64,000 nt of DNA from a virus. A program made the position numbers and the translations under genes. The notes beneath the pieces are model-generated. The model was not told where the DNA came from, made no database searches, and saw nothing but the letters and a program-made list of their open reading frames with translations. Below are positions 1 to 64,000 of the stretch, piece after piece. Location of the stretch: positions 32,001-96,000 of IMG/VR virus record IMGVR_UViG_3300036985_003303. One strand, given 5' to 3'. The stretch's first letter is position 1, and each line of letters opens with the position of its first letter.

Positions 1-324
1 ATAACATCATTTGAGGGAGGAGATATTTTATTTAGTCTGAGCGATATGAATGAACAATGGCTTTATAGAAACGGAGAGTTAGAAAAAATGACAAGTTCCG
101 CATCTGACTTTGAAATAAGAAAACCTTTGCCAAATGAATTGTTTCTTAAAATGGCAAGATCAACAGGAGATGAAGTAGCTATAAAATTATATCAAGCATT
201 AGTTGATGAATGGATAACTGAAACGGAGCATGACAGATTTTCAAAAATGTTAGATTCAAGAGATCCTGAAGCGCGCCACTTGGTTAACTTGCTTTTGAAT
301 AGACGCATAAATGAATTAAAATGA
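1..324 (+). CDS. Hypothetical protein, 5'-truncated (frame is open from base 1)
   Basis: Bases 1-45 read ITSFEGGDILFSLSD in frame with the track ORF 46..324 with no stop, so the true start probably lies upstream of the window. Confidence 0.7.
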   Translation: MTSFEGGDILFSLSDMNEQWLYRNGELEKMTSSASDFEIRKPLPNELFLKMARSTGDEVAIKLYQALVDEWITETEHDRFSKMLDSRDPEARHLVNLLLNRRINELK

Positions 325-506
325 AAGTATTTTACAAAGTTATAAATGGATTTAAAGTTAAATTTTATTGCAGTTATTTCTGTATTGGCATTGGAATGGA
401 TCAGTTTACTCCAGTTTACCATAGATATATTACTGGACAATCATTGGGACCTGTTAAAAATGAAGTATGTGGATACAAGACGGAAAAGAGTTTACTGAAG
501 AAATGA
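321..506 (+). CDS. Small hypothetical protein (uncertain)
   Basis: ATGA overlap with the upstream stop at 321-324 suggests coupling, but it overlaps the next gene by 40 nt. Confidence 0.35.
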   Translation: MKVFYKVINGFKVKFYCSYFCIGIGMDQFTPVYHRYITGQSLGPVKNEVCGYKTEKSLLKK

Positions 507-883
507 TTCCAGAAGGAGCAGTCGGTTTTATATATGAAATGATGGCAATCATTGATGGGAAATCGGTTAGATACATTGGTAAGAAGAACTTCTATGCTGA
601 TGTCAAAACTAAACTGGCTAAGAAAGATATTCCTACAGACAAAAGGTTGAAGACTTACAAACGTGTGAGAAAAACAACCTACAAAAACTATTTCAGTAGC
701 AATGATGTCTTAAAACAAGCGCACAAAGATGGAGTAGTTATCCGCAGAGAGATATTGCAGATCTGCTTTGGCAAGCAGGAGTTGTCTTACTTTGAATGTA
801 AGTTTCAATTTGGCTGGGGTGTACTTGAGAGTGATGAGTTTTTGAATGGTAATATATTGGGTAAATTTTATAAACTAAAATAA
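467..883 (+). CDS. GIY-YIG family nuclease-like protein
   Basis: GFIYEM...YIGKK motif, followed by YFSS and REIL..C....ELSYFE segments typical of small phage GIY-YIG proteins. Confidence 0.7.
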   Translation: MWIQDGKEFTEEMIPEGAVGFIYEMMAIIDGKSVRYIGKKNFYADVKTKLAKKDIPTDKRLKTYKRVRKTTYKNYFSSNDVLKQAHKDGVVIRREILQICFGKQELSYFECKFQFGWGVLESDEFLNGNILGKFYKLK

Positions 884-1234
884 ATGAAAAAAGAAACAAA
901 GGACATGGGAGAAATCTCTGATGGCTACCACACATTTAATGAGTTGTATGCTTTTCGCAAAATGTACAATGCTGCGGCATTTAATGCTTGGGCTAAAGAA
1001 GGTCTTTATGATGTTCATAAATCCAAATGTCATAGTGATGGACTACCGTGCTTTGGTGGCGGATGGTTTATTGTCATGGCTGTATTGCCAGGTGGACAAG
1101 TAAGTAATCACTATCAATTAGAAGATTGGGATTTGTTCCAGTGTATAGAAGAACCATTTGTGAAATATCACTATGATGGCCATAGTGCGCAAGATGTGTT
1201 GGATCGTTTAGAAGAAGTTTGTAAAATCAATTAA
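884..1234 (+). CDS. Conserved phage protein (DGYHTFxELY...[WY]DGH type)
   Basis: ISDGYHTFNELY, GWFIV, QVSNHY and YDGH motifs recognised from a widespread phage family; function unknown. Confidence 0.6.
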   Translation: MKKETKDMGEISDGYHTFNELYAFRKMYNAAAFNAWAKEGLYDVHKSKCHSDGLPCFGGGWFIVMAVLPGGQVSNHYQLEDWDLFQCIEEPFVKYHYDGHSAQDVLDRLEEVCKIN

Positions 1235-1235
1235 A

Positions 1236-1559
1236 ATGGAAAAAAAAACATTGGGTAACACCACAGCAAGTAAAGCTAGAGAGAATGTTAAGGACATTCA
1301 GTTCTGGGGAAATGGAGATACATTTAAACTTATTGCTAAAGCTTCAAGCGTTAATGAGGGTTGGATGAAATCAACTAAAGCAATGCAGGCTGGTTCGTCA
1401 GTTGTTGTACAGGTTACAACCCAACAAAGAAATCCTGATGGATCTTATGCGGTAGCTGAAGCTTTAACAACAGTTCCTAATGCGGAGATCATTGAAAAGG
1501 TAGATGGAGAAACAGGAGAAGTGGTAGACCGCTATATCCAATATAGATTATTCAATTAA
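1236..1559 (+). CDS. Conserved hypothetical phage protein
   Basis: Clean ORF abutting its neighbours; KLIAKASSVNEGWMKSTKAM motif. Confidence 0.75.
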   Translation: MEKKTLGNTTASKARENVKDIQFWGNGDTFKLIAKASSVNEGWMKSTKAMQAGSSVVVQVTTQQRNPDGSYAVAEALTTVPNAEIIEKVDGETGEVVDRYIQYRLFN

Positions 1560-1576
1560 ATAAACAAAAAATAGTT

Positions 1577-1858
1577 ATGTTATACCAAGGAAAAATTGTC
1601 ATTTTAGACAAACCGGCTTATGAGCCAAAAATTAAAGGATTAGAACTTAGTCCAGAAGCGCAAGCATCTATGGAAGCTGATCTTGTTAAGCACTACACGC
1701 GACTAACTGTACATGCAGTTGGTGAAGATGTAACTTTCTGTAAGGCAGGAGATGAAGTGTTGGTTACACCTCGTCAATTATCTTACTGTGATGTAGTAGA
1801 TATTGAAGGAAAAACAAAGTTTGTTGCTAAAGAAGCAGATTGCATTGGCAAGTACTAA
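1577..1858 (+). CDS. GroES/Cpn10-like co-chaperonin
   Basis: 93 aa; KIVILDK start, mobile-loop-like KIKGLEL, TVHAVGEDV, KAGDEVLV, then DIEGKTKFVAKEADCIG, matching the Cpn10 pattern. Confidence 0.7.
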   Translation: MLYQGKIVILDKPAYEPKIKGLELSPEAQASMEADLVKHYTRLTVHAVGEDVTFCKAGDEVLVTPRQLSYCDVVDIEGKTKFVAKEADCIGKY

Positions 1859-1878
1859 TTAGTGTTAAACTATAAATG

Positions 1879-1909
1879 AAAGGTCTTGGTTACTCAAGGC
1901 CTTTTTTTT
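1879..1909 (+). terminator. Rho-independent terminator
   Basis: Stem AAAGGTCTTG / CAAGGCCTTT with a 6-nt loop, followed by a T run. Confidence 0.75.
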
Positions 1910-1912
1910 GTT

Positions 1913-1967
1913 TATATTTGTTGCATAAGAGAAAACTTTTTTGTATATTATATACATTGTTTATTAA
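1913..1967 (+). promoter_or_regulatory. Promoter region: TATATTTG (1913-1920) and TTTG-TATATTA motif (TATATTA at 1944-1950)
   Basis: TAnnTTTG is the Bacteroidota -7 consensus; 1944-1967 is 22/24 identical to 22122-22145. Confidence 0.55.
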
Positions 1968-1978
1968 AATTAGAGATT

Positions 1979-2437
1979 ATGTCAATTATAAATTCAGACG
2001 GTTTAAATACCAACTGGCAACTTAATGTTTTGAAAGGCCTTCAAGGTATCATAGATGAACTCAATTCAACTATAAATGTTAATGGTAGTGTAAATGCCAA
2101 CATTGTTTCACCATTAGGTATTCGAACAGAAACAGAAAGTGTAAGTGTTGCATTGTCTTCAGAACAATGGAGAGAAATTATTAGACCTGTTTTAATTATA
2201 TCTTCAGGAGATATTCCAACACTCATAACTGCGAAACCTCGTTCTATATCTTTTGCTAGTAATGGTACAGATCCCGCATTAGTATCATTTGATAGCGGTG
2301 CAACTTATGAGCAAATTCCTCCAGGAACTACATTAAACATGGATGCAGGAGGAATTGCCAATTATTATGAAGTTGACACCTTTGGGTATGATACATCAAC
2401 TGATGGAGCTTCTTTGATCATTACATATAATTTATAG
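1979..2437 (+). CDS. Putative structural protein (152 aa; ATG 1979 preferred to TTG 1886)
   Basis: The track's upstream extension runs through the terminator and promoter; NWQLNVLKGLQ N-terminus followed by a beta-rich body. Confidence 0.7.
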   Translation: MSIINSDGLNTNWQLNVLKGLQGIIDELNSTINVNGSVNANIVSPLGIRTETESVSVALSSEQWREIIRPVLIISSGDIPTLITAKPRSISFASNGTDPALVSFDSGATYEQIPPGTTLNMDAGGIANYYEVDTFGYDTSTDGASLIITYNL

Positions 2438-2439
2438 TA

Positions 2440-3003
2440 ATGAGTACTCAAATTCATTTAGACAGGTATTCATCAAATCCTAATGGGTATTTGAGTAGAT
2501 TGTATACACAGAATAACTCTAGTACTCCTGTAACAGCTACGGATGATGAAGGTAGTTTATTAGATGGGGGGTTAGGAACTCTTACTATTCCTGCAAATGG
2601 ATTTCAAAAAGGGGATAGCTTTAAAGGAGTGCTAATAGGTCATTTATCTTGTGTAGGTACAGCTACTTTACAAATTAGAGTTAAAACAGCATCAGGAATA
2701 CCATTAGCTGACACAGGTGCAATGGCAATGAATCTTACTACTAATAAACATTGGAAACTTGATGTTGATTTTACTGTAAGACAAATAGGTGCAGCTACTG
2801 TAGCTTCTATAGCATCAGGAGGATTGTTTGCTTATACCAAAAATTCTGGGTTTAACTTTGAAGGTGTAAATTTCAGCATAGTTAATAATTTAGATTTTGA
2901 CACTACTGTAGATAATACACTTGTTATAACTGCTCAATGGAATACAAATAACGCAGGAAATTCTATTTACTCAGAAATCTTTACATTAAATAAGACATAT
3001 TAA
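2440..3003 (+). CDS. Putative structural beta-sandwich protein (fibre-associated)
   Basis: Gly/Thr/Asn-rich and beta-strand patterned; coupled to flanking genes. Confidence 0.6.
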   Translation: MSTQIHLDRYSSNPNGYLSRLYTQNNSSTPVTATDDEGSLLDGGLGTLTIPANGFQKGDSFKGVLIGHLSCVGTATLQIRVKTASGIPLADTGAMAMNLTTNKHWKLDVDFTVRQIGAATVASIASGGLFAYTKNSGFNFEGVNFSIVNNLDFDTTVDNTLVITAQWNTNNAGNSIYSEIFTLNKTY

Positions 3004-4397
3004 TGAGCACAAATATATATAGAAATTTGCCAGGAAATGTACATGATGCGGCAGTTAATAGTAACGCGCCATCTGGTACAAATCCTTTTGCAACAGAATT
3101 AGATCTTGCAAATATCAATAATGTAGGAAATGCTAATTTATTAATAAGCGGTGGAGCGTCATGGTCTGGAACAGGACTTATCTTTAATACCACAGCTCTT
3201 ACATTTCAAATATCTGGAATTGTTTATACAGCAAATCCACAAACTATAACATTGCCTGCAAGCAACCCAACAAATCCTAGATTTGATGCAATAGTAGTAG
3301 ATGAAGCAGGTACAGTTTCTATAATATCAGGAACTGCTGCAGCAAATCCACTTACTCCGGCAATCAATGAAACATTTGTTCTTTTGCAATATGTATTAGT
3401 TGGAGCAGGTGCAACTGTACCAACGGTAACAAATGAATTTGTTTACAGAGATGGATCTAGTCCAGACTGGTTGCCAGTGTCGGTACCAGGAACAGCTCCT
3501 TTATTAGTTGCAAATTTTTCAAGTACTTTTCCTGCACCTTTTCAAGGTTCTGAATGTACTCTTGTAAATGCTCCTACATATAATGCAGGAAAGTATATTC
3601 AATATACAAAACCTGTTGGTACTATACCTAGAGCAACATTTGCTTTTTTATCATTTAGAGTTAATCTACCTGCAACCTTAGCTGCAAGAAATATTCAAGT
3701 ATCTCTTTTCAATGGAACTACTTTGATAGGATCTGTTCAAGCTACAGCTTGGGGATTAAATATGAGTAGTATAAATAACTGGCAATTGGTTTCTATTCCT
3801 ACAGGAGCATTTGGAAATGTTGCCATTACAACAATGACAAGGATTAGACTTTTTCTTACAGGTACAACAGCAAATACTTTTTCTACAGGAATAGATAGGT
3901 ATGCAGTTGATGATGTAAAATTTCAATCTGGATTTGGACCACAATCAAATGTAGCGACTATAGATATAGAAGCTAACGGGACTCCTATTGGATCTACAGC
4001 TAAGTTAAGTTTTATGCCAACAGTAGGAACAACATGGCAACTAACAAATGATTTAGTTAACAATAAAATAGAAGTAAGAGCTAACTCTATAAATGCAAGT
4101 GTTTTTCCTGAATTGGTAACACTTGGTAGGAATTTAGTAACTACGGATGCTGGGAAATTTTTAATGGTGGATTCAATAAATCCAGAAACTATGACTGTTC
4201 CATTAGGTAGCGTTGTTTCTATTCCTATAGGAAGCGTTATTAAAATTGCTCAACAAGGATTTGGTTCTGTAACTATAGCTGCTGCAGTAGGTGTAATAGT
4301 GTTATGTTCAGGTCCATTTATTATTCCTGGTCAATATAGAGTTGCTACATTAACAAAAACGGCTATAGATACTTGGTATTTAGAGTACAGTATATAA
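3003..4397 (+). CDS. Putative tail/head fibre or receptor-binding protein with a CBM-like middle domain
   Basis: NPRFDAIVVD fibre-like motif; WQLVSIP..AF...I..IRLF...YAVDDVKF resembles a carbohydrate-binding jelly roll; C-terminal DAGK...TVP...PIG..I.I.Q.G.G.VT...GQY..ATL.KTA.DTW domain is common at phage fibre tips. Confidence 0.6.
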   Translation: MSTNIYRNLPGNVHDAAVNSNAPSGTNPFATELDLANINNVGNANLLISGGASWSGTGLIFNTTALTFQISGIVYTANPQTITLPASNPTNPRFDAIVVDEAGTVSIISGTAAANPLTPAINETFVLLQYVLVGAGATVPTVTNEFVYRDGSSPDWLPVSVPGTAPLLVANFSSTFPAPFQGSECTLVNAPTYNAGKYIQYTKPVGTIPRATFAFLSFRVNLPATLAARNIQVSLFNGTTLIGSVQATAWGLNMSSINNWQLVSIPTGAFGNVAITTMTRIRLFLTGTTANTFSTGIDRYAVDDVKFQSGFGPQSNVATIDIEANGTPIGSTAKLSFMPTVGTTWQLTNDLVNNKIEVRANSINASVFPELVTLGRNLVTTDAGKFLMVDSINPETMTVPLGSVVSIPIGSVIKIAQQGFGSVTIAAAVGVIVLCSGPFIIPGQYRVATLTKTAIDTWYLEYSI

Positions 4398-4408
4398 AAT
4401 AAAATAAA

Positions 4409-4954
4409 ATGAAAGGTGTTTGTTGTAAAATAGTAATGAGTGCTGGATATAAAGACACAGCACATTTTATAGATAGTGCATTTCACCCAAATATGGCAGG
4501 ATTTGCGGTTGGAGCTAGTACAATACTAGCAACCATTGCTTATTATTTCAATGTAATATTTGGCATAGAATTACCTGTAGGAATAGTTTTAATAGTCTTA
4601 TTTGGCTTAGAAATGTTTACCGGAATCAGAGCCTCTAGAACAGAGAACAAAACATTTGACTCAGAATTATTTGGAAAAGGTTGGTTAAAGTTGTTAATTT
4701 ACATGATAATGATTGGATGCTCCCATGCATTAGCTGTTCATGTTCCAGTAAAAACTTTTTTTAGTTGGGACTTTAACATTTATTCATGGTTGCATTATGG
4801 ATTTTATAACTTTGTACTGATAAACTTGATTTGGTCTAATTTAGAAAACTTTAAAAGACTTGGTTGGAATGAATATGTACCAATACTAAAGCAGTTGTCA
4901 AAGTACATTAAAGATGAACCTAAAACAAAAAATGATGGAAGAGAAAACAATTAA
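4409..4954 (+). CDS. Holin-like multi-pass membrane protein
   Basis: Several hydrophobic segments, LEMFTGI..S and NL.ENF.RLG motifs of holin_4_1-type proteins; lies upstream of the endolysin. Confidence 0.65.
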   Translation: MKGVCCKIVMSAGYKDTAHFIDSAFHPNMAGFAVGASTILATIAYYFNVIFGIELPVGIVLIVLFGLEMFTGIRASRTENKTFDSELFGKGWLKLLIYMIMIGCSHALAVHVPVKTFFSWDFNIYSWLHYGFYNFVLINLIWSNLENFKRLGWNEYVPILKQLSKYIKDEPKTKNDGRENN

Positions 4955-5159
4955 AGAAAGATGGAAAGCAAAAACACCAAAATTTTGGAAGAAAATGCAA
5001 AGAATTGGTATAGCAGCTGGAGTACTAGGCGGAATCCTTTTAGCTTCTCCTATAGCACTACCTGCGGCAATATTGACTGGAGCGGGTTATCTGATTGCAC
5101 TTGGTAGTGCAACTGCAACATTATCACAACTTACAGTTGAAAACCCTGAAACAAAGTAA
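4914..5159 (+). CDS. Small holin-like membrane protein
   Basis: Basic N-terminus (RWKAKTPKFWKK) followed by a long hydrophobic Ala/Gly/Leu stretch. Confidence 0.55.
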   Translation: MNLKQKMMEEKTIKERWKAKTPKFWKKMQRIGIAAGVLGGILLASPIALPAAILTGAGYLIALGSATATLSQLTVENPETK

Positions 5160-5161
5160 TC

Positions 5162-5455
5162 ATGGCAAAGAAAAAAGTTGAAGATTTCAAAGTGGATGTT
5201 GATACCAAGAAGGTAGATGTTCATGTAGAAAAAAAAGATGGCGGTTTTAAAGCTGAAGTCAATACTGAAAAGGTTGATGTAAAGTTTGAAAAAGGAACAA
5301 CTGGATCAGATTTTGATTTAGATTCTAAAAAACTTGACATCCATGTAAAAAAAGATGAAAACGGAACTACTGTTGAAGTAGATGCTGCAAATGGATTCTT
5401 AAAAAAGATTGGTAATCTTATCTCAAAGATTTTTGTTAAGAAATTTAACAAGTAA
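5162..5455 (+). CDS. Lysis-cassette protein with 3 x 20-aa repeats and a cationic amphipathic C-terminus
   Basis: DVDTKKVDVHVEKKDGGFKA / EVNTEKVDVKFEKGTTGSDF / DLDSKKLDIHVKKDENGTTV, then GFLKKIGNLISKIFVKKFNK. Confidence 0.7.
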   Translation: MAKKKVEDFKVDVDTKKVDVHVEKKDGGFKAEVNTEKVDVKFEKGTTGSDFDLDSKKLDIHVKKDENGTTVEVDAANGFLKKIGNLISKIFVKKFNK

Positions 5456-5458
5456 AAA

Positions 5459-6145
5459 ATGGGAGAGTTAGATCTAAAAAAAATCAAGCAGGTTCCTTTA
5501 TCATCAGGTCAATACATTGATGAAGAAGTTAAAAAGGTTCAAATTGTTTTGCACCATACTGCTGGAAATTCATCTGCACCTGCAACTATTAAGATGTGGG
5601 ATACAGATGACAGAGGTAAAATTGCAACATGTATTGTAATCTCTGGAAAAGGTTTGTCTAAAGATACCTTTGATGGAGAGATTTGTCAAGCATTTGGTTC
5701 TAAAAAATGGGGTTATCACTTAGGTCTTAAACAAGATATTTTTAGATCTAAAGGTGTTGCATACAAATCCATTGATCCTATAGCTATAGGTATTGAGATA
5801 TGCAACTGGGGACCATTAGATAAAGTAGGTGATAAGTATTACAACTATGTGGATAGAGAAGTTTCTGTTGACCAAGTTTGTGTATTAAGCGCGCCTTACA
5901 AAGGACATCTATATTATCATGCATATACGGATGCTCAGATTGAATCAGTGCGTCAGCTGTTAGTTTACTGGAGCAAGATCCATGGAATTGATTTGACTTA
6001 TAACGAAGACATCTGGGGTATATCAGTTAGAGCTTTAAAAGGAGAGAATGGAGTTTTTACTCACAACTCATACCGTAAAGACAAATCTGATGTTTCTCCA
6101 CAACCAAAGTTAATTGCAATGCTTAAAGCATTAAAGAATGGCTAG
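5459..6145 (+). CDS. N-acetylmuramoyl-L-alanine amidase (Amidase_2-type endolysin)
   Basis: IVLHHTAG, IGIEICNWG, YTDAQIES, THNSYRKDKSDVSP motifs with Zn ligands. Confidence 0.9.
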   Translation: MGELDLKKIKQVPLSSGQYIDEEVKKVQIVLHHTAGNSSAPATIKMWDTDDRGKIATCIVISGKGLSKDTFDGEICQAFGSKKWGYHLGLKQDIFRSKGVAYKSIDPIAIGIEICNWGPLDKVGDKYYNYVDREVSVDQVCVLSAPYKGHLYYHAYTDAQIESVRQLLVYWSKIHGIDLTYNEDIWGISVRALKGENGVFTHNSYRKDKSDVSPQPKLIAMLKALKNG

Positions 6146-6431
6146 AAACTCATTAGCAGGTAAGTCTACTGGAACCAGTAAGTCTGCAAAGTATTTTGCT
6201 TCTAATCCTGAAGCGCGTAAGAAAAAGAATGAATACAACAAAGAGTATCATTCAAGTCCTTCGCGTATCAAATATAGAGAGCAATTAAATGAAGCTAATA
6301 GAAAATCTGGAACTTATGGTAACAAAGATGGCAAAGATAAGTCACATACTAAAAAAGGAACATTAGTAAATGAGAAAGCTTCTACAAACCGCGCTAGAAA
6401 TGGTAAAGGAAACAATGCTAGAAAAAAATAA
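6138..6431 (+). CDS. Basic protein, possibly a degenerate HNH-like fold
   Basis: Very K/R-rich; DGKDKSH...N....STNRARNG resembles a shortened HNH tail. Confidence 0.45.
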   Translation: MARNSLAGKSTGTSKSAKYFASNPEARKKKNEYNKEYHSSPSRIKYREQLNEANRKSGTYGNKDGKDKSHTKKGTLVNEKASTNRARNGKGNNARKK

Positions 6432-6460
6432 ACTCCCCTTTGAATTTTATTTCATTGGCT

Positions 6461-6489
6461 AAAAGCACTTAGGAATAGGTGCTTTTTTT
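6461..6489 (+). terminator. Rho-independent terminator
   Basis: AAAAGCACTTA-GGAA-TAGGTGCTTTT plus T run; GNRA loop. Confidence 0.8.
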
Positions 6490-6499
6490 ATTAAACATT

Positions 6500-6528
6500 A
6501 AATAGTTAAACATTTATTATTATATTTG
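6500..6528 (+). promoter_or_regulatory. Promoter: AAATAGTTAAACAT box and TATATTTG (6521-6528)
   Basis: The 14-mer recurs exactly at 14457-14470; TAnnTTTG consensus lies 21 nt before the ATG. Confidence 0.55.
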
Positions 6529-6549
6529 ACATAATAAACATTAAATATT

Positions 6550-6816
6550 ATGTCAGAACAAACCAACCAAGAAGAACGCGAGTACACTCCACAAGAGATA
6601 CGCGCCATGCAAGAAAAAACACTTGCATATTACAGGAGTCAAGAAAAGGTTCTTGCTACTCAATGTATTGTTGAGGAACTAAAAGCTCGCATTAAAAAAG
6701 CACAATTTGAAGCATTTGATTATTCGCTAAGAATGATGCAAATTAATCAAGCTATGCAGGATGCAGCTGAAGAGGAAGAAAAAGAAGCAAAAGAGTCTGA
6801 AACAAAAGAAGAGTAA
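6550..6816 (+). CDS. Acidic coiled-coil hypothetical protein
   Basis: E/Q/A-rich helical sequence; first gene after a promoter. Confidence 0.7.
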   Translation: MSEQTNQEEREYTPQEIRAMQEKTLAYYRSQEKVLATQCIVEELKARIKKAQFEAFDYSLRMMQINQAMQDAAEEEEKEAKESETKEE

Positions 6817-6818
6817 TC

Positions 6819-7202
6819 ATGGCAAAAGCACTAGTTGTTAACAAGCAAGTGCCGCTATCTTTGATTGAAGTAATTAAGTTTCAAATAAACATGTATTGCT
6901 TCATAAATAAGATTAGGTTAAGTCCGGCACAATTAGATTGTTTGTCTTTATTGGGATTATACGGTGAAATGAACATGTCAGATTTCTGCAATGAAGTTAT
7001 TTCTGAAGAGATCTTTGGCAATGTTCAGACTACAAGAAACTTTATCACAAAGTGTGTAAAAGAAGATTTGGTAACTAGAAGTGGATTAGGAAACAAACTT
7101 GTTACATTAAACAAAGATTTGGAACTATTGACTGAGGGAACTATATTACTTAATTTAAAAGTATATCATCTTGAAACCGACCAAGGGCAAAGAGCTAATT
7201 AA
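6819..7202 (+). CDS. Putative winged-helix DNA-binding protein
   Basis: LSPAQLDCLSLL...DFCNEV...QTTRNFITKCVKEDLV.R..LG..LVTL fits a MarR-like wHTH pattern. Confidence 0.5.
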   Translation: MAKALVVNKQVPLSLIEVIKFQINMYCFINKIRLSPAQLDCLSLLGLYGEMNMSDFCNEVISEEIFGNVQTTRNFITKCVKEDLVTRSGLGNKLVTLNKDLELLTEGTILLNLKVYHLETDQGQRAN

Positions 7203-7566
7203 AAAAACAGCTCAAGAATTGAATTTACCAGAGGAGATGGTAAAAGATGTTGTTGAGTTTTACTATTCTATAGTAACTAGAAAGATTGAGAATTTAGAAA
7301 GTGCTACAATCTTTTTGCATGGATTAGGTACTCTTAGATTAAGCAGAAGAAAGCTTGAAAAGAATATTGAGAGAATGCAGAAATTATTGGAGAGTAATTC
7401 TCAAGAGGATTTTAAAAAAGTAATTAAGTTCAATCTTTCTAAAACACTATTGGACAGCAAAGTTAAAGGGTTAGAAATGTGTAATGAATACTATAAACCA
7501 TTATATGAAAAGCGTAATAAAAATTTGGAAAGCAAAAGGGCAAATCCTGGAGGGGATCAAGAATAA
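7171..7566 (+). CDS. HU/IHF-like DNA-binding protein
   Basis: ELIKKTAQELNLPEEMVKDVVEFY...IFLHGLGTL is the HU/IHF helical body plus GxGxF strand; TTG start. Confidence 0.6.
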   Translation: MKPTKGKELIKKTAQELNLPEEMVKDVVEFYYSIVTRKIENLESATIFLHGLGTLRLSRRKLEKNIERMQKLLESNSQEDFKKVIKFNLSKTLLDSKVKGLEMCNEYYKPLYEKRNKNLESKRANPGGDQE

Positions 7567-7831
7567 CATTTTCAAAAATGAGCATGTTGAAGAAATTGCC
7601 AAAGAAAGATGGGCTATCTGTGAACAGTGTCCAATAGTAGACAAAGAAGGAGATAAGTGTTTGGTTCCTGGAACCGGCCCATGTTGTGGATCTTGCGGAT
7701 GTAGCATGGGATTAAAACTAAGAGCACTTGGTTCTGATTGTCCAGAAGGTAAATGGGATGCAGTGTTGTCACATGAAGAAAGTTATTTACTACAAAAAAA
7801 ATTAGGAGATGACTCAGAACAAGAAAAGTAG
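7484..7831 (+). CDS. Cys-rich putative Zn-binding protein (start may be ATG 7505)
   Basis: ERWAICEQC...KC...CCGSCGC.M..K.R...CPEGKW. Confidence 0.65.
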   Translation: MNTINHYMKSVIKIWKAKGQILEGIKNNIFKNEHVEEIAKERWAICEQCPIVDKEGDKCLVPGTGPCCGSCGCSMGLKLRALGSDCPEGKWDAVLSHEESYLLQKKLGDDSEQEK

Positions 7832-8114
7832 TTTATATAATGCGGGTATTATGCCAATTGATCCTAGTGATGCACAAGGATTGTGGAGTCAAATAACTCA
7901 AGGTAGTACTATTCCTTATGATCCATACAAGACGGTATCAATTTCTGCAGATGAAAAAGAGTATTTGGAAACTATTGCTCTTGCTGCAGATTTGTTAGCT
8001 GGTGAAGTAATTTCATCTCAAGACTTTTTTAAGTTGAAACTATTACTTAAAAGTGCAGATGAAGAAGTAAGAAACACAGGTATCATATTTTTAAACCAAA
8101 AGGCAAAACTATGA
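7809..8114 (+). CDS. Hypothetical protein
   Basis: ORF overlapping both neighbours in an operon-like arrangement. Confidence 0.6.
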   Translation: MTQNKKSSLYNAGIMPIDPSDAQGLWSQITQGSTIPYDPYKTVSISADEKEYLETIALAADLLAGEVISSQDFFKLKLLLKSADEEVRNTGIIFLNQKAKL

Positions 8115-8950
8115 GTGTAAAATTTTATGCCGATGAACACAAATACATCAGTATTGATGAAAGAGATCCAATTGATTGGATAAGTGTGACAAGGTTGATT
8201 CATTACTTTAAAGAACCATTTGATACAATCAAAATGGCTGAGGCTTGTTCTAAAGGAAAGAATCCCAAGTATAACAAAATGACTCCTGAAGAAATTATTA
8301 AACTGTGGGAATCTGAAAATAAAAGAGCTGTTAACTTAGGTTCATGGTATCATGACCAAAGAGAAAAAGACGTTCTTGCTTGCAACACAATTACAAGAAA
8401 AGGAAAAGAGTTAACAATCATAAATCCTTTGATGGATGGATTAGTTAAACTTGCACCAGAACAACAATTAGTTGATGGTATTTATCCTGAGCATTTGGTT
8501 TATTTAAAATCGGCAGGTGTTTGTGGACAAGCAGATAGAATTGAAGTTGTAGATGAATTGATTGATGTCTATGACTACAAAACAAACAAAGAAATCAAAC
8601 TTCAAGGATTTACAGACAGGTTAGGTAAAAGTAAAAAACTACTTGGGCCACTTTCTCATTTGGATGAATGTAACTACAATGAATATGCTTTACAGTTAAG
8701 TACCTACATGTACATAATGTTGAAGCATAACTTTAATTTGAAACCAGGTAAAATCCAACTAGATCACATTGAATTTGAGATTGATCACTTGGATAAAAAT
8801 GGCTATCCTGTTGTTGCTACAGATGCTATGGGTGATCCGCTAGTAAAAAGTGTAGTACCGTATGAATTACCCTACATGAAAAAAGAAGTGATTGCTATGT
8901 TTAAGTATGTTCAAGAACACAGAGAAAAAATATTAAACCATGGCCATTAA
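8111..8950 (+). CDS. PD-(D/E)xK (Cas4/RecB-like) exonuclease
   Basis: SVT.LI..F.EPFD, GQADRI, VYDYKTNK and YALQLSTY motifs. Confidence 0.85.
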   Translation: MSVKFYADEHKYISIDERDPIDWISVTRLIHYFKEPFDTIKMAEACSKGKNPKYNKMTPEEIIKLWESENKRAVNLGSWYHDQREKDVLACNTITRKGKELTIINPLMDGLVKLAPEQQLVDGIYPEHLVYLKSAGVCGQADRIEVVDELIDVYDYKTNKEIKLQGFTDRLGKSKKLLGPLSHLDECNYNEYALQLSTYMYIMLKHNFNLKPGKIQLDHIEFEIDHLDKNGYPVVATDAMGDPLVKSVVPYELPYMKKEVIAMFKYVQEHREKILNHGH

Positions 8951-9452
8951 ACTATTTGATGCAATAAATGGTAAAGTAGTTCCAACGGAACACTGCCAAA
9001 CTATTCCTTTCTTGAGAAGGATAATGGAAGAATATCCAGATAATCATTTAGAGATTTATGCTTACTTATTTTACATGAGTTGCAGGAGTTCTGAAAATCC
9101 ATATTTTAACCGACCTCAAGATGAAGTGCAAGATGAAATTCTTTCAGATTTAAATCCTAACTTTGATCCAGAAGATAGACTTATTCGTATGGCACTGGAT
9201 AGATGCAAAGACATGTATGAAACGCCAACCATTCGTGCTTACAATGGTATTTCTAACATGCTAGAAAAGTTAGCGTTTTATATGAACACTCAAACCATTA
9301 CAGATGGTAGAGATGGAAATATTACAGCTATTGTGAGTGCTGCAAAAAACTTTGATGCCATTCGTAAATCATTTAAAGGAGTGGCAAAAGATTTGGAAGA
9401 AGAACAATCATCAAGAGCCAGAGGTGGACAAAAACTAAGTTACGATGACTAA
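8940..9452 (+). CDS. Conserved helical protein, candidate terminase small subunit
   Basis: Directly coupled upstream of TerL; 170 aa and helical. The TerS role is inferred from position. Confidence 0.45.
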   Translation: MAIKLFDAINGKVVPTEHCQTIPFLRRIMEEYPDNHLEIYAYLFYMSCRSSENPYFNRPQDEVQDEILSDLNPNFDPEDRLIRMALDRCKDMYETPTIRAYNGISNMLEKLAFYMNTQTITDGRDGNITAIVSAAKNFDAIRKSFKGVAKDLEEEQSSRARGGQKLSYDD

Positions 9453-11670
9453 TGATGACCTAGGGGAGTTCCATCAAGATATACCTCTTTGGGACAATGG
9501 TGTTTGGACAACTTATAGTTTTCCAAGCAGACTTGATATGGCTACAACTTTAGAAGCAGATTATTTTAAAGAACCTGGTCAATATGATTTTGATGAAATA
9601 GTTCATGAGTTCCAAAAGCAAGGACTCAAATTTAAAAAAGTGAGTTATTTCTGTGATGCCGCAGATGGCACTAAAGACTTTATTGACTATTGGGATGATC
9701 AAAAATTAAAATGCAGAAAAGGAGTTTTGTTTTGGAAAGGTGATAAAAAGTATTACCTGCCGCGTGATTACTATTTCTGGATTAATTTTTTGCCAATCAT
9801 TGATAAAGTAAAAAGAAAAACAGATTTTCCAGACATACATGATGCGCAATATCACATGTCACTTTATGAAGCAATTGGAGAATTGTTTTATTTGCATGGA
9901 ATTATCTTAAAGAAAAGACAGTTTGGATCTTCATTCTACCATGGAGCCAAACTAGTAAATGTACTATGGTTTGAGTATGGACCAGTTCTTAAAATCGGTT
10001 CTTCATTAAGTGCTTATGTAACGGGGGTGAATGGTACTTGGAAAATGATCAATGAGTACAAAAACTTTTTGAATCAACATACTGCCTGGTACCGACCAAT
10101 GAATCCGTCAGGTGTCGGTGAGTGGCAACAGAAAATTGAGTATGTTGAAAATGGTAGAAAAACAGAAAGAGGTAGAAAAGGAGTTCTTCAAGCGTTGTCA
10201 TTTGAGCAATCAGATACAGCCGGTGTAGGGGGACTTTGTACTTTGTTCTTTTATGAAGAAGCAGGAATTGCCAAATCCATGGATAAAACATACGAGTTCA
10301 TGCTTCCTGCATTACAAGCCGGTGAAATTACTACAGGTTATTTTATTGCATCTGGAACCGTAGGTGATTTGAAACAGTGTGAACCTTTGCGTAAATACAT
10401 GCATAAAGCCAAGGGAAATGGATTCTATGAAGTAAAGAATAAATGGGCCGATCCAAAAGGAACAGTTCTTACCACAGGATTGTTTATTCCAGAACAATGG
10501 TCAATGCCTCCATACATTGATGAGTTTGGTAATTCTAAAGTAGAAGAAGCATTAGAAGCATTAATTGAGTTAAAGAAACAGTGGAAAAAAGATTTAGATC
10601 CAGAAACATATCAGATCCGTTGTTCTCAGCGACCAACTAACATGGAAGAAGCATTTGCCTTTAGAGGTGAAAGTATATTTCCATTGGAACTGGTTAAGTC
10701 ACACAAACGTGATATTGAAGAAGGTGATTATCCTTATTCTTGTTACAACTTAGCTTATGATAACAAAGGTGAGATTGTTGCATCACCTACAACCAAGAAA
10801 CCAATACTGATTTTTCCTACAGATAAAAGCGCAGAAGATAAATCTGGCGCAATACAAGTATGGGAAGAGCCAGATGAAGAAAAGGATTTTTGCACCACAT
10901 ATTTTGCATCTGTGGATCCCGTGTCTGAGGGAAAAACAGTAACCTCAGATTCACTTTGTTCTATTCATGTTTACAAGAATCCAATACAAGTACAAAGGGT
11001 ATTGGCTAATGGGGAAGTGGAAACATTCATTGAAGGAGATAAAATTGTAGCAGCCTGGACCGGCAGGTATGATGACATCAACAAAACACATGAAAGATTA
11101 GAACTTATCATTGAGTGGTATCAAGCATGGACAGTTGTTGAGAACAACGTGCCTCTATTTATACAATACATGCAGTTTAAGCGCAAGCAAAAGTATTTAG
11201 TGCCCTCTTCTCAAATAGTTTTTTCTAAAGAAGTACAGCAGTCTAAAACTCAATTCCAACAATATGGTTGGCGAAATGTTTCCACCATATTTAAGACTGT
11301 AATGTTGAGTTATTTAATTGAGTACCTTAGAGAAGAACTTGATGTGGAAACAGATGAAGACGGGAAGATCTATAAGAAGCATTATGGTATATCCAGAATC
11401 CCTGATTACATGGCCATGGTTGAGATGGAACACTACCAACCTGGAGTCAATGTGGATAGATTAATTTCTTTGGGAGCTTTGATTACATTTGTAAAAATAC
11501 AAGAAGCAAGCAGAGGTTTGAAGAAAAGAGTTGAATATGATAATGAAGAAGATTTGGAAAAGTCAGAAAATTTGTATAAATTAAATAGGAGTCCTTATAG
11601 ACATCTTGGATCAAGCAGTGAATCTTTAAGTATGAAGAAACCGCGCAATCCATTTAAAAACTTTAGATAA
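9445..11670 (+). CDS. terL: Terminase large subunit
   Basis: LKKRQFGSS (Walker A-like), FFYEEAG (Walker B), ASVDP nuclease Asp, NVDRLISLG C-terminal acidic motif; followed by portal. Confidence 0.9.
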   Translation: MTNDDLGEFHQDIPLWDNGVWTTYSFPSRLDMATTLEADYFKEPGQYDFDEIVHEFQKQGLKFKKVSYFCDAADGTKDFIDYWDDQKLKCRKGVLFWKGDKKYYLPRDYYFWINFLPIIDKVKRKTDFPDIHDAQYHMSLYEAIGELFYLHGIILKKRQFGSSFYHGAKLVNVLWFEYGPVLKIGSSLSAYVTGVNGTWKMINEYKNFLNQHTAWYRPMNPSGVGEWQQKIEYVENGRKTERGRKGVLQALSFEQSDTAGVGGLCTLFFYEEAGIAKSMDKTYEFMLPALQAGEITTGYFIASGTVGDLKQCEPLRKYMHKAKGNGFYEVKNKWADPKGTVLTTGLFIPEQWSMPPYIDEFGNSKVEEALEALIELKKQWKKDLDPETYQIRCSQRPTNMEEAFAFRGESIFPLELVKSHKRDIEEGDYPYSCYNLAYDNKGEIVASPTTKKPILIFPTDKSAEDKSGAIQVWEEPDEEKDFCTTYFASVDPVSEGKTVTSDSLCSIHVYKNPIQVQRVLANGEVETFIEGDKIVAAWTGRYDDINKTHERLELIIEWYQAWTVVENNVPLFIQYMQFKRKQKYLVPSSQIVFSKEVQQSKTQFQQYGWRNVSTIFKTVMLSYLIEYLREELDVETDEDGKIYKKHYGISRIPDYMAMVEMEHYQPGVNVDRLISLGALITFVKIQEASRGLKKRVEYDNEEDLEKSENLYKLNRSPYRHLGSSSESLSMKKPRNPFKNFR

Positions 11671-14405
11671 TGGAAATATTAAATGCAATAGACTTAAAAA
11701 AGGGCAAGAAAACCAAGAAAAATAGATTTGGTGTTTTTACCCAGCCCATTCAATTTGTACCATCAGATGAAAAAGATGATGAGTGGTCAAAATGGAATAT
11801 TGATTGGTTAGAGTGGCAGGGCATTAAGCAGATTGGTTCTAAAGCCAGACGCATAATGAAGAATTATAAACTTGCTAAAGGTGTAATTGATAAAACAGAT
11901 TATCTTCCGGATGTAGAGAATGATATGACAGAGATGCTTGAAACTCTTACTGAAGGACAAAATGAAGCATTGGAGTTAAAGTTTTATCCAATCATTCCTA
12001 ATCTTGTAAACACTTTAGTTTCTGAGTTTGCAAAAAGAAATACCAAAGTAGATTACCGTGCTATTGATGAGTATTCATACAATGAAGTCATGGATAAAAA
12101 AACCGAAGCTATTAGTAAAGTTTTAGTTGAGTATGCTCAGCAAAAACTTATTGCTAAAATGGTTGAAATGGGATTGGATCCAAACTCAGAAGAAGCACAA
12201 CAACAATTAAATCCTGAAGCATTAAAAAAACTTCCAGAGATTGAAGATTTTTATTCTAAAAAATATCAGACACTTGCTGAAAAATGGGCGGTAAAACAAC
12301 ATGCAATTGATGTAAACCGTTTTAAAATGGATGAGATGGAAGAAATTGCTTTCAGAGATTCATTAATTACAGACAGTGAATTTTGGCATTTTAAAATGCT
12401 AGAAGATGATTACAATATTGAATTATTAAACCCCGCACTTTCATTTTACCATAAGTCACCAAATGTACATTACATTTCTCAAGGTAACTGGGCGGGATGG
12501 ATTGACATGCTTACTATTGCAGATGTTGTAGATAAGTATGGTTACTTAATGACTGCTGAACAATTAGAATCACTTGAACTATTGCATCCAGCACGTTCAG
12601 CTAGACACATGATTGATGGTATTCCAAATGATGGTTCATTGTACAATACGGATGATACTTATGAATCTAACAGAAGATCTGGTGTAGATATGCGTAGACA
12701 TTTAGCATTTGTAGAAAACGCACATGATCCTCATGATGTTGTATCCTACATTGTTGGACAAAGTGAACATGCTGGGAATTTACATACTGTTGAATTGTTG
12801 CGCGTGTCTACATCTTATTGGAAAACTCAAAGACGCGTTGGTCAATTGACTAAAATTGATGAAGATGGTGCAGTTATTACAGAAATTATAGATGAGAACT
12901 ATGTAGTAACTACAAAGCCTGTTTACAACAAAGTATTTGAGAAAAAAGAAACTGGGGATAATTTAGTTTTTGGTGATCACATAGATTGGTTTTGGGTTAA
13001 TCAAGTATGGGGTGGAGTTAAAATTGGAAACAATAGAACCATCTTTAATACAGAAACTGACACAGATTTTGATCCAATCTATTTAGGAATTGATAGAGAT
13101 AAACCAGGCCCACTCAAATTCCAATTCCGTGGAGATAAAACTATGTATGGAGCCAAACTTCCAATTGAAGGAAGAGTGTTCTCTGATAGAAATACTAAGT
13201 CCACATCATTTGTTGATTTGCTAAAGCCCTCACAAATTGGATACAATATCTGTAACAATCAAATAGCAGATATTCTTGTAGATGAATTAGGTTCTGTAAT
13301 TGTACTTGACCAGAATGCAATTCCAAAACATTCAATGGGCGAAGACTGGGGTAAAAACAATCTTGCAAAGGCGTATGTAGCTATGAAAGATTTCTCAATG
13401 CTCCCATTAGATCCAAGTATTGCTAATACGGAAAGTGCTACAAACTTTCAGCATTATCAAGTTTTAAATCTTGAACAATCAAATAGGTTGATGTCAAGAA
13501 TCCAATTGGCTAATTACTTTAAAGCACAGGCCATGGAAGTTGTTGGTTTAAATCCACAGCGAATGGGACAACAGCTTGGACAAATAAATACAGCAACAGG
13601 AATTGAACAAGCAATGTCTGGTTCTTATGCTCAAACTGAAACTTACTTTATTCAACACAGTGATCACTTAATGCCGCGTGTACATCAAATGAGAACAGAC
13701 CTCGCACAGTTTTATCATTCAACAAAACCATCAGTTAGATTGCAAGGAATGATTTCTCCAGATGAAAGAACAAACTTTGAGATCAATGGTACAGATTTAC
13801 TATTAGTTGATTTAAATGTATTCTGTTTAACCAATGCGACTAATAGAAATACGCTTGAGCAATTAAAGCAAGTCTTTATGAGCAATAACACAACTGGTGC
13901 ATCTGTTTATGATTTAGGAGAATTAATGCAATCTGATTCAATTGGTTCACTGAATACTATTCTTAAAGGTATTGAAACTAAATCTGAAGAAAGAAGAAAA
14001 GAAGAAATGCAATCTGCACAGCAACAACAAGAAGCTGAAATTCAAGCTAGACAACAAGAAAAACAAATGGAAATGGATCATGAATCTCGCGAAAAAGAAA
14101 AAGATCGCAGATCTAGATTACTTGAAGCAGAAATCAAAGCAGCTGGTTATGGTGCTATGCAAGATGTCAATAAAAATAATCAATCTGATTTCCAAGATGT
14201 ATTGAAAGATGTTAGAGAATCTGAACAATATGCTGATACTATGAACTTTAACAAAGAAAAGGAATCTAATAAAAAAGATGTCCATCAGCAAAAGTTAGAC
14301 TTGGACAGAGAAAAAATGGTAAATGAATCAAGAAACAAACAAGTTGAATTAGCTATTGCTCAGGAAAATAAAAACAAGTTTGACCAGAAAAAACCTAGCA
14401 AATAA
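11670..14405 (+). CDS. Portal protein
   Basis: 911 aa directly after TerL; YPIIPNLVNTLVSE, WINQVWGGVKIG-like and QRMGQ motifs; Q/E-rich C-terminal coiled coil as in crAss-like portals. Confidence 0.85.
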   Translation: MEILNAIDLKKGKKTKKNRFGVFTQPIQFVPSDEKDDEWSKWNIDWLEWQGIKQIGSKARRIMKNYKLAKGVIDKTDYLPDVENDMTEMLETLTEGQNEALELKFYPIIPNLVNTLVSEFAKRNTKVDYRAIDEYSYNEVMDKKTEAISKVLVEYAQQKLIAKMVEMGLDPNSEEAQQQLNPEALKKLPEIEDFYSKKYQTLAEKWAVKQHAIDVNRFKMDEMEEIAFRDSLITDSEFWHFKMLEDDYNIELLNPALSFYHKSPNVHYISQGNWAGWIDMLTIADVVDKYGYLMTAEQLESLELLHPARSARHMIDGIPNDGSLYNTDDTYESNRRSGVDMRRHLAFVENAHDPHDVVSYIVGQSEHAGNLHTVELLRVSTSYWKTQRRVGQLTKIDEDGAVITEIIDENYVVTTKPVYNKVFEKKETGDNLVFGDHIDWFWVNQVWGGVKIGNNRTIFNTETDTDFDPIYLGIDRDKPGPLKFQFRGDKTMYGAKLPIEGRVFSDRNTKSTSFVDLLKPSQIGYNICNNQIADILVDELGSVIVLDQNAIPKHSMGEDWGKNNLAKAYVAMKDFSMLPLDPSIANTESATNFQHYQVLNLEQSNRLMSRIQLANYFKAQAMEVVGLNPQRMGQQLGQINTATGIEQAMSGSYAQTETYFIQHSDHLMPRVHQMRTDLAQFYHSTKPSVRLQGMISPDERTNFEINGTDLLLVDLNVFCLTNATNRNTLEQLKQVFMSNNTTGASVYDLGELMQSDSIGSLNTILKGIETKSEERRKEEMQSAQQQQEAEIQARQQEKQMEMDHESREKEKDRRSRLLEAEIKAAGYGAMQDVNKNNQSDFQDVLKDVRESEQYADTMNFNKEKESNKKDVHQQKLDLDREKMVNESRNKQVELAIAQENKNKFDQKKPSK

Positions 14406-14414
14406 GATAATTAT

Positions 14415-14505
14415 ATGTTTTAACTATAGTATGGAAAAAACTTTTCAGTTAATCAAAAATAGTTAAACATATATTGTTTACAATTGAATAAATTTGCTTA
14501 TATTA
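14415..14505 (+). promoter_or_regulatory. Scaffold/MCP promoter region with an imperfect inverted repeat and TATATTA
   Basis: ATGTTTTAACTAT (14415-14427) versus ATAGTTAAACAT (14459-14470); TTTGCT-TATATTA at 14493-14505. Confidence 0.5.
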
Positions 14506-14533
14506 TTTATAGTCAGAACTAAAACCAACAAAG

Positions 14534-15814
14534 ATGACAGAAGAAGAAAAAGCAGCTCAAGCAGCTGCACAAAACTCTGCTACAACGGTAGCAGAGGTTG
14601 ATTTTGATAACCTGGATGATTTACTTGGAATCCCATCAGCGAGTTCAGTTATTGCTCCTGCAGAGTCCAAAAATTCAGTGTTAAAATCAGATAAAGTTGA
14701 CATATCGTTCCTAGACAAAATTGGTGATGATGATACAGAATCATTAAAAGATCCGGAGATTGCTAAAGCTGCTGTGTCTGCACTTGTTGATGATGAATTT
14801 ACTGGAGGCCCTAGTGATGCAGCTGATGCAGCTGAAGAAAAGGATAAAGGTGGAAGACCGCGTTTGACAAAGGATGCAATGATTGAAGCAGCAACTAGGT
14901 TAATTGACAAAGGAGTTCTTCAACCATTTGATGACGGAAAAGCACTTACTGATTATACAGTAGATGATTTTGAAGAACTTATTCAAGCAAACATTGATTC
15001 ACAAACAAGTGAAGTTGCACAAAATGCACCGGTTCAATTGTTTCAACAGTTGCCAGAAGAAGTTCAAGCTGTTATTCATTATGCATTGAATGGCGGTCAA
15101 GACATCAAATCAGTATTTAGTCAATTAGCTAAAGCACAAGAAACATTTGATTTGGATACTGCAAATGAGCACGACCAAGAAAGTATTGCTAGACAATACT
15201 TAAATCTTTCTGGCTTTGGTTCTGTAGAAGAAGTTGAAGATGAAATCAATGTTCTTAAAGATCGCGGAGATTTGCAAAAATATGCTGAAAGGTATAAACC
15301 AAAATTGGATGCAAGACAAGCTGAGGTAATTGAAAAAAGATTGAAAGATCAACAATCAGCTCAAGTCCGTAAAAATGACATGGAAAAAAGATACCATGAT
15401 GTTGTTTACAATACTTTAAACAACAACAACTTAAATGGTATTCCATTAAATAACAAAGTTCAAACCATGTTGTACTATGGTCTTACAGACGCTACTAAGT
15501 ATCAAGACTCAAAAGGTAATGCTACAAATGCATTAGGATACTTACTAGAGCAACATCAGTTTGGAGAAAAGGCAAATCCGTCATTGGTGGCTGAAGCATT
15601 ATGGTTACTTGCTGATCCGGTTAATTACCGTAACTCAGTAAAACAACTTGGTGCTAATGTAGCAAATTCAAATACGGTAAGGGCTTTAAGAACAGAAGAA
15701 GCTTCAAGAAATACATCATCAACTGGAATCGGGGAACAAAACACAAGTGCTAGTAGAGTGTCTAACAAAAGAGAGCCAATTAAAAGGCAAGGTAAGACAC
15801 TATTTTCTAGATAA
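14534..15814 (+). CDS. Capsid scaffolding-like acidic protein
   Basis: Very acidic, low-complexity N-terminal half, helical C-terminal half; lies between portal and MCP. Confidence 0.65.
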   Translation: MTEEEKAAQAAAQNSATTVAEVDFDNLDDLLGIPSASSVIAPAESKNSVLKSDKVDISFLDKIGDDDTESLKDPEIAKAAVSALVDDEFTGGPSDAADAAEEKDKGGRPRLTKDAMIEAATRLIDKGVLQPFDDGKALTDYTVDDFEELIQANIDSQTSEVAQNAPVQLFQQLPEEVQAVIHYALNGGQDIKSVFSQLAKAQETFDLDTANEHDQESIARQYLNLSGFGSVEEVEDEINVLKDRGDLQKYAERYKPKLDARQAEVIEKRLKDQQSAQVRKNDMEKRYHDVVYNTLNNNNLNGIPLNNKVQTMLYYGLTDATKYQDSKGNATNALGYLLEQHQFGEKANPSLVAEALWLLADPVNYRNSVKQLGANVANSNTVRALRTEEASRNTSSTGIGEQNTSASRVSNKREPIKRQGKTLFSR

Positions 15815-15844
15815 TTAAATAGTAAACAATAAACAAATATAAAA

Positions 15845-17461
15845 ATGAGTACACCAGTTTTAAATAATGGGATGTTCCTTCGGGACAACTATTACACAGC
15901 AAGCTCTCATGTGGATTCTTACCACTTGATGAATTTGATGAAAGACACGCAACCAGATGACTTAGGACCAATTGAACTTTGGGCGCAAGTTAAAAAGTTG
16001 GAGATGCCTTTGTATCAAATGTCTTCTTTTAACGGAAAGAATGTTATTGAGGTAAACCACCCAAGAGGTGAATACAAGTGGTCAACACCTGTATCTGAAG
16101 AACTTCCTTTCATTATGGAAGATCTTGATCCATCAAACACTATCAAAGGCGTAGATGGTACTCCGTTCAAAATCAAATTGAACAAGCGTGTATTTGGACA
16201 TGGTGACATCATCACTTATGACAAATTCAATGGAAAAGAACTTTATATCACAGATGAAGACATCTTGGATATGGGTGACGGATATATCTATACAGTTCAA
16301 ATGCCGAACAACGATTCAGCTGCAACTTTTGATAACCGTTTCTTGACAAACAACACTTACTTCTTCCGTGTAGGTTCTGCGCGTGGTGAGTACGGTGAGC
16401 GTTACTCAGATCTTTCTATGACTCACACAACTCGTGAGTTCTACAACTATGTTGGTAATGCAGATGCACACGTTCACTATACAATTTCATCTAAAGTGAA
16501 ATTGATGGAGAAAGGTGGTATGCAAGCTGACGGTTCAATTCCTGTAACTGAAATTTGGAAAAACTTTGATACGTCAATGGATCCATCTATCAATACATTG
16601 GAAGGAATGGTTGCTGCTAAAGGACAAGGTTATGTGAAAAAAGCAATGGACAATGGAAACTTGGTTCGTTCTTTCATCACTAAGTTGGAAGCAGCTCACC
16701 TTTCCAAAATTGCTTATGATATTGAAACTTACCTTATGTGGGGTAAAGGTGGACGTATCAAGCAAGATGGTCCAGATGACCTTCGTTTGTCAGTTGGTTT
16801 GTGGAAACAATTAGACTTGTCTTACAAGCATGTTTACAACAAATCTGATTTCCGTCTTGACATCTTCCGTTCTGAGATTTTCAACTTCTACAATGGTAAA
16901 GTTGATTTCCAAGGACCAGATCCAAAACGTGAATTGATTGTTCAAACTGGAATGGGTGGTATGCGTATTATCAATGAAGCAATCAAGCGTGAGGCTTTTG
17001 CATCAGGATTGGTAATGAACGCAAAAGAATTGGAAGCAGTAAAAGGTTCAGGAATGGACTTGTCTTACGGTTTCTCTTTCACAAGCTACACAATTCCTTT
17101 CTTGGCAAATGTGAAGTTTGTTTTGAACCCTGCGTTTGACAACTTACAAAACAATGAGATTGAAAACCCAATCATTGATGGTTTCCGTTTGTCTTCTTAC
17201 TCATTTATCATCTTTGATATTACTGAGAATGGTCAAGACAATATCAAATTGTTGAAATGTGCTTGGAACAAGGATCTTGTTTGGAGATATGTAAATGGTT
17301 CTATGGACTATATGGGACGTACTCAAGGGTTCGCTTCATCTGGTAACTTCAATGGATACCAAATCTACATGACGCAAGCAATGCCTGCAATCAAAGTAGA
17401 AGATCCTACTAAAGTGTTGAAAATTGTTATGAGAAACCCAATCACGGGAGGTTCATTATAA
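15845..17461 (+). CDS. Major capsid protein
   Basis: 538 aa after the scaffold; strong codon bias (CGT/TTC/AAC); YLMWGKGG, GLWKQL, VQTGMGG motifs; followed by a terminator. Confidence 0.85.
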   Translation: MSTPVLNNGMFLRDNYYTASSHVDSYHLMNLMKDTQPDDLGPIELWAQVKKLEMPLYQMSSFNGKNVIEVNHPRGEYKWSTPVSEELPFIMEDLDPSNTIKGVDGTPFKIKLNKRVFGHGDIITYDKFNGKELYITDEDILDMGDGYIYTVQMPNNDSAATFDNRFLTNNTYFFRVGSARGEYGERYSDLSMTHTTREFYNYVGNADAHVHYTISSKVKLMEKGGMQADGSIPVTEIWKNFDTSMDPSINTLEGMVAAKGQGYVKKAMDNGNLVRSFITKLEAAHLSKIAYDIETYLMWGKGGRIKQDGPDDLRLSVGLWKQLDLSYKHVYNKSDFRLDIFRSEIFNFYNGKVDFQGPDPKRELIVQTGMGGMRIINEAIKREAFASGLVMNAKELEAVKGSGMDLSYGFSFTSYTIPFLANVKFVLNPAFDNLQNNEIENPIIDGFRLSSYSFIIFDITENGQDNIKLLKCAWNKDLVWRYVNGSMDYMGRTQGFASSGNFNGYQIYMTQAMPAIKVEDPTKVLKIVMRNPITGGSL

Positions 17462-17476
17462 TCATATTTTATTAAC

Positions 17477-17504
17477 AAGGGAGTCATTAGTTTGGCTCCC
17501 TTTT
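17477..17504 (+). terminator. Rho-independent terminator after MCP
   Basis: AAGGGAGTCA / TGGCTCCCTT stem plus TT. Confidence 0.7.
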
Positions 17505-17517
17505 AAACTTTAAAATC

Positions 17518-17775
17518 ATGTCAACAATCAAAGTTGGGGTATCAAGCCCAGATCCAGTATTAAATAGATCAGCTTATGCTGAATCAGCATTAGCTCGTAT
17601 TGCTCATATCAATGAAGCAGTTCGTTTAATGAAAGCAGATGTTGCAACTGTGGGTATTTTACCAGCACAACCTGCATTAACAGGAACAACAGTAGCTCCT
17701 TTGAGAGCAGAAGTTGAAGTCCGATTAGACACTATTGAAGCAAAATTAAATGCTCTTATAGCAGCATTATCTTAG
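17518..17775 (+). CDS. Small capsid-associated/decoration-like protein
   Basis: Directly after MCP; C-terminal heptads RLDTIEAKLNALIAALS suggest a trimeric coiled coil. Confidence 0.5.
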   Translation: MSTIKVGVSSPDPVLNRSAYAESALARIAHINEAVRLMKADVATVGILPAQPALTGTTVAPLRAEVEVRLDTIEAKLNALIAALS

Positions 17776-17786
17776 AAAGGTAAATT

Positions 17787-17816
17787 GAGGTAGCCGTTAT
17801 GCGTCTGCCTCTTTTT
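17787..17816 (+). terminator. Rho-independent terminator, followed by TATATTTG (17819-17826)
   Basis: GAGGTAG...CTGCCTC stem plus TTTTT. Confidence 0.6.
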
Positions 17817-17854
17817 ATTATATTTGTCAGTCATTAATAATAAACCAACCAAAA

Positions 17855-18847
17855 ATGAGTACAAAATTAGAACACATGGGAAAGGTAACAATTAAACCTT
17901 TCACCGATCCAAATCAAGAGAACATGGGACTTGAAAAATATAACTATGTTGTATTTCCTAACACGTTCCAAGTAGAATCTCTTGCTGCCGTTGAACAAAA
18001 TGGCAAAATGCGTTATTTGACAGGTCTTAATGAGTTTGCACCAGAGGTGAAACAGATTAAAGACTCCGCAAAAAAATCTGCTGTAATTAAAGACATCAGA
18101 GAAACAATTGCTTTACTTGAAAGAGAAAGAGCATTTAACCAAATTGATCCAGAGGATAAAGATTTCTGGAGCAAAGTTGAATTATTCAAGCCAAGTAATT
18201 CAGACATTTGGGGAAAAGTATTTTTGAAACTAGGCAATGATGATATTGTTTTAGATCCAAAAGAAAATTTGGACCATCTCATTATTGTTAAAGCTATTGA
18301 AAATGGAGGATTTTCATTAGTGGCTTCAAACTTTGAGGAAGCAAAAAGAACAAAAGCAAAATGGTATCTTGATAGACTGATAGATACTGTGGCAACAAGT
18401 GTGGGAATCAGCAAGTTGAAAAACAAAGCTGGAGCTTTACTGGAGCAATTATCTGAGGATAACCCAAGGAAATTGTTTTACATTGCTAAGAATATTGATG
18501 GAAACAGTCCGCAGTATTCAAACAAAACATTACCAGGAGTTATTTATGGTAACTTAGATAACTACATCAACGGTAAAGGGTTTGACAATAACATGAAGCG
18601 TTGTGCTACAACATTCATTGAAAGTTCAGAAATGAGCGTTGAGGATTTGAAAATTAAAGCAATTATCAAAGATGCAAGTTTCTACAAATTCATTATTGTA
18701 AAACCTGATGGAATGTTACACGAAGCTTCACAAAATGTGATGCTTGGTAGAAATGTATCTGACATCTTGGAATATTTGAAAAATCCAACTAATGAAGACA
18801 TGTTGGATCTTTTGATGGCAAAAGTAGAAGATATTTGGAGTAAATAA
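17855..18847 (+). CDS. Conserved post-MCP protein (head morphogenesis, function unknown)
   Basis: 330-aa clean ORF with late-gene codon usage; position is typical of crAss-like capsid modules. Confidence 0.7.
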   Translation: MSTKLEHMGKVTIKPFTDPNQENMGLEKYNYVVFPNTFQVESLAAVEQNGKMRYLTGLNEFAPEVKQIKDSAKKSAVIKDIRETIALLERERAFNQIDPEDKDFWSKVELFKPSNSDIWGKVFLKLGNDDIVLDPKENLDHLIIVKAIENGGFSLVASNFEEAKRTKAKWYLDRLIDTVATSVGISKLKNKAGALLEQLSEDNPRKLFYIAKNIDGNSPQYSNKTLPGVIYGNLDNYINGKGFDNNMKRCATTFIESSEMSVEDLKIKAIIKDASFYKFIIVKPDGMLHEASQNVMLGRNVSDILEYLKNPTNEDMLDLLMAKVEDIWSK

Positions 18848-18862
18848 TTAAATTTATATATC

Positions 18863-19084
18863 ATGTCAGAATCTAAAAACAAAAAAAAAGAGTTAACTCT
18901 TAAAGAACAACAAGAAGCAGATAAAGCTTATGCAAGAAAAACTATGACTTCATCTCCAAATTCTTCTTCAAATTCTAGAGCCAATAAAGTTGTTGGTAAG
19001 TATAAAAATGGCGGATCTGTTGGTAATAAAAAAGTTATGCCTAAGAAAGCTATGGGTGGTAAAATGGGTAAAAAATCTTGTTAA
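18863..19084 (+). CDS. Small basic protein
   Basis: K-rich; KYKNGG and KKAMGG motifs. Confidence 0.75.
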   Translation: MSESKNKKKELTLKEQQEADKAYARKTMTSSPNSSSNSRANKVVGKYKNGGSVGNKKVMPKKAMGGKMGKKSC

Positions 19085-19233
19085 TGTCAAAACAAGGTTT
19101 ATATTCAAACATCAATGCTAAAAGAAAAAGAATAGCATCAGGTTCCGGGGAGTCAATGAGAAAACCCGGAACTAAAGGTGCTCCAACTAAAGCAAGTTTT
19201 ATTAAGTCTGCAAAGACTGCAAAAAAGAAATAG
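19084..19233 (+). CDS. Small basic protein, 49 aa (not in track)
   Basis: MSKQGLYSNINAKRKRIASGSGESMRKPGTKGAPTKASFIKSAKTAKKK; TAATG overlap; resembles a widespread phage GLY.NI.AKRKRI family. Confidence 0.8.
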   Translation: MSKQGLYSNINAKRKRIASGSGESMRKPGTKGAPTKASFIKSAKTAKKK

Positions 19234-19235
19234 TC

Positions 19236-19358
19236 ATGGCTGTAAAGAAAGTTAAAAAAGAAAAATCAGACTGTGCAGTTAAGGTTAAAAAATCTTTTCA
19301 AGCAGGAATGATGATTGGTCGCAACATGAAAAAACCAATTACTAATAAGAAAAAGTAA
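19236..19358 (+). CDS. Small basic protein, 40 aa (not in track)
   Basis: MAVKKVKKEKSDCAVKVKKSFQAGMMIGRNMKKPITNKKK; fills the gap exactly, TAATG coupling. Confidence 0.7.
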   Translation: MAVKKVKKEKSDCAVKVKKSFQAGMMIGRNMKKPITNKKK

Positions 19359-19542
19359 TGGCAAAGACGGCAATTAATTATTGGGGACTAGCAGATGAAT
19401 ATGCTACCTCAAAACATAAAATGGAAAAAGGTGATGATATTTCTAAATATGAAAGATATGAAGAAGTAAAAGAAGCTTATGAAGCCGGGTTTTTGAAAGC
19501 TGTGGAATTATTAAAAAGTGAAGACTAATGGCAAAGACAGCA
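19356..19542 (+). repeat. 17-bp direct repeat TAATGGCAAAGAC(G/A)GCA flanking the 56-aa ORF
   Basis: 19356-19372 versus 19526-19542, 16/17 identical. Confidence 0.8.
19358..19528 (+). CDS. Small net-acidic protein, 56 aa (not in track)
   Basis: MAKTAINYWGLADEYATSKHKMEKGDDISKYERYEEVKEAYEAGFLKAVELLKSED; TAATG overlaps at both ends. Confidence 0.7.
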   Translation: MAKTAINYWGLADEYATSKHKMEKGDDISKYERYEEVKEAYEAGFLKAVELLKSED

Positions 19543-19800
19543 GCTTGGACAAGAAAAGAAGGCAAGGATCCTAAAGGTGGATTAAATGCTAAAGGTGTTG
19601 CTTCATATAGAAAAGCAAATCCAGGAAGTAAATTGCAAACTGCAGTTACTACTAAACCTTCTAAGCTTAAAGCTGGAAGTAAAGATGCTAAACGAAGAAA
19701 AAGTTTTTGTGCTAGAATGTCTGGAATGCCAGGTCCTGCTAAAAAACCAAATGGAGAACCTACAAGAAAAACTCTTGCATTAAGGAAGTGGAATTGTTAA
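19528..19800 (+). CDS. Basic conserved phage protein (DUF6321-like)
   Basis: AWTRKEGKDPKGGLNAKG...RRKSFCARMSG...ALRKWNC. Confidence 0.8.
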   Translation: MAKTAAWTRKEGKDPKGGLNAKGVASYRKANPGSKLQTAVTTKPSKLKAGSKDAKRRKSFCARMSGMPGPAKKPNGEPTRKTLALRKWNC

Positions 19801-19811
19801 TACAATAGATC

Positions 19812-19979
19812 ATGGCAATAAAGAAAGGAATGGGTTTTAAAGCAGCCCAAAAAGGTATAGCAAAAAAGCAAGGTGTTTCTATGGAAGCAGCCGGTGCTAT
19901 TTTGGCATCCGCTGCAAGAAAAGCATCTCCCGCGGCCAAACGCAAGAACCCAAATCTTAAAAAAGTTAAAGGGAAATGA
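19812..19979 (+). CDS. Small basic protein, 55 aa (not in track)
   Basis: MAIKKGMGFKAAQKGIAKKQGVSMEAAGAILASAARKASPAAKRKNPNLKKVKGK; ATGA overlap with the next gene. Confidence 0.8.
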   Translation: MAIKKGMGFKAAQKGIAKKQGVSMEAAGAILASAARKASPAAKRKNPNLKKVKGK

Positions 19980-20905
19980 GCAAGTTAAGACCATTTGCAT
20001 TAAGAGATAAACTTGGAAATATAGTTTCTGGAAGTTTAGTTTATAGTACAACAAAACCTAAAAATGGTGATTTTTTTCTTGTTGTAGAAGGTGTTGAAAG
20101 AAATGAAATCAACCCTGGTAATTATTCAAGTATTGTCCGTCAGTATTACGGTAGTGCAACTACATCTGAAAATTTTGGAGATAAAGCAAAAGCTTTTATT
20201 TCCAGCTATGGATATGCTCCAAGTAATGTTCTATTATCTGATTCAATTTGTTCAGATGATGTAGATGGTCCTATTTATGCAGATGTAACTAACATCGGTC
20301 AAACTCCTTCATCACTTAATGAATTTTTAGGTGCATTTATGTCTGGAGGATTAGCTGGCTATCCACACACAGGTACATTAGGAATTGCTGCTTGGGCTAG
20401 TCATGCTACAACAACTACTAAAGGTGCATTGTTTTTGATTAATATGCCGCACATTGGTATTTCAATAGATAATCAAGTAGGTAGGATCAGACGAAGAGGA
20501 AAAGCAACTAATGGTGCTGATAATACATGTGGCGCAGTTGCTACAGCAATTGCTTGGGTAATGGCCAATGCCGTAGCACCAGTTGCAACAAATTTTCCAA
20601 ATGACTATCAGAACTATGTTTTGTGTAATATTCTTTTTCCTTTTAAAGCAGCTATCACAGCTTTACCAACTTATGGTGCAAGAATGATATATGCTACTGA
20701 AAAAATTAGAGTTGCAGGTGATGCATTTTTAATTGGAGCAACTGGAATTTCTGCAAATGTTCCAGCAGGTATTGATGTATTTTATTGTTCAGGAACATTT
20801 ATAAATACAGATGATACTTACAGTGCATACATTAATGTAACTTCATTTAAAAAGTTTAATGGTACTTGGAGTGACTTGACAACTGCTTTCTTAAAGACTT
20901 TATAA
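19976..20905 (+). CDS. LCIB/LCIC-like (theta-type) carbonic-anhydrase-family protein
   Basis: SICSDD (C92), F.SGGLAGYP..G..G..A...H, MPHIGIS...VG.I.RRG (H159), TCGA (C185), and a C-terminal GTFINTD; motif order matches the LCIB_C_CA family. Confidence 0.8.
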   Translation: MSKLRPFALRDKLGNIVSGSLVYSTTKPKNGDFFLVVEGVERNEINPGNYSSIVRQYYGSATTSENFGDKAKAFISSYGYAPSNVLLSDSICSDDVDGPIYADVTNIGQTPSSLNEFLGAFMSGGLAGYPHTGTLGIAAWASHATTTTKGALFLINMPHIGISIDNQVGRIRRRGKATNGADNTCGAVATAIAWVMANAVAPVATNFPNDYQNYVLCNILFPFKAAITALPTYGARMIYATEKIRVAGDAFLIGATGISANVPAGIDVFYCSGTFINTDDTYSAYINVTSFKKFNGTWSDLTTAFLKTL

Positions 20906-20914
20906 TAGGAACAC

Positions 20915-21616
20915 ATGACAAATGATACTATTCAAATAAAAGTCAAACAGCGAATTAATAAATTGGCTAGTAATGACTATGACAACATTATGCCTTGGCA
21001 AATTGTTGAAGCTTTTAATAAAGCACAAGTAACTTGGTGCAGAAGAAACTTGATGGGAACTAATATGACTAAGACTGGCGATGAAGCTAGTAAAAGACGT
21101 ATTGATGATTTACAAGTTTTGCTTTCAGACAAACCATTAGCAATGGTCAAAAAGGATTTGTATTTTCAATCTCCAACTTTACCTGCAGACTATTTTGAGT
21201 GGAAAAGACTTTCCAGCAAATCAAAAAAAGATTGTTGTGATAAAAGACAAATGGTAATTTATCTTGCAGAAGAAGCAAACGTAGATGAACTTTTGAGGGA
21301 TCATAATAAAAAACCAAGTTTTGAATGGGCTGAAACTTTTGCTACAGTACTAGGAAATAAAATTAAAGTTTACACAAACAATGATTTTGAATTAGAGAGC
21401 ACAGTTTTGACTTATTACAGACAACCAAGAAGAATACAAATTCCAGGAACATCGGATCCATATACAGGACTTGTTTCAACTGTAAATGTTGAATGTGAAT
21501 TTAAAGATGACTTAGTGGAATTATTCATTGATGAATGTGTAAAAATTCTAGCAGGAGATCTTGAAGATGTTACTGCAAATCAAATTGCAGATAATTCAGT
21601 AGAAACTAATAATTAA
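20915..21616 (+). CDS. Tail ring / head-tail connector protein
   Basis: EAFNKAQ..W, E.SKRRIDDLQVL, KPSFEWAETF, YYRQP motifs typical of crAss-like ring proteins. Confidence 0.65.
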   Translation: MTNDTIQIKVKQRINKLASNDYDNIMPWQIVEAFNKAQVTWCRRNLMGTNMTKTGDEASKRRIDDLQVLLSDKPLAMVKKDLYFQSPTLPADYFEWKRLSSKSKKDCCDKRQMVIYLAEEANVDELLRDHNKKPSFEWAETFATVLGNKIKVYTNNDFELESTVLTYYRQPRRIQIPGTSDPYTGLVSTVNVECEFKDDLVELFIDECVKILAGDLEDVTANQIADNSVETNN

Positions 21617-21623
21617 GAATAAG

Positions 21624-22085
21624 ATGAACTCACCACAAAGAGGTCTATTAAAAAGACCAACACAACAAGCAACAAGTTCTACTTACACAAAACCATCTGG
21701 TAATCATTGTGTAGAGGAAACAACAGTTTGCGTTTGTGAATTAATGAATGCATCTATTTCATTTCATAAACTACATTTAAAAGTAGCAGGTCCTGGTGCA
21801 CACGCTATGCATGTTGCATTAGGCCCTTTATATGAAGGATTACCTGATCTTATAGATACTATTACAGAAGCATACCAAGGAGCAGCTGAAAGAATTTTAG
21901 TTCTTCCAGACTGTTGTCCAAGAAGTCTTAATTCTGTAGAAGAAGGTATTGTTTACATCAGAGAAATTTATGATATGATTTGTGCTTTACAAGACATTAT
22001 GTGTTTCTCAGAAATCAGCAATGAACTTGACAATGTAAAAAGATTACTAGGTTCAACAAAGTACAAACTTTTATTTTTAAAATAA
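21624..22085 (+). CDS. Dps/ferritin-like four-helix-bundle protein (DUF5856-like)
   Basis: FHKLHL...AHAMHVALGPLYEGLPDLIDTITEAYQG...EISNELDNVKRLLGSTKYKLLFLK. Confidence 0.7.
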   Translation: MNSPQRGLLKRPTQQATSSTYTKPSGNHCVEETTVCVCELMNASISFHKLHLKVAGPGAHAMHVALGPLYEGLPDLIDTITEAYQGAAERILVLPDCCPRSLNSVEEGIVYIREIYDMICALQDIMCFSEISNELDNVKRLLGSTKYKLLFLK

Positions 22086-22116
22086 TTTGCACTAAGTGTT
22101 GCACAATTGGATTATT

Positions 22117-22145
22117 TTTGCTATATTAAATATATTGTTTATTAA
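22117..22145 (+). promoter_or_regulatory. Putative late promoter (TTTGC-TATATTA plus conserved leader)
   Basis: 22122-22145 matches 1944-1967 at 22/24 positions. Confidence 0.55.
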
Positions 22146-22159
22146 CTAAAAAAAGAAAA

Positions 22160-23746
22160 ATGAGTTATTTTAATCATGCTTACCGCAAATCATTTGTCGG
22201 AACAAAAGCAACCCAAGCAAATGTACCTGGTGTATCCAATGCGGTGAATAACGGATTATTGCTTGACGCAGGTGTACCAACATCAGCTTTAGCAAATGCT
22301 GTTGCACCAAATTCATTAGGAGTTGGTACTTATGGATTTTTTAATCCAAACACTTATGTATCTGTAAACAACGCATCTCCGGAAGTAGTTGCAGGAAAAC
22401 CATTGGTTTTTGCTGCTGCATCTTTGTTTACAAATGATAAGATTGGACCTTTCCACGGAGGGTACAAAGAGTCTAACAAATCAAAGATGATCAATCCAAG
22501 ATTTGTTCACAAATTTTCTAAAATGACAGGTGCTGCTCCAGAGCAATCTATTTGGCATTTAGGAAATACAAACTGGAACTCTGATTCAATTGATACTTTA
22601 GGTTTCCTTGTAGCAGGTGTTGGTTATACCGTTGGTATTTATACTAATGTTGCATTAGTAGGTGGTACAGGTGTTGGTGCTTTTGCTACAGTTCAAGTCA
22701 ATGGTGCTGGTAATGTTGTTTCTATTGTAATTACAGAACCGGGACAAGGATACACAGTTGGTGATGTTTTAACATTGCCTGCTTCAGTTCCATTTGTTCC
22801 AGGTGCTCCTGCTTCAGTTCCAGTTGCAACAATCAAATACAACGCAGTAGGAAGTGCTCCTTGTAAATTTAATTTTGTATGTGGAGAAACATACAATCTT
22901 CGTGTTGACTTATGGGGTTCACCCGTATTGCGTTACTTGAACCATGACTTGTACAAAACTTTCGCAGCTTATACAGGTTGTTGTCCAACAGGTGCAATTG
23001 TACCAGGAAATGTAGATTCTACATTGGTAATGATCAACTGGGCTAACCAAATCGTAACTGATGTATGGTTGCAGTACTTTGTTCGCCCAATCGTTTATAC
23101 TCAAACAGGTGTTCCATTGTTTGCTACAGCTGCTGAAGCAATTGCTGCAGGTTTCCCTGGAACTAATGTATGGTCAACTTATGTATCTCCAGGATACATT
23201 GCTGGTGCATTGGCTGGTATTCGTTTGATTGGAGCTTACATTGAAACTAAATTTGGTAACTGTTCATTCCAAAACAGTGATTTCTATGAAAAAGAAATCA
23301 TTCAGATGAACTTATCATTGACAGATTTGACTGGTGATCCATGTGACTTCTCTGCACTTTGTGCTACTAAAGAATATGCAGGATTTACTGGACAAGGTTA
23401 TGGTGAAACTGTATTGCGTGATGTGATTCTTGATGAGTCATACTTACAAAATCATTTCTCTGATGATGTTCGTATCCGTGAGATCACTCAAGGAGATCAG
23501 TATTTCACTGCGGTTAACCGTAATGCGTTGTACACGCGTTATGTAATCCAACACAGTGTTCCTCGTTACAACAACCCTAGTGGTGTTTATGATGATGATC
23601 AGTATGCATTGAATATCTATGTTACTGTTACTACAGCAACAGCATTTGAAACATTCATGGCAACATGGTTGGGTGCGGCTGCAGTTGGTGCAGTTACAAC
23701 ATTGAATACTTTTGGTCATACTGCTTACACACCAGCAGTTCTTTAA
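22160..23746 (+). CDS. Abundant virion structural protein (auxiliary capsid or fibre-base candidate)
   Basis: Has its own promoter and a strong terminator; MCP-like codon bias; contains a GxGYT..G...GG.G.GA.A.V beta module. Confidence 0.6.
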   Translation: MSYFNHAYRKSFVGTKATQANVPGVSNAVNNGLLLDAGVPTSALANAVAPNSLGVGTYGFFNPNTYVSVNNASPEVVAGKPLVFAAASLFTNDKIGPFHGGYKESNKSKMINPRFVHKFSKMTGAAPEQSIWHLGNTNWNSDSIDTLGFLVAGVGYTVGIYTNVALVGGTGVGAFATVQVNGAGNVVSIVITEPGQGYTVGDVLTLPASVPFVPGAPASVPVATIKYNAVGSAPCKFNFVCGETYNLRVDLWGSPVLRYLNHDLYKTFAAYTGCCPTGAIVPGNVDSTLVMINWANQIVTDVWLQYFVRPIVYTQTGVPLFATAAEAIAAGFPGTNVWSTYVSPGYIAGALAGIRLIGAYIETKFGNCSFQNSDFYEKEIIQMNLSLTDLTGDPCDFSALCATKEYAGFTGQGYGETVLRDVILDESYLQNHFSDDVRIREITQGDQYFTAVNRNALYTRYVIQHSVPRYNNPSGVYDDDQYALNIYVTVTTATAFETFMATWLGAAAVGAVTTLNTFGHTAYTPAVL

Positions 23747-23766
23747 GACCGGAGTTATATCTTCCT

Positions 23767-23808
23767 AAAATGGAGAATAGAGTCTTTCTCTGTTCTCCAT
23801 TTTTTTTA
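23767..23808 (+). terminator. Rho-independent terminator
   Basis: AAAATGGAGAATAGAG / CTCTGTTCTCCATTTT 16-bp stem plus T run. Confidence 0.85.
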
Positions 23809-23819
23809 AATGAAATCTT

Positions 23820-24380
23820 ATGGCAACAAATTCATTAAGTTTAAATATTCCAAACATTATGACAGACTGTGTTCTTCGCATAGAAGACACAAGCGTGTAT
23901 GATTTACTCATGCCTTATGTTTGCCCTACTGTCCAAGTATTAGTACCTGGATATAGAGATTGCATTACTTTCAATGACACAACTTTTCCACCAATTTATA
24001 AAGGATTTATTCTTAATCTCACGGCTTGTGATTTAAAAATACAAACTGAATGTTGTGGAACTGAGTTCCATTCATTACCCGATGGGATTTATGTCATCAA
24101 GTATGCACTATCTCCGCATGATAAAATGTATGTTGAGTACAATCATTTGCGTGTTACAGCTTTAAGAAAACAACTGAAAGAGGAATGGTGCAAACTTAAA
24201 TTGAGTGCATGTGAACCAATTCCAGAAACTAAGAATAAATTTATATCTTTGATGGAGATTACTGGTTACATAGATGCAGCTCAAGCAAAAGCTGAATACT
24301 GTTTAGACCATGATCAGGCAATGGTTTTGTATAACTATGCCAAAAAACTGTTAGATAATTATTCATGTAAACTTTGCTAA
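23820..24380 (+). CDS. Putative tail hub / structural protein
   Basis: LRIEDTSVY, LPDGIYVIKY, YNHLRVT motifs; structural context. Confidence 0.55.
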   Translation: MATNSLSLNIPNIMTDCVLRIEDTSVYDLLMPYVCPTVQVLVPGYRDCITFNDTTFPPIYKGFILNLTACDLKIQTECCGTEFHSLPDGIYVIKYALSPHDKMYVEYNHLRVTALRKQLKEEWCKLKLSACEPIPETKNKFISLMEITGYIDAAQAKAEYCLDHDQAMVLYNYAKKLLDNYSCKLC

Positions 24381-24381
24381 A

Positions 24382-24522
24382 ATGGCTCAGAATTGTCAAA
24401 ATTGTGGAGTATGTACTTGTACAGGAACATACATTGTAAATGCAACAAATGGTAAATCATGTTGCACTGCTTGCGTTAATACAGTCAATCAGCAAATTGC
24501 TGAAGGCCAAATAAAGAAATAA
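24382..24522 (+). CDS. 46-aa Cys-rich protein (not in track)
   Basis: MAQNCQNCGVCTCTGTYIVNATNGKSCCTACVNTVNQQIAEGQIKK, 7 Cys; fills the gap exactly. Confidence 0.7.
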   Translation: MAQNCQNCGVCTCTGTYIVNATNGKSCCTACVNTVNQQIAEGQIKK

Positions 24523-24523
24523 A

Positions 24524-25975
24524 ATGGCTCAGGATCAAGTACAAAATAAGTATTATACATTAATAGATTGTTGTAGCAATCAAGCGTATGTATATCCTAC
24601 AGGACATCCTTATGCAGGAACACCTGTGTACATTAAATACACTGGAGTTTTCTTTGACATTGAGCCAATAGATCTTGTAATTAATCCTGAAATAATAACA
24701 AGTTTTGAAGATTCATCAGGCAATGTAACAAATGGATGTTTTATTTTAAAATCAGCAAATCCACCAGCTGGACCAGATCCAACTAATACACAGAATTGGT
24801 TTGATGCTATTTATACAGGATTAGTTACTACACCAATGTGTTGTGATTGCAATACAGCATGTAACTCATTATTTTTTCAATGGGTAGGTGTTGGTAATAT
24901 TACATTAGGTCAACCTATTTATTCTTTTGTAGGACCAACTGGAACTTATGATGGACACAATTATTATGAGATTTTAAATACTTGGACAGAGCCTGTTGTA
25001 TTTGTTTGGTTTTCAGTAGATGATCAAGTGTGGTATTTATCAACTGTTTTAGGAGATGCATTAACTATTATTGATACACTTAATTCAACTGATTTAATTC
25101 CAGCAGAAGAAGGTGTAATAACATCATGGCAAAGTGGAAGATTTGAATCTTACATTTGTAAAGCTATAGAACCAGTTATTCCAGTAGTAAATCCTGGTTT
25201 AACTTATCCAGAAGAAAGATACCAATTAACTTGCTGTTCTACAGGAGAAGCATTAGTTGTAAATGGATTACCGGGAGTATTTGTGTTCCAAGGTATAACA
25301 AGTAATGATAATCATCCAGATGACTTCTTAGAAGTTGTTTTAACAACTATCAAAGACATCAATGCAAATGTTATTACTGGATGTTACCGCGTAACAGAGG
25401 CAGAATGTTTTGAAGAATGGGAAGAAGTTTTATGGCAAGACTTTTTTGTTGAAACTGAATGTGTAAGTACATGCCAGGAATGTTTACCAAAACCGGTAAT
25501 AATTCCTCCAGTTACAAATCACAAGATGATTTATCCTGATTTTATAGTAAATAATGTAGAACCTTTTGATGCAGAACAAATATTCTGTGCATTTGGAGAT
25601 GCAAACTATGAAAAGGTTTTAGCATTAAGATATGGAATACAATTCTGTTGTCCTACAGATCTAATGCAATCAACAATAGAACATGAAATCTTAAAGATGG
25701 ATATTGCAGAGGATCCAAACGCGTGTTGTCCAATTGCTCCACTTCCAGGTACATGTAAAAAGTATTCAATCATTATTCCAATTGATGTTGAAGGATGGTT
25801 GTATTTTAAAGATTGCAACCGAGTTGTAAGAACTGTTATGTTCTATTCAGCTAGTACACCTTATGAAGTCTTTGTATGTGGTACAACTGGACAAACATCA
25901 GCAGACATTTACATTCTTGCAAACAACCAAGACTTACTGCAAGTACAGTTTTCTGAAGGAGTGGATTGCAATTAA
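24524..25975 (+). CDS. Cys-rich structural protein with an internally duplicated domain
   Basis: Y.L..CCS...GNV..GC[FY] module occurs twice; RYGIQFCC motif near the C-terminus. Confidence 0.6.
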   Translation: MAQDQVQNKYYTLIDCCSNQAYVYPTGHPYAGTPVYIKYTGVFFDIEPIDLVINPEIITSFEDSSGNVTNGCFILKSANPPAGPDPTNTQNWFDAIYTGLVTTPMCCDCNTACNSLFFQWVGVGNITLGQPIYSFVGPTGTYDGHNYYEILNTWTEPVVFVWFSVDDQVWYLSTVLGDALTIIDTLNSTDLIPAEEGVITSWQSGRFESYICKAIEPVIPVVNPGLTYPEERYQLTCCSTGEALVVNGLPGVFVFQGITSNDNHPDDFLEVVLTTIKDINANVITGCYRVTEAECFEEWEEVLWQDFFVETECVSTCQECLPKPVIIPPVTNHKMIYPDFIVNNVEPFDAEQIFCAFGDANYEKVLALRYGIQFCCPTDLMQSTIEHEILKMDIAEDPNACCPIAPLPGTCKKYSIIIPIDVEGWLYFKDCNRVVRTVMFYSASTPYEVFVCGTTGQTSADIYILANNQDLLQVQFSEGVDCN

Positions 25976-25996
25976 ATTAGGAAATTAAATTAAAAA

Positions 25997-26007
25997 TTTG
26001 TATATTA
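25997..26007 (+). promoter_or_regulatory. TTTG-TATATTA motif
   Basis: Same motif as at 1940-1950 and 39805-39815; lies just before ATG 26014. Confidence 0.45.
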
Positions 26008-26013
26008 TTAGCT

Positions 26014-26526
26014 ATGGGAAAGCCAACAAATACTAGAAGTTCTGGATGTGCTGTAACAACAAGTAATTGTGTTGTATGGCAAGGACCAGATTTATGTTGC
26101 ATTAATTTGTGTCATGGTGATACAATTAGCGATGTCATAAATGAATTAGCTAAAAAGATTTGCAAAATCTTTGAAATGTTAGATGTTCAGTCTTATGATT
26201 TATCAGAGTTAATAAGTACAGAATGTCCACCAGCAAACTTTGTTGAGCTTATTCAATTGCTTATTGATACTATTGCAAAAGTAAATACAGGAACATCTGT
26301 AACAACAGGTGGAACTAATGGTTGCCCTGAATGTGAAATGGCTGTTGCTACATGTTTTCAACAACAGTATGGTGCAGTTATGTCAATGACTGAATACATA
26401 ACAGCTATTGGTGCAAAATTGTGTGATCAACAAGTATTAATTCAAACACAGAATAATGCTTTAGCTCAAATGCAACAACAAATTGCTGCATTACAAGCAC
26501 AGGTTAATCTTTTAATAGGCGGATAA
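26014..26526 (+). CDS. Cys-rich coiled-coil structural protein (fibre-like trimer)
   Basis: CVVWQGPDLCC..C.GDTI motif; C-terminal Q-rich heptads. Confidence 0.6.
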   Translation: MGKPTNTRSSGCAVTTSNCVVWQGPDLCCINLCHGDTISDVINELAKKICKIFEMLDVQSYDLSELISTECPPANFVELIQLLIDTIAKVNTGTSVTTGGTNGCPECEMAVATCFQQQYGAVMSMTEYITAIGAKLCDQQVLIQTQNNALAQMQQQIAALQAQVNLLIGG

Positions 26527-26527
26527 A

Positions 26528-27520
26528 ATGAAAAAGAAATGCACTCCGCAGAATAATGCGATAATAATTAAGACTCCTGTATGTTGTCCAGAACCAATTG
26601 TTCCTATAGTTAATGGTTGTGTAGATCCGTTTACATATACCTGGAATATGGCAGTTAATCAAGCACTACTTGATGAAACATTATCTGTACAAGATTGGTT
26701 TGGTTCATTGATAAGTAGCGGACTAATATTGTCAGATGCTTCAAATATTTGTTGTTCAAACTGTAAGGATGCTCCATTTTATTTTTTAGGTGGGGTGGAA
26801 ATATTTAATACACTAGGTAAAGCAGTACCAGAGTCAATATGCTGTATAAATGTTGCAGCATCTGGTTCGATATACCCAAGTTATTTACAAAATTGGGAAG
26901 TACCACCAGCTTGTTGTAGTAATGATTTTGAAAGTTGTTTAAATCAGTTTTCAAATGTTGTAGACATGCTTACATTACTTAATACAGGAGTTGTAGAGGT
27001 TAATGGTTATGATAATACACTTCTTTGTAAAATTTACAATTTGCTTATTAATACACCAGAAGATTTGTTTCAAGGAGAAACACTTTCAGATGTCTTTATA
27101 ACTATTATAGAAAAAGGATTTATTTCTTATTGTTGTGACTGCAATGTGTTTATTGGAACTCCCGGAGCATTTACAAAATGGTTAGAACAGGGCGGATGTG
27201 GTTCAACACCTATTCCTCCACCTCAAAAACCATATAGAGTTTACAGTCAAGTACTAGAAACAGGTGCACCTTATAATTCAATTATATATAAATGTATGGG
27301 AATCCAGTTTGCAGTTTGTTATGGAACAAATCAAACAGATATTGATGCTTTAGTAGCAATGTTTAATTCAAATCCACAAGTTCAACCAAACGCTTGTTTT
27401 TTAACCTACGGGATTTATTATAACAATGGAGATGGAAGAGTTATGTGTATGATGCCTGCTTCTACATATCTTGCAAATTGTTCTGGAGGAATGATGACAC
27501 TTGAAGTTATATATGATTAA
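26528..27520 (+). CDS. Cys-rich structural protein (paralog A)
   Basis: 22 Cys in 330 aa; aligns by eye with 27532..28353. Confidence 0.65.
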   Translation: MKKKCTPQNNAIIIKTPVCCPEPIVPIVNGCVDPFTYTWNMAVNQALLDETLSVQDWFGSLISSGLILSDASNICCSNCKDAPFYFLGGVEIFNTLGKAVPESICCINVAASGSIYPSYLQNWEVPPACCSNDFESCLNQFSNVVDMLTLLNTGVVEVNGYDNTLLCKIYNLLINTPEDLFQGETLSDVFITIIEKGFISYCCDCNVFIGTPGAFTKWLEQGGCGSTPIPPPQKPYRVYSQVLETGAPYNSIIYKCMGIQFAVCYGTNQTDIDALVAMFNSNPQVQPNACFLTYGIYYNNGDGRVMCMMPASTYLANCSGGMMTLEVIYD

Positions 27521-27531
27521 TAAGATAAGCA

Positions 27532-28353
27532 ATGGGCTGTAAAAAATGTAATACAAACAAATGTACATGTGAAGTAACTACATGTATCAATCCTTTGATC
27601 TATATGATGAAAGGAGTATTTTCTTTGGTAGGAACTGAGTCAGATAATCTTCAAGTATTAGAAATTTTAGCAAGCATTTCAAAAAGAGGTGGACCTATTA
27701 AATTTCCAATAAAAACAACAACAACTGCTAGTACAGGTACTGCTGCGGATACAGCAACTAATGCTAAACTTGGATTTACTTTAGATATAACTACAGCGTT
27801 GATTGAAACATTGACTGATGGTATATCTATTTCTAATAACAAAAATCTTTGTTGTCCTGATTGTAAAAATGGAGTTTACTTTTTAGGAGGTGCACAAAAT
27901 TTTATAGATTTACATACAGCACTTAGTCTTTCAACAACAAGAATTTGTTGTTTAGAGCATGCAGCTACTATTGAAACATGGTTAAAAGTTTTAGAAAAAA
28001 CAAATGATCAATATAAGTGTTGTGATACTGATTTTAATGAAGCAGTTCAGCAATGGTTCAATGCATCAAGTTCAACAAGTGTTAATTTTTACTTAGATGA
28101 CATTTTAGCAATTGGTGTTTTAGAATCTTCTTCTTTTAATGGATATAGCGGATTAGGAATTTTGTTTAACTATTTACAGTTAAACCATCCTGAATTAACT
28201 GCTGAAGATTACTTGAATATTTTAGGAGTCATTGTAAATTTGGGAATTGTTATTCAGTGTAATGGTTGCGAAATGATAATGGCTTCAGTAGAAACATATT
28301 TAAAATGGGCTGAAGCTACTGGTGGCGGAGGCGGTGGTGCTATGCCCGCATAA
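27532..28353 (+). CDS. Cys-rich structural protein (paralog B)
   Basis: C.N/DP..Y, CC..C...YFLGG, CC, CC..DF, G..E, ..KW.E motifs shared with the upstream gene. Confidence 0.65.
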   Translation: MGCKKCNTNKCTCEVTTCINPLIYMMKGVFSLVGTESDNLQVLEILASISKRGGPIKFPIKTTTTASTGTAADTATNAKLGFTLDITTALIETLTDGISISNNKNLCCPDCKNGVYFLGGAQNFIDLHTALSLSTTRICCLEHAATIETWLKVLEKTNDQYKCCDTDFNEAVQQWFNASSSTSVNFYLDDILAIGVLESSSFNGYSGLGILFNYLQLNHPELTAEDYLNILGVIVNLGIVIQCNGCEMIMASVETYLKWAEATGGGGGGAMPA

Positions 28354-28378
28354 TTATAAAATTTAAAAACTATTTGAA

Positions 28379-29230
28379 ATGGGATGTTCATCTTGTCAAC
28401 AAAATAATCATGTAGTACCAACTACACATGTACATAACTCAACTACTCAAACGCATTGTGAATGTGCTTGTGGTTGTGATGAACCGGTGTGTCCAACACC
28501 ACAACCTTGTACTGAGATTACAGACAGCAAGTGTATAATTTATACAGATGCTGCAATTAAGTGCGGTAATGATACAGTAGTTGCACAAGACACATTTGTT
28601 TCTACAGCTTTAAATCAAATTGTTACTTACTTTTGTAATCAAACTGGTTTAGTGACTACAGCGGATATTAATTGCGGGGATGTTACAATTGTTCCAGCGG
28701 GAACGAGTATTCAGGATGCACTTGATTTGGTTGTACAATTTATTTGTGAGATTCAGTTAACTCCTGGACCAGAAGGCCCCCAAGGAATTGAAGGTCCTGC
28801 AGGTCCACAAGGACCTCAAGGTGAAATTGGTCCACAAGGTCCTCAAGGAGATGTAGGTCCAGAAGGCCCTCAAGGTCCGCAAGGAGATCCAGGAACTAAT
28901 GGAACTAATGCATATAAGTTTGTTTATGAGGAACTTTCAAATTTTGGTGGTGATTCTATTGATATTACTAGACCGCAATTAGAAATTTGTGGTTTGGTTC
29001 CAACTTCATGTTTTGGAAATGACAGTTTAGTTGATGAAGTTTGCGATTTACATGTCAATGTTTATTATTTAGATTCAGGAACTTGGTATAAAATACCAAA
29101 CTTACCATTTTTAAGTACTGACCAAGGTTATGGTTTAAAAATAGACAATTTATCAGGAACAATAAGCGTTGAATTAAATGTAGCAGCTGTTGATACACCA
29201 GTAAGAGTAAGAGTTGTTATATTAGCATAA
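28379..29230 (+). CDS. Collagen-like fibre protein with a Cys-rich N-terminus
   Basis: G-X-Y run at about 28786-28905; CECACGC leader. Confidence 0.8.
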
Positions 29231-29240
29231 AATTTTAGAC

Positions 29241-29732
29241 ATGTGTGAAAACTGTGGAAATAATAGTTGTTCTGGAAATTGCAATGTAATTCCTAAAGGT
29301 CTTCGTGGCCCAAGAGGACATCAAGGCGATAAAGGAGATAAAGGTGATCAAGGACCAATTGGTTTAACTGGCGCGCAAGGTCCATCCGGTGCGCAAGGTT
29401 TGACTGGTTTAACTGGTCCTATTGGTTTAACAGGTCCACAAGGTCCTATTGGTCCTTCAGGATTAGTTGGTTCAGCAGGTTTACCTGGAGCAAATGGTAT
29501 TAATGGAACAAATGGTAATGACGGTGCACCTGGAGCAACTGGAGGACAAGGTTTAATTGGAGATACAGGATTTTCTGGTCGTGGAGTTGCTGTGTTTGTT
29601 CAAACAAGTCAACCAGTAGCTGCTGACTTTACTACACAATATGGAGGCATTGATGGATTTGGTGTAAACTTTATTCCTGGAAATGATGCAATAAGACCTG
29701 GTGATATTTGGATTCAATCATGCACACCATAA
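29241..29732 (+). CDS. Collagen-like fibre protein with a Cys-rich N-terminus
   Basis: MCENCGNNSCSGNC leader; long G-X-Y run at about 29298-29585; C-terminal GDIWI motif. Confidence 0.8.
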   Translation: MCENCGNNSCSGNCNVIPKGLRGPRGHQGDKGDKGDQGPIGLTGAQGPSGAQGLTGLTGPIGLTGPQGPIGPSGLVGSAGLPGANGINGTNGNDGAPGATGGQGLIGDTGFSGRGVAVFVQTSQPVAADFTTQYGGIDGFGVNFIPGNDAIRPGDIWIQSCTP

Positions 29733-29735
29733 TTT

Positions 29736-31511
29736 ATGAGCAATTTTAAAATATTTGATGGTACAAATTGGATAGATCCATGTGATTGCAATATTAGCAT
29801 AGTGGATATTGATGGGGTAACTTATCAGTTACTTAATCCAAATAACTGTATTGTAAGTTATTTTGATGGAACTAACTGGTGTCCTATAACATGTCCATGT
29901 CAATGTCCGGAAGGATACATATTTAATCCTGCAACAAATGCATGTGAACAAACAACAATTGAACCAGCTACGCCAAGTGGAGGAGCAACCGTTCCAATTG
30001 TTGCAGGTGGTGCAAGTCCTGCTTATGGTAGTGCATCAACTAGATTATATGAAGATATTTCTACTAAAATATTTCCTTTAAATGGTTGGTCAGATTCAAG
30101 TCTTTGTCCATTTGGTACACCGAATTGTACAGCTGGTTATCAAGTTTATGAATCAGCAGGTATTGGAACTATTTTAAATATTGATGGTTTATCTGTATTA
30201 GGAAATAATGTATTTACTAACTCCCCTCCTAGTGTTACAGGTGGTAGATTAAATAATGTAGGTATATGGGCTACGGGTTATCCACTTAATCAATGGTTGC
30301 CTGTTGAGTTTTGTATAAATTTACCAGCAAGTAAAACTTACATATTTGCAATTGCCGGAGATAATCAAATTAGAGCAAGTATTACGTCTACAACTTTTAT
30401 GGGAGGTGTAACTAACTTTAATCTTGTAAACTTATGGGCTTCATATAACCCAAGCGGTACACCTACAGATGTAGCTGTATCAAGAACTTTTAGTATATGG
30501 CACATGTTTCCAATTACTTTACCAGTAGGAAGTCACATTTTACAATTACAAGGAATGGACTTTGGTCCAGTTGCAGCATTTGGTGCAGAAATTTATGATA
30601 TACCTGTTGGAAATCCCGGAGATGTTTGGCCAGCAGATCAAACTATGCAGGCATTTTTAGCTAGCACAACAGTTACTTTAGCAGATCTTGCACCATTTCT
30701 TGCATTTACAACAGAACAATTAATTCAAACTCCTCCTTTATTAGTTGCTGATTTTGGTGAAACAATTACTTGGACTTGTCCGGATGGTAGTCCTGTAGAT
30801 TTTTGTAATGGTGCACCACAATGTATTGTTACAGATTCAATTCCATGTGGTCAAGGAAATGCATTAACAAGTGAAACAGAAATAAATATTTGGTTTGATA
30901 ATTCAGGTTCAATGAATACAACATTGTCACCATTGCAATTAATGCAATCAACCATACTTCAAGCATGCTTGTTGCCTATTTATAATAATGATCCGGTGCT
31001 TTATAATGAAAGAGTCAAAGTACTTAATATGTTTTCCGGAAATGGATGGAATTTTAATGAAAGATTTATTAGATGTTTAGCTGAAGAAAGAAATTTTCAA
31101 AGAGCAGTAGATATAACTGTTAATCAAGTTATTAATTTAACTTTTGCAGATGAATCTAATGAATATGGATATGGAGGTTCTGCACCATTTAATAGTGGAT
31201 CAAGAACAGCTGGATATGATACAGACATTGCTTATTTAAGAAATGTAATGTCAACGGTTGGATACACAATAAAAGGAACTGCATTTAGAGTAGATACTGG
31301 ACCAGGTACTTATTCAGGATTTAGAGGATTAACCCAAGCAACATTTATTAATAATGGTGCATACACTGTTCCCAATAATGTATCAGACTATTATACTATA
31401 AACTTTAATTGTAACTTAGACACATTGGCTGCAGCTTCTGCAACTTACTATAGAGATCAGATAGTTGCTGCTCTTACAGCTTTAGGAATAAGTATCCCAG
31501 TGTGTCCATAA
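29736..31511 (+). CDS. Adhesin-like protein: PA14/lectin-like region plus vWA-like domain
   Basis: [14 protein letters not shown]...[15 protein letters not shown] (PA14-like); [14 protein letters not shown]-like DxSxS at 30897-30914. Confidence 0.55.
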
Positions 31512-31523
31512 ATAATATATGAT

Positions 31524-32612
31524 ATGTGTACTTGTAAAGGAAATTGTGATTGCAAAAGCAATGAAATAAAATTAAAAGGTCCAAGAGGATTTGTTGGACC
31601 GGCAGGACCACAAGGTCCCGTAGGACCACAAGGTCTACAAGGTCTACAAGGCGCACCTGGACCACAAGGAAGTCAAGGTCCGCAAGGTTTAAGTGGCGCA
31701 ACTGGATCTGCAGGTGCAGCAGGTGCAACTGGAGCACAAGGTATTCCTGGAATACCTACAACTGTAGATGATACAACAACTGTAGATCTTAGTTATACTT
31801 CAGGTACATTAACTGCAAAAGTACAAGATACAGGGTGGGTAGACTTACTTGGCTTTAGTCATTATTCTACAGATCCTACTATGACTGTTAAAAGACCGCA
31901 AGTAAGACGCATTGGAAATGTTGTGCATTTTAGAGGCAGCGTTGTCGTTCCATTAGAAGATCCTACTAAATTGGGTTCTGTTATTACATGGATATATAAA
32001 TCAGGTACAAACACTTATGAAGGAGTTTTATCTTCAGCATTACCTGCACATGGTAAAAAACCATATACGGGAACAGGCGGAGTTAATATAATCACATCTG
32101 GAGGTTTAACTTTTAATAATGGACTTAGTGCAATTCCTGCTGCAGTTTTACCTAGCGGATATAGTTTAGATAATAGTTATAGTATTGGATGGAGATTAAA
32201 CTGGAGAGCTATGGAAACAGGTAGTTGTGGTACAGTATTAACTTCTTTTGCAAATGTTGGTATTTCGCCTTCAGGTGTTTTATCATGGGGATGTCTTGCA
32301 GATTTAGAAGAAAGTTTTGTTACAGGTTGTCGACCTGGAGCATGGAGTACATCTGCATTAAATTATACAGTTTCTAATGTAACACAAGGACATCAAGTTA
32401 CAGATTTTAAATCTGCAATAAATGTACATGACAGCGTTTCATCAAGTAATCAAGATGCACGACCTTTTTTTAAATCAACAGAAGAATATCCAATTACCAT
32501 TAATGCAAATGATCCAAATGAGATTGGAGGATTTTGGATTGTTATAGATGGATTAACCGCATTTATAGGACCATGCGTTGCAACAATACCGACACCTACG
32601 CCAGTGTGTTAG
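31524..32612 (+). CDS. Collagen-like tail fibre / receptor-binding protein
   Basis: [10 protein letters not shown] leader; G-X-Y run at about 31578-31750; DTGWVDL...[11 protein letters not shown] fibre-tip motif. Confidence 0.75.
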
Positions 32613-32655
32613 AAAAAATGTCACAGAAGGTTGGTTTATGTGGCTGACTAGGATG

Positions 32656-32683
32656 AACCCCGGAGCAATCTGGGGTTTGTTTT
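32656..32683 (+). terminator. Rho-independent terminator
   Basis: AACCCCGGA-GCAA-TCTGGGGTT plus TGTTTT; GNRA loop. Confidence 0.75.
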
Positions 32684-32724
32684 ATTATTTAATTTGTATT
32701 TTTGAGGATAAATTAGTATATTAT

Positions 32725-33216
32725 ATGGAGGTTGACTTAAATAAACCAAGAGTAACTGAGAAAAAAGGCAAAGTTATTAACTATAAAGAAGTTAAAGACT
32801 TTAATAAGTTGCACCCAAAGTACAATTTAGATAAGTCTGCAATCATAAAGATCATGAGAGCATTTAATTCAAACATGGCGGAAGAAACAATGATTAATAT
32901 TTATGGAGTAATACTTCCTGAAAATATTGGTGCTGTGTTTATTAATAATGCTGGAAAAGCAAAAGGTAAGTCTATTGACTATGCTAATTCAAAACTAGCA
33001 GGAAAAACCGTTTATCATAAAAATTGGGATACAGATAACAACATGATGCGAATTGTGTATATTAACCACACCAAAAGAACTATGGTGAAGAATGCTAACA
33101 TGTTTTCATTTAATCCTCTTCAGCAGTTTAGAAGAAAAGCTAGTGCATATTTTAGAATGCATTGGGCCAGATGTGTTTCTGTAAACTATAATTCTACTGT
33201 TGATATTAACATATAG
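32725..33216 (+). CDS. Second HU/IHF-like protein (ATG 32725 preferred to 32578)
   Basis: IIKIMRAFNSNMAEE....YGVILPENIGAVFI fits an HU-like fold; the track's longer start crosses the terminator; TATATTA at 32717-32723 precedes the ATG. Confidence 0.5.
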   Translation: MEVDLNKPRVTEKKGKVINYKEVKDFNKLHPKYNLDKSAIIKIMRAFNSNMAEETMINIYGVILPENIGAVFINNAGKAKGKSIDYANSKLAGKTVYHKNWDTDNNMMRIVYINHTKRTMVKNANMFSFNPLQQFRRKASAYFRMHWARCVSVNYNSTVDINI

Positions 33217-33218
33217 CC

Positions 33219-33890
33219 ATGACAACAATAAGAGAATCCATATCAAGAATTAGAAATGTCTTCAAGTTAGTAAATGAAGATGCATTTTTAACTGACCGTT
33301 TTATTTACAGTCTGCTTATAAAGTATTCAAAAGCTTTGATAAGAAGACAAGATGTAGAAAACAAATTGATGCAATATGACAGTTTATTTGAAACACTGCC
33401 GTATGTTGAGTTGATTGAAGTAGATCGCATTGAAGCAGATTGCGCTAGAATAAAAACTGGTTGCAAAATCATGCGAACTAAAAAGAAACTTCCAAAACTA
33501 ATGTCTGGAAGCAACGGTCCTATCTTTAGAACAATTGCGCCAATTGATGGCAGTGATGTATTTCAACAATGTTTAACTGCTGTATATGTTGCAATGACAC
33601 AATCAACAAACTTTAAATACAACAAGACTCACTACTATTGGTACAAGAATGGCTACTTATATTTTCCAGATATTGTTTGGGATGCTGTATCTGTAGAAGG
33701 AATGTTTGAAGAACCAGTTGATGCTTTTTGTAATGAAAATGATTCTGATTGTACACAGGCTCAAGATAGAAATGTAACAATTCCAGATTACATGTTTGCT
33801 GAAATTGAGCAAATGACACAGCAAGAGTTAATGACACTTGCTAAACTTCCACCAGATACTGGAGATAATTCACAAAATATACTGAGATAA
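33219..33890 (+). CDS. Tail ring / tubular protein
   Basis: DAFLTDRFIYSL, YYWYKNGYLYFP, C..AQD..V.IPDYM motifs typical of crAss-like ring proteins. Confidence 0.65.
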   Translation: MTTIRESISRIRNVFKLVNEDAFLTDRFIYSLLIKYSKALIRRQDVENKLMQYDSLFETLPYVELIEVDRIEADCARIKTGCKIMRTKKKLPKLMSGSNGPIFRTIAPIDGSDVFQQCLTAVYVAMTQSTNFKYNKTHYYWYKNGYLYFPDIVWDAVSVEGMFEEPVDAFCNENDSDCTQAQDRNVTIPDYMFAEIEQMTQQELMTLAKLPPDTGDNSQNILR

Positions 33891-33891
33891 G

Positions 33892-34863
33892 ATGCCAAAT
33901 ACATTTTTAAACTATAGAACTTATGATCAGTTATTGGCTGAGATCCAATCTGATTTTAAAAAATACTATCTGGAAGATTTTATTAATCCTCAAGAGTTTA
34001 TCAAAGTTGCAAAAAGATGTAACTATGAACTAGGCTTGAAGATTTTTAAAACAAAAGAGGTGGTGCTTGATATTGAAAAAGGAAGAGCAAAACTTCCTAA
34101 CAACTTTCAAGTGTTAAATTTTGCATTTATGCTAATGGATCATTTTATTATTGAGCCATTAATTTCAGGAACGCATGTTGAAAATGTAAATTTAGGGCCA
34201 GTTTATAATCCAGGAAACTGGAATGATGTGAACTTGTGTTCTCCTGCACTTGCTCCTACAGAACCAGGTTGTGAGCCATGTGCTGTTCCACATCCACATA
34301 GTTGCAATGACTGCGGTTCTAAATATGAAAGCTGTTCGTGTAAACCTATTGGGGATGTCAAGTTAAATTGCAAAGGAGAGTTTGTAGCATTAACCCAACA
34401 CTTTAAGTTTCATACTAGAAGATGGACAACAATGCGTTCTATAAGAATGATAAATAGTCCTGATGTTGTAGATCCCGATTGTCCAAACAAAACATGGCAA
34501 GCCCGTGATACGGCTTATATCAAAGATGGATTTATTTACACTTCTTTTAAAACAGGAAAGCTGTATGTAAATTACCAAGGAATGATGGAAGATGATGATG
34601 GTAACTTACTAGTCCCTGATCATGATATGCTAAATGAGTTTTATGAGTATGCAATTAAACAACGCGTACTTGAGAATATGATTATGAATGGTGAAGCTGT
34701 AAATGGAAGCCAAATTCAAATCATAGAGTCAAGATTAAAAGCTGCAAGAAACAATGCATATAGTTTGGTAAATACACCTAACTTTAGTGAACTAAGACGC
34801 ATCTGGGAAGTAAACAGAAAAGCACAGTATCACAATTTTTATACAATGTTTAGATCCTACTAG
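33892..34863 (+). CDS. Tail ring / tubular protein with a Cys/His insertion
   Basis: LPNNF..LNFA, YIKDGFIYTSFKTG.LY.NY.G, LLVPDH motifs. Confidence 0.65.
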   Translation: MPNTFLNYRTYDQLLAEIQSDFKKYYLEDFINPQEFIKVAKRCNYELGLKIFKTKEVVLDIEKGRAKLPNNFQVLNFAFMLMDHFIIEPLISGTHVENVNLGPVYNPGNWNDVNLCSPALAPTEPGCEPCAVPHPHSCNDCGSKYESCSCKPIGDVKLNCKGEFVALTQHFKFHTRRWTTMRSIRMINSPDVVDPDCPNKTWQARDTAYIKDGFIYTSFKTGKLYVNYQGMMEDDDGNLLVPDHDMLNEFYEYAIKQRVLENMIMNGEAVNGSQIQIIESRLKAARNNAYSLVNTPNFSELRRIWEVNRKAQYHNFYTMFRSY

Positions 34864-34865
34864 TT

Positions 34866-37800
34866 ATGGCAAAGCAAAGAAGTGCAGGTAGTTCTACATT
34901 TAAGAGTCAAGGAACATTTGATAAATCGCTTGTAACTGATACAAGTGATTTTCATTTACCGGAAAACTCATGGACTTATGCAAGAAACGCAATTAATAAT
35001 ACAAGAAAAGGCGACTTAGGTAAATTGAGTACTGAGCCAGCTAATAACTTCTGTACCTTTGCTCCATACACAATTATTGGAGCTTTGCACATTGAAGAAG
35101 ATAGATGGTTAATGTATTCCACAAACAACACTGATTCTGAAATAGGAATTTTTAAAGAAGGTAATTGTTCTTATAGCACATTAGTAAATGATAAGTGTTT
35201 AAATTTTAACACAGATAACCTAATTAAAGGTATTACTAGAGCAACATTTGATTGTTCATTTAATGCTTACTGGGATGATGGGCGCAATGTATCAAGAGTA
35301 TTGGATATTGGAGATGTTCCTTGGATACAAGTTTGTACAACAGTAAATGGATGTACAACATGTGTTGATACCACCGATTTAGATTGTGATAAAATAAGAC
35401 TAGAATCTTTCATAGAAACGCCTTGTATAAACATAGTGAGGGGAAAAGGTGTTGCAAGTATTTTAAATGGCTCATATCAAGCGCAAGTAGCTTATTTAGT
35501 AGATGACCAAAGAGTAACTGATTACTTTATTTCATCAAATGCTTTATCTCTTTTTGATCATACAAATGTTAATAGCTCAATAGACATCTATGTATCTAAT
35601 CTAGACACAGCCTTTGACAGTTATGAGTTAGTTTTAATTTCAACCATAAATGAAAAAACAGTAGCTAGAAAGATTGGTATCTATAGCACTAGACAAAATG
35701 TTGTTTCTATAGATTACATTGATATTACACTACCTGTAGTACCATTAGCTGATCTAACAATAATAACACCAATTCCAGATAAGTCTGAGGCAATATTTAG
35801 TGTTGGTCAATATGCATTAAGAGTTGGCCCAACAACAAAGTTTGATTTTAACTATCAACCATTAGCAAATCAAATTGGTACATTTTGGCAATGTGTAGAA
35901 TACAAAAATGAATACTACAAAAATGGTGGAACCAATATAGGTTATATGCGCGATGAAGTATATGGCTTTTTTATACGCTGGGTTTACAATACAGGAGATA
36001 AATCAAACAGTTATCATATTCCTGGTCGCGGAGCTGGTCAATTCTATTTGACAAATGATGCAGGTGGAAATGCAGGAGCTATATCAGAAATTGATCCTTG
36101 TCCAACTACAATAAATGATATTGAAACTCCTGATTACACACCCAGAGTGTTTGAAGTTTATAATACTGCAAGTTTAATATCAACTCCAAATACAACTTTA
36201 CCTGATGGTGGACTTTTAGTTGCTGAAGGACAAATGGGTTATTGGGAATCAATTGAATTGTATGATGACAAACATCCAGAAATTTGGAACTCTTTTGTAC
36301 CAGGAAGACCTGATTGGAATTTATGTGGCCAACCAATACGTCACCATAAGTTTCCAGAAAATGTAATTACATCTGGTGGAGCAACTAACACACTTACTAA
36401 TCATTACAAAGATGGCGGAGATAAAATTAGAATTATGGGTGTTAGATTTGATAACATTCAACCACCAAAAGATAACAATGGAAATTTAATAACAAATATT
36501 GTTGGGTATGAAATATTAAGAGGAAATAGAACTGGTGCAAAAACAGTTTTATATAAAGGGCTTATCAATAATATGTTTGAATATGATGCTCCTAATTTGG
36601 TAACAAATAGAAAAGCACTGTATGCAAATTACCCATTTAATGATTTAAGACCGGATCCATTTATTTCTTCAAATACATTGCCAACTAGTTATGAACCACT
36701 TCAAGGTGGATTAATAAACTATACTCCTAATGCGGATTACAGTAAAAAACATTTTACTTTCCATTCACCAGATACAATGTTTGCAAGACCATTTTTGGTT
36801 GATGATGAAGTAAAAATATATGGTGCTTCTTGGGGGGATAGTCAAGGTTCTTATGTAGAACCTAAAAACCATCCGCGTCACAAATTCATTACTGATATAT
36901 CTTTTATTACTGGAATTGTAGTTGGATTTGGATATGCTATTAGTAAAATGCTTGGTTCTAGAGATGTTAAGTATAGAGGTTATCAAATTGACAGTGATTC
37001 AATTTTTGCAGGTTCGTCAACATCTACAGGAAATATTATTCCTGCGGGTGCAGCGGTAATTGGAGCACAGGCAAATGCGATTAATGTCATGGGTATATAT
37101 GGGATGTTGGATGCAATGACTGGACAAAACTCAGGTATTGCGTCAGCAACTGGACTTTCCCAAGGTACGCTGGTGTCAACATCAAAAGTAGCTGCGCAAG
37201 TACCAAGTTCAGGGGTTACTTCAGGTTATATAGAAGTAAATTATAAAGATCAAGATGCCTCACCTGGTATATTAAGAGCAGCGTTGGCATTAATGGGTAA
37301 TCCAATGTTTTTAAGTTATATGGCTGCTGGTGCAGATACAACATACAAACTAATTGAATCATTAGGAGCTTGGCAGCAGTTTGCTTTACAATATCAATCA
37401 GTATGTAAATATGAAAATTTTGCTGCACCTTATGCAAATAACAGAAGACGCAGAGTAAATGATGCTAGATATTTAAATCCAGGAGTTCAAGACTACCAAA
37501 CTAATTATATTGTAAATCATATTTACAGAAATGAAACAGTAATGTTTGATACACCTGTTGATATTGAAGATATTACAGGTCCAATAGTTGATGTATCAAG
37601 ACCACCGCTAGTATCAACAATGCCAGCTGGTCGCCACCTTGATAATTTTTCAAGAAGGGCATCTTCACATTATGTAGCTTTAAAAACAAGGCTGCGTAAT
37701 CAATACGGACAGTTACAATCTATAAGACAACTTATGGTTTCTTCATGTGTAACACCTATAGCATCAACCAATTCACCAACTTTATTTGGAGGAGATACCT

Positions 37801-39773
37801 ATATTGGAAAATATTCTGAAAAAAATACTTTGTTTTATTTTCAACAATGGTTAGATGGTCAACCTGATGGAGCCATTTTAAATTACAATAAACAGAAAAT
37901 GTTTGAATGGACTGCATTTTGGATGGATACAGATCCATTTGATTTAATGGAGTTTGTTCAAAGTGTTCCTCAAGCACTTCAAGACGCAATTCAAGCTTCA
38001 GCAATTTCAACATTCTTTTCATCATTAGTCACTCCAAGTGATAAACATTGTTTTGATAGATTACCTGGAGCCAATGGAGTGTTCTTATTAAAGAGAGCAT
38101 TTATGTACTTATTTAATTCAGGAGTTCGTGATTTCTTTGTAGAGTCTGAATTTAATGTAGACATGCGTGATTGGCAGGATACAGATGCTAAAAAACATTA
38201 TCCTGTGCTTTCTGATTTGAGAACTATGTTTAATTTAAATTTGATTAAAGCTGATAACTATTATCAAATTGATAGAAGTTTGTCATGGTCATTTATGGCA
38301 AGTCAAAAGATTCCATGGGGAGTAATGCAAGGAAGAGATTATAATCCATTATTATCTGAAACTTGTTATACAAAGTATCCTAGAAGATTGTTATATTCAT
38401 TGCCACAAACGGCTGCTGCAAATAATATTTCTCTTGCTAAAAAAGATCAGTGGCGTGTATTTTTACCAAACAATTATGCTGATTATGAAAGTAATGTAAC
38501 TTCAGTGAAGTCAATTAATAGAACAGCTGCTTTAATATTGTTTGAGAATCAAGCACCAGGTATGTTACCAGGAGTTGATGAATTACAAACTACAAAGGCT
38601 GCTGATATTACAATTGGAGATGGTAGATTATTTGCAAGACAATTGCAACAACTTTCCAATTCTGAAAATTCTTATGAGTACGCATCTTGTCAAAGTAGAT
38701 TGTCTGTACTCAATACGCCAGCTGGTGTGTTTTGGATGAACCTGAACCAAGGTAAAATCTTTTGCTATGCGGGTGGATTAAAAGAGATTTCACTTAAAGG
38801 AAATAGATTCTGGTTGAACATCTACCTGCCATATAAACTTTTAGAAGACTTCCCAACATATTCTGTTACAGATAATCCAGTTGCTGGAATTGGATGTCAG
38901 ACTATTTATGACAATGAGTATAGTTTGGTTTACTTCTGTAAGAAAGATTACAGACTAAAGAAAAACCTACCAGTAACAGTAGAATACATGGGAGGTTCTA
39001 AATTCTTAATCAATGGAGTCTTTATTGCTAAAACTGGAGATCCTCTTTACTTTGATGATTGTTCATGGACATTAAGTTATGATCCAAAAATTGAAGAGTT
39101 TGTTTCATTCCATGACTGGCATCCGGACTTATCTTTAGGAGCAAAGAATACGTTCCTTACAACTAATGATAATGGTATTTGGAAACACAATAATATTTGT
39201 AGTAAATATTGTAACTACTATGGTGTTGACTATCCGTTTGAGGTTGAGTTTCAGTTAGACAATAAGTTTGCTGTAGCAACTATGCGTAATGTTGAATACT
39301 ACATTGAGAGTTATGTGTATGATGAGCGTAACTGTTATGATAGATTCCATGTATTAGATCATGGATTTGATGAAGCAATAGTTTATAATTCAGAACAAGT
39401 ATCTGGATTACTTAAACTGCATCTTAATCCAAAAAATGACTTACCCTTATTGTTGACATTCCCAAATATTCAAACCAATTACATAAACATCTTGTTCTCT
39501 AAAGAAGAACAACAGTACAGATTTAATCAATTCTGGGATGTTACAAATGACAGAGGTGAATATAGTGGAGCTGAAGAAAGAATTTGGATCACAGAAGATA
39601 ATGGGTATATTCGCACATTAAATCCCGCAAACTTAAACTATGACAAGCAAGAGTTTCAAAGAAAAAAATTCAGACACTTCAACAATAGAGTAAGTTTAAG
39701 AAGAACTGTAAACAATAATGTAGAAATCTTAGTGAGTTTAGCTGCAAGTAATCAGCAATTATCTCACAGATAA
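34866..39773 (+). CDS. Tail muzzle / stabilisation protein (P22 gp10-like, crAss muzzle)
   Basis: 1635 aa after the ring genes; W..ARNA.N, LFGGDTYI, WTLSYDP...SFHDWHPD, KEEQQYRFNQFWD motifs. Confidence 0.75.
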   Translation: MAKQRSAGSSTFKSQGTFDKSLVTDTSDFHLPENSWTYARNAINNTRKGDLGKLSTEPANNFCTFAPYTIIGALHIEEDRWLMYSTNNTDSEIGIFKEGNCSYSTLVNDKCLNFNTDNLIKGITRATFDCSFNAYWDDGRNVSRVLDIGDVPWIQVCTTVNGCTTCVDTTDLDCDKIRLESFIETPCINIVRGKGVASILNGSYQAQVAYLVDDQRVTDYFISSNALSLFDHTNVNSSIDIYVSNLDTAFDSYELVLISTINEKTVARKIGIYSTRQNVVSIDYIDITLPVVPLADLTIITPIPDKSEAIFSVGQYALRVGPTTKFDFNYQPLANQIGTFWQCVEYKNEYYKNGGTNIGYMRDEVYGFFIRWVYNTGDKSNSYHIPGRGAGQFYLTNDAGGNAGAISEIDPCPTTINDIETPDYTPRVFEVYNTASLISTPNTTLPDGGLLVAEGQMGYWESIELYDDKHPEIWNSFVPGRPDWNLCGQPIRHHKFPENVITSGGATNTLTNHYKDGGDKIRIMGVRFDNIQPPKDNNGNLITNIVGYEILRGNRTGAKTVLYKGLINNMFEYDAPNLVTNRKALYANYPFNDLRPDPFISSNTLPTSYEPLQGGLINYTPNADYSKKHFTFHSPDTMFARPFLVDDEVKIYGASWGDSQGSYVEPKNHPRHKFITDISFITGIVVGFGYAISKMLGSRDVKYRGYQIDSDSIFAGSSTSTGNIIPAGAAVIGAQANAINVMGIYGMLDAMTGQNSGIASATGLSQGTLVSTSKVAAQVPSSGVTSGYIEVNYKDQDASPGILRAALALMGNPMFLSYMAAGADTTYKLIESLGAWQQFALQYQSVCKYENFAAPYANNRRRRVNDARYLNPGVQDYQTNYIVNHIYRNETVMFDTPVDIEDITGPIVDVSRPPLVSTMPAGRHLDNFSRRASSHYVALKTRLRNQYGQLQSIRQLMVSSCVTPIASTNSPTLFGGDTYIGKYSEKNTLFYFQQWLDGQPDGAILNYNKQKMFEWTAFWMDTDPFDLMEFVQSVPQALQDAIQASAISTFFSSLVTPSDKHCFDRLPGANGVFLLKRAFMYLFNSGVRDFFVESEFNVDMRDWQDTDAKKHYPVLSDLRTMFNLNLIKADNYYQIDRSLSWSFMASQKIPWGVMQGRDYNPLLSETCYTKYPRRLLYSLPQTAAANNISLAKKDQWRVFLPNNYADYESNVTSVKSINRTAALILFENQAPGMLPGVDELQTTKAADITIGDGRLFARQLQQLSNSENSYEYASCQSRLSVLNTPAGVFWMNLNQGKIFCYAGGLKEISLKGNRFWLNIYLPYKLLEDFPTYSVTDNPVAGIGCQTIYDNEYSLVYFCKKDYRLKKNLPVTVEYMGGSKFLINGVFIAKTGDPLYFDDCSWTLSYDPKIEEFVSFHDWHPDLSLGAKNTFLTTNDNGIWKHNNICSKYCNYYGVDYPFEVEFQLDNKFAVATMRNVEYYIESYVYDERNCYDRFHVLDHGFDEAIVYNSEQVSGLLKLHLNPKNDLPLLLTFPNIQTNYINILFSKEEQQYRFNQFWDVTNDRGEYSGAEERIWITEDNGYIRTLNPANLNYDKQEFQRKKFRHFNNRVSLRRTVNNNVEILVSLAASNQQLSHR

Positions 39774-39804
39774 ACATTTTATAGTTAAGATAAATAAAAA
39801 TTTT

Positions 39805-39815
39805 TTTGTATATTA
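39805..39815 (+). promoter_or_regulatory. TTTG-TATATTA motif
   Basis: Same motif upstream of the cargo gene block. Confidence 0.45.
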
Positions 39816-39835
39816 GAACATAAGCAAGATTGAAA

Positions 39836-42800
39836 ATGGAAAATCCACAAGCACAAATGCCACAAGGCCAACCAGGTCAGGCTCCAGAACAAATGCAACA
39901 AGGCGCACCTCAAGGTCAACCACAACAAGGTGGTCAAGATCCACAGATGCAACAAATTATGCAACTTGTACAACAGATGATGCAACAAGGCGCACAACCT
40001 GCGGATGCTGCAGCTGAGTTATTAGCTAAACAAGTTCCGCCTGAAATGATTATGCAAGTTTTTGTTCAAATGGGAATGCCAGAACAAGATGCTCAAGCAG
40101 CTATTGAACAAGCTATGCAAGGTGGTCAACAACCACAAAATCCAGGTGAAGAACAAATGGAAGGTCAAGCTAGTAATCCTCAAGAGGAAATGGCTGAACA
40201 AAGTGCACCGGCTCCAGATCAAGGCGGACAACCATCTCCTGCTGAAGAAATTCAAATGAGATATGGTGGTGGAATGCCAAGACGCTTGCGTTCATACGCT
40301 CCTGGAGGGGACACTCAAGAACTGCAAGCAGTAATGCAAAAAGTTCAAGAAATGATGTCGCAAGGTTCAGATGCAAGACAGGTTATGGAACAAATACAAG
40401 CTGCTGCACAACAAGGTCAAATTAGTCCTGAAACAGCAACATCTGTAATGGAACAACTAAGTGGTATGCAACAAGCAACAGATCCACAAGGTTCTGATGT
40501 AACAATGACAGATGGATCACAAGATCCTCAAGCACTGGATCCAAATGTGCCTGCACCAGACTCTGCAATGGGAATGGCTAAGTTTGGAGGCAATCTTAAA
40601 AAATTAATGTCACGCGCTTATGGTGGACCGGCTATTGCTCCAGGAACAGATTCTAAAACATACGCACAAGATAGAACATCAATGTTTGTTGGTGCTGTAA
40701 AAAATAGTGCTTACAAATCTACATTAGATGATGAGTTTCCAAGTCTTGTTGGAAATCAAAAGGTATACGGTGGCGATATTCCTAAAGCTTTTGATGGCTT
40801 TGATGTAACAAAATATAAAACAGCAGATGAAGCTGAACTTGCTGCATATCGTTATAAACAAGGATTAAGTCCAGAAGAACAAGCTAAGTTTGATGTAACA
40901 TCAACATTAAAAACTTGGAAAGAACCTGAGTTTAAAGCTGAGGCAGGCAAACAATATGAATTAGATGCGACAACTGGTAAATTAAAAGTAGTTGAAGCAA
41001 AAACTACAAATTACGGGCAGGCTTCTGATTGGCGACCATCAAATGAACCAGGTATTCAAATGACTTATGTTAATAGCAAAGGAGAAAAAATTGGAGCAAA
41101 TCAGTATAATCAACAATTTGGAAATCAACAACAAAACCTGTATGGATATGGTGCAGTTAACCCTGTAGGTTATCAAAATCCTATGGGTAATACTTTTTGG
41201 GATAATGTAAATGCAGGTGCGTCACCATTTGCAAGAATGATGTCAGGTATTGGTACAAACAACATGTATGATCCTCGTATTACTGGTGCAAACTTACCAG
41301 GTGGTATGAATGCTAATCAATTCCTTGGTGCTATAGGACCAAATGGTTTAGTACCTGGAATGGCTGGTAAAATTGGTGAACAAAATTGGAGAGTAGGTGA
41401 AGCTGAAAAATTTAAAGAAGGAAGCATATGGAAAGGAAATAGAAGAAAAGGTGTTCGCTACCAAATAGATTGGGGTGATGCCGCTGCTATGAATCCTGCA
41501 GCACCTGCTCAAGGTCCTCAAAACAATCCAAATGCTAACGCTAATGCAAGTACTAATCCTCAAGTTCGTTTAAATACAATGACACAAACTGGTGGTTCAG
41601 GTATGGGAGCAATGGAAAGAATGGATGATAATTTATTTGATCAATCTGCGGGTAATCCAGCTGCAACCGCAACAGGTAATCCTGCAAGTACTAATAAATC
41701 TGTTCAAACAACAACGGGTGGTTCAGGCATGGGTATGATGAATGATGAAAATTTAGGTTTTCCATCATTAAATGAATCAACTGTAAATACAGCAAATCAA
41801 AGTTTAGTTGCGCCTGGTGCTACAGATGTAGTTAATCCAGCATCTGAAGTAAATCAAATAGATCAATCTGCAGCAAATCTTAATGGTTATCCTCAAAATA
41901 ATCAAGGACAAGCTCCTGTATTTAATGGTCAGCAACCAGTGATGTCTGCAACTGCACAAGATCAGGTTCAACAAGCTCCAGGAGTTGTACAGAATAGTAA
42001 CTATGCTACATATGGTAATCCTACTAATACAGGCGTACCTGGAGAATTTACTCCAGCTGAAGATTTACTTCCAGCAGGAACTGAAAATACAACTGTAGTA
42101 CAAAAGCCTGGTGCTACTGTAGTACAGACTCCTGTAAAAAAGAAGACTGTATTTAGTAAAGTTAAACCTGTTGATAATGTAGTAAAAACTGCTACACAAA
42201 CAGAGGATGAACGTAGAAAGGCATGGAATGAAAAGACAGCGGTTTCAAATGCAGAATACGCTAAAGCTCAAGAAGCAGCTAAAGCAGAAGCAGATAAAAA
42301 ACCTATATTGCACTCTAGTGCAGATTATCAAAAAAGGTTAGATCAAATGCAAAAAGATAATAATGGTCAATGGTCTGATGAGATGCAAAAATTTGTGGAT
42401 TTAAAAGCACAGGCTGAAAAAAGAGAAAAAGGTGTTCAGCCTAAAAAGAAAGCTCCTTTGATGGGTAAAAATTTAAATGTACAAGCCTATGGTGGAGAAC
42501 CAGGCGATTGTCCAGAAGGAATGGCTTGGTCTGAAGAAGATCAAGCTTGCGTTCCTATAGCTAATACTCCAGAGTCTAAACCTTTAGATGCAAGCATAGC
42601 TGTAGGTGAGAACAATCAGTTTACTGCTAACTATTCTGGAGCTGTAGGACCAAATGGTATTGCTACTAGCAATGTAGGGTTTGGATACAATCCAAATGAA
42701 AATACAAGTTTAAAAGGTAGCTATGATGCAAATAACCAATCTGTCATGTTACAAGGTAAAAAAACATGGGATGTTGGTAATGGACAATTAGGTGTTAGTG

Positions 42801-43516
42801 GTGGTTATACAGCTCCTGTTGGAGGAATGAATAGAGGAAACTTTAACGGTAATGTGTATTATGATACTCAATTAGGTAAAGGACCTAATGCTGTACCCGT
42901 TAAACTTAATTTTGGTATTGGTCAACAAGCTTATGGTGGTAATGTAGATCCTGCGGCATTAGAAAATGCTATTGCTTTAATTAATCGTGCATTTGGAGGT
43001 AGAATACCAAGAGCCGTTGATGGTATTAATTTAGGTTCTGAAGATGTAGATGGAAATAAAATTCCTGATTACTTACAAGCTGAAAATTTACCAGCAGATC
43101 CATTTTCAAATAATGGAACAATTGAACAATCTGCAGGTAAAAAGTTAGACATCAATTGGAATCAAGTTGGTGCGGCTGCCGGTGACATGTACATGAACGG
43201 TGCTGGTAAAGTAACTAACTTTATGAACAAGATGCATGCTATAAATCCTGAAAGAGATAAGGCTAAGTTGTCTGCATTAAATCGTCCAAGCAATACTTAT
43301 GATACAATGAAGCAAGGGTTATATGGTCAACAAGGTGACTTTATTCCAAATGATATAGGTAATCAGGTATTGAATCCAACAGATACATATTACAATAACC
43401 AACAACAAATTTTCTCTTATGGTGGTAAAGTATATGCAATAGGTGGTGATGTTGATTTATCTGAGGATGAATATAATGAATTATTAACTGCTGGATTTAA
43501 ACTTTCAAGAGTATAA
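39836..43516 (+). CDS. Internal (cargo) virion protein, Q/M/G-rich, with repeated [YF]GG motifs
   Basis: ATG 39836 preferred to TTG 39830; follows the muzzle gene as cargo genes do in crAss-like phages. Confidence 0.65.
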   Translation: MENPQAQMPQGQPGQAPEQMQQGAPQGQPQQGGQDPQMQQIMQLVQQMMQQGAQPADAAAELLAKQVPPEMIMQVFVQMGMPEQDAQAAIEQAMQGGQQPQNPGEEQMEGQASNPQEEMAEQSAPAPDQGGQPSPAEEIQMRYGGGMPRRLRSYAPGGDTQELQAVMQKVQEMMSQGSDARQVMEQIQAAAQQGQISPETATSVMEQLSGMQQATDPQGSDVTMTDGSQDPQALDPNVPAPDSAMGMAKFGGNLKKLMSRAYGGPAIAPGTDSKTYAQDRTSMFVGAVKNSAYKSTLDDEFPSLVGNQKVYGGDIPKAFDGFDVTKYKTADEAELAAYRYKQGLSPEEQAKFDVTSTLKTWKEPEFKAEAGKQYELDATTGKLKVVEAKTTNYGQASDWRPSNEPGIQMTYVNSKGEKIGANQYNQQFGNQQQNLYGYGAVNPVGYQNPMGNTFWDNVNAGASPFARMMSGIGTNNMYDPRITGANLPGGMNANQFLGAIGPNGLVPGMAGKIGEQNWRVGEAEKFKEGSIWKGNRRKGVRYQIDWGDAAAMNPAAPAQGPQNNPNANANASTNPQVRLNTMTQTGGSGMGAMERMDDNLFDQSAGNPAATATGNPASTNKSVQTTTGGSGMGMMNDENLGFPSLNESTVNTANQSLVAPGATDVVNPASEVNQIDQSAANLNGYPQNNQGQAPVFNGQQPVMSATAQDQVQQAPGVVQNSNYATYGNPTNTGVPGEFTPAEDLLPAGTENTTVVQKPGATVVQTPVKKKTVFSKVKPVDNVVKTATQTEDERRKAWNEKTAVSNAEYAKAQEAAKAEADKKPILHSSADYQKRLDQMQKDNNGQWSDEMQKFVDLKAQAEKREKGVQPKKKAPLMGKNLNVQAYGGEPGDCPEGMAWSEEDQACVPIANTPESKPLDASIAVGENNQFTANYSGAVGPNGIATSNVGFGYNPNENTSLKGSYDANNQSVMLQGKKTWDVGNGQLGVSGGYTAPVGGMNRGNFNGNVYYDTQLGKGPNAVPVKLNFGIGQQAYGGNVDPAALENAIALINRAFGGRIPRAVDGINLGSEDVDGNKIPDYLQAENLPADPFSNNGTIEQSAGKKLDINWNQVGAAAGDMYMNGAGKVTNFMNKMHAINPERDKAKLSALNRPSNTYDTMKQGLYGQQGDFIPNDIGNQVLNPTDTYYNNQQQIFSYGGKVYAIGGDVDLSEDEYNELLTAGFKLSRV

Positions 43517-43518
43517 TT

Positions 43519-45825
43519 ATGGGTAAGTACACAATAACTGGATTTCCTAATCAAGAAGTACCTAAAGTAACTTTGTCAAAAGTTCTTGGTCCTGTGAATA
43601 GGAAGATAGCTAATGTTGAAGCTGAGAAAGGTGAAACAGTAGTTACAAACATGAGCAGAGGTATTAACAATATCTATGAGATGTATTCTATTGGTGGCAA
43701 GAAGCACAGCCAAGGTGGAACTCCTTTGTCTTTACCTACTGATGGTGATAAGGAATCTGACGGAACTTCGTTTATCTTTAGTGATAACAAGAAGATGATA
43801 GTAAAAGATCCTGCAATCCTTGAGTACTTTGGTGTTAATCCAAAGAAGCCTCAAACATTTGCAGGCATTTCTAAATCATGGCTAGATGCAATCAATACGT
43901 CAAAACAAATTCTTATTGATGATACAGCGGATAAAGTAAGCAAGAAGTCTGCGGAAATGTCAATGGACAATGCCGCGTTTAAAATTGCCGCGTTGAAACT
44001 TTTACAAGAATCACGCAAAGGATTTAAAGATGGTGTACCTAATGGACTATCTCCGTTCTTTGATAAGTTGCAGATTGATCCTAATGAAATGTTTGCAATG
44101 AACCAACAAGACGCAGGTGCAGCTAATCAAGCTGTTGCTAAAGCTTTTGGTGGTGCGGTTAATGATTTTGTAGCTACTAATGAATTGTATCCATTTCCTT
44201 CATTGGCAATGGGTGGTGAACTGCCTTATTATAAAGATAAAGGTGAGGTAAGTGAAGAAGCTTTAGCTAATTCTGAAAAGAAAGATGAACCTAAAAAAGA
44301 TGAACTTGCTTGGGGTACAGTAGATAATAATTCTAAAAAACAATATGATTACATTGTTAATCAGTTGTCTACTAATGATAAGTTTAAAGAAGCTTTATTT
44401 AAAGAATATCAAGCGGCTGCAAATCAAAGGGATAATTTTGGTAAGGGTTACAATAATCAGTTTGATACTAAAAAAGGTTCTAAAGAAGCATTGCTTAGAA
44501 AAACTCCAGAAGAAGTGTTTCAAGATTATCTTGAATTTCAAAAAAGAAATCTTATGCTTCAATCTCATGGTAAAGATGTTTTGGGTACAGAACAAAATCC
44601 AGGAAGAGATGCAAAAGGTAATAGAAATGTATCAAACAAAGACATTACAAAATGGTCAAGTGACTTAGGTGTTCCGCTTCCAAACATGGATAAAGCTACA
44701 CAAGAACAGTTATCATATATTGCTTTTGAAAATCTTTCTAAAAATAGAGATGTTTATGATGCTGAATTAAAAGATGTAATGAAACCTTTTGGTGCAAATC
44801 AAAGAGGAAAAAGTGATGAAAAAATTGCAGGTTCAACAGATTGGGGTGATATTTCAAAAGCAGATGGTGCGTACACAAACACAACTGCTGGACAAATTAG
44901 TTTTTTTACTCCTCCGGAAGAAAAAGAAATAGAAAAAGAAAAAACACAAGTTTGTGCTACATGTCCAGATGGAACAGTTCCGGTTAGAGATGCTAGTGGT
45001 AATTGTGCACCGTGTAATACAAAAGCACCCGATTATAAAAAGTTAGGTCCAACAACACCTCTTGTAAATCCTTATGGCTTTAGGAGAGAAGACTTGGCTT
45101 CACTTAATCGTGCTGTACAAGCTAGATTTGAGATACCTGAATTACATCCTTGGGCTAAGTCTGCTGAAGTTGTTATGCCGGATCGTGCATACTATTCACC
45201 AGAGCGAACTATTGCGGCTAAGAATGAGCAATTGAATCAAATGATGCAAGGTGTTTCTGCATTTGGAAATGCACAATCTGCGGGTGCAACTGCTATGGCT
45301 TTAAGTGGTCAAGCTTACGGTGATGTAGCAAATGCAATTAGTGACTATGCTGATAAGAATGTAGGTGTGTTTAATGCAGGTGAGCAATACAATACTCAAC
45401 TAGCAAATGCGCGTAATGCTCAAGATGCTCAGTTGGCTACAAGCATGTATGATAAAGAGAACATTTTAAAACAAAGTCTTTCAAATTCTATTAGTGCTGC
45501 TAAAGATAAAATTGTGCAGCTTTCTAATCAAGCTTATACTAATGCATCAAACATTTATAATTTGAATACTACAACGGAGAACTTCAAGAAAGATCCATTT
45601 ACAGGTATTATAACTAAAATGAATGATAGGGCATTAACTCCTACTAAAGACAACGCAGAAGATCTTGGAACACAGTTTAATGATTTTGCAAAAACAGTAC
45701 CTACATTAACTCCAGACTTGGCAATGAAGTTATTTCAAGCTCAAAAATCTGGCAAATGGGTTGTTGAAAAGGATGATGAAATTACTAAAGCAAGTGAGTT
45801 GAACAACACCAATGTTTCGTCTTAA
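43519..45825 (+). CDS. Internal (cargo) virion protein
   Basis: ANVEAEKGET...GGKKHSQGGTP motif; A/Q/N-rich helical C-terminal half. Confidence 0.6.
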   Translation: MGKYTITGFPNQEVPKVTLSKVLGPVNRKIANVEAEKGETVVTNMSRGINNIYEMYSIGGKKHSQGGTPLSLPTDGDKESDGTSFIFSDNKKMIVKDPAILEYFGVNPKKPQTFAGISKSWLDAINTSKQILIDDTADKVSKKSAEMSMDNAAFKIAALKLLQESRKGFKDGVPNGLSPFFDKLQIDPNEMFAMNQQDAGAANQAVAKAFGGAVNDFVATNELYPFPSLAMGGELPYYKDKGEVSEEALANSEKKDEPKKDELAWGTVDNNSKKQYDYIVNQLSTNDKFKEALFKEYQAAANQRDNFGKGYNNQFDTKKGSKEALLRKTPEEVFQDYLEFQKRNLMLQSHGKDVLGTEQNPGRDAKGNRNVSNKDITKWSSDLGVPLPNMDKATQEQLSYIAFENLSKNRDVYDAELKDVMKPFGANQRGKSDEKIAGSTDWGDISKADGAYTNTTAGQISFFTPPEEKEIEKEKTQVCATCPDGTVPVRDASGNCAPCNTKAPDYKKLGPTTPLVNPYGFRREDLASLNRAVQARFEIPELHPWAKSAEVVMPDRAYYSPERTIAAKNEQLNQMMQGVSAFGNAQSAGATAMALSGQAYGDVANAISDYADKNVGVFNAGEQYNTQLANARNAQDAQLATSMYDKENILKQSLSNSISAAKDKIVQLSNQAYTNASNIYNLNTTTENFKKDPFTGIITKMNDRALTPTKDNAEDLGTQFNDFAKTVPTLTPDLAMKLFQAQKSGKWVVEKDDEITKASELNNTNVSS

Positions 45826-45870
45826 CTAATTTTTGTTTAGGGTTTAATTAATATATTTACAAAAAAAACA

Positions 45871-47688
45871 ATGGCAACTTATATACAGGGACAGACAGAT
45901 TATATTAGTCAGATACAGCCGACAGAACCAAATTTAGCATTTGATGCGCAAATATTGCAACAAAAACAAGCTAAGTATGATGCTAATCATAAAAAAGTAA
46001 GTGAGTTATATGGTTCATTATTAAACTCTTCATTGACGCGTTCTGATAATATTGCAGCCAGAGATGAGTTCTTTCAAATTATCAATGATGACATTAGAAG
46101 AATGGGGGGTTTAGATTTTTCATTAGATCAAAATGTTCAAGCAGCCGCAGGTGTTTTTCAATCTATTTATACTAATAACAACATTGTTAAAGATATGGTT
46201 TGGACCAAAAACTATAACAGTGAAACAAATAGAATGGAAGGATTCAAAAATTGTTTAGATGAAGAAAAATGTGGTGGTTCATATTGGGAAGAAGGTGATA
46301 AATATATGCAGTATAAACGCGCTGAATACAAAAATGCATCAGCTGGCGATGCTTTAGGTATGGCAGATGTAACTTTTGTTCCATATAAAAGTGTAATGAA
46401 AGAAGCTATTAAACTAGCTAAAGATGCAGGTCTTAATATTGAGTATGATAAGTTAAGTCCAGATGGTAACTACATGGTTACTACAAAAAATGGAGAAGTA
46501 TTGCGTTCACCTTTAACTGCGCTTTTTAATAAAACCATTGGACAAAATCCAAAGTTTGCTGAGATGTTTAAAACAAAAGCTTATGTAGATAGAAATGACT
46601 GGGCTTACAGTAAAGTAAACATGGGTGAATTTAAAGATGTCAATGAAGCACAGTTAGGATATGTAAAACAAATTGATAAAAATAACCAAGCAAAGATTGA
46701 AGAACAAGCTGAAGCATTAAATACAGACATTGGTCACTTAGATCAAAAATCAAGAGAGCTTGAAGAAGATTTTAAAAATGGTCGGTTTCAACAAGGTAGT
46801 GAAAAATACAATCAACTTGTTGAGTTAAAACAATTGCAAGAAAGTGCCGCAAATGCTAAAGCTTATACAGATCAAATTTCTTCTATTTCACCAACCAATC
46901 AAGCAGGCATTGGAGCTTTAACAGATCATATTGATAATCAAAACGCGTATGCTTATTTTAATGATGAGATACAAGGTGCTGTGAATACACTTATTTTTAA
47001 AGATGCTAAGTCAACTATGAAAGCAGATGATTTTGCTAAAATGAAAGTAGATCATAGTTATAAGTTATCTGAAATGGCCACTCAGCATGGTTACAATGTT
47101 GCATTGGATGCATCACAAACTGCAAATAAAATAGCATTAGAAGATCATAAAAAGGCAATTGGTAACTCGGCTTATACAGGAGAAAGTAAAAAAGATTTAT
47201 TAAATAAATCAGATACTTACATTGATACTAAAAATAAAGCTGAAGCGTATGATGTTAATGCTGCTGCAAGAGATAATATGAAAAAAATGGGATTTGGTAC
47301 CGAAGTCCCTACAGCAGCAAGTGTGGCTACATATCAACCAGGAACACAACTTTATGCTGATTATCAAAAAGCATTAAAAGCTGCTGAACAGGAATATAGC
47401 ACAATACAACGTGAAGCAAATAAAGCAGCCGCTGCTTATGGTGAAATTCCTAAGTTTAGAGATGTTATGACTATTACAGATATTCAAGAATATAATAAAA
47501 AATATGAGTGGGATTATGAAACTACTTGGTCTAAAAATACATTTAATAATATGAAAACAAAGTATCCAAAACTTGCAGCATTAGGAGATGAAAAAGCTTT
47601 AGAAGTTTACAATGAAGCTATTTCAAAAAGTGATAAAACAAAACCATTAGTAGGACAGATAGATATTTATTTAGATAACAAATATTAA
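45871..47688 (+). CDS. Internal (cargo) virion protein, helical
   Basis: MATYIQG.TDYI.QIQP..PNL N-terminus; coiled-coil composition; cargo block position. Confidence 0.55.
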   Translation: MATYIQGQTDYISQIQPTEPNLAFDAQILQQKQAKYDANHKKVSELYGSLLNSSLTRSDNIAARDEFFQIINDDIRRMGGLDFSLDQNVQAAAGVFQSIYTNNNIVKDMVWTKNYNSETNRMEGFKNCLDEEKCGGSYWEEGDKYMQYKRAEYKNASAGDALGMADVTFVPYKSVMKEAIKLAKDAGLNIEYDKLSPDGNYMVTTKNGEVLRSPLTALFNKTIGQNPKFAEMFKTKAYVDRNDWAYSKVNMGEFKDVNEAQLGYVKQIDKNNQAKIEEQAEALNTDIGHLDQKSRELEEDFKNGRFQQGSEKYNQLVELKQLQESAANAKAYTDQISSISPTNQAGIGALTDHIDNQNAYAYFNDEIQGAVNTLIFKDAKSTMKADDFAKMKVDHSYKLSEMATQHGYNVALDASQTANKIALEDHKKAIGNSAYTGESKKDLLNKSDTYIDTKNKAEAYDVNAAARDNMKKMGFGTEVPTAASVATYQPGTQLYADYQKALKAAEQEYSTIQREANKAAAAYGEIPKFRDVMTITDIQEYNKKYEWDYETTWSKNTFNNMKTKYPKLAALGDEKALEVYNEAISKSDKTKPLVGQIDIYLDNKY

Positions 47689-47693
47689 AAACC

Positions 47694-49979
47694 ATGGGCT
47701 TAATATTAACTGCAACGGATATAAAAAAACCAGGAACACCTGCTTTAGATAAAAGTGGAACACCAGGAAAAATTGAATCAAAAGATAAAGTAGCTAAACT
47801 TAGTAACTGGGATTCTGAAATTGCTCCTATTATAGATGAACATCCTGAACTTAAAAAGACTATAAATTTTGAAACTTCAAAACCTATGATGCGTGCTGTA
47901 AATGGCAGGTATGATAATGTAATGGGACAACTAAGAGAAGATGATCCTAAAGCTTATGAAAATTTTAAGAAGTTTAAAAATAGTTCAGTAGCTATGGCTA
48001 ATGAGTTAAAAAAAATTAATACTGGTGGGTTTAGTCCTGAGAATTTGTTTAAGTATCAAAAAGACGCAATGGTTTATTTTGATAATATTGAGAAGTCTTA
48101 TGCGTATGACAAAAATAAAAGATTTGCAATGAACTCTGAAGGTCACATGATGACAAGAGAACAATATGATAAATGGGATCAGACACCAAGAGTTTCTAGG
48201 GATAAAGCATCAACTACAGCTAAAGTAGTTTATGATCCATCAGGTGAACAAGAAATTGTTGCTGATTATGAAACAGCTAATGTAAGCAGTGGTTATAAAA
48301 AACTTAAAAACATTGACCAGCATTACAAAAATCAAGGTCTTGATTTAATTCAACCAATTACAAAATCTTGGATAGCTACTTCTTTGCAAAGAATTGATAC
48401 AAAGAAACCAGTTGCTGATAGAGATTCGTCTGCTTTAAATATGAACATGGATATTTTAAGTCATATTGGAAAATACAAAACAACAGGTGATCCAGATTTA
48501 GCAGCAGGTGATCAGCAAACTGCAAATAATATCCTAAAGCAAATCCGAGGAAAAGATAGAACTGAACAATTGCAACTACTTAAAACTTATTCTGATAAGA
48601 TTAATGGTATGGCTGGTCGAATGGGTTACTATGGTAATGCTAGTATCTATAACAAGTATAAAAAGGGCTACATTGGAAAAACTTTAGATTATTATCCGCA
48701 ATCAAAAGACAAAGACCGTACTGATTATTATAATCAAACTCAAGAAAATGGAGTTATTGATAGAACAATTAATAACTACAGACAGTTTCGCGGAGTTAAT
48801 AAAGATATTAGAGTTCAGACTAGAGAGTTGACTAGTTCTAAATGGAAAGAAATTGGTGATGCTTTTGGTTATGATTTAAAAAAATCTCAATTTGATTTAG
48901 CAATGGATCAGTTAGTTGATGAAAATGGAAACATTGTAAGTTATAAAACATGGAGCAGTAATCTTAGAAAAATAAAAGATCCAACTAATCACGTTTACAC
49001 TCCAGGAGGCAATCCTACAGTTGGCAGCACATTTAAAAATATACAAAAAAATGGACTTAAAAATAAATCAGCTTTAGGTCAAATTTGGGAACAAAATAAA
49101 GGTTATCATGTTGGAGATGGCGGAATAGATTGGTTGCCTTATGGAAGCACTGACAAAGAAGATGTAGAAGCGGATTTAGTTGGTATTTATAGTAACTTAA
49201 AAAAGGCTTACAAAAAGAATTTTGATAATGTTAAAACTAACACTGTGTATGGTGCTACTTTGATGGATGCGGGTTTCGGTAATGAAAGAAATCAAGCAAT
49301 GGAATATCACGGTGTTAGTTTAGCTGTAGATAAAAACATGAGATTAAAAGCAACAGAGGGACCAAAACAAGAAAACATAAATAAAGTATTTGGTTTGTTG
49401 TTTGATGAAAATGGAAATGTAGATAAACAGAATGTAACATTGTTTAGCAATAAAGACATTAAAGATGGACTCAACGCAGTACAATCTGATGAATTAAAAG
49501 AACAAAGAAAAAACAATGATGTCATTTTAAAAAACTTTTTAAAAAAAGACAATGATAATGTTACTATGACTTTCTATAGGAACACTAATGTTTCTGGTCA
49601 AGCAGCTTATCAGTTCTATAATACAAAAACTAAAGAAAGCATAATGGTATATGCTCCTAAATCAATGTTAGGAAAAAATGGTGTTAAAGAAGATTTGTTT
49701 ACAAAAACCGGAAGAGATCCGCTAGACTTTACTTTTAAAGCTAAAGGTGAACTTACTATGCCTCAGTTAAATGATAAAGAAGGTAAACCTGCTTATGAAT
49801 CTGCAGCATTAAAATATGATAAAGAAAATGATTCATATATTGGAGAGATTTGGGATTATAATAGTGAGGGTAATTTGAAAAAGAAAGTTATTGAATATCC
49901 TTATGGTTCTGCAATTTCTGTAAATGATGTTCAGAAGAAATTTTTAGAATTTTTAGGTGATTATAGAAACAGCAAATAA
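47694..49979 (+). CDS. Large hypothetical protein (probably cargo)
   Basis: 761-aa K/D/N-rich ORF within the cargo block. Confidence 0.55.
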   Translation: MGLILTATDIKKPGTPALDKSGTPGKIESKDKVAKLSNWDSEIAPIIDEHPELKKTINFETSKPMMRAVNGRYDNVMGQLREDDPKAYENFKKFKNSSVAMANELKKINTGGFSPENLFKYQKDAMVYFDNIEKSYAYDKNKRFAMNSEGHMMTREQYDKWDQTPRVSRDKASTTAKVVYDPSGEQEIVADYETANVSSGYKKLKNIDQHYKNQGLDLIQPITKSWIATSLQRIDTKKPVADRDSSALNMNMDILSHIGKYKTTGDPDLAAGDQQTANNILKQIRGKDRTEQLQLLKTYSDKINGMAGRMGYYGNASIYNKYKKGYIGKTLDYYPQSKDKDRTDYYNQTQENGVIDRTINNYRQFRGVNKDIRVQTRELTSSKWKEIGDAFGYDLKKSQFDLAMDQLVDENGNIVSYKTWSSNLRKIKDPTNHVYTPGGNPTVGSTFKNIQKNGLKNKSALGQIWEQNKGYHVGDGGIDWLPYGSTDKEDVEADLVGIYSNLKKAYKKNFDNVKTNTVYGATLMDAGFGNERNQAMEYHGVSLAVDKNMRLKATEGPKQENINKVFGLLFDENGNVDKQNVTLFSNKDIKDGLNAVQSDELKEQRKNNDVILKNFLKKDNDNVTMTFYRNTNVSGQAAYQFYNTKTKESIMVYAPKSMLGKNGVKEDLFTKTGRDPLDFTFKAKGELTMPQLNDKEGKPAYESAALKYDKENDSYIGEIWDYNSEGNLKKKVIEYPYGSAISVNDVQKKFLEFLGDYRNSK

Positions 49980-49988
49980 CAATTGGTC

Positions 49989-52900
49989 ATGGCAGATATT
50001 ACAAAAACATTTACTGATGCAGACTTTGGGGATGCACCAAAACCAAAAGTTGATGCAGATGATTTAAAGTTTAAACAGTTAGCTGATAAACATTTAGAAA
50101 AAGCACTACCTAAATTAGTAAGTGTATATAACATGGGTAAAGCTCAGGATTTTTCTGCTAAGCAGGCTAATCTTGCAAAGTTTGCAACTTATGGTTCTGA
50201 AACGTATGGCAAGTTAGGTTTTGATCCATATAAAGCAGGTGGTGTTCCGGGTGTAAAAAGTGGAATGGATGCATTGTATGATGATAACACTAGTTGGACA
50301 GCTGATACAGGAAGGGCTTGGGATGGTATGTGGAAATTAGCAGGTATTGGATTTCAAGATACAATTGGATTAGGTGCATTTGCTGACTCAGGAAATTATC
50401 TTGATTTTGAAGATACCATGAGTAAATTTTCTTCATCAAGAGGCGGTAATGCTGGCTTTTGGTCTAATACAATGTTGTCTTCTGGATACACTATGGGTAT
50501 CATTGGAGGTATTGCTGCTGAAGAATTAGCATTAGCTGGTATTACTGCATTAAGCGGTGGTACTGCTGCACCAGGAACTATTGCTGCTGGAGGAACTCTT
50601 TTTGCACAAGGAGTAGCAAGAATAAAACAAGCAGGTAATATGTTGAAGTTTGTAAATAAACTTCAAGATGTAAAATCTGCAACCGGGTTTATGGGTAAAG
50701 CTGGAGCCAGTCTAAAAGGTTTTGGTAAAGCTCTAAATCCATTAGAAAATACAATGGATTTTCTTTTTACAGCAGATAAATTAAAAGATCTGAATGGATT
50801 AAAACAAACAGCGTTAGGTGTTGGCTCTATTGTAAGAGATGCTAGAAAAATTACAATGTCCCACGGTGAATCTAAATTAGAAGCTAACATGGCTTCTAAA
50901 GAGTTTAGAGAAAAAATGTATGATGATTATTACAAAAATAATCCAGACATGGCCGGTAAGCCAGTTTCAAAGGAAATGGAAAGTAAAATTGAAGGCGAAG
51001 CTCAAAAAGTACATGACAATGTTTATACTGCAAACTTTGGTTTAATCTATGCTACAAATGCAATTACATTTGATAACATGCTTAAATCTATGCGGGGTAC
51101 AAATAGATTTTTTGCTAATGCTGGTGATTTATTTAAAGTTGTTAAAAAAGAAGGAGGTAAAGTAGCTGTTGATGTTCTAAAGAAAAATGCTTGGAATTAT
51201 GGTAGAAAAAAACTTGGAGAAATAACATGGCAAGGTTCAATTAAAAGTATTGTGTCTGGTTCAATGGAAGGATTCCAAGAACTTGGACAAGACGTAATTT
51301 CTGAATCAGTTAAATCTTACCGCGAAAGAAATGTAAAAGGTTTACAGGTTCGTGGAGGCATGATGAGTTTCTTAGAAAATGATGTTTCTAAAGCCATTGA
51401 TAAACAAAATAGCGGTCAAGGTTTAAGTACATTTCTTTCTGGTGCATTAATGGGTGTATTTGCATCACCTGTTGGTTTTGCATCACAGCAAACTCAAAAT
51501 TATTTATTCAATGGTGGCGTAAATAAATCATACAAATATTTTGCGGACAAAGAAGGATACACAAAAGAAAAGTTAGATGTTGAATCTAAAAGAAAAGAAA
51601 AAGCAAAAGTTCTTACTGAGTTCTTTAACAACAGTAAGAATTTTGTTGATGCTTGGTCAAAAGGTATTTATTCACAAAGTGAACTGCAAGAACAAATATT
51701 AACTGCTGGTGAATCTGGTGATCAAAAAACCATGAAGAATAAACAGCATGAATCTTTTGTTAATGGCATACATACTTTACTTGAATCAGGAATGGAAAAC
51801 CAATTTGCTGATCACTTAGAGTATATGGGTAAAAATTTAAACGCCCAGCAATTAAATGAAATATTTAGCAGAACAGATATTACTGAAGAAACTAAAGGTC
51901 AGTATCAAAAGAAACTTCAACATCAAGCAGAAAATATTAAAAAGCTAAGGGGTGTTTACAATGAAATTCAAAATACCATCAATAACCCAATTGATTTAAA
52001 GTCTTTAGATACTAGTGATCCAGAGTATTTGAATAAGTATTTTAAATATAGGTCAGTTGAAAACTTGAAAAAAGAGTTATTGTTTAGTCATTCTAAAATT
52101 GCAGATAGAGCAAACAGGCAGAAAGAAATTAGAACTCAACTTAATAATGACAATCCTCTTTCTACATTGGAAGTTAATGCTCTTTTAGATGATGGTGACT
52201 TAAACCAACAAATTCAATTATTAAAAACTGAAGTAGAAACAAACTCAAAGTTGTCTGCTTATGGAGATGGTGCTGTTCAAAATCAAGCACAAGCTAGGGC
52301 TAAGTTAAAAGCTTATGAAAATTATCAAGCAAAGTTAACTGCTTATAAAACTGAACAGAAAAATGAAAAAGGTTCTATTTCTGAATCAGATACATTTGAT
52401 GAACTGTTTGATGCTTATAACAGTATTCTTGAAGTATCAGGAAAAAATAAATTAATTGATGTTGCTGCTCAGCGTGCATTTAATAAACAACAATTTAATA
52501 AAGTTTTTGATTATATATCTCTTGGTGAAGAAGGTAGATTTAATCAAGAATTAATTGATACTATTTTAAATCCTGTAGGTTCTTCTGCTTTTATTGAAGG
52601 CCAAGAAGAAATGTTAAAAAGACTTGAAGAAAATAAAGAAGATCATATTCTTTCTGCACTATACGAGTTTGATAAAAAAACAGTGTCTGATGATATGCTT
52701 AATGATTTATACAATAATGATTTATTTTTTGATCTACAGGAACTAGATGATTTGTTGAATAAAGGATTAATGCCTCAAGAAATTTTTGACATTGCCACAA
52801 ACAAACAAGCAACTCCAGAACAATATGAAGCTGCTCAAAAAATTATTAACTCTTACATTAAAAAACTCAAAGGTAAAACCATTACTAATGACAAGACTCA

Positions 52901-55900
52901 ATTAAATAAACAAGGACGCAAACTAAAGTCTGATAAAAGAACTATTGCTGGTATTTTAAGACAGTACAAAGTTAAATTAAATGAGCCAATTAAGTTGTCA
53001 TCTCCTGAAGGACAAAGACTTTTAGCTAAATTAATGACGGCTGAAAATAAGTATTTAACCAAACTGGATAGAGAAATTCTTACTAAGTTAGGTGAACAAG
53101 ATGTTACAATTAAATTTGTTAGTGATAACACTTTGCCGGTTCAACTAACTGATGATGGTATCTTAGAGTTAGACATACGATTTGCTGGAAGTGATTATAC
53201 TAATTCAGTAATGTCATTTGAAAATCTTATTGTTACAGGCCTGACTCAACATGCAATTACAGAAAAATTAAAAACTAAGGATGACTTATATTTGGCTGCT
53301 CGTAATGCAATGGAACAAGCTAAAAAAGCTTTTGCTAGTGCAAACCCAAGAGCTAATGTAGATGAGTTATCTGTATTTGAGGATGTCAATATTTTCATGA
53401 CGGAAGCCATGAATGATTTGCAATTCCAGAAATTTTTAGCAACTGTAGAAGATACAGTACAGCCTACAAGTAAATCTCTTTGGTCAACTTTAAGTACGGG
53501 AATTGGAGTCATTGTACAAGAAGACATTGATAAAAAACTAGCCAACCGGGTAATTAACATTGCTGCTAAAGCTTTAGATGATTCCATTATAGATAACATA
53601 TCTGAAAGTAATGAGGAATCAAAAGAAGTAAAACAACAAAGAGCAACTGCATCAAAAGAACAAGTAGAGGAACTAAATAAGTTGGCTACTGAACTTGGTC
53701 AGAGATGGAATGTAAATGTAAAAGTTTTGGCTTCACAAGAAGAAGCAGACAAGATTTTAAATAGTCTTCAGGATCCGTTCTATCAAAAGTTTTCTACAAT
53801 TATAAATGACTTGCTTTATGATCCATTATACATGGGTTTCAATCTTCAGAAAGGAGTAAATGAAGTTTCTTTAAAAGAACTTCTTATGTCTATTTATGAA
53901 AAGTCAGAAAACTTGTCTGATCTAATTGCCAATCTAAAAGAACTTGCAGTTTATCAAACTAATGGTAAAGTAGGAGAAATGGTTGACTGGTTAGTGAGCA
54001 ATGCAGACAACATTGGTGATGGAATTGAGATGGTTAAAAACATTTTCTTTCAAGCAGAAGAAGAAACTATTGCTGGATTCTATGATGAAAAAACAAATAC
54101 AGCCTACATTGTTGCAGATGCTGTAAAAGAAAATACTTTATACCATGAGATTTTCTTGCATCCATTTTTGATTAATCTTGAAAAAACTAATCCTGAATTT
54201 TATAAACAACTTGTAGCTGAAGCAAAAGGTAGCCAAGAGATTATTGATTATGTTGAAAAAAATTATGGCACTGAAGACAAAATTGGTTCAAGACAATTTG
54301 AACATGAACTTGTTGGTAGAGCTTATGATTTAAGTGTCAGTAACAAATTAAGCGAAAAGAAAGAACCAGGTTTATTCAAAAAAATGGGCCAGTTCATTAA
54401 AAGAATGTTGGCTAAAGTTGCTGAGTTTCTTACTATTAGTAAGTCGGACATTGGAAGATTTAATCCAAGAAAAACTACCATTACGGATTTGGCTGAGTAC
54501 TCAGTAAATAGTAATGCTAAAGTTAATCTTGGTAAAATAATTGAAGCAGGGAAACAGGCGCAATCAACTGAAGCTACACTTAAACCGCGAACAAGAAAGA
54601 AGACTGTCAAAAGTGTAAGAACTGTTATTGAAGAACAGACTGTAAACAAGGGAGGAGATTTAATTGTATTAGATAATGCAAGTGATCGTCCAGATATTTT
54701 TGGTGATTTTTTACACCCTGAAATTGTTTTTGGAAATAACTTGGCTATTGCTGAATGGACTGAAAAACTTGTTGAACTTGGTCAAGAACTAGATGATGCA
54801 AGAATTACTAACTGGGCTTATGGAAATATCCGCGCTCAAGTTGGTGGTAGGTTAATCATTGATGTTACAGCTGAAATTCCTGTGTTTGTAAAGAAAGCAT
54901 TACAAAACAAAAAAGCTAATCCGCGAGTAATTGAATTACAAAAAGAAATTGCAGATTTAGATGCAAAAATTCAACAGTTAAGTAATCAAAAAAAGACTAC
55001 AGCTAGTTCTCCTAGTATTATTTCAGCTGATACAGAAGCTAAGAGAAAACAAATCCTTGATAAATGGAATAGTAAAAGTGCTTGGTATCAAAAAGAAGGC
55101 AGGCTTTCTGAGTGGTATGCAGAACGAGATAAAGAACTAGCTGCTTTAGGACAACCTGTTTCTAATCAAGCAGAAATTGACAAGATAAAAAACCAAATTA
55201 AAGAATTAGAAAATCAAAAAGGAGAAGTAATCCCTGAACCTAATTTTAAAGGAGAAGCTCTTTATTTTAGACAACCTTCCAATGATGGATCATTTAAAGA
55301 TATGCATTCGGGAAAACAGCCTGAAGCTTCTTTAACAATGGTTAAAATAGTTGTTAATGAAAATAATCCTAGTGAAGGAAGTATTGAATATGTTGGGGAT
55401 AATACTATGTCTAAATTAATTTCAAATAGTCCTCAAACTCATTTAGGATTATTTGCAGAATTTGCAGATACTAAAGAAAAATTAAATCTTACAACTCCTG
55501 TTATAAAAAATATAAAAAAAGGAATAGTAAGAAAGACAGACACAGGGTGGGAAATTGTTCAACAACCCGTAATAGTATTTGGAGAAGTTACACCTGAAAT
55601 TAAAACTAAATATTTTAATACAAAAATTGATAATTCTGCAGAAATAACTAAATTAAAAAAAGAACTAGCTGCTTTAGATGGACAAACTTCGGTTTCTGCA
55701 CCAGCCGCAGCTAAAGATCAAACATTTGAAGTACATGTAGGTGGTATTGAAAGAGGATATACGGAGGTATCAGAATCTAAGGATAAAGGCGTTGGGGACA
55801 TTAGAGGTTTAATTGGTCAACAATCAACAGCACAAGGCATATTAATTACTAAGGGTGCAACAAATAGTGCAACTGAGAATGATAGATTTGTTGTACTTTA

Positions 55901-58900
55901 TTCTAAAGTAGATGCTAATGGAAATAGGTTAGCTGAAGGTACGTCTAATGGACAACCTGGAAGAGATGGATGGGTTACAACATCAGTAAAGATTTCTGAA
56001 AACGCTACACAAGAAGAAATAGATAATGCTACTAGGGCAGCAAGAACAAAGATGAATGCAATTTTACCAAATATTACTGATGGTAAATTTGTATTGTCTG
56101 CTGTTGACACATCTCTCAATGTTTCTGTTAAAGCTAGACCAAGTGCGGCAGCCCAAGATGATTCAACCGCAGCCCTGAAAGAATTTGAAAAAGCTAGAGA
56201 TGTTTTGTCATTCTCTAAGAAAAAGTTTCCAGGGAAAAACATGCCGTTGTATCAGTACTTGCGCATGTTGAATAATGTTAAACCGGTTGTTGGACAATTT
56301 GCTTACTACATAAATAGAAATAATACATCAGATCCTGTTGTAGAAAAGCTTGGGACTATTACAAAGTTTAACGACAACTCATTTACATTCACTGATGCTA
56401 GTGGTAAGTCAGTTACTAGAGCATTAGATTTAAAAACCATTGAGTATGCTAATCCATACTTTTTATTTAGTGAGAATGAAGTAGAAAATGAAGTGTCTTA
56501 TGATGCAGCTGAAAAACTCATTAATGACAGGAAAGAAAAGAATTTACCGCAAGTTTCTACACCTGATAATACAGCTGTAGATAAAGAAATTGCAGATGTT
56601 CTTAAACAAAGAAATGCTCTTCAAGATCAACTTAATGAAGAAGATGATGACATTGTTGAAGAAGGTGAAGAAACTGTTCAGCAGGGCACTAAGAAAGTTA
56701 AATTCTTAATGTACAAATCTACTGGTACTGGTTCAACTGCAGCTTCTGCTGGTGAGTGGGTTCCGCTATTAGCTATAGGAAAAGCTATAACTGATGAAGG
56801 TGAAGAAATAGAATGGTTTGTTAAAGCTTACCATAAGGGACAAGATCCTAAATTTAATAAATATGGCAGTTCTGTGTTTGCTGATATAGACAGAGAACTA
56901 AAAATAATGGAGCCAAATTTATTTACTGAACCTGAAAACTGGGTTACTGAACAAATTTCAAGAGATATTGAAGAAGAAACTGTGGTGGAAGAAGAAATCC
57001 CAGTAGAAGAACAAGAACCAGAAAATGAAATTCAAGCTGAAGCATCTTACCAATCTAGAACTGAAATTTTAGATGATCTTGATTCAGTAAAAAATGAAAT
57101 TGCAAAATTAGAAGTTGAGTATGATAAAGTCACTGAAGAAATAAACACAGGTAAATTATCATTGATTCAAAAAAGAAAGGCAAAAAACAAACAGAATCTT
57201 TTAGCTATTGACATCAATGACTTGTATCAACAACTAAATAATTTACAAGCCGGTTTATCTGAAATTGGTGAAGAGGCTGAAATTTTAAATAATGATGCAC
57301 AGTATGTTCCAGCTTTTGATTACAATGGAAATGAAATAATTTCTAGTGAAACTCCTTGGATGGATATTCCTCAAAGTTTAAGAAATGAATTAGCTGATTT
57401 GTTTGGTAAGGCGTTGAATAAATTAAATGATGCAGATGTTATTGCGATTAAGGCTGAAATGAAGTCTAATCCTAAATACATTTCTGTTATTTCTGCATTT
57501 TCTAAATTGAGATTAGACCAACAAGATTCTGAGTTAGGAGCTAAAGAACTAAAATTAAACAATCAAAAAGTTGAAGATGCTAAGTTGAAATTAAAACAAC
57601 AACAGCAACAAAATAGAATAGCTGCTCGTCAGGCTAAAAAACAAAAAAGAGCAGCTAGACCAAAGGTTAGTGATGAAGATATTTTAAAAAGTGTTTTAAA
57701 GGACTATGATTATTCAATCCTTTCTCCTAAAGAAATTAGTCAACTTGTAGCCAAGCTGAAAGATAAAAGCAATGCCTTAATTGATTATACTGTAAATGAT
57801 ATTTTAGCTTATATCAATAATAAAAAATTAGTACAAGCCCAGAAAGAACAAACGCTTGCAGATATAGAGCAACAGAAAGAGGAAGCTCGTGTCAACAAAC
57901 AAATCAAAGGTAATCTAGACTTCTTGATGTTGCCTGTTATACCATTTAAAACCAACTATGGCAAGGAAATAAAAATGCGTATTCCTCAGAATGGAATGGT
58001 CAAGTTTATTACTACATATCATCCTGAGATATTTACTCTACCTAGACAAGAATTTTTAGATGCAGTTAATGACATTCTAAAAAGTAGAATTACAGACATT
58101 AAGTTCTTTAACACAAAAGATTTTGGGTTTGAAAGAGGATCTAAGACTACACATTTAAAACTATATTCTTTATTTAGAAAGTTAGAAAAAGAAAAAAAGT
58201 TGTATCCTGAAGTGGTTAATAAAATCAACTTGGCTTTATACAATGCTGACAGCAAATTTAGAATTAGAGCTACGCGTTCTGGTAAAAATGCTACCATGTC
58301 TTCTATGTATGTTATTCAAAAAGTAAAATCTACAAAAAGAATAACTCCTCCTGGAGCGTATGGTGCAAGTAAAAAGATTTTAGGTTCTTATGAAGTAAAC
58401 ACAGGAAATCCTTCTGAGTTTGATTTAGAGATAGCTATTGCTATGTATTTCTTACAGGGTGGAAAAATTAAACTTAGTGCTTTAGAACAAGTATTTGGAG
58501 AAAATACGTCTGAAGTAAAAGACTGGAAAGGTGTAGCAAGTGAAACTGCTTCTAATTCAAAAGCAAGTTTCGATGGTGCGTCTATAGCAATTTTAGAATT
58601 ACAAAATTTTGATGTAACTACAACTGGAATAGATAGTACTATGGCTGCTAATGCACTTGAAGCTTTTTTAATGAAGTATTCAAGTTTATCTAATGCTGTT
58701 AGAAATTTAGTAGATCAAGTACAAAGCGATCAATCTAAAGCTGAAGATCAAAATAGAGGAATCAGTAATGAAGAAGCAGATGAAAGATTGTTTTTGCAAG
58801 AGCTAGAAGAAAAAGGAATGTCTATTGATGAAGCAGCTGAATATCTTGCTCACTTAAAGTTTTTACAAACCGAAGAAGGTCAAGAAGCATTAGAATCTGA

Positions 58901-59702
58901 AGCAAAATTATTAGATGAGTATTACAACTCTCAAGAATTTGAATTATTAAATGATGAGTTTGCAGGTGATGAAAATGATTTATCAGATGCAGGATCCGAG
59001 TTAAAAGATGTTGGTTCAGAAGAAGAAGAGGTTGAAGATGTTGAAGAAGAAACTGACACAGAATCTATATTTGAAAACAAGGATACAGAAAAACCTGAAA
59101 AAACAGAAGTTGATTTATACTTAGATGAATTAGATTCTTTGGCTTCTATTCCAACGCGAGGTGCTTTATCAAATGCAATTGAATACGCTTGGGATAATTT
59201 AAATGGAGCTAAAAAAACCGACATTGCTTTTGCAGCTGCTGTGTTTAGATTTGCAACTAGTGGTAGATTTTTAGACCAGGAAGATGAAAATGGAGTAACT
59301 ATTAAATCTAAAACAGTAGCAAGAAATGAAGCAATAATTAGAGCTAAAATATCTGAAGGTCACTACAGAGAAAAGTCTGTTCAAATTAATGGTAAAGTTT
59401 ATAGAATTGCAGGGTATCAAAAAAGAATGGTAGTGCTGCAAGATGTAAATAACTTGTCTGAGTATTTGAATTTTGAAATGGATGCATTTTTAAATGGCAT
59501 TGAAAAAGAAGTGCCTGTAAACAGTGATGTTGCAAATTTAAACATTGATTCTATTGTGAAAGTCAAAGAATTTGACTATATTAAAAGTGCTTATACTGAT
59601 ATTTTAAATAACTTTACTACCTATATGGGAGAGGCTAATTCATTATCAGAAGATAAACTCATCTCCAGTTTGAAAGAAGAAACAACAAAATGTAAAACAT
59701 AA
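49989..59702 (+). CDS. Giant (about 3.2 kaa) injected/polyvalent virion protein with zincin-like domains
   Basis: Gly/Ala-rich hydrophobic segments at about 50493-50606 and 51425-51485; YHEIFLH at 54141-54161 with a downstream EHE; a degenerate zincin-like segment at about 53220-53440. Confidence 0.7.
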   Translation: MADITKTFTDADFGDAPKPKVDADDLKFKQLADKHLEKALPKLVSVYNMGKAQDFSAKQANLAKFATYGSETYGKLGFDPYKAGGVPGVKSGMDALYDDNTSWTADTGRAWDGMWKLAGIGFQDTIGLGAFADSGNYLDFEDTMSKFSSSRGGNAGFWSNTMLSSGYTMGIIGGIAAEELALAGITALSGGTAAPGTIAAGGTLFAQGVARIKQAGNMLKFVNKLQDVKSATGFMGKAGASLKGFGKALNPLENTMDFLFTADKLKDLNGLKQTALGVGSIVRDARKITMSHGESKLEANMASKEFREKMYDDYYKNNPDMAGKPVSKEMESKIEGEAQKVHDNVYTANFGLIYATNAITFDNMLKSMRGTNRFFANAGDLFKVVKKEGGKVAVDVLKKNAWNYGRKKLGEITWQGSIKSIVSGSMEGFQELGQDVISESVKSYRERNVKGLQVRGGMMSFLENDVSKAIDKQNSGQGLSTFLSGALMGVFASPVGFASQQTQNYLFNGGVNKSYKYFADKEGYTKEKLDVESKRKEKAKVLTEFFNNSKNFVDAWSKGIYSQSELQEQILTAGESGDQKTMKNKQHESFVNGIHTLLESGMENQFADHLEYMGKNLNAQQLNEIFSRTDITEETKGQYQKKLQHQAENIKKLRGVYNEIQNTINNPIDLKSLDTSDPEYLNKYFKYRSVENLKKELLFSHSKIADRANRQKEIRTQLNNDNPLSTLEVNALLDDGDLNQQIQLLKTEVETNSKLSAYGDGAVQNQAQARAKLKAYENYQAKLTAYKTEQKNEKGSISESDTFDELFDAYNSILEVSGKNKLIDVAAQRAFNKQQFNKVFDYISLGEEGRFNQELIDTILNPVGSSAFIEGQEEMLKRLEENKEDHILSALYEFDKKTVSDDMLNDLYNNDLFFDLQELDDLLNKGLMPQEIFDIATNKQATPEQYEAAQKIINSYIKKLKGKTITNDKTQLNKQGRKLKSDKRTIAGILRQYKVKLNEPIKLSSPEGQRLLAKLMTAENKYLTKLDREILTKLGEQDVTIKFVSDNTLPVQLTDDGILELDIRFAGSDYTNSVMSFENLIVTGLTQHAITEKLKTKDDLYLAARNAMEQAKKAFASANPRANVDELSVFEDVNIFMTEAMNDLQFQKFLATVEDTVQPTSKSLWSTLSTGIGVIVQEDIDKKLANRVINIAAKALDDSIIDNISESNEESKEVKQQRATASKEQVEELNKLATELGQRWNVNVKVLASQEEADKILNSLQDPFYQKFSTIINDLLYDPLYMGFNLQKGVNEVSLKELLMSIYEKSENLSDLIANLKELAVYQTNGKVGEMVDWLVSNADNIGDGIEMVKNIFFQAEEETIAGFYDEKTNTAYIVADAVKENTLYHEIFLHPFLINLEKTNPEFYKQLVAEAKGSQEIIDYVEKNYGTEDKIGSRQFEHELVGRAYDLSVSNKLSEKKEPGLFKKMGQFIKRMLAKVAEFLTISKSDIGRFNPRKTTITDLAEYSVNSNAKVNLGKIIEAGKQAQSTEATLKPRTRKKTVKSVRTVIEEQTVNKGGDLIVLDNASDRPDIFGDFLHPEIVFGNNLAIAEWTEKLVELGQELDDARITNWAYGNIRAQVGGRLIIDVTAEIPVFVKKALQNKKANPRVIELQKEIADLDAKIQQLSNQKKTTASSPSIISADTEAKRKQILDKWNSKSAWYQKEGRLSEWYAERDKELAALGQPVSNQAEIDKIKNQIKELENQKGEVIPEPNFKGEALYFRQPSNDGSFKDMHSGKQPEASLTMVKIVVNENNPSEGSIEYVGDNTMSKLISNSPQTHLGLFAEFADTKEKLNLTTPVIKNIKKGIVRKTDTGWEIVQQPVIVFGEVTPEIKTKYFNTKIDNSAEITKLKKELAALDGQTSVSAPAAAKDQTFEVHVGGIERGYTEVSESKDKGVGDIRGLIGQQSTAQGILITKGATNSATENDRFVVLYSKVDANGNRLAEGTSNGQPGRDGWVTTSVKISENATQEEIDNATRAARTKMNAILPNITDGKFVLSAVDTSLNVSVKARPSAAAQDDSTAALKEFEKARDVLSFSKKKFPGKNMPLYQYLRMLNNVKPVVGQFAYYINRNNTSDPVVEKLGTITKFNDNSFTFTDASGKSVTRALDLKTIEYANPYFLFSENEVENEVSYDAAEKLINDRKEKNLPQVSTPDNTAVDKEIADVLKQRNALQDQLNEEDDDIVEEGEETVQQGTKKVKFLMYKSTGTGSTAASAGEWVPLLAIGKAITDEGEEIEWFVKAYHKGQDPKFNKYGSSVFADIDRELKIMEPNLFTEPENWVTEQISRDIEEETVVEEEIPVEEQEPENEIQAEASYQSRTEILDDLDSVKNEIAKLEVEYDKVTEEINTGKLSLIQKRKAKNKQNLLAIDINDLYQQLNNLQAGLSEIGEEAEILNNDAQYVPAFDYNGNEIISSETPWMDIPQSLRNELADLFGKALNKLNDADVIAIKAEMKSNPKYISVISAFSKLRLDQQDSELGAKELKLNNQKVEDAKLKLKQQQQQNRIAARQAKKQKRAARPKVSDEDILKSVLKDYDYSILSPKEISQLVAKLKDKSNALIDYTVNDILAYINNKKLVQAQKEQTLADIEQQKEEARVNKQIKGNLDFLMLPVIPFKTNYGKEIKMRIPQNGMVKFITTYHPEIFTLPRQEFLDAVNDILKSRITDIKFFNTKDFGFERGSKTTHLKLYSLFRKLEKEKKLYPEVVNKINLALYNADSKFRIRATRSGKNATMSSMYVIQKVKSTKRITPPGAYGASKKILGSYEVNTGNPSEFDLEIAIAMYFLQGGKIKLSALEQVFGENTSEVKDWKGVASETASNSKASFDGASIAILELQNFDVTTTGIDSTMAANALEAFLMKYSSLSNAVRNLVDQVQSDQSKAEDQNRGISNEEADERLFLQELEEKGMSIDEAAEYLAHLKFLQTEEGQEALESEAKLLDEYYNSQEFELLNDEFAGDENDLSDAGSELKDVGSEEEEVEDVEEETDTESIFENKDTEKPEKTEVDLYLDELDSLASIPTRGALSNAIEYAWDNLNGAKKTDIAFAAAVFRFATSGRFLDQEDENGVTIKSKTVARNEAIIRAKISEGHYREKSVQINGKVYRIAGYQKRMVVLQDVNNLSEYLNFEMDAFLNGIEKEVPVNSDVANLNIDSIVKVKEFDYIKSAYTDILNNFTTYMGEANSLSEDKLISSLKEETTKCKT
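55131..55677 (+). repeat. 19-bp direct repeat AAAGAACTAGCTGCTTTAG (55131-55149 and 55659-55677)
   Basis: Exact match read from the sequence; encodes KELAAL. Confidence 0.85.
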
Positions 59703-59707
59703 CTAGC

Positions 59708-62700
59708 ATGAATATTTGTATTACTCCGGAGTCAATTAAATTATTTGGTTCATTCATAAATAGAAAATTAGGCGAGAGGTTAACAAATGACAAATCAGGT
59801 GAAGCATTATTGAATGAATTGTTCAATGATGCTTTAACTGTTTTTAGTGGAAATGGATTAACCGCAGATAGAAATAAAGAATTGGTGCTTCAACACATGA
59901 GCATTATTCCTCAGATTGTATTAAAACATACCGCTGACAATCCAAAATTAACAAATGCAAAGTCACTACCTCTTTTTAGAGATCTTGCTTTACAAGTGAT
60001 GAATGCGGCTGAAGACGAAAACACAAATAAATTCCAAAATGTCATTGATAGATTTGGTGGGTTTATTGGAAACAATAGTGATGTTGTTGTTACAGAAGGA
60101 GATCCGCTGGAAAGATTTGAAGCAGTGTCCATGGAGTTGGCTAAGACTAGTAATCAAGAAGCCATTTATAATCCAGTTTTAAATAGTTATGCTGAGAATA
60201 TTTTAGATCCAAGAAAAGAATTGGAGTTTAAGGTTGCTCGCAATATTCTTAACAAGCAAAACGCGGCAGCACTAAAATTTAAAATTACTACACTTGGTGC
60301 AATTCAAAGTGAACAAAACTTTGATAATACTACAGGAACCACAGATCCAAACTTGCCGGTATTAATTTTAATTGATTCCAACAACAATGTAGCAACTTTT
60401 GATTCTGATGGTAATTTAAACAAGGATGGTAAGTTTGTTGCATTTACTGTAAAAACAAACAGAGAAGCTTTGCAGTATCAAGAAAGAATGATTGCAAAAA
60501 GTTTGTTGCAATCAGGAACTGTTGATTCAGAAATAAAAGCTGCAGCATTAGCAAAAGCGCAAGTTGATAAATTTGTTAAATCTTTTGAAGCATCTTTAAC
60601 TAAAGCTAAAGCAGGGACTACTGTTTTTATGAACATTGATTTATCAAGAAGTTCAATTGGCCTAGTTGCTTTAAATAGAAATATTCAAACACCGCTTACA
60701 GAAGTTTCAAATATTAGCACATCTGCTGCAGATGGCCTTACTACATTAAAACAATCACCTCAAACAAAACAGTTTTATCCTGTTTTAGCTGTACAAAATA
60801 CTAATACAGAAGAAAGAGTTTTTGGAAAACATTTATCATCTTTAGCAGAAGATGAACTAGAATTGTTGCACCATATTTTAACTACTCCTGAACTTAAAAT
60901 TAAAGACAGAGTTGTTTCAGATAAAAATTCCAACGGTTTAAGAAAAGATCTTATACATTTTTTCATTGATAGTTCTAATTTATTAAAAGATAAAACATGG
61001 CTTAATAATCCATTTGAATATTTCTATGAAGGTACAGGTAAAGATAAAGTAATGATGCTGCGGTTTTTAAATCAAAAACCAATTCCTGCATCTTCTTTGA
61101 CTTTAGAAAAATTAAAAGAATGGACTAATGCCAAATATGGAAAACCTATATACCGTAAGTTAAATGCTGAAGAACCTGCTCCAAAAAAATCATTAGAAGA
61201 AGCTTATTTAGGTGAATACTATACAGATGCTGATGGTAATTTATTTGAAGCAGCTGGATTAAGACGATCATTTGCAAATAGACTAAATGCGTCTATGGAC
61301 GATTTAATTTACATAGTTCCTTCTAAATTAGAAGATGGAGTTATTATTTTAGGTGAGCAAATTTCAATTGGTTCACATGTAATAAAACATGGTTATACAA
61401 CTATAGTACCTACGGCTGAGAATAAATTAATTGGATTAGGTTCATATCTTGCTTTTAAAGATGGGTATGAAGCTATGATAGATAATGAAGAATCTGATTT
61501 TAATTCTAGTGATTTTGACAACATTAAATGGCGTTCAGTTCCACAGAGAAATAATTTAATACAATCTACAAAGGAACAAGATAAAAGTGTGTCTGAGTGG
61601 TGGGAAAAAAGTCCATTAAGGAATGTAGTCAATGTTAATGTCTTAAACAAAGTCAGTGAGTTTGGACCAAACTATTTAGCAAATTTTATTGGCAACTCTA
61701 TTAATTTGTATCTTGGATCTTCACCTACAGATTTGTACCATGAAGCATTCCATGCTTATTTTGATGGAATATTATCACCTGCAGAAAGAAAAGAAATATA
61801 TGATACACTTAGAAAAACTCCAGGATACTTTACAGTAACTGTAGAAGGTGTGTCTAAAGTTGTGCCTTACGATGATGCAACAAATTTAGAACTTGAAGAG
61901 TTTTTAGCTGAAAAGTTTAGAGAGTTTGCTATGGCTGGTGGTAAAAAAACTACATTCAGCAACAACAAAGTAATGGCGTTTTTCCAAAAACTGCTTTCTC
62001 TTTTAAAGAATGTATTTGGAAACATGAGTTTTGCTGAAGCTAAAGCTTTTAATAAAACTCAAGGCATTACTGATGCAATGTTTACTAGATTGTTTAAAGG
62101 TGATTTTACTGCAGATATGTTCAACATAGAAAATGCAGAAACTAAATGGATGTCATCTGAAATAAAAACTACAACAGGAGATACATTTTCATTAGAAGAA
62201 ATGCATGATGTAATGTCTAGTATGAAATCAGTAATGTCTGATTTTGTTACACAAGGTTTGAATGTTTCTCAAAATGCGGTTGATAGAAAAAATGCTACAA
62301 CGTTATTGGCAAAAATGACACAGTATCCTGAGTCATCTCAGGAATATATTGAATTGGCTACTCAGTTAGAAAACATTTCTGAAACATCAATTAGAAGTGG
62401 AGCAGGTGTATTTACTTTGGTTTCTAATCCAGAGATGTTGAATCTTATGAGCAAATATATTTTAGCTCGTTTTAAACAAAAACTTGCTGAAACAAATGTT
62501 AAGCTTGATGCTATTGCGGGTATAAAAGATAAATCTGCAAGAGAATTAAGTGAAAGCACTAAATTACAATTCCAAAAAGACTTACTTGAAAAAGCAATCA
62601 AGCCTGATAATTTTGGAAAACTAACAGACCTCAATGTTATTGTCAAAGAAAAACAAAATGATGGACAACAAGTTGAAAGAACACTGCTCCCATTGTTCTT

Positions 62701-64000
62701 AAAGTCCTACAGTAATTTAGTTCTAGGTAAAGAAGTATATCAGGATGAATATGAGGCTAAGGCTTTAGAAGAAGATATTTATGTTCCAATGTGGGATAGA
62801 ACTGGTAACGATCAGTTGTTTGATGACACAATTGAAAAAGGAACTAAAGCTCTTTTAGATTCTATATTTGCTTATTCTGAACAAGGAAAAGGTGTGGTGC
62901 AATTGAATGCATTAGGTTTTAAAGAAGTTCTTCCTGTTAAAAATGCTATTGCAAAAGTGGCTAAGCTCTTGCGTAACAAGCCGGATGCTATGGACATGGC
63001 AACTGTATTAAAAGAAGCTGCAAAGAATGACAAAGAAATAGATCAAGTCTTTAGAAGACTAGGTGATATATCTGAGCTAGAGTTTGCAGATACAATGACT
63101 TCAATGGAACATCGTCAATGGTCTGATTTCTGGCAGTCATTCAATAAAGCTGATGTTTTATTGAGAGAATTTATTTTAGAAAGAGAAGACATTACAAACA
63201 TTGATGATGAAAGAACTGTTAAGTTAACGTCTAAGTCTGGAAAATCTCAATCTCAAAGTATTCAAATAGAAAGACAATGGGCCGCTAATTTTAAAACTAC
63301 AGCACTAATAGGGGAATATTCATCAACAAACAAAGAAGGTAATCCTGTATTTGACATTGAATCACTGTTAGATGATTTAGCAAATAACGAGGACCTTTAT
63401 TATGCTTTAATTGAGGGAGGCGGTAAAACATTATTAAAATCTCAATATGATCCAATTAGGTCTAAGAGTAGCCGATATTCAAGAACTCCTTATGTAAAAG
63501 CTATTGCTGATCCTTATTTGTTATTTGCAGCTCTTGGTATTGATTTAGTAGATGACTCTGATGTTAGACAAGTTTTATTTGAAGGAGATTCAACTTTAGG
63601 AACAAGCCCTGCAATCTCAACTTACATTGTTGAGGCGTTAAAAAATAGAATGAATAAAGTTGTTTTTGATGAAGAAAAAGTTCCATCTTTAGATCCAAAT
63701 GCAAAATTTATAACAAGTCTTTCAGATGTGTTCAAACCATTTATGTATTTTGATGAAACTGGTAAATTACAAACACAACCAAGTCTTACTGGTTACTTAA
63801 CACAACTTCGTGAGTTGCATTATGTTTACTCAAATGACTACACAAACTTTTCAAGTTATAATTCCAAGGGTGATCTGCAAAGTGAGAAATCATTTAATTC
63901 AAGTTTGTTAAGTTTAACAGCAGCTTTGAATAACGCTGATCACATCAATGATATAATCAACACAAAAGGACTAGAGTATTTAAACCCATATACTAATCCT
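59708..64000 (+). CDS. Giant ORF, 3'-truncated (at least 1431 aa), with a zincin HExxH domain; candidate virion RNA polymerase polyprotein
   Basis: ATG 59708 (MNICITPESIKLFG...). I found no stop in my manual translation of most of this frame, which ends ...LEYLNPYTNP at 64000. HEAFH at 61739-61753, EEFLAE at 61895-61912. Confidence 0.75.
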   Translation, partial: MNICITPESIKLFGSFINRKLGERLTNDKSGEALLNELFNDALTVFSGNGLTADRNKELVLQHMSIIPQIVLKHTADNPKLTNAKSLPLFRDLALQVMNAAEDENTNKFQNVIDRFGGFIGNNSDVVVTEGDPLERFEAVSMELAKTSNQEAIYNPVLNSYAENILDPRKELEFKVARNILNKQNAAALKFKITTLGAIQSEQNFDNTTGTTDPNLPVLILIDSNNNVATFDSDGNLNKDGKFVAFTVKTNREALQYQERMIAKSLLQSGTVDSEIKAAALAKAQVDKFVKSFEASLTKAKAGTTVFMNIDLSRSSIGLVALNRNIQTPLTEVSNISTSAADGLTTLKQSPQTKQFYPVLAVQNTNTEERVFGKHLSSLAEDELELLHHILTTPELKIKDRVVSDKNSNGLRKDLIHFFIDSSNLLKDKTWLNNPFEYFYEGTGKDKVMMLRFLNQKPIPASSLTLEKLKEWTNAKYGKPIYRKLNAEEPAPKKSLEEAYLGEYYTDADGNLFEAAGLRRSFANRLNASMDDLIYIVPSKLEDGVIILGEQISIGSHVIKHGYTTIVPTAENKLIGLGSYLAFKDGYEAMIDNEESDFNSSDFDNIKWRSVPQRNNLIQSTKEQDKSVSEWWEKSPLRNVVNVNVLNKVSEFGPNYLANFIGNSINLYLGSSPTDLYHEAFHAYFDGILSPAERKEIYDTLRKTPGYFTVTVEGVSKVVPYDDATNLELEEFLAEKFREFAMAGGKKTTFSNNKVMAFFQKLLSLLKNVFGNMSFAEAKAFNKTQGITDAMFTRLFKGDFTADMFNIENAETKWMSSEIKTTTGDTFSLEEMHDVMSSMKSVMSDFVTQGLNVSQNAVDRKNATTLLAKMTQYPESSQEYIELATQLENISETSIRSGAGVFTLVSNPEMLNLMSKYILARFKQKLAETNVKLDAIAGIKDKSARELSESTKLQFQKDLLEKAIKPDNFGKLTDLNVIVKEKQNDGQQVERTLLPLFLKSYSNLVLGKEVYQDEYEAKALEEDIYVPMWDRTGNDQLFDDTIEKGTKALLDSIFAYSEQGKGVVQLNALGFKEVLPVKNAIAKVAKLLRNKPDAMDMATVLKEAAKNDKEIDQVFRRLGDISELEFADTMTSMEHRQWSDFWQSFNKADVLLREFILEREDITNIDDERTVKLTSKSGKSQSQSIQIERQWAANFKTTALIGEYSSTNKEGNPVFDIESLLDDLANNEDLYYALIEGGGKTLLKSQYDPIRSKSSRYSRTPYVKAIADPYLLFAALGIDLVDDSDVRQVLFEGDSTLGTSPAISTYIVEALKNRMNKVVFDEEKVPSLDPNAKFITSLSDVFKPFMYFDETGKLQTQPSLTGYLTQLRELHYVYSNDYTNFSSYNSKGDLQSEKSFNSSLLSLTAALNNADHINDIINTKGLEYLNPYTNP

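Follow-up and report, generated by a model that had tools for sequence, protein, structure and literature searches.

An LCIB-type carbonic anhydrase gene carried as an accessory cassette between head and tail genes of an uncultured crAss-like phage

Analysis of a 64,000-nt stretch of DNA (the window), which belongs to the 117-kb genome of an uncultured crAss-like phage, demonstrated that the product of the ORF at 19976–20905 (309 aa) is a true LCIB_C_CA family protein, and that its gene is an accessory 939-nt cassette rather than a fixed operon member. The protein falls on a deep phage-only branch, the members of which have strongly constrained catalytic residues, their own loop near the active site and interchangeable N-terminal modules. 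To our knowledge, carbonic anhydrases of the LCIB type have been described from the CO2-concentrating mechanisms of algae and from scattered bacteria, but not from phages. The reading that we prefer, held with somewhat less than even confidence, is that the product would be a dimeric Zn carbonic anhydrase that is made late, is dispensable and travels on the virion. All coordinates below are those of the window, and every feature named lies on the + strand.

The LCIB-type (theta/beta-fold) carbonic anhydrase gene was identified from the ORF list, the PF18599 match, PDB sequence matches and Foldseek. The PF18599 (LCIB_C_CA) profile matched the ORF product at 94.5 bits (E 7e-27, cut-off 25), well above chance, over profile positions 1–220 of 223, with the same match obtained in the whole record, and the Pfam envelope placed the domain at residues 61–292 (20156–20851). 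Using phmmer against the PDB, 6kfs (E 2.6e-19) and PtLCIB4 of Phaeodactylum tricornutum (5b5y, E 8e-13) were retrieved, and 9vzj was also matched. PF18599 was the only Pfam family reported, with no match to Pro_CA, the profile of canonical beta-carbonic anhydrases, at E up to 10, and no PHROGs family matched the protein. Supportively, Foldseek with the AF2 monomer model (pLDDT 76, pTM 0.73, low confidence in the active-site loop 90–128) found 6kfs at E 1e-12 (TM 0.63/0.77) and 5b5y at TM 0.63/0.80. The Chlamydomonas LCIB and LCIC proteins (5k5w, 5b5x), which share the family and the zinc site, were weaker matches (E 3e-5 to 3e-4, TM 0.49/0.65), whereas the canonical beta-carbonic anhydrases of E. 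coli (Can/CynT2), H. influenzae and pea, despite a related alpha/beta fold, a Cys2His zinc site, an Asp-Arg pair and a dimer unit, reached only E 0.04–0.3 and TM 0.3–0.45. A BFVD fold search gave nothing significant, its top entry being a giant-virus beta-carbonic anhydrase at E 0.56. Collectively, profile, fold and residue conservation confirmed the LCIB/theta-type identity with a Cys/His/Cys triad that had been proposed in a preliminary description of this DNA; two of the checks suggested there, an HMM search with PF18599 and a comparison of a predicted structure with LCIB structures (TM 0.77–0.80 to 6kfs and PtLCIB4), both bore the proposal out.

The motifs SICSDD, GGLAGYP, MPHIGIS, RRG and TCGA, on which that description was based, were all found in the translation, and the codons that it had assigned to Cys92 (tgt, 20249–20251), His159 (cac, 20450–20452) and Cys185 (tgt, 20528–20530) were right. 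These three residues align in the same order with the Zn ligands of 6kfs, 9vzj and PtLCIB4, as the putative first, second and third ligands, respectively. Cys92-Ser93-Asp94 (20249–20257) aligns with the CSD of PtLCIB4 and 6kfs and includes the candidate catalytic Asp, the equivalent of PtLCIB4 His88 was counted on the alignment with the PDB sequences as His143 (20402–20404), and Arg173 of the RRG motif (20492–20494) was located by alignment. Among 209 unique phage-clade sequences, the first Cys was kept in 205, Asp94, His159 and Cys185 in 207 each, and His143 and Arg173 in 208 each; the C-D-H-R-C set was complete in 204, three of the five exceptions being fragments, and the same set was kept in the aligned cellular homologues. 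According to a review, the conserved His and Arg are important in the algal proteins (His162/161 and Arg194/193 of CrLCIB/LCIC, His88 of PtLCIB4; PMC5876011). The Asp that follows the CxD motif, earlier described as replacing a usual Glu, is not unusual, because several cellular homologues likewise read CSDD. From this conservation, the protein is predicted to bind Zn and to hydrate CO2.

Compared with PtLCIB4, 6kfs and 9vzj, which are likewise PF18599 proteins with Cys-x-Asp, His, His, Arg and Cys in alignment, the phage protein is 22–26% identical in structural alignments, and its PF18599 score of 95 bits is much lower than the roughly 150–220 bits that each domain of the tandem proteins from algae reaches. 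PtLCIB4 also has Ser after the first Cys, as in the phage protein, for which the dimer is a modelled one. The phage protein adds an N-terminal 45-residue module and a 7–9-residue NIGQ loop, and it is the product of a single optional gene, not a part of a CO2-concentrating mechanism.

The NIGQ loop, N106-I-G-Q-x-P111 (20291–20308), was found in the alignments to be specific to the phage clade. The insertion is missing in 23 of 24 aligned cellular or unassigned homologues and in the three solved structures, the one exception (L162) having an unrelated insertion at the same site, and N106, G108 and Q109 are invariant in alignment A1. COS and CS2 hydrolases of the beta-carbonic anhydrase fold exist, and a clade-specific insertion beside the active-site Cys loop might have reshaped the pocket of a same-fold zinc hydrolase for such another small substrate, a reading with which the near-identical sequence from sediment metagenomes is consistent. 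However, no sequence or fold match to such enzymes ranked above the LCIB proteins and ordinary beta-carbonic anhydrases, every CO2-hydration residue is kept, and we consider this reading highly improbable.

The homodimer model obtained a score of 0.85, against 0.00 for the best control. Of proteins with known structures, 20 of 30 homo-pairs and 1 of 23 single chains attained this mark, and likeness to solved LCIB/beta-carbonic anhydrase dimers may explain the result for the phage protein. In the dimer runs, contact agreement was at least 76% and partner pLDDT at least 82. The modelled interface consists of residues 93–95, 101–108, 118–126, 131–136 and 173–177, of which residues 101–108 overlap the start of the NIGQ loop, and the model suggests that the protein is a homodimer with its active sites at the interface. 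N-terminal residues 6–41 pack on the partner subunit in the model, and therefore the N-terminal module may be a dimer arm and not a free anchor.

The location of the invariant phage-specific loop in the modelled interface would also suit a non-catalytic protein, in which the zinc-bearing LCIB fold would provide a stable dimer for building or binding, such as an optional decoration of the capsid or tail. The N-terminal parts differ across the clade, the algal LCIB–LCIC was proposed as a structural barrier, and in a review algal LCIB and LCIC are described as inactive in vitro and as acting around the pyrenoid (PMC5876011). One clade member (P0145) has lost all three Zn ligands, Cys, His and Cys, while keeping an open 549-aa frame and gaining an insert of ~210 aa; P0145 is, however, one lone sequence, and its branch is long (0.6). 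Against the non-catalytic reading, Asp94, His143 and Arg173 do not act as ligands of the metal and are nevertheless each kept in 207–208 of the 209 sequences; therefore a purely structural zinc site is hard to uphold, and this reading appears unlikely to us.

The phage-only clade comprises sequences from 142 IMG/VR contigs, spanning crAss-like, T4-like and jumbo phage contigs, with none from GenBank phages, and it was recovered as monophyletic with an SH-aLRT of 100 on a stem of 1.22. Using tblastn with the LCIB protein and three divergent clade members, no match was found in 50,697 GenBank phage records, and the literature search returned no published mention of an LCIB-type carbonic anhydrase in phages; the earlier statement that the family was not known as a phage gene thus held for both the records and the literature searched. 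The GC content of the LCIB gene equals that of its flanks, with no compositional trace of recent foreign origin, and this, together with the monophyly of the clade on its stem of 1.22, indicates a long residence of the gene in phages. In a search with a single motif pattern, the nearest cellular homologues found were mostly from Bacteroidota, the host phylum of the cultured crAss-like phages. Some jumbo-phage relatives have tandem LCIB pairs, which recall the LCIB–LCIC pair of Chlamydomonas, whereas the gene is single-copy in this phage. A near-identical sequence is present in sediment metagenomes.

In the window, the gene lies between head and tail genes. Upstream are the crAss-type major capsid protein gene (15845–17461; PF23898 Crass_capsid, 96.2 bits; phrog_11589), a conserved 330-aa gene that bounds a variable slot (17855–18847; defined by synteny and with relatives on 190 IMG/VR stretches), and, within the slot, an array of small, mostly basic ORFs taken from the ORF list (18863–19979), the span of which holds a 90-aa DUF6321 gene (19528–19800; PF19846, 81.9 bits). 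Downstream are the gene of a 233-aa tail barrel (ring/adaptor-like) protein (20915–21616; phrog_29507) and a Dps/ferritin-like DUF5856 gene (21624–22085; PF19174, 42.7 bits; phrog_858). In the co-occurrence table, the DUF6321 gene is a regular neighbour of those LCIB genes that carry the N-terminal KAY module described below, and the DUF5856 gene also co-occurs with them. That a tail ring gene comes next downstream, as had been proposed, was supported by the match of its model to chains D/E/F of 7qoj, the tail barrel assembly of phicrAss001 (E 6e-12, TM 0.72–0.74), podovirus portal–tail proteins being matched as well. Neither the 233-aa nor the 330-aa neighbour had a match in sequence and profile searches of the PDB, the 233-aa protein being recognised by the fold search only. 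The LCIB protein itself had neither a fold nor a sequence match to the phicrAss001 virion proteins, its best fold matches being LCIB proteins.

The ATGA coupling reported earlier was verified, since the LCIB start overlaps the stop of a 55-aa basic ORF at 19976–19979. In the terminator scan, no + strand candidate was found from 14.6 to 23.7 kb, and the first long-stem terminator-like hairpin downstream, with a 16-bp stem and a T run, is at 23767–23803; weaker + strand candidates are at 14575–14596 (palindromic, within the 14534 ORF) and 24277–24294. The sigma-70 promoter scan gave counts no higher than those expected from shuffled sequence and was thus uninformative. The claim that the gene is embedded in a virion structural operon therefore stood as far as co-orientation, the terminator-free stretch and the capsid-to-tail-barrel position are concerned, and did not stand in the weight that it had placed on position, the gene being an accessory cassette. 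The arrangement suggests that the gene is expressed late, alongside the virion proteins.

The boundaries of the cassette were given by contigs that lack it. Seven related IMG/VR contigs with 77–94% DNA identity are without exactly 19976–20914, and the cassette-free contigs join 19975 to 20915, the four letters ATGA being common to both sides; the joining contigs and relatives thus set the left edge at the ATGA of the 55-aa ORF stop and LCIB start (19976–19979) and the right edge at the ATGA of the tail-barrel gene start (20915–20918). The same 19975-to-20915 joint was found in one seawater DNA contig and in one marine RNA-library contig, the latter being no proof of transcription because DNA may be present and the contigs carry neither strand nor level. 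Only joining contigs were relied on: zero-depth bins over the LCIB gene in X20 and X8 were not used alone, and run habitat labels resting on small word shares were left out. Across 68 relatives having both flanking genes, the slot that the 330-aa and 233-aa genes enclose ranges from −1 to 4,327 nt, and the LCIB gene is present in one of these loci. A core virion protein of crAss-like phages would be expected at a fixed place in all close relatives, whereas the LCIB gene is absent from 67 of the 68. In four sister crAss-like records, the LCIB cassette lies 50–66 kb from the capsid gene, amid small genes, and therefore the structural-operon position is no rule. Of the roles offered in the preliminary description, that of an essential virion part is excluded, because the precise cassette is absent from the nearest relatives and is far from the capsid gene in the sisters; an optional, possibly enzymatic, virion add-on is left, alongside an enzyme working in the cell.

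The first ~45 residues of the protein (19976–20113) form a module, here called KAY, with three beta strands in the model (residues 5–10, 22–24 and 32–35). On related crAss-like contigs, a KAY-module HMM also found proteins of 77–414 aa that differ in their C-terminal parts, and in a large protein database the module heads at least 359 small proteins of 77–247 aa, being 87–100% identical among the 120 proteins listed. Those KAY-headed small proteins that were inspected contain poly-Thr linkers and end in beta-rich parts; an Lcl_C adhesin-type domain is present in one of them, and no signal peptide was found among them. No second carrier was found by the HMM in this phage genome, and the module had no match in the 50,697 GenBank phage records. 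Elsewhere in the clade, the LCIB leader is common to neighbouring fibre-like genes beside the capsid gene (L030), the enzyme stands on a beta-rich N-terminal module (L057, L090), or it is embedded in a 776-aa protein (L043, L047), the L047 block also having capsid-like and scaffold-like genes. These associations are consistent with the KAY module being a virion docking part.

In the preferred reading, Cys92, His159 and Cys185 would hold Zn and a water in a homodimeric enzyme, helped by Asp94, His143 and Arg173, and the interface active sites would interconvert CO2 and bicarbonate. The cassette, inserted with ATGA coupling at both ends into the hypervariable slot that separates the head genes from the first tail-barrel gene, would therefore be made late with the virion proteins, yet be dispensable for the particle; the product would be optional virion equipment, docked through its N-terminal 45-residue module, and would act on CO2, bicarbonate or pH either extracellularly or at the surface of the host. 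T4 Hoc is likewise a dispensable, late-made virion decoration protein, with a small binding module, and is not an enzyme; the likeness is one of role only, with no sequence or fold relation and with virion attachment of the LCIB protein putative.

Several observations count against the preferred reading. The algal LCIB and LCIC, which have the same site, showed no activity in vitro (PMC5876011); no other KAY-module carrier is in this genome; the sister cassettes are far from the capsid gene; and dispensability suits an auxiliary metabolic gene equally well. As a host-like metabolic enzyme gene that is patchy and unneeded for the particle, the LCIB gene belongs to the auxiliary metabolic gene class in its operational sense, a class that is silent on the site of action. 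The protein may be a soluble carbonic anhydrase of the infected cell, with an N-terminal module that is just a dimerisation arm. While phage is being produced, such an enzyme would accelerate the delivery of bicarbonate to the carboxylation steps of host nucleotide, fatty-acid and anaplerotic metabolism, or would buffer pH for them. The intact and strongly conserved catalytic set, the patchy distribution, the placement of the gene far from virion genes in sister lineages, the N-terminal residues within the modelled dimer interface and the mostly Bacteroidota homologues from the single-pattern search all fit such an enzyme, as does the report of alpha, beta and gamma carbonic anhydrases as virome auxiliary genes, proposed to affect carbon or pH chemistry (bioRxiv 10.64898/2026.01.21.700432). 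Those viral enzymes are of other classes and cluster with bacterial enzymes, whereas the phage LCIB proteins form a deep phage-only branch with a swappable N-terminal module and, here, a place in a virion operon. A gene translationally coupled inside a late virion operon would come late for precursor supply, the domain is repeatedly fused to modules of fibre-like or poly-Thr display-type proteins and sits within the 776-aa proteins noted above, and the P0145 lineage keeps the protein minus its Zn ligands; we regard the in-cell enzyme as the main alternative to virion carriage, a genuine but doubtful possibility.

A broader proposal, which we put forward as speculative and rather unlikely, is that crAss-like and other large aquatic phages hang swappable payloads on their particles via small, highly conserved N-terminal docking modules, an active LCIB carbonic anhydrase being a recurrent payload that changes CO2, bicarbonate or pH at the host surface or in the matrix around it, with the cassette gained and lost by habitat. 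If the enzyme is active, phages would contribute a further route to the carbon and pH chemistry of sediments and lakes, and should it be carried on the virion, it would represent a particle-associated enzyme of a new kind. Precise LCIB-plus/LCIB-minus strain pairs were found, and these are natural controls for the use of the gene.

The ORF at 19976-20905 on the + strand (309 aa) was found as the preliminary description had given it, with Cys92, His159 and Cys185 specified by the three codons named there. Its start codon and the stop of the 55-aa basic ORF before it overlap as ATGA, and 10 nt separate its own stop from the start of the next gene. The HMM comparison with PF18599 returned LCIB_C_CA as the sole Pfam match (94.5 bits against a cut-off of 25 bits, E 7e-27, residues 61-292), as had been anticipated. 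A phmmer search of all PDB chains retrieved LCIB-family entries only, namely 6kfs (E 2.6e-19), 9vzj and 9w05 (about E 7e-13), PtLCIB4 (5b5y; E 8e-13), and Chlamydomonas LCIC and LCIB (E 3e-5 and 3e-4, respectively), and the alignments matched at CSD, at the histidines of 'SHAT' and 'PHIG', at the first Arg of 'RRG' and at the 'CGA' cysteine. The AlphaFold2 monomer model, built on a 22-homologue alignment (pLDDT 76, pTM 0.73; loop 90-128 of low confidence), superposed on 6kfs and PtLCIB4 with E 1e-12 and TM-scores of 0.63 (query) and 0.77-0.80 (target), whereas ordinary beta-CAs gave a far weaker fold match (E 0.04 or worse). The phage protein is thus securely a member of the LCIB family. Judging from sequence conservation, catalysis by the phage protein is likely, because Asp94, His143 and Arg173, which are not ligands, match the zinc ligands in conservation; against this, algal LCIB and LCIC, which have the same site, were inactive in vitro (PMC5876011). 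Action on another small substrate is a minor and highly improbable rival.

Two copies of the protein folded together with the 22-row alignment scored 0.85, compared with 0.00 for the best control; among proteins of solved structure, 20 of 30 homo-pairs and one of 23 single chains attained this mark. At least 76% of contacts agreed between runs, with a partner pLDDT of at least 82, and the modelled interface comprises residues 93-95, the NIGQ loop (101-108), 118-126, 131-136 and 173-177 together with N-terminal residues 6-41. The model supports self-association, and its score may merely reflect likeness to the solved LCIB and beta-CA dimers. In this model the N-terminal ~45 residues (19976-20113), here called the KAY module, touch the other subunit, and the module may partly be an arm in the enzyme.

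This protein belongs to a phage-only clade. A large protein database contained 336 relatives, many on contigs of 105-128 kb, and PF18599 was the sole annotation among the matches listed; 142 IMG/VR contigs also encode one, and none was found in 50,697 GenBank phage records queried with this protein and three divergent clade members. With E up to 1e-30, an exhaustive HMMER search yielded 25 representatives (50% identity clusters); the phage branch comprises 23 of these, at 1e-37 or better, and is followed after a gap by tandem-domain proteins and then by single-domain cellular proteins. The tandem-domain proteins, whose scores on the Pfam model are far higher, are probably algal, since one of them also has a PAP_fibrillin domain. 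In species-representative prokaryote genomes, where one motif pattern drove the search, the nearest cellular relatives were 23-32% identical and mostly from Bacteroidota MAGs. The maximum-likelihood tree, from a quick search over 47 phage rows (no more than 75% identity) and 24 cellular or unassigned rows, placed the phage rows in a single clade (SH-aLRT 100, stem 1.22), with the protein of the window inside a starred 24-row subclade.

Cys92, Asp94, His159, Arg173 and Cys185 are all kept in 204 of the 209 unique phage-clade sequences, and His143 in 208. The five exceptions to the conserved site are three fragments, P0064, in which Ser replaces Cys92, and P0145 (549 aa), a long-branch protein with Pro, Ala and Asn at the three zinc ligands. 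P0145 also carries an insert of ~210 aa of repeated beta-rich sequence ahead of the last helix; its sister P0131 has kept the zinc ligands. A 7-9-residue insertion marks the phage clade relative to 23 of the 24 cellular or unassigned homologues and to the three solved structures; it lies shortly after the first zinc ligand and closes with an invariant N-I-G-Q. CSDD in place of CSDE, initially singled out as unusual, is not special, since it occurs in cellular homologues too.

The gene proved to be an optional cassette with exact boundaries. Among contigs compared over 14500-24000, two public records join 19975 to 20915, skipping 939 nt, and ATGA fits either side: a 355-nt contig from a seawater DNA run, mismatched at 0 positions in one flank and at 3 in the other, and a 6,136-nt contig from a marine RNA library. 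The gene is in place in one sediment run and one freshwater-sediment run. In an independent test, IMG/VR loci were collected by way of relatives of the conserved 330-aa gene; of the 68 having both this gene and the 233-aa tail-barrel gene, a single one carried an LCIB gene, on a contig already known from the LCIB search. BLASTN alignments with the seven closest LCIB-less contigs (77-94% identity) broke exactly at 19979/20915 in all seven, and that with the one LCIB-positive relative (78% identity) ran uninterrupted through the cassette. The gene is therefore unneeded for particle building, and it is gained or lost with translational coupling kept. The interval between the 330-aa and tail-barrel genes (18848-20914) is a hypervariable slot, whose length in the 68 loci ranged from -1 nt (abutting) to 4,327 nt, so that the small basic ORFs of the array are all optional as well. 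An essential structural role in the virion is excluded by the absence of the gene from near relatives with both flanking genes, and a purely structural use is an unlikely, minor rival.

The order capsid, 330-aa gene, slot and tail-barrel gene was found in 27 of 80 loci of the LCIB-centred set; in four other crAss-like records with Crass_capsid present, the LCIB gene lies among small genes 50-66 kb from the capsid gene. This distance in sister lineages and the patchy occurrence of the gene among relatives speak for an auxiliary enzyme acting inside the cell, as does the precedent of viral alpha, beta and gamma CAs reported from viromes (bioRxiv 10.64898/2026.01.21.700432); we regard this alternative as possible, yet somewhat doubtful. 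A dispensable virion-borne carbonic anhydrase is the reading that we tentatively favour, because of module swapping, fusions and late-operon coupling.

The KAY module, a 45-residue beta module named after its conserved start, begins all LCIB genes of the crAss-like subclade, and in sister crAss-like contigs it heads proteins of 77-414 aa, the remainder of which is a poly-Thr linker, at times followed by a beta-rich domain. The large database contained at least 359 small KAY proteins (77-247 aa), and in the 120 listed, identity was 87-100% over the first 46 residues; one of the 120 has an adhesin-type Lcl_C domain (PF07603), and no signal peptide was found in any of those inspected. Examples at L053:6803-7483, L070:1283-2527, L071:7030-7770 and L079:7447-7680 (L numbers denote IMG/VR phage loci) continue from the module into 'ECC', long poly-Thr/Ser/Pro linkers and various beta-rich ends. 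A conserved handle with swappable payloads is the pattern that would be expected of proteins docked on a common partner, and the poly-Thr linkers would suit exposed proteins.

Other branches of the clade have different N-terminal parts. In L030, between the capsid gene (phrog_138) and the head-tail adaptor, a leader is common to LCIB and three adjoining fibre-like genes; in L057 and L090, LCIB follows a beta-rich module; and in L043:8062-11962 and L047:8082-11962, a 776-aa protein contains the LCIB domain internally (residues ~124-384) and is preceded by a 509-516-aa protein with spike-like motifs. The latter has an N-terminal 'DPLMLGR(V/I)RG' and a C-terminal 'THTHAYPG', reminiscent of tail spike tips; neither PHROGs nor Pfam confirmed a spike identity. 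Genes resembling capsid and scaffold genes also lie in the L047 block. Tandem LCIB pairs occur on several jumbo-phage contigs of up to 217 kb (L050:9602-11668, L052, L083:9749-11810, L087:9752-11814 and L088), and their upstream and downstream copies fall in different tree subclades.

The window covers positions 32001-96000 of an IMG/VR virus record (117,346 bp, 98% complete). It encodes, at 15845-17461, a 538-aa crAss-type major capsid protein (PF23898, 96 bits), and directly downstream of the LCIB gene lies the 233-aa tail-barrel gene (20915-21616). Its product had no sequence match in the PDB; the model (pLDDT 82) matched three chains of 7qoj, the tail barrel assembly of phicrAss001 (E 6e-12, TM 0.72-0.74), as well as portal-tail proteins from other podoviruses, so the earlier label of tail ring gene was reasonable. 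GC of the LCIB gene (0.36) equals that of its flanks. No terminator-like hairpin was found on the + strand from 14.6 kb to the 16-bp stem with a T run at 23767-23803; this stem-loop, the sole long-stem + strand candidate in 14-24.5 kb, comes after a 528-aa gene and probably terminates the transcription unit holding the LCIB gene.

A Dps/ferritin-like DUF5856 gene (21624-22085) follows the tail-barrel gene, and the run of small basic ORFs upstream of the LCIB gene includes a basic 90-aa DUF6321 protein (19528-19800, 81.9 bits). Both families occur within ~3 kb in most crAss-like-subclade LCIB loci with enough flank, and neither within 10 kb in any of the ~28 loci with other LCIB architectures. 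DUF6321 is also present in 546 GenBank phages without an LCIB gene, mostly cyanophages and pelagiphages, and in pelagiphage Eistla it is flanked by the scaffold and capsid genes; its link with LCIB is therefore a shared location in an accessory region and does not attest to a complex. In cyanophage P-TIM68, a 427-aa protein has DUF6321 as its C-terminal part, and its gene is flanked by a tail-fibre-like gene and the one for the large terminase.

In full-text literature searches, no paper connected phages with LCIB or DUF6321, or crAss-like phages with carbonic anhydrase, and the DUF6321 family was not mentioned. The main new result is the optional cassette with exact boundaries, which provides LCIB-plus/LCIB-minus strain pairs; also new are the crAss-like setting, the hypervariable slot, the finding that DUF6321 and Dps-like genes are co-located with LCIB, the extent to which the KAY-module family is large and conserved, and the clade-specific NIGQ loop.

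A GIY-YIG-type homing endonuclease gene (L053:11345-11968; phrog_314, phrog_5123) directly follows the DUF6321 gene in one sister lineage. A 93-aa ORF at 1577-1858 of the window resembles, by eye, a GroES-type co-chaperonin, and its homologues lie near the LCIB cassette in sister crAss-like lineages, e.g. L046, L068-L070 and L074-L081.
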